A program made the position numbers and the translations under genes. The notes beneath the pieces were generated by a model that had not been told where the DNA came from, made no database searches, and worked only from the letters and a program-made list of their open reading frames with translations. Shown here in pieces: positions 1 to 6,134 of a stretch of DNA of 6,134 nucleotides. The stretch's first letter is position 1; each line of letters begins with the position of its first letter. Origin of the DNA: a virus. The DNA lies in IMG/VR virus record IMGVR_UViG_3300020029_000047, positions 1-6,134 of that record; one strand, 5' to 3'.

Positions 1-121
1 ATCGAGGGATCGAGTAATTATAATTGATACACTTCGAAGAATCGAAATAAGACCACGACGCAACGCGAGCAGAAGGACGAGGCATATAACCAAGAAAATC
101 ACCAACGCCAGCAGATACGAA
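1..121. repeat. Left copy of the 121-nt terminal redundancy (same as 6014-6134); circular-contig overlap, not a biological repeat
   Basis: atcgagggatcgagtaattataattgatac...ccagcagatacgaa reads identically at 1-121 and 6014-6134 by eye. It lies inside the Rep coding sequence. Confidence 0.95.
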
Positions 122-775
122 TTTTCGCGTATAACGGCGATGTTGGAGGAGGCAAGATAAAGGTGTAAGTTTTCCATCTACGGTAACATATTTATCCGAA
201 ATCTCTTCGGGATTAAATTGAATTTGTTTAGTAACATATTTGACACAATATCGAGCACGCTTATGAGTAGCCTTCGATAGCCACACAAAACCAAGGTCTC
301 GAACAGCAGCGCGAATTGTGTTGTAAAGAACGTCGGTGCCGAATAGAAAGCCATGAAAATGCAACCGAGGCTCATTTCCCATTTCAGGGTGTGTGCCAAA
401 CTCTTGGAAGAAAGCGTGCTTAAACGAATGACCGAGCTTATGTCGCAAACGCTCATTGAAACGTCGAATGAATCGAGAAGGATCGAGGAGCGCCTCATTG
501 TAATAACTCGGAGCAATCGTTATTGTAATAAAAATAGCCTGCCGACTATTAGCTTTACAACGAGTTAACTCGCGTTCCAATCGAACGAACCAATCATTAC
601 GCTGACGACGCAAGCAGTCTTCGCACTTTCCACAAGGAATCATAAGCCATTGACGAGCAATATCCCAGGGACGAAGGGCGAGTGCAGACTTAGCAACATC
701 AGAACCGTTACGGCAAGGATTTTTCTTGTCGAAATAACGGCGATTTCGTATCCATATGGGAGAAGAGCAAGCCAT
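1..775 (-). CDS. VP4: Replication initiation protein (Microviridae VP4 / gene A-like HUH endonuclease), N-terminal 258 codons; continues across the circular junction into 6013..5718
   Basis: Hand translation of the minus frame not listed in the ORF track. ATG is at 773-775, with an in-frame TAG 15 nt upstream, and the frame stays open to position 1. Protein: MACSSPIWIRNRRYFDKKNPCRNGSDVAKSALALRPWDIARQWLMIPCGKCEDCLRRQRNDWFVRLERELTRCKANSRQAIFITITIAPSYYNEALLDPSRFIRRFNERLRHKLGHSFKHAFFQEFGTHPEMGNEPRLHFHGFLFGTDVLYNTIRAAVRDLGFVWLSKATHKRARYCVKYVTKQIQFNPEEISDKYVTVDGKLTPLSCLLQHRRYTRKFVSAGVGDFLGYMPRPS... Rolling-circle motifs: motif 1 IFITITI, HUH as HFH (codons 353-361), and two-tyrosine motif YCVKYVTK (227-250; compare phiX174 A YVAKYVNK). 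There is also a CGKCEDC cysteine cluster. The M-x-C-x-x-P N-terminus is typical of microvirus Rep. Confidence 0.93.
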   Translation of the reverse strand, partial: MACSSPIWIRNRRYFDKKNPCRNGSDVAKSALALRPWDIARQWLMIPCGKCEDCLRRQRNDWFVRLERELTRCKANSRQAIFITITIAPSYYNEALLDPSRFIRRFNERLRHKLGHSFKHAFFQEFGTHPEMGNEPRLHFHGFLFGTDVLYNTIRAAVRDLGFVWLSKATHKRARYCVKYVTKQIQFNPEEISDKYVTVDGKLTPLSCLLQHRRYTRKFVSAGVGDFLGYMPRPSARVASWSYFDSSKCINYNYSIPR

Positions 776-975
776 TAAAAAAGACTTCTAAGGCAATCAA
801 ACTTAATATAAGGATTAGTACGACGACAACAGGCAAGATAATCATTCGCAGGGCTTTCATCGGCAAACCAGGCGATAATAACTCGCTTTCTGCCGCGATA
901 TGCGCCAACAGAATAACGATGGGGGACACTATTAATAATAGGGGAAAATCTAGGCTTGAAATCGAAATAATCCAT
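775..975 (-). CDS. Hypothetical small basic protein (66 aa), first gene after the non-coding region, coupled to Rep
   Basis: ATG is at 973-975 and TAA at 775-777. The stop shares one base with the Rep ATG (TAATG). Composition is non-repetitive (MDYFDFKPRFSPIINSVPHRYSVGAYRGRKRVIIAWFADESPANDYLACCRRTNPYIKFDCLRSLF), with net positive charge by my count. I recognise no family. Confidence 0.6.
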   Translation of the reverse strand: MDYFDFKPRFSPIINSVPHRYSVGAYRGRKRVIIAWFADESPANDYLACCRRTNPYIKFDCLRSLF

Positions 976-1016
976 AATTTAAAAATATTACTTGACAACA
1001 ATTACTACGTTTCGCC

Positions 1017-1058
1017 GGCCGACAGCCTTAACGGCTGGGACGCTGCGCGTCTTCGGCC
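1017..1058. other. GC-rich three-way-junction inverted-repeat element in the main intergenic region; candidate replication origin or priming signal
   Basis: All pairs are Watson-Crick. The outer stem is 1017-1022 (ggccga) with 1053-1058 (tcggcc). Hairpin A is 1023-1027 (cagcc) with 1033-1037 (ggctg), loop ttaac. Hairpin B is 1039-1043 (gacgc) with 1047-1051 (gcgtc), loop tgc. Only 1038 and 1052 are unpaired at the junction. This gives 16 bp in 42 nt, in the most GC-rich patch of the window. Confidence 0.5.
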
Positions 1059-1103
1059 TCCATGGCTACACTTCGTTTGGGTAATAACGGTAAACCGGTG
1101 AAT

Positions 1104-1137
1104 AAAAAAACCCGCAGGAGAGGAGAATCTCCTGGGG
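1104..1137 (-). terminator. Rho-independent terminator closing the minus-strand gene series
   Basis: The minus strand reads CCCCAGGAGATTCTCCTCTCCTGCGGG followed by TTTTTTT. The stem pairs caggaga 1115-1121 with tctcctg 1128-1134, plus ccc 1111-1113 with ggg 1135-1137. G1114 is bulged and the loop is 6 nt. The T7 run is the complement of 1104-1110. The element lies 47 nt downstream of the 107-aa ORF stop. Confidence 0.8.
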
Positions 1138-1183
1138 CTCAACAAGTTAAAGAACTCTTCCACCAAGCGGGCGGATCACTACT

Positions 1184-1507
1184 CTAGTGCCCTTTCCCTT
1201 CTTCTTTCGACGCGCTTTCATTGTGAGTCAAATCAGTGCTAAACATAAGAACAAGTGTATTATCGAAAAAATCAATCGAAAAATCAGGATACGCAATCAG
1301 GGCCTCTACAAGGCTCGGAATCCGACAATGATTGATATAGGGCGAAGCAAAGATACAAGAATGCTCTACAAAATCAGGAACAGGCGTATGCTCAAGAGTA
1401 GCAAGGGGTAATGTCGAAAACTGATCGTCTTTAATACAACCTACCTGAACAAAATCGGCCTTAATAGCCGGATTAATGCGGCGAATGACTATATGAACCT
1501 GTGTCAT
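1184..1507 (-). CDS. Hypothetical protein (107 aa), accessory, unknown function
   Basis: ATG is at 1505-1507 and TAG at 1184-1186. It starts 23 nt after the preceding ORF and is followed by the terminator. Composition looks globular (MTQVHIVIRRINPAIKADFVQVGCIKDDQF...). I recognise no motif. Confidence 0.65.
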   Translation of the reverse strand: MTQVHIVIRRINPAIKADFVQVGCIKDDQFSTLPLATLEHTPVPDFVEHSCIFASPYINHCRIPSLVEALIAYPDFSIDFFDNTLVLMFSTDLTHNESASKEEGKGH

Positions 1508-1530
1508 AATAATATAATTTAATGTTTCAT

Positions 1531-1836
1531 TTAAAGCTTATCGTAAAAACGCCTCCAAGCATCGGAGTGTTTAATCCAGAATTCGTAACCCTCAGGAGTT
1601 GAATGAAATAGAAAAGCAGAGGAGATGAGGGATTCGGGACCAAGGCTAGGCCTAAGATAAACATATCGGATGTGAGCACGCAACAAGTCTCGAAAGGTTT
1701 CCCGAGTCGTAGAGGTGCGATCGTAGTTCGCCCTAAAGGCGGTGAATATTCCGCGGCGAACGAGCCACTCAACGAATGCGTATTCTATAACATCGATCGC
1801 CAGCCTGTCAACTTTGGAATTTTTAGTTTTTTTCAT
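1531..1836 (-). CDS. Hypothetical protein (101 aa), accessory, unknown function
   Basis: ATG is at 1834-1836 and TAA at 1531-1533. A Bacteroides-type promoter match precedes it. The N-terminus is Lys-rich and the C-terminus is aromatic-rich (FLFHSTPEGYEFWIKHSDAWRRFY). I cannot assign a family from memory. Confidence 0.65.
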   Translation of the reverse strand: MKKTKNSKVDRLAIDVIEYAFVEWLVRRGIFTAFRANYDRTSTTRETFRDLLRAHIRYVYLRPSLGPESLISSAFLFHSTPEGYEFWIKHSDAWRRFYDKL

Positions 1837-1862
1837 AACAATACGGTTATTGGTTTACAATG

Positions 1863-1893
1863 CAAATATAATAACAACAATCTAAAATGCAAA
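1863..1893 (-). promoter_or_regulatory. Putative Bacteroidota sigma-AB type promoter (-33 TTTG / -7 TAnnTTTG) upstream of the 101/107-aa ORFs
   Basis: The minus strand of the 72-nt VP2/ORF101 intergenic region reads TTTG (1893-1890), then 19 nt, then TATATTTG (1870-1863), then 26 nt, then ATG (1836). This is an exact match to the published Bacteroides consensus TTTG-N19-21-TAnnTTTG. Confidence 0.45.
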
Positions 1894-1908
1894 AAAAAAT
1901 CAACAATT

Positions 1909-3279
1909 CTAGCGAGATCTTCGAGTAGTATTATACGAACTTGAGTGAGTGCCACGAGTCATCTCTGTTTTCGCATAACCAACAAGATTTCCTTTCGAGT
2001 CATAACGAGTCGTAAGGGAAGAGCCGGCAGAATCACTCGTAGAACCGCCAGCAGAGATAGTCTTAGATGCACGAGACATGCCTCCACGAATTATACCTGC
2101 ACCGGCGATACTAGCGGCCGCACCAACTAAAGCTTTAGAAATTTCAACATACGGGTCAACCTTCGCATTACGAAGGGCAATACGAGCTTGCTCGGGAAGA
2201 AAATCAGAAGCATTCGCCTCATTTATAATAGTTTTATCGTAGAAGTCTTTAAGCGACATTGAGATTTTAAAAGTCCTAGGACCAGGATTTCCACGGGTAA
2301 TAGGATTTTTGCTTCTAAGATTTTCTGAATACTGAGGATTCGGAATTTCAATATCAAAACGCTTTTCCCAATTACGTGCGAGCTCATTAGCAGTATCGAG
2401 ATTATTTAAACGCAAAGACTCTATGACTTCACCAGCCTGTTCGCCAAGAATTTGATTAAGAGCGGCCTGAGTATTCATCATAAAAGCCTGTGCGGACATC
2501 ACAGCACCTAAATGATCGTTCTCGATATTCAAGCGGCGAACCTCTCCAGCAGTTAGGGCAGCTTGATTCTTTTTTTCATCAATAGTACTCAAAAGAGTGG
2601 CATCTGAAATAAAAAGCGCATTCCTTTCAAGGCTCTCCTGTACCTTAAGAACATCAGTAACGGCCAAATTATGCTTAGTAGCAGCCTGATCTAGAGCTAC
2701 GCGAGTTTGAGCCATGAGAGTATATAACTGGTGGCCAACGTTTTGATCGCTAATTGATCGAGCCTCGGCATTGTCGCGATTGGCAGCAGCGGAATTACGG
2801 TCAACCGTAGACTGAGCAACCATATTCTGTGCAATAGAAGTAGGATCAGCAGGAGCGAAGCCACCGGAAGCAACAGAAGCGCCTCCCGCAGGTCCAGAGG
2901 CGGAGGGCATAGAAGCAGTGCCGCCCGACATGGTAGCATTGACGCCAACGCCAGAAGAGCCTAAAACGGCAGCAGGCGTCACACCAGCCTTTAGGTAACG
3001 ATCGAAAACCTTCGTAGGGTCATTATAGGCGTTCTCGTAATCGAACTGTTTCTGCCAATTAGCATAGGAAAGCTCCGACTGCTTTTGCATTTGCTCTAAA
3101 GCGTACTGCTGTTGAAGCTTCATTTGCTTTTGCTGAAAACGCCATTGGCGGCGGGCGTTCATTCCTCCGAAAAGCTGACCAAGAGCGCCGGTGATCAAGC
3201 CAGTAGTACCAGTAGAAGCAGCAGACTGACCGAGAGCTTGACCAAAAGATGCAGCAATGGGACCAATAGGAGCAGGCAT
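1909..3279 (-). CDS. VP2: Minor capsid / DNA pilot protein (Microviridae VP2, functional analogue of phiX174 H)
   Basis: 456-aa ORF with ATG 3277-3279 and TAG 1909-1911. The N-terminus is Gly/Ala-rich (MPAPIGPIAASFGQALGQSAASTGTTGLITGALGQLFGG). A Gln-rich block follows, then the conserved-looking ENAYNDPTKVFDRYLKAGVTPAAVLG segment, which fits the N-x-YN-x-P...R...AG-x-xP pattern I associate with gokusho/alpa VP2. After that comes a G/A/S low-complexity linker and a long, helix-prone central region. Confidence 0.85.
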   Translation of the reverse strand: MPAPIGPIAASFGQALGQSAASTGTTGLITGALGQLFGGMNARRQWRFQQKQMKLQQQYALEQMQKQSELSYANWQKQFDYENAYNDPTKVFDRYLKAGVTPAAVLGSSGVGVNATMSGGTASMPSASGPAGGASVASGGFAPADPTSIAQNMVAQSTVDRNSAAANRDNAEARSISDQNVGHQLYTLMAQTRVALDQAATKHNLAVTDVLKVQESLERNALFISDATLLSTIDEKKNQAALTAGEVRRLNIENDHLGAVMSAQAFMMNTQAALNQILGEQAGEVIESLRLNNLDTANELARNWEKRFDIEIPNPQYSENLRSKNPITRGNPGPRTFKISMSLKDFYDKTIINEANASDFLPEQARIALRNAKVDPYVEISKALVGAAASIAGAGIIRGGMSRASKTISAGGSTSDSAGSSLTTRYDSKGNLVGYAKTEMTRGTHSSSYNTTRRSR

Positions 3280-3280
3280 A

Positions 3281-3472
3281 CTACAGATGAGTTAAATTAT
3301 TAGAGCGGATAATATAATCAACACGAACAGTGTCAATATGAACACCGCTACGCTGCATCCTAGCCTGGGCAGAACACGAGGCAAGAAAGAAGGCGGCTAA
3401 AGCAGCAACGATAGACGAGACAAGCGTCCAAAACGCCTTCGACTTATAAAACGGTTGTTTGATATCAGACAT
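3281..3472 (-). CDS. Small predicted lipoprotein precursor (63 aa; mature about 31 aa). The alternative upstream ATG at 3581-3583 would give 100 aa
   Basis: From ATG 3470-3472: MSDIKQPFYKSKAFWTLVSSIVAALAAFFLASCSAQARMQRSGVHIDTVRVDYIIRSNNLTHL. It has a Lys-containing n-region, an uninterrupted hydrophobic h-region, and lipobox L-A-S-C with Cys33 (codon 3374-3376). TAG is at 3281-3283, 1 nt before the VP2 ATG. The upstream 37 codons coincide with a GC-rich hairpin plus T-run, so I favour the internal start. Confidence 0.6.
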   Translation of the reverse strand: MSDIKQPFYKSKAFWTLVSSIVAALAAFFLASCSAQARMQRSGVHIDTVRVDYIIRSNNLTHL

Positions 3473-3497
3473 GATAGTAGAATTTAAAGAACGATAG

Positions 3498-3575
3498 AAA
3501 AATGCGCGACCTCTCCTGCAGTCGTTACCAATAACCTCTAGCAATTCACGAACTCTTGCAAGAGGGGTCCGCGCA
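3498..3575 (-). terminator. Long imperfect hairpin followed by T5; candidate partial terminator or attenuator after the capsid/scaffold block
   Basis: Arm tgcgcgacctctcctgca (3503-3520) pairs with tgcaagaggggtccgcgca (3557-3575). That gives 16 Watson-Crick pairs interrupted by three small bulges, around a 36-nt interior. On the minus strand the 3' arm is followed directly by TTTTT (complement of 3498-3502). Confidence 0.35.
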
Positions 3576-3605
3576 CGTAACATATATCGTCAAGTAAAGA
3601 ATGTA

Positions 3606-3902
3606 CTATTTTTCTTCAGAATTAGTAGACTTCGAGTCAGACTTACTCCTATCTATCATTGAATCAATAAGTTCTTGACCTACTTCGAGACCGTCAAACT
3701 TATCCATACGAGAGAAGGAATTAGGGTCAAAATCGATATCAGGGTTGAACTTCTCCCCCTTCTCGAAATCAGAAGGCTCAACAACCACATCCGGCCGGCC
3801 GGGAAGAACATCGACAGAACCAGAGCCGTCGAGAACAGACATGATGCGCTGACCACGAGAAACATAAGTGGGAGCATCCTCAAGAAGCCAATCAAGTGCC
3901 AT
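3606..3902 (-). CDS. Acidic 98-aa protein; putative internal scaffolding protein (VP3-like by position and charge only)
   Basis: ATG is at 3900-3902, 12 nt after the VP1 stop, and TAG at 3606-3608. By my count there are about 22 Asp/Glu against about 11 Lys/Arg (MALDWLLEDAPTYVSRGQ...DIDFDPNSFSRMDKFDGLEVGQELIDSMIDRSKSDSKSTNSEEK). Scaffolding proteins of this family are acidic and are encoded beside the capsid genes. I recognise no sequence motif. Confidence 0.45.
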   Translation of the reverse strand: MALDWLLEDAPTYVSRGQRIMSVLDGSGSVDVLPGRPDVVVEPSDFEKGEKFNPDIDFDPNSFSRMDKFDGLEVGQELIDSMIDRSKSDSKSTNSEEK

Positions 3903-3914
3903 AAAATCAATGTA

Positions 3915-5714
3915 TTAACGATTAGTCAAACGGGTTGCAAAAGTTTTATTAATAAGGTTCTTTTTACGAACACTATACGACATATTCACAAAAAAATTGT
4001 CCTCAAGGTTCGAAGCAAAGGGGGAATTAACTTGCGACATATCGACAAACAGAAGGGGATAATACGACTTACTCGAGCCACCGCCGAAGATATCAAGAGA
4101 ACGCTGTTGGACCCAATAAGAGTAAAGAGAATTTGCGCCAACAGGACCCTGAAGCCGAGAAATCTGGCCCAAAACTTCATCGTAGGAAGACCTGAATTCA
4201 TTAAAACAGGGCTCCTGAGCAAGAACAACAGACGAAGCAGTAGAGGTCGACGTCGTAAGACGAAATGCAGGAACGTCTTGATATCCAATATCGTTATAAA
4301 TGGGATTGAAGTAATCCGGACCTTGATACGAAAGGTAATCAGGAGTAATTGAGGCCCAATAATAAACTGGACGAATACTCAGCATATCAATCAGGTAACC
4401 AGGCTCACGAAAATAGTAAGACTGAACGCGACCGAGTCGAGAATTAAACGCAATAGCTCCACCTTGCTGACCAAGAGGGCCACCAGTCGACGACCCAGTA
4501 AAATTATTTTGGCCGGCTTGATTCATGACAATCTGCACATTAACGGTTTGCGAAGCGGAAAAAAGGAGTTTAGGACGGTCTACGTGCTCAATCTTCGAAG
4601 CAAAAAACGTCTCGAGCCAATCAGAATAACGACTACCACCAGCACCAAGCAGGTCCTTGTATTCCTGCAAACGAGAAGCAATGGCCAACTGAGGAATCGT
4701 CGAGACACCGCTCATCGAAACGGCGGAATTTGAACCGGTAGGAAGCAAACGGCTGTAACGGTCGGGATTAGAAGGGACAACGGCCATAGGATGAGCAATG
4801 ACGAAATAAGCGAGTTCCGAGGAGCCGGTAGTAGACCCAGAGGTAGAAAATTGACTCGAAGGAGTGGAAGCACCCCAAGTTGCATAACCAGCGGAAACAG
4901 TAGGAACCACAGATACAGGATAACCGTCCCCCGCGGAACCAGCGCCGCCAATGTCAGAACGAATAATCTGATAGAAAAGGCTGAACCGATTGTAAGTTCC
5001 ATTCGTAGAAGGCACCGAGGAAGGATAAAATTGGGATTCAAAAAATGCGTCTAAATACTCCAAATTTCCATAACGCTGTGTGAAGAGCGAAGGGGAAGAA
5101 TTGTATCCTACAATACGAGAAGGGCCAGAAACGCCGTCCTCGCTACTGTACAAATACCAAGAAGCAGGCCAAGCGAAGGAATATACACCCCATTGAGAAT
5201 AACCGTAATAATTACGAACTATATCCCAGTAAGCAAGATACGAATCCGCATTAACCCACTGAGTATGAAACGTACCAGCAGGGAGGACGACACCAGCAGG
5301 ACCATTGATACCGGAGTTGACACCATGGAACGAATGGCGCAACCAGAAATTCAACGAATTTGTAAACGAATAACTACGACCAAAAACAGAGCCAGACAAA
5401 GCGTTAGGAATCCAATTCAGACTCAAATTGTTCATGTCAAATTTGCTACTATTCGTCCTCATCTCGGGGTGATACAGCTGCAGAGGCACCCAGAAACGAT
5501 GAAGTCGAACAGTATAGGGATTAAACGTCGGAACAGCAAGAGGATTACTGCGGACGTCAATGCCCTGCTCGATAGAGACGCGGTCACGGGCGTTGATAAA
5601 ATCGATTCGCACCGGATATAAAATACCCGGTGTACACGTAAAAGCCTTACTCTCAGGAACATCGTAGCGAGAGTAGCCGTTTACAACGTGAGAAATAAAA
5701 GGTTGTTTCCCCAT
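3915..5714 (-). CDS. VP1: Major capsid protein (Microviridae VP1 / F-protein family)
   Basis: This is the longest ORF (599 aa), with ATG 5712-5714 and TAA 3915-3917, starting 3 nt after the Rep stop. The N-terminal block SRYDVPESKAFTCTPGILYPVRIDFINARDRVSIEQGIDVRSNPLAVPTFNPYTVRLHRFWVPLQLY follows the conserved pattern of microvirus capsid N-termini: short motif, G-x-L-x-P, P-x-D, then R-x-x-x-F-x-VP. Size and the Ser/Gly/Thr-rich central insertion fit gokusho/alpa-type VP1. Confidence 0.92.
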   Translation of the reverse strand: MGKQPFISHVVNGYSRYDVPESKAFTCTPGILYPVRIDFINARDRVSIEQGIDVRSNPLAVPTFNPYTVRLHRFWVPLQLYHPEMRTNSSKFDMNNLSLNWIPNALSGSVFGRSYSFTNSLNFWLRHSFHGVNSGINGPAGVVLPAGTFHTQWVNADSYLAYWDIVRNYYGYSQWGVYSFAWPASWYLYSSEDGVSGPSRIVGYNSSPSLFTQRYGNLEYLDAFFESQFYPSSVPSTNGTYNRFSLFYQIIRSDIGGAGSAGDGYPVSVVPTVSAGYATWGASTPSSQFSTSGSTTGSSELAYFVIAHPMAVVPSNPDRYSRLLPTGSNSAVSMSGVSTIPQLAIASRLQEYKDLLGAGGSRYSDWLETFFASKIEHVDRPKLLFSASQTVNVQIVMNQAGQNNFTGSSTGGPLGQQGGAIAFNSRLGRVQSYYFREPGYLIDMLSIRPVYYWASITPDYLSYQGPDYFNPIYNDIGYQDVPAFRLTTSTSTASSVVLAQEPCFNEFRSSYDEVLGQISRLQGPVGANSLYSYWVQQRSLDIFGGGSSKSYYPLLFVDMSQVNSPFASNLEDNFFVNMSYSVRKKNLINKTFATRLTNR

Positions 5715-5717
5715 AAA

Positions 5718-6134
5718 TTAAGTAATTAGTTGAAGTTTATAATAATCTCTCCAAAATTGAAAGATATCCAAATCGAGCCAAGTAGGGGGGTCAAAGTCGG
5801 GCATTTTCCGAGAGGAGGCAGAAAAACGCATTACTTGCTTTTGTTCCCACGTGTATGACGCTCTACGGGATACGGCGGAATTGAGATTGAACCGGTCAAC
5901 ACACAAAGACACAATACGCTTAACCAAAGGAGACTTGCTAAAATGTGCATAAGCGTCAGCAGCGGCAATCGAACGCATGACTTCGTCCTCCGATTTAAGA
6001 TACTTAAGATAGTATCGAGGGATCGAGTAATTATAATTGATACACTTCGAAGAATCGAAATAAGACCACGACGCAACGCGAGCAGAAGGACGAGGCATAT
6101 AACCAAGAAAATCACCAACGCCAGCAGATACGAA
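5718..6134 (-). CDS. VP4: Replication initiation protein VP4, C-terminal part (unique sequence 5718-6013; 6014-6134 duplicates 1-121). Full protein 356 aa, 1071 nt including stop
   Basis: The track ORF 5718..6098 begins at internal Met231 of Rep. The frame remains open upstream to the window end (6132-6134 is a whole codon). Because 6013 mod 3 = 1, this frame is continuous with the 775..1 frame. Stop TAA is at 5718-5720, 3 nt before the VP1 ATG. Confidence 0.93.
   Translation of the reverse strand, partial: FVSAGVGDFLGYMPRPSARVASWSYFDSSKCINYNYSIPRYYLKYLKSEDEVMRSIAAADAYAHFSKSPLVKRIVSLCVDRFNLNSAVSRRASYTWEQKQVMRFSASSRKMPDFDPPTWLDLDIFQFWRDYYKLQLIT
6014..6134. repeat. Right copy of the 121-nt terminal redundancy (same as 1-121)
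   Basis: Same as the left copy. The window ends exactly where the duplicated text ends. Confidence 0.95.

Follow-up and report, generated by a model that had tools for sequence, protein, structure and literature searches.

Microviruses rank with the most abundant phages in the mammalian gut. To our knowledge, outside phiX174 and a few gokushoviruses, usually only VP1, VP2, and VP4 can be named in their genomes. In phiX174 (Bullavirinae), an internal promoter (PD) in a circular genome coded on one strand drives a short unit, D/E-J, that uses overlapping reading frames, ends with a tiny gene for a basic protein of the DNA-binding type, and is closed by the terminator TJ. The upstream genes of that unit encode nonvirion morphogenesis proteins. 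The gene order of Bdellovibrio phage phiMH2K is VP2-VP3-VP5-J-VP4, with VP5, a small nonstructural protein, encoded directly upstream of the J/VP8-type gene, and in EC6098 VP8 directly follows VP2. Lambdoid morons are another point of reference, being variably present genes with a promoter and a terminator of their own.

The locus described here lies in a window of 6,134 nt (the whole stretch of DNA that was analyzed), which contains the 6013-nt circular genome of a microvirus with every gene on the minus strand. It has relatives in the Kirchberger "Family 18," for which Alistipes is the predicted host. Genes are ordered VP2-ORF101-ORF107-J-like-ORF66-VP4, and the window gave no match in Rfam or tRNA scans. 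Judged from sequence, this Bacteroidales-infecting microvirus has a single conserved transcription unit at positions 1104 to 1893 (minus strand), with a predicted host-type promoter, ORF101, ORF107, an overlapping gene for a 24-aa J/VP8-like protein, and a predicted intrinsic terminator in that order.

The parallel with phiX174 lies in the apparent internal promoter of a one-strand circular genome, the short unit that it would drive, the use of overlapping frames, and the tiny basic gene that comes last before the terminator; by analogy, ORF101 and ORF107 are proposed as counterparts of the upstream morphogenesis genes. Unlike in phiX174, a Bacteroidetes-type promoter stands in place of a sigma-70 one, the terminator precedes a large intergenic region and Rep and not a capsid gene, and neither ORF101 nor ORF107 resembles D, E, or C in sequence or fold. 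ORF107 is like phiMH2K VP5 in size (~85 to 105 aa), in being small and nonstructural, and in its place directly upstream of a J/VP8-type gene; unlike gokushovirus VP5 (PF20577, phrog_1670), it has no profile match. The last protein of the unit has 24 aa and does not match the VP8 family, unlike VP8 itself (38 to 39 aa, phrog_10695). With lambdoid morons the unit shares its own promoter and terminator and the variable presence of ORF101, whereas ORF107 and the J-like gene are core to the family, the base composition is not deviant, and the promoter is part of the core unit and persists in the absence of ORF101.

Promoter, terminator, and a third gene

Bacteroidetes promoters have the consensus TAnnTTTG at -7 and TTTG at -33, ~19 to 21 nt apart (PMC4747536). 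Upstream of ORF101, at positions 1863 to 1893 (minus strand), a -33 TTTG, a 19-nt spacer, and the -7 box TATATTTG make up a predicted sigma-AB-type promoter of this kind, and TTTG-N19-TATATTTG was the sole full match in the genome when both strands were scanned. Because 23% of dinucleotide shuffles contain at least one full promoter match by chance, a match in a single genome is unexceptional, and the evidential weight of the promoter lies in its positional conservation. The -7 box stands 34 nt ahead of ORF101, and the match ends 26 nt before the ATG. Our set of relatives comprised 80 fetched genomes in which ORF101 and ORF107 are adjacent; in 69 of them, the -7 box stands 33 to 35 nt ahead of the ATG, and in 73 it falls somewhere within the upstream 100 nt. 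Dulem virus 210 has no ORF101, and a full promoter match lies directly ahead of its ORF107 homolog. Between the -7 box and the ATG of ORF101 is a conserved 5' leader, CATTGTAAACCAATAACCGTATTGTT (positions 1837 to 1862, minus strand), within which GTAAACCAATAACC is near-invariant over the 80 upstream regions; sequence farther upstream diverges.

At the other end of the unit, a consensus scan detected a hairpin resembling an intrinsic terminator (positions 1104 to 1140, minus strand), which has the core stem CCCCAGGAGA...TCTCCTGCGGG, seven consecutive T residues after it, and a fold energy of ~ -19.5 kcal/mol. The hairpin and T run lie 45 to 77 nt past the ORF107 stop in most relatives, and a comparison of these sequences reveals compensatory double changes at 8 of the 10 predicted pairs.

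The first-pass annotation of this DNA had described an independently expressed module of two genes, bracketed by the best promoter match of the genome and its only strong terminator. The promoter signal, as the only full match and one whose position is kept among relatives, proved to be real, as did the terminator, with its T7 run and compensatory changes. A conserved promoter and a conserved terminator of its own thus bound the predicted module, and the two well-formed ORFs lie where they had been placed, at positions 1184 to 1507 and 1531 to 1836 on the minus strand. The unit is not a two-gene unit, however, because a third gene of 24 codons sits between ORF107 and the terminator.

This gene, which the first reading missed and an ORF scan recovered, encodes MKARRKKKGKGTRVVIRPLGGRVL (positions 1147 to 1221, minus strand) and overlaps the tail of ORF107. 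Its product is 42% Lys/Arg and ends in VVIRPLGGRVL, of which GGRVL is comparable with the ...MRGGIRL of gokushovirus VP8. J/VP8-type proteins are very small (25 to 40 aa), with a Lys/Arg-rich N terminus and a short hydrophobic C terminus, and their genes lie toward the close of the structural block; the 24-aa ORF agrees in size, Lys/Arg richness, short hydrophobic C terminus, and location. Of the 80 relatives, 78 carry it in near-invariant form, and it also occurs in relatives with a VP1 identity of only 39 to 43%. Variability by codon position was 0.018, 0.051, and 0.180, highest at third positions, and because of this three-base periodicity, together with the composition, size, and C terminus, we regard the ORF as a coding gene. 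A search against the VP8 family phrog_10695 gave no match at E values up to 10, a weak negative result because the query is very short and biased in composition; as controls, EC6098 VP8 matched at 1.6e-10 and phiMH2K J at 8e-8. The 24-aa protein resembles J/VP8 DNA-binding proteins and, by analogy, is a putative packaging protein.

The ORF107 and ORF101 protein families

ORF107 (positions 1184 to 1507, minus strand; 107 aa), taken from the ORF listing, has 213 homologs, nearly all of 107 aa and from ~6-kb contigs. The protein is acidic (pI 5.1, net charge -7), with an alpha+beta AlphaFold2 model (pLDDT, 87.4). Its scattered Cys/His residues and acidic tail, remarked on earlier, are both present, the conserved tail being constrained by the overlapping 24-codon gene. 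A profile search of 1.84 billion representatives yielded only 17 clusters, nearly all of full-length proteins (97 to 114 aa) with a few shorter fragments, and none formed a bridge to known families. Matches of the model in BFVD were uncharacterized Microviridae proteins only, with the same fold in Microvirus mar42. No characterized relative was found in Pfam, PDB sequence, or PDB fold searches, and an exact-sequence look-up of the window ORF107 returned no record. The fold of ORF107 is thus predicted with confidence and has no solved relative. Not one position is invariant in the alignment of the wider family, and we therefore read the protein as nonenzymatic.

Several candidate assignments were set aside. 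The top PDB fold match of ORF107, GFRP, is too weak (E value, 0.07; TM score, 0.37 to 0.44), and the idea of a pentamer is speculation. A sequence match to PDB 8FJE "E8" (E value, 1.9e-4) proved to be a sum of weak matches on a repeat protein (best i-Evalue, 2.1). A resemblance of ORF107 to VP5 seen by eye (DFSL/DFSI and an N-terminal strand) found no support in hhalign with a widened profile. Likewise, the neighboring ORF66 was considered as VP5 or C; hhalign gave at most 0.4%, and Pfam and PHROGs had no match.

ORF101 (positions 1531 to 1836, minus strand; 101 aa), from the same listing, has 215 homologs of near-fixed length, again from ~6-kb contigs. It is basic (pI 9.8) and all helical, with five helices in its AlphaFold2 model (pLDDT, 88.8); the basic N terminus (MKKTKNSK) and the TPEGYEFW-x6-W motif that had been pointed out are both there. 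Foldseek found no fold match for the model in the PDB, and Pfam, PDB sequence, and PDB fold searches contained no characterized relatives. Pfam scans of diverse ORF101 and ORF107 members at E values up to 10 gave isolated chance matches only. ORF101 matches phrog_30073, phrog_10949, phrog_16354, and phrog_25460, all of unknown function (4 to 8 of nine members matched by hmmscan; best E values, 2e-4 to 2e-3). The first-pass statement that neither protein belongs to a recognized family therefore stands insofar as no characterized relative was found for either, and has to be amended for ORF101 and its four PHROG families.

Judged by its motifs, ORF101 is a member of an uncharacterized family of small phage domains with the pattern WL...N...F-x-W-x2-TPEG-x2-FW, which occurs in many double-stranded DNA (dsDNA) phages as well. 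The C-terminal motif [AS]F-x-[FW]-x2-TPEG-x2-FW is present in ORF101, and F75, F77, T80, P81, G83, and W87 are invariant in nine diverse homologs. Comparison by hhalign gave 98.6% over the full length with the dsDNA-phage copies of the domain and 93.6% with gp073 of Pseudomonas phage PAK_P3. A second feature, which played no part in collecting the family, is a helix pair near the N terminus, [FW]L-x3-G-x5-F-x2-N, and it is found in ORF101 (FVEWLVRRGIFTAFRANY) and in dsDNA-phage copies (e.g., FLRYLKERGAYTAYLRNI); the N-terminal parts alone aligned with an hhalign probability of 83% (E value, 9e-6), which is moderate support. PAK_P3 gp073 and the PHROG families share with ORF101 the SAF-x-[FW]-x2-TPEG-x2-FW helix cap and the [FW]L...G...F..N helix. 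Unlike these proteins, ORF101 has an extra helix (residues 48 to 61) and a Lys-rich N terminus and is encoded by a 6-kb single-stranded DNA (ssDNA) phage.

Tandem repeats of the domain and N-terminal fusions also occur in dsDNA phages. Every annotation among the dsDNA-phage carriers is "hypothetical protein," and a PDB sequence search with two of the fusion proteins had no match. The C-terminal parts of the fusion proteins may resemble DUF3310 (L140), DUF1599 (L137), and DUF5664 (L194), which is a lead only. Among the best 120 matches listed in the ORF101 profile search, only the family of ORF101 itself appeared. If the relationship is true, the domain would be common to 6-kb ssDNA phages and dsDNA phages of up to jumbo size, pointing to a generic, portable function and to a target conserved among very different hosts. 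The link would provide a tiny, tractable genome for finding the role of a domain found widely in dsDNA phages.

Selection and distribution among relatives

Purifying selection acts on ORF101, ORF107, and the 24-codon gene alike. The dN/dS ratio is 0.29 for ORF101 and 0.26 for ORF107 (~0.3; overall range, 0.26 to 0.32). Their dN values of 0.41 and 0.25, respectively, versus 0.07 to 0.09 in Rep, ORF98, and ORF100, mean that the two genes evolve 3 to 6 times faster than Rep and are the fastest of the genome, level with the pilot protein VP2. The GC content is ordinary (0.45 in ORF101 and 0.42 in ORF107, versus 0.446 for the genome) and gives no hint of a foreign origin. Pairwise distances of ORF101 and ORF107 are weakly correlated (Spearman, 0.26), and the two are not inherited as a matched pair. 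Correlations of ORF107 with genes other than VP1 are all ≤0.31 and uninformative, which we attribute to rampant recombination.

The pair had been described in the first-pass annotation as an accessory, moron-like cassette, with a survey of its presence or absence in relatives proposed as a check. ORF101 does vary: the close relatives Tortoise microvirus 7 and Dulem virus 210 have no copy, and the gene is thus optional in this microvirus family. ORF107 is a core gene, found in every genome retrieved through ORF107, and in both of the ORF101-lacking relatives checked (VP1 identity, 71% and 60%) it keeps its place directly after VP2, the homologs scoring 98.6% (Tortoise microvirus 7) and 95% (Dulem virus 210) in hhalign. 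For the pair, then, the label fails on the core status of ORF107, the ordinary GC content, the J/VP8-like gene within the unit, and the unmatched distances; taken gene by gene, it suits ORF101 in part, with its patchy distribution and dsDNA-phage domain, and not ORF107. Of the hallmarks of morons, a promoter and terminator of their own are present as sequence-level signals, and variable presence with deviant base composition is not seen, ORF107 and the J-like gene occurring throughout and ORF101 alone varying. Because a near-invariant J/VP8-like gene is encoded, the unit appears tied to virion DNA packaging rather than being an add-on.

Possible roles of the unit

By analogy with PD-D/E-J-TJ of phiX174, we tentatively postulate, with somewhat less than even confidence, that this is a high-expression unit with ORF107 as a helper and ORF101 as an add-on. 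A predicted strong internal promoter and a leaky terminator would raise the dose of stoichiometric assembly and ssDNA-packaging proteins. The 24-aa protein would condense DNA and enter the capsid alongside the genome. ORF107, translated just ahead of the basic miniprotein and overlapping it, would act as a packaging or assembly helper in a C/VP5 or scaffolding role without detectable homology. ORF101 would be an optional add-on behind the shared promoter, probably binding some partner. For this family, whose host is probably Alistipes, the analysis supplies an expression unit with an apparent host-type promoter and terminator, and the newly found J-like gene may locate the DNA-condensing function. 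The two protein families, with confident models and no known relatives, are now directly testable. If the functions are those of ordinary packaging and assembly, the result will be useful annotation and not a surprise.

Another reading, which we consider rather unlikely, is that the unit is a host-interaction module in which ORF101, ORF107, or both are early, highly expressed proteins for takeover, anti-defense, or superinfection exclusion; that the J-like gene merely shares the transcript, as this reading supposes, is likewise doubtful. Roles in anti-defense, takeover, or lysis, which the first-pass annotation put forward, are guesses. A predicted strong host-type promoter of its own would suit such a module, as would protein evolution that is the fastest in the genome and level with that of the host-contacting pilot VP2, the patchy distribution of ORF101, and the place of ORF101 in a domain family characteristic of large dsDNA phages and their small proteins (e.g., PAK_P3 gp073, located in a block of small hypothetical genes). 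The net charge of ORF107 is like that of many DNA-mimic anti-restriction proteins. However, the constant length, presence, and position of ORF107, both in the relatives lacking ORF101 and in all genomes retrieved through it, make it look like a core life cycle gene. Both proteins lack transmembrane segments, neither matches a known anti-defense protein (the PADLOC library lay outside the search), dN/dS is well under 1, and GC is ordinary.

It is improbable that ORF107 is an extremely diverged VP5 (Phage_ORF5) or phiX174 C and ORF101 a diverged VP3-type scaffold, which would make the region a disguised form of the usual microvirus core. The gene order parallels that of phiMH2K, ORF107 being a small nonstructural gene between VP2 and VP4 beside the J-like gene, as VP5 is, and there is a short local resemblance in a beta-hairpin motif. 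VP5 can indeed escape detection: EC6098 VP5 is itself subthreshold in Pfam (E value, 5e-4; 20 bits versus a cutoff of 27), whereas phiMH2K VP5, the positive control, matches PF20577 at 2e-30. Yet hmmscan gave no PF20577 match for the window ORF107 or 13 diverse members, and the ORF107 profile (13 diverse sequences) compared with a VP5 profile (11 sequences) reached an hhalign probability of 1.3%. Neither family matched PF09675 (Chlamy_scaf, the VP3 scaffold) by hmmscan, no member of either matched PF12025, no ORF101 member matched PF20577, and hhalign against individual sequences of VP3, VP5, B, C, and D stayed at ≤1.5% (≤0.6% for EC6098 VP3, phiMH2K VP3, and phiX174 B; ≤0.5% for phiX174 C and D). 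Foldseek of both models against the PDB, which includes structures of D, returned no microvirus protein. Placement in a known core family, which the first-pass annotation had named as one outcome that would overturn its view, was thus not found in any profile comparison (VP2 to VP5, VP8, and phiX174 A*, B, C, D, E, J, and K). ORF101, moreover, cannot be an essential scaffold because close relatives lack it, and its homologs are instead dsDNA-phage proteins. That one or both ORFs are chance frames in a noncoding or otherwise constrained region is already effectively refuted: other frames of the stretch do hold ORFs of 74 to 90 aa, but the two have hundreds of constant-length homologs, dN/dS ratios of ~0.3, and AlphaFold2 pLDDT values of 87 to 89, and independent gene callers annotate both in relatives.

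Extending the packaging and assembly reading, we speculate, with considerable doubt, that Bacteroidales microviruses might have replaced C/VP5 or the scaffold by ORF107, a nonhomologous protein whose fold is absent from solved structures and which would be coexpressed, with translational overlap, with a minimal 24-aa J-type DNA-condensing protein, and that the ORF101 domain might be pan-phage.

Some observations run against the assembly reading. The fast evolution of ORF101 and ORF107 fits host-interaction proteins at least equally well. Searches of Pfam, PHROGs, and PDB sequences and folds, and comparisons with phiX174, EC6098, and phiMH2K small proteins, provide no homolog of known function for either protein, and the J-like assignment is made by analogy, with phrog_10695 unmatched. 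In Bacteroidetes microviruses, the internal scaffold is predicted at the position directly after VP1 (PMC3091885); here, that slot is already occupied by ORF98, which is conserved and acidic.

Genome organization and the two flagged genes

The window's 6,134 bases represent a circle of 6,013 nt plus a 121-nt terminal overlap, and every gene is encoded on the minus strand. The direct repeat at the two ends (window 1-121 = 6014-6134) is the assembly overlap of the circular genome. Rep/VP4 (356 aa) runs from 775 to 1 and then from 6013 to 5718, wrapping the window ends; because it spans the junction, it is absent from mechanical ORF lists. VP1 (3915-5714) was identified by a Phage_F match and VP2 (1909-3279) by pilot-protein PHROG matches, and ORF listing added the small ORFs ORF98, ORF100, ORF101, and ORF107. 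The nearest GenBank records are fecal Microviridae, e.g., MG945455, MG945664, and bajarodmic viruses. Kirchberger et al. (2022) assigned the MG945 records to "Family 18," nested in Family 4, with Alistipes as the predicted host (PMC9239249 supplement), and reported that accessory genes are few in microviruses and small unassignable proteins many.

ORF101 (1531-1836) and ORF107 (1184-1507), which a first-pass annotation had flagged as a two-gene accessory cassette, are genuine genes, and the sequence features it named in them are present. For each, over 200 homologues were found on contigs of ~6 kb, with near-fixed lengths of 101 to 109 aa (ORF101) and 107 aa (ORF107). The two are neighbors in the 80 genomes retrieved from IMG/VR and GenBank, separated by 2 to 23 nt and always between VP2 and Rep. 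Pairwise dN/dS was 0.29 to 0.32 for ORF101 and 0.26 to 0.27 for ORF107. AlphaFold2 gave confident models for both: five helices for ORF101 (pLDDT 88.8) and, for ORF107 (pLDDT 87.4), an alpha+beta fold whose tail is disordered. GenBank relatives label them only as hypothetical proteins.

A promoter, a terminator, and an overlapping third gene

The region annotated as the genome's best promoter scores only 9/12 as a sigma-70 promoter but is a perfect Bacteroidetes-type match, TTTG-N19-TATATTTG (1893-1863, minus strand), the sole full match when both strands were scanned. The Bacteroidetes consensus at -7 is TAnnTTTG (PMC4747536). At least one full match arose in 23% of shuffles, and a single match per 6 kb is unremarkable alone; the weight of the call comes from conserved position, not uniqueness. 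In 69 of the 80 relatives compared, the -7 box lies 33 to 35 nt upstream of the ATG; a near-invariant leader, GTAAACCAATAACC, follows it across the 80. At the other end, a consensus scan and folding located an intrinsic-terminator-like hairpin with a T7 run (1140-1104, minus strand). The hairpin recurs 45 to 77 nt past ORF107 in most relatives with differing stem sequences, and compensatory double changes affect 8 of its 10 predicted pairs.

The span between these signals does not hold just two genes. Searching for short basic ORFs revealed a Lys/Arg-rich gene of 24 codons (1221-1147, minus strand) that encodes MKARRKKKGKGTRVVIRPLGGRVL and overlaps the final 12 codons of ORF107 in a different frame. 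It is near-invariant in 78 of 80 relatives, the other two being truncated contigs. Its nucleotide variability at codon positions 1, 2, and 3 is 0.018, 0.051, and 0.180, a pattern that is the same within and beyond the overlap. Versions extend to relatives with VP1 only 39 to 43% identical, including MSRKNRRRKKSGRRVVHRPLLGPVM in Microvirus mar42 and MSKKKSRRRGRRVITRPLLGPVL in bajarodmic virus 416. The gene is unannotated in related GenBank records and was also overlooked when genes were called automatically on JGI metagenome contigs of relatives.

Judged by sequence, the 24-aa protein is similar to DNA-binding proteins of the J/VP8 type: it is comparable in size, composition, and position, and its C terminus recalls the ...RGGIRL of EC6098 VP8 and phiMH2K J. 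It had no match to the VP8 PHROG family. Neither Krupovic and Forterre nor Roux et al. found C/VP5 or J/VP8 equivalents in Bacteroidetes microviruses. The overlap accounts for the conserved "acidic tail" of ORF107 (SKEEGKG), and it follows from the new gene that a terminator-like hairpin at 1175-1159 is coding sequence. The order on the minus strand (1893 to 1104) is thus promoter, ORF101, ORF107, J-like gene, terminator. Together these form a conserved unit of three genes with its own promoter and a terminator as its boundary.

Relatives and evolution of ORF101 and ORF107

The earlier statement that neither protein belongs to a recognized family holds for ORF107, which had no Pfam or PHROG match, but not for ORF101, whose C-terminal third matches four PHROG families of unknown function, a result that held for diverse members. 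One of these includes PAK_P3 gp073, in which ...SAFVWSDTPEGYDFWLDK aligns with ...SAFLFHSTPEGYEFWIKH of ORF101 (hhalign, 93.6%). Scanning IMG/VR for F-x4-TPEG-x2-FW returned at least 120 stretches, and at least 72 domain instances (at least 47 distinct) were in loci outside microvirus sizes of 4 to 7 kb. Among the matches listed, contigs ranged from ~4 to 400 kb, and the domain occurred as standalone proteins of 70 to 120 aa, tandem repeats, and N-terminal fusions. An N-terminal helix pattern outside the search motif is common to these proteins (FVEWLVRRGIFTAFRANY in ORF101, e.g., FLRYLKERGAYTAYLRNI elsewhere). Compared with copies from double-stranded DNA (dsDNA) phages, ORF101 gave hhalign values of 83% for the N-terminal parts alone and 98.6% for the full length. 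This common pattern and the hhalign results point to ORF101 as a microviral member of a widespread, uncharacterized phage domain. Every named member is annotated as "hypothetical protein."

Six IMG/VR dsDNA-phage contigs (L130, L137, L140, L194, L221, and L222) carry two to four tandem copies of the domain, in one case within a 679-aa protein, and also N-terminal fusions to other modules. The fusion partners may correspond to DUF3310, DUF1599, and DUF5664 (MazG-like nucleotide pyrophosphohydrolase relatives).

ORF107 is core to this microvirus family. Two relatives without ORF101, namely Tortoise microvirus 7 (VP1 71% identical) and Dulem virus 210 (VP1 60% identical), encode an ORF107 homologue directly after VP2 (hhalign, 98.6% and 95%, respectively), immediately preceded in Dulem virus 210 by a full promoter match. 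Profile searching against 1.84 billion representatives yielded only 17 clusters. No residue is invariant in the wider alignment, an argument against an enzymatic function. Good BFVD matches to the model were only uncharacterized Microviridae proteins, among them one from Microvirus mar42, at identities down to 12 to 28%. There was no meaningful match among PDB sequences (8FJE was a repeat artifact) and no significant one among PDB folds (best, GFRP; E 0.07, TM ~0.4). Profile comparisons with all the small proteins encoded by phiX174, EC6098, and phiMH2K gave no match. Placement in a known microvirus core family by profile or structure searches, named at the outset as the refuting outcome for the cassette reading, was found for neither ORF107 nor ORF101.

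Protein evolution in this genome is fastest for ORF101 and ORF107 (median dN, 0.41 and 0.25); VP2 is similar at 0.38, and Rep, ORF98, and ORF100 have medians of 0.07 to 0.09. Across 67 genomes (a subset of fetched relatives L001 to L084, plus the window), pairwise distances for these six genes were almost uncorrelated between genes (Spearman ≤0.31; 0.26 for ORF101 versus ORF107). Modules in this clade therefore recombine freely and very frequently, and ORF101 and ORF107 are not a co-inherited pair.

Possible roles of the unit and neighboring small ORFs

The unit combines a family-core protein of novel fold, an optional pan-phage-domain protein, and a J-like mini-protein. The original observation is confirmed and its interpretation partly supported: the unit has its own promoter and terminator and ORF101 is optional, but ORF107 is family-core and GC content is ordinary. 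In phiX174, promoter PD and terminator TJ delimit transcription of D/E-J, the gene layout behind our comparison. We tentatively suggest that the unit is a functional counterpart of PD-D/E-J-TJ that would raise the dose of proteins required for assembly and single-stranded DNA packaging, with ORF107 perhaps a packaging/assembly helper and ORF101 an add-on.

The main rival, a role of the unit's proteins in host interaction, draws on the fast evolution of ORF101 and ORF107 and on the ORF101 relatives in dsDNA phages; we consider it rather unlikely. That the unit hides a cryptic VP5 or VP3 is improbable: gene order is the one observation in its favor, and ORF107 scored 1.3% against VP5 by profile comparison.

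In the more distant relatives bajarodmic virus 416 and Microvirus mar42 (L091, 3971-4426; L092, 3718-4101), a different conserved ORF of ~127 to 151 aa separates the gene at the ORF107 position from the J-like gene. Both copies contain ...FSF.E/DF..CLL.FP.FA..., and the VP2-to-J interval thus seems to be a slot of variable content. Past the terminator, the intergenic region (976-1146, minus strand) is GC-rich and strongly structured at ~1010-1075 and then AT-rich up to ORF66; it could hold a replication origin or complementary-strand priming signal.

ORF66 (775-975, minus strand; MDYFDFKPRF...KFDCLRSLF, pI 9.5), whose stop codon overlaps the Rep ATG, was retrieved from 74 genomes, with a length of 66 aa in 63, and is also a called gene on JGI contigs. 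It matches no family, shows no detectable relationship to VP5 or C, and may act in replication as a factor coupled to Rep. No ORF66/Rep promoter was found; position 805 carries a solitary -7-like box. Read from internal Met38, ORF100 (3281-3583, minus strand) resembles the precursor of a lipoprotein, having a basic n-region, hydrophobic core, and lipobox LASC. The predicted mature lipoprotein (~30 aa) resembles bacteriocin-release/lysis lipoproteins and o-spanins, making ORF100 a candidate lysis gene; its best local match is 80 to 98% identical in most relatives. ORF98 (3606-3902, minus strand) is strongly acidic, conserved, and directly after VP1, the predicted site of a VP3-like internal scaffold in Bacteroidetes microviruses (PMC3091885), and its motif MDKFDG.EVGQELI is retained even where VP1 is 43% identical.

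Follow-up and report, generated by a model that had tools for sequence, protein, structure and literature searches.

A strongly conserved short gene for a predicted lipoprotein beside the pilot gene of Bacteroidota microviruses, and its possible roles at the host envelope

What does a reading frame of 63 codons, lying directly in front of the pilot gene of a microvirus, encode, and what might its product do in the infected cell? We addressed this question in a stretch of 6,134 nucleotides (IMG/VR record IMGVR_UViG_3300020029_000047, positions 1 to 6,134), which was analysed as a whole and is called the window here. The ORF (3281..3472, minus strand, 63 codons plus TAG) runs from an ATG at 3472 to a TAG stop at 3283-3281, and its product is MSDIKQPFYKSKAFWTLVSSIVAALAAFFLASCSAQARMQRSGVHIDTVRVDYIIRSNNLTHL (63 aa). 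A single base separates the stop (3281-3283) from the ATG of VP2 (3277..3279, minus strand), assigned as the pilot protein by phrog_8689, and the same 1-nt spacing is found in MG945141, MG945455, MG945456, OQ686889 and MK765557. The original prediction had described both this gap and a complete signal peptidase II architecture, and all elements of the latter are indeed present in the sequence, namely, a basic n-region (K5, K10 and K12), an h-region of 18 uncharged hydrophobic residues (A13-L30), and a lipobox L30-A31-S32 followed by Cys33 (LAS/C), leaving a mature part of 31 aa. On the minus strand, the predicted signal peptide (residues 1-32) occupies 3377..3472, the codon of Cys33, which is the predicted lipidation and cleavage site (+1), lies at 3374..3376, and the mature lipopeptide CSAQARMQRSGVHIDTVRVDYIIRSNNLTHL is encoded by 3284..3376. 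The PROSITE rule PS51257 asks for K or R in the first seven residues, at least six uncharged residues before the lipobox and a Cys at positions 15-35, and the protein matches it with K5, AALAAFFLASC at residues 23-33, and Cys33; its LASC also fits the lipobox pattern [LVI][ASTVI][GAS]C. Only one ORF in the six frames of the window passes this rule. However, about 12% of mononucleotide-shuffled windows yield at least one rule-passing ORF, so a single genome can only suggest a lipoprotein, and since chance ORFs pass the rule, it is conservation, and not the ORF of one genome, that makes the case for a real gene.

The first point to settle was the start codon. An upstream ATG (3581-3583) opens the longest version of the ORF in the window, a reading of 100 aa, which is also the length reported by several gene callers and GenBank records, while IMG calls the exact protein at 63 aa. 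These facts favor an alternative in which the ORF is not a 63-aa lipoprotein, and is either a 100-aa cytoplasmic protein started at 3583, a case that the original prediction had itself named as contrary to its reading, or a chance ORF. However, in 31 of 84 relatives the conserved Met is preceded, at a distance of 1-5 codons, by a stop, and in other relatives the sequence before the Met is frameshifted or interrupted by insertions, which rules out translation of a 100-aa protein from 3583. The stretch itself (3473..3600, minus strand), in which the spurious ATG lies, is a conserved non-coding element. It is conserved as nucleotides whatever the reading frame, and folds with an energy of -40.2 kcal/mol (z -2.8). 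Its parts are a covarying hairpin with compensatory changes in 10 of 14 pairs, an invariant box ACTTGACGATATATGTTACGTGCGCGG (3569-3595, minus strand) and a T-rich box TTTTTCTATCGTTCTTT (3487-3503, minus strand). The element also occurs in relatives without the lipoprotein gene, and it had no match in an Rfam search of the whole window at E <= 1. The idea that the invariant box is a XerC/D dif site is to be rejected or is at best unproven, as the dif-like repeats of Alistipes prophages differ from it in sequence and the box is absent there; a dif motif of the Alistipes prophage type does not occur in the window beyond chance. The box bears some resemblance to the Rep nick site of phiX174-like phages, and may be a candidate for such a site. 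A search for the -7 promoter motif TAnnTTTG before the lipoprotein gene of the window found none.

The 63 codons are intact in all of the 84 related loci first examined, and Cys33 is present in 83 of 83 ungapped related sequences, in agreement with the expectation of the original prediction that the ORF and its cysteine would be conserved in the same slot of relatives. Purifying selection on the gene is very strong, with a dN/dS of about 0.05 (0.052 over the whole gene, at a dS of ~1.4), and of its 63 codons 29, 13 and 61 are variable at the first, second and third positions, respectively. This pattern and the dN/dS of 0.05 speak against the 100-aa or chance reading as well, which, judged from the compared sequences, is already refuted and keeps next to no probability. 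The signal peptide and the mature part have a dN/dS of 0.042 and 0.066, respectively, and codons 34-58 have one of 0.041. Across relatives no protein of the genome is conserved as well as the lipoprotein, which reaches 92% identity where the capsid has 69% and the pilot protein 60%. These data show that the window harbors a genuine gene of the signal-peptidase-II lipoprotein type, with lipidation and cleavage of its product predicted.

At least 84 of the 85 near-complete genomes of the subclade carry a lipoprotein gene in the VP2-adjacent slot, and a total of 394 homologues were found, on contigs of ~6 kb. Among distant relatives the N-terminal signal module is the most widely conserved part, its motif K-x-K-x-FWTLV..IVAAL.AFF being kept in 56 of ~61 representative clusters more than 50% different from one another. 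All genuine homologues among 63 representative clusters have a Cys at the junction of signal and mature parts. This residue is retained through at least four signal-peptide types and at least four mature-peptide types, and, together with a small residue at -1, it is kept even with unrelated signal peptides (P0146, P0153, P0156, L099 and L100). The lipobox of close relatives reads LSSC (40), LASC (35) or, in further cases, LTSC; in distant relatives position -3 is often T, V, A or M, but only S, G or A occur at -1. Alternative types of mature peptide, A and B, fill the same slot; three type-B genes have E at lipobox position -2, and the type-A mature peptide is also found behind different hydrophobic segments. 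The two types swap independently of the capsid and pilot type and do not co-segregate with VP1 or VP2, as in L126, a type-B genome of which VP1 and VP2 are 91% and 81% identical, respectively, to those of type-A genomes. On the scale of the wider lineage the gene is accessory: sister genomes with ~40% capsid identity and the same gene order and upstream element are without it. A search of IMG/VR for more such sister genomes returned only the window's own subclade. The gene occurs in two unrelated microvirus clades, at different loci.

The homologues also point to the host. Three of them lie in Alistipes prophages flanked by dif-like repeats, and because of these prophages we assign the host to the phylum Bacteroidota; that no gene of the window is preceded by a Shine-Dalgarno sequence was counted toward the same assignment. 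In the three prophages the lipoprotein gene comes first on the inner side of the left dif-like repeat, and in L098 a -7-like motif TAnnTTTG stands 31 nt upstream of its ATG. A search of a 185,579-species genome set for prophages with the capsid only returned nothing; in contrast to the capsid alone, the alignment of the lipoprotein family did detect prophages. One homologous prophage (L098, 7878-13628) is carried by the isolate Alistipes montrealensis kh20, and offers a culturable entry point.

We compared the 100-aa, 63-aa and 31-aa forms with Pfam, PHROGs, NCBIfam and PADLOC at E-values up to 10, and obtained noise only, the noise-level matches being LPAM_1 (Pfam, E=1), YgdI/YgdR (E=0.15) and one PADLOC candidate (E=0.033). 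Within the literature searchable on microvirus lipoproteins, lysis, signal peptides and Alistipes, no description of the gene was found, and this supports placing the lipoprotein in no described microvirus gene family. The original prediction had considered either of its two proposed roles new for this family; nr already auto-names the protein "lipoprotein" (DAU60727.1, DAH63314.1), and many GenBank microvirus records miss or mis-start the gene. The accompanying statement that microvirus lysis is known only for E has to be dropped, since microvirus Families 2, 7 and 14 have peptidase genes that are considered lysis-associated (PMC9239249). The genome studied here contains no endolysin, peptidase, holin or i-spanin family.

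We consider it very probable that this genuine phage gene specifies a Sec-exported prolipoprotein, giving a 31-residue lipopeptide that faces the periplasm of a Bacteroidota host. Cys33 would be lipidated by the host Lgt, and LspA would cleave between S32 and C33, so as to anchor the 31-residue lipopeptide on the periplasmic side of the envelope of an Alistipes-like gut bacterium. Positions +2 to +6 of the mature lipoprotein hold no acidic residue, that is, the Bacteroidota surface-export signal (defined in PMC5080379) is absent, and for this reason the lipopeptide is probably not exposed on the surface. Expression is probably low, by read-through of a terminator-like hairpin after the capsid gene and ORF98, and the 1-nt gap suggests tandem co-translation with the pilot protein VP2. 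Structure prediction by AF2, in two runs with shallow and diverse alignments, gave a helix over residues 12-42 (pLDDT 87-92); neither run gave a confident autonomous fold for the mature peptide, the confident part being the transmembrane helix only. The mature core G43-x-H45-x-D47-T48-V-R-V-D-Y-I-I-R-S57 has an alternating, amphipathic pattern similar to that of a beta-strand, and the mature peptide has no Pro and no Cys other than that at +1.

The lipoprotein is not the only envelope-directed product of the genome. We screened the overprinted ORFs of the coding strand as rival membrane genes and found that one of them, a conserved ORF with two TM segments within Rep, is real; the others were set aside, as they are often disrupted in relatives or offer too little length or divergence for a verdict. 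In the Rep-embedded ORF (119 aa) a loop of ~+7 charge connects the two hydrophobic segments, and the motif PPYPVE is conserved C-terminally, for which reason the topology of the product is predicted to be N-out/C-out; with such a topology its conserved short tail would share the compartment of the lipopeptide. It persists in genomes without the lipoprotein, and is therefore independent of it. Another microvirus clade (clade 2) harbors long-form relatives of the lipoprotein, of ~200 aa as compared with ~60 aa for the short form, and the sequences indicate that the two forms are homologous. In 26 of 30 long forms the sequence continues into a hydrophobic stretch (median 15 residues) and a tail of ~+9 charge, which is under codon-level constraint in the lipoprotein frame; their C-terminal motif ...IPLGGSHL is more conserved than a mere anchor requires. 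The window has no equivalent of this J-like basic tail.

What these products do was weighed by comparison with known systems. We tentatively propose that the lipoprotein is part of the phage exit machinery, a small envelope effector that may weaken or breach the outer layers late, acting with, or downstream of, the two-TM inner-membrane protein hidden in Rep; we regard this as plausible, though short of probable. The hidden membrane protein is conserved and the genome is without endolysin or peptidase, which argues for an envelope-directed gene pair, and several observations make us lean modestly to the lysis or envelope-exit side over a blocker similar to Llp or Cor. Constraint on the signal peptide matches that on the mature part (0.042 vs 0.066), and across relatives the signal module is the part most widely kept, unlike a disposable leader; in addition, the lipoprotein is better conserved than any other protein of the genome. 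Colicin lysis proteins, very small signal peptidase II lipoproteins with a mature part of ~30 residues, have a stable signal peptide that is itself functional, and the 31-aa mature part of the window protein equals theirs in size. They are involved in quasi-lysis and phospholipase A activation, and release a macromolecular product of a small replicon from a Gram-negative cell (PMC9517006), as the exit role would have it here. However, they are plasmid-borne, whereas the window protein is phage-encoded, with a Bacteroidota host and a putative activity, and it does not match PF02402 (Lysis_col) even at E <= 10. The long forms resemble the defining topology of u-spanins, a lipoprotein signal plus a C-terminal TMD (PMC6139136), and this too favors exit. 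Only these relatives from another clade approximate the C-terminal anchor, as the window protein stops after 31 mature residues without the hydrophobic C-terminus of a u-spanin such as T1 gp11; moreover, their hydrophobic run is short for a u-spanin anchor, and they contain a periplasmic Cys, whereas 0 of 58 known u-spanins do (PMC6139136). The window protein has the predicted outer-membrane lipoprotein signal on a short periplasmic protein that characterizes the o-spanin Rz1, and, like the short periplasmic parts of spanins, it is predicted to be unstructured or beta-rich. On the other hand, the Pro-rich region of the Rz1 type is absent from its mature peptide, as is the periplasmic Cys present in 507 of 528 two-component systems (PMC6139136), and its neighbors are ORF98 and VP2 instead of a cognate i-spanin in a holin-endolysin cassette.

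Several points weigh against an exit role. Searches of Pfam, PHROGs, NCBIfam and PADLOC linked the protein to no lysis protein above noise; the short form has no inner-membrane anchor or recognisable i-spanin partner; no peptidoglycan-degrading enzyme is present for a spanin to follow; and the periplasmic stretches, 31 aa in the short form and ~20 aa in the hidden protein, fall short of the length needed to span the periplasm. The AF2 fold of the mature peptide is uninformative, and since the sister genomes lack the gene altogether, it cannot be the core lysis gene of the lineage. Furthermore, among small lipoproteins that stand alone in lytic phages, the only ones characterised by experiment, Llp and Rtp45, serve exclusion (PMC9586334, PMC12685063). 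This leads to a rival explanation, that the protein serves superinfection exclusion or "lytic conversion" in the manner of T5 Llp, Cor (T1, phi80 and N15) and Rtp45. The lipopeptide would bind the periplasmic face of an outer-membrane entry complex, possibly by beta-strand pairing, blocking, by allosteric or steric means, adsorption or DNA delivery of further microviruses and sparing progeny from debris and vesicles. Like those small stand-alone proteins, which act on an outer-membrane protein from inside and are found in strictly lytic phages as well (PMC9586334, PMC12685063), the window protein is small, has no export signal and would hence face the periplasm, and in both cases the gene is accessory. 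The amphipathic beta-strand pattern of its conserved core recalls Rtp45, which binds LptD partly through a beta-sheet. The occurrence in two unrelated clades at different loci, the alternative mature types in one slot, the position next to the pilot gene in clade 1, and the first place inside the left dif-like repeat of the three prophages with the -7-like motif of L098 all fit this explanation as well, and carriage of a gokushovirus is known to give superinfection immunity by an unknown mechanism (PMC7062461). However, swapping of types independently of the capsid and pilot proteins is not what one expects of an exclusion factor matched to a receptor, and the receptor-linked specificity of Llp, Cor and Rtp45 has no counterpart in the lipoprotein type, with the caveat that what determines receptor choice in these phages is unknown. 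The mature peptide is half the size of those of Llp/Rtp45-type proteins (31 vs ~55-61 aa), without the second Cys and thus the disulphide of Llp and without a confident predicted fold; similarity to Llp, Cor or any PADLOC model does not exceed noise (Pfam, PHROGs, NCBIfam, PADLOC), and exclusion would account neither for the strong constraint on the signal peptide nor for the long forms, with their polybasic tail and C-terminal anchor. We consider exclusion possible, though on the unlikely side.

The best conserved part among distant relatives, the N-terminal hydrophobic module, invites another comparison. In phiX174 E the hydrophobic N-terminus is likewise conserved and the C-terminus exchangeable, and E, an amurin, is a small membrane-targeted microvirus protein as well. 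By analogy with E or LysM, the lipoprotein could be a membrane "protein antibiotic", of which the N-terminal helix, seen by AF2 as one confident helix at residues 12-42, inhibits a membrane step of cell-wall synthesis, and of which the lipobox Cys is incidental or merely fixes the topology. However, E is overprinted in gene D and is an uncleaved non-lipoprotein, whereas the window gene occupies a slot of its own, and its lipobox is conserved; the E-like overprinted candidate of this genome is the hidden ORF in Rep. The junction Cys and the small -1 residue are kept in essentially all homologues, even with unrelated signal peptides, and the type-A mature peptide is strongly constrained and persists behind different hydrophobic segments, so that an incidental lipobox or a dispensable C-terminus is hard to reconcile with the data, and we find this explanation quite improbable. 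A further periplasmic or envelope role, for instance as an antiholin-like regulator of the hidden Rep protein, in anti-defence, or as a modulator of vesicles or envelope stress, would agree with the predicted placing of the tail of the hidden protein in the compartment of the lipopeptide and with the finding that neither protein matches a known family; but nothing speaks positively for any specific alternative, and the hidden ORF persists in lipoprotein-less genomes, so we judge such a role unlikely.

Going one step beyond the exit role, one may speculate that Bacteroidota microviruses leave the cell without endolysin, by a lipoprotein-based exit system made up of the lipoprotein family and the hidden Rep membrane protein, and that the short and long forms of this family preserve a step from an o-spanin-like to a u-spanin-like protein by stop-codon loss and overprinting of the downstream gene, a reading that we hold to be doubtful. 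The route from o- to u-spanin by stop-codon loss has been called speculative, with no homologous pair known (PMC6139136). In the animal gut, microviruses rank with the most abundant phages, and the question to which the present gene speaks is how those outside phiX174 lyse their hosts or exclude competitors. The lipoprotein gene is near-universal in its subclade, encodes the best-conserved protein and is envelope-directed, and together with the hidden gene it provides two short candidates. If the lipoprotein proves to serve exclusion, no smaller factor of this kind would be known and it would be the first in Microviridae, and it could serve as a probe for the receptor or entry complex. Should it instead act in lysis, single-stranded-DNA phages would have a new kind of lysis effector, one directed at Bacteroidota envelopes and possibly of antibacterial use. 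If the reading as an exit system is true, microviruses beyond the phiX174 group would have their first defined lysis system, and its short and long homologues would preserve the step from an o-spanin-like to a membrane-bridging u-spanin-like protein (PMC6139136).

The window encodes on its minus strand, from ATG 3472 to TAG 3283-3281, a 63-residue protein with the architecture described in the original prediction, namely, a basic n-region (K5, K10 and K12), an uncharged core of 18 residues (A13 to L30), the lipobox L-A-S-C with Cys33, and a 31-residue mature peptide beginning C-S-A-Q-A-R-M-Q-R; one base separates its stop codon from the ATG of the pilot protein gene VP2. The ORF matches the PROSITE lipoprotein rule PS51257 and is the only one to do so in a six-frame scan of the window. 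As about 12% of shuffled windows give such an ORF by chance, the case for a gene rests on comparative data, which solidly support a real gene. We found 394 homologues in a collection of 5.8 billion proteins, all on ~6 kb contigs and many called at exactly 63 aa. The 63 codons are intact in 84 of 84 related loci. Sites are variable at 29, 13 and 61 of the 63 first, second and third codon positions, respectively, and dN/dS is 0.052, with synonymous sites saturated. No other protein of the genome is as conserved among close relatives as the lipoprotein (92% identity, versus 87% for Rep, 85% for ORF98, 69% for the capsid and 60% for the pilot protein). The original prediction would have been contradicted by translation from 3583 into a cytoplasmic protein. 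However, the 37 codons back to this ATG encode no conserved protein, a stop lies 1-5 codons before the Met in 31 of the 84 relatives, and in others the upstream stretch is in another frame or carries insertions, placing the start at 3472. Given these stops, the intact codons and the low dN/dS, a reading of the locus as a 100-aa protein or a chance ORF deserves virtually no credence.

Cys33, whose conservation in related microviruses had been proposed as a check, is invariant in 83 of 83 relatives. When 1.84 billion representative proteins were searched with a profile, 64 matched, and in every genuine homologue among them the hydrophobic segment meets the mature peptide at a Cys, preceded at -1 by S, G or A. 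At least four mature-peptide types follow the common signal peptide (K-x-K-x-FWTLV..IVAAL.AFF), and the type present in the window (type A, G-V-H-I-D-T-V-R-V-D-Y-I-I-R-S) is found behind at least three unrelated signal peptides (homologues P0146, P0153, P0156, L099 and L100). Retention of the junction Cys despite this shuffling of parts is as predicted for a site of processing and lipidation.

A lipoprotein gene occupies this slot in at least 84 of the 85 near-complete genomes of the window's subclade: ~78 have type A and six have type B, a 65-aa form whose signal peptide is the same. The more distant PP511496 adds another type-B example, the seventh. The exchange of the two types is independent of capsid, pilot and Rep relatedness, and the type-B genome L126 is 91% and 81% identical to type-A genomes in its capsid and pilot proteins, respectively. 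The type-B genes of L126, L132 and L160, located ~120 nt after the conserved box of the upstream element, have the lipobox L-E-S-C; since SPase II substrates rarely have Glu in this position (-2), these lipoproteins may be processed poorly or differently. The family extends to relatives with capsid identity down to 47%, while in four sister genomes (~40% capsid identity) the gene is absent and the slot closed, with the gene order and the upstream element kept. A second, unrelated clade (capsid ~25% identical) also carries the lipoprotein, upstream of Rep. GenBank phage records label the protein hypothetical or leave it unannotated. The gene is unannotated in MK765557 (L085, 2272-2454 and 2456) and three sister records, where VP2 is begun 141 nt too late. 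In MG945680 (L087, 3398-3583) and its relatives, the annotated VP2 begins at an upstream ATG of a different frame and extends across the lipoprotein gene. The literature searched contains no description of the gene, but two nr records are already auto-named "MAG TPA: lipoprotein [Microviridae sp.]".

Since the first and last 121 nt of the window (1-121 and 6014-6134) are identical, the window is a complete circular microvirus genome with a true length of 6013 nt, and joining its ends leaves Rep (~356 aa) intact. Every gene lies on the minus strand: Rep/VP4, which wraps round the window ends, the capsid gene VP1 (5714..3915; Pfam Phage_F, phrog_514), ORF98 (3902..3606), the lipoprotein gene (3472..3281), VP2 (3279..1909; phrog_8689), and, after VP2, ORF101, ORF107 and ORF66. 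The 66-aa ORF66 (775-975), which precedes Rep, has an open frame in 59 of 61 relatives with a mean identity of 73%, and probably represents a genuine gene. The nearest GenBank entries, with ~78% nucleotide identity, belong to unclassified faecal Microviridae. A Bacteroidota-type -7 promoter motif (TATATTTG) is located at 1863-1870 (minus strand), 27 nt upstream of the ORF101 start, and no Shine-Dalgarno sequence was found before any gene of the window; both are consistent with a Bacteroidota host. Between ORF107 and ORF66 (~1000-1190, minus strand) lies a GC-rich, structured-looking non-coding stretch with no match in Rfam, whose off-frame translation RLRPPWLHF recurs as RLRAPWLHF in L093 of the second clade (~590-940), which suggests a nucleotide element common to both clades. 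A conserved non-coding element, likewise with no match in Rfam, separates ORF98 from the lipoprotein gene (3473-3600, minus strand), and comprises, in order, an invariant 27-nt box (ACTTGACGATATATGTTACGTGCGCGG), a hairpin in which compensatory changes preserve 10 of 14 pairs, and a T-rich box (TTTTTCTATCGTTCTTT). This element, present also in relatives without the lipoprotein gene, looks like a large intrinsic terminator, and its invariant box could be a Rep or recombinase site; the box differs from the dif motif of the prophages described next, and is doubtful as a dif site.

Using the family alignment to scan a genome set with one representative for each prokaryotic species, we obtained three matches, all in Alistipes (Bacteroidota); one comes from A. 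montrealensis kh20, a cultured isolate. All three are microvirus prophages between dif-like direct repeats 5.6-6.0 kb apart, with the lipoprotein gene as the first gene inside the left repeat and gene orders that differ (L098:7878-13628 in kh20, L099:7510-13516 and L100:7815-13400). The repeat in kh20, TTACTATTATGTTAAAT[A/T]ATA, holds TTATGTTAAAT, which we take to be the canonical XerD arm. As the dif-like motif was not found in the window, its phage may be strictly lytic. Lipoproteins of Bacteroidota reach the cell surface by means of an acidic signal immediately behind the Cys; its form is C-X-K-(D/E)2, and in B. fragilis SDDDD (PMC5080379). Positions +2 to +6 are free of acidic residues in all relatives, and the mature lipopeptide is therefore expected to face the periplasm.

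Long forms of 180-220 aa, found in the second clade, make up about half of the representative clusters. They are ~200 aa in length and encoded upstream of Rep (L093:1512-2114, L094:634-1218, L097:4688-5320, L098:7977-8585 and L101-L104), and consist of a homologous N-terminal module followed by a linker of low complexity, a hydrophobic stretch with a median length of 15 residues, and a strongly conserved tail of ~+9 charge ending ...IPLGGSHL, which resembles the phiX174 J C-terminus in having a basic stretch followed by ..GG-x-x-hydrophobic. The linker, overprinted on an ORF of 117-137 aa in a different frame, shows no protein-level constraint, while the N-terminal module and the tail are constrained (codon-position patterns in the lipoprotein frame 0.24/0.18/0.47 and 0.16/0.12/0.36, respectively). 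Unimolecular spanins (u-spanins) are defined by a topology that combines a lipoprotein signal with a membrane anchor at the C-terminus (PMC6139136), and the long forms look like them.

A further ORF of 119 codons is hidden in the +1 frame of Rep/VP4 (5831..6134, then 177..122, minus strand). It is open in 79 of 80 relatives, and synonymous differences in Rep drop from 0.41 to 0.15 exactly across it (p ~1e-20), with Rep amino-acid divergence not lower there than elsewhere. Its product, MENLHLYL...PPYPVERHTRGNKSK, is a holin-like or E-like lysis candidate that matches no known family; it combines two hydrophobic segments with a strongly basic loop and a charged tail that includes a conserved ...PPYPVE(R/K)... 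motif. As this architecture is found clade-wide, lipoprotein-less genomes included, the lipoprotein is neither the sole envelope-directed product nor the universal one of the lineage. In the sister genomes L089, L090 (PQ006917) and L092, which lack the lipoprotein gene, the hidden ORF is much longer, at 186-200 codons, and its first part encodes a hydrophobic segment resembling a signal peptide; that of PQ006917 (L090:5161-5661) matches the lipobox rule (MSYSRSFVLLLVACTFMVSC). In these few genomes it is possibly a fused equivalent of the lipoprotein and the membrane protein; T-rich off-frames, however, readily appear hydrophobic.

Our analysis shows a conserved, exported-looking prolipoprotein of a Bacteroidota microvirus, which Lgt and LspA would process into a periplasm-facing 31-residue lipopeptide, presumably expressed in tandem with VP2 and at a low level, as the hairpin is read through. 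We tentatively favour a role in exit or lysis, because constraint on the signal peptide equals that on the mature part, the size is that of colicin lysis lipoproteins (PMC9517006), the long forms resemble u-spanins, the A/B type is unlinked to capsid or pilot, and the genome has a hidden membrane protein and no endolysin. However, the protein has no homology to any lysis protein, sister genomes do without it, its window form has no inner-membrane anchor or partner, and the genome encodes no peptidoglycan hydrolase. For the main rival, superinfection exclusion, Llp and Rtp45 set a strong precedent: both are periplasmic lipoproteins, encoded by lytic phages, and target FhuA or LptDE from the inner side, Rtp45 partly via beta-strand pairing. 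Exclusion also fits the accessory, cassette-like distribution; yet it leaves the constrained signal peptide, the long forms and the absent linkage to capsid and pilot unexplained, and we consider it somewhat unlikely. Other envelope roles are unlikely, and an E-like mechanism requiring only the transmembrane segment is highly improbable, as the universal retention of the Cys and the constraint on the mature peptide are at odds with it.

Phages are known to encode small lipoproteins that act on the envelope, and the architecture here conforms to the lipoprotein definition; the sequence belongs to no known family. The window protein resembles the colicin lysis lipoproteins in size but is not a member of Lysis_col, differs from o-spanins in having no partner, no cassette and no Cys or Pro, differs from u-spanins in lacking a C-terminal TMD, and falls outside the Llp/Cor family; by analogy, it may nevertheless work like one of these systems. 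What is new is a near-universal, extremely conserved lipoprotein of Bacteroidota microviruses whose mature peptides are exchangeable and whose long relatives are spanin-like. With its function inferred, this gene makes microvirus exit and exclusion experimentally approachable, and the Alistipes prophages, one of them in an isolate, provide a culturable entry point.
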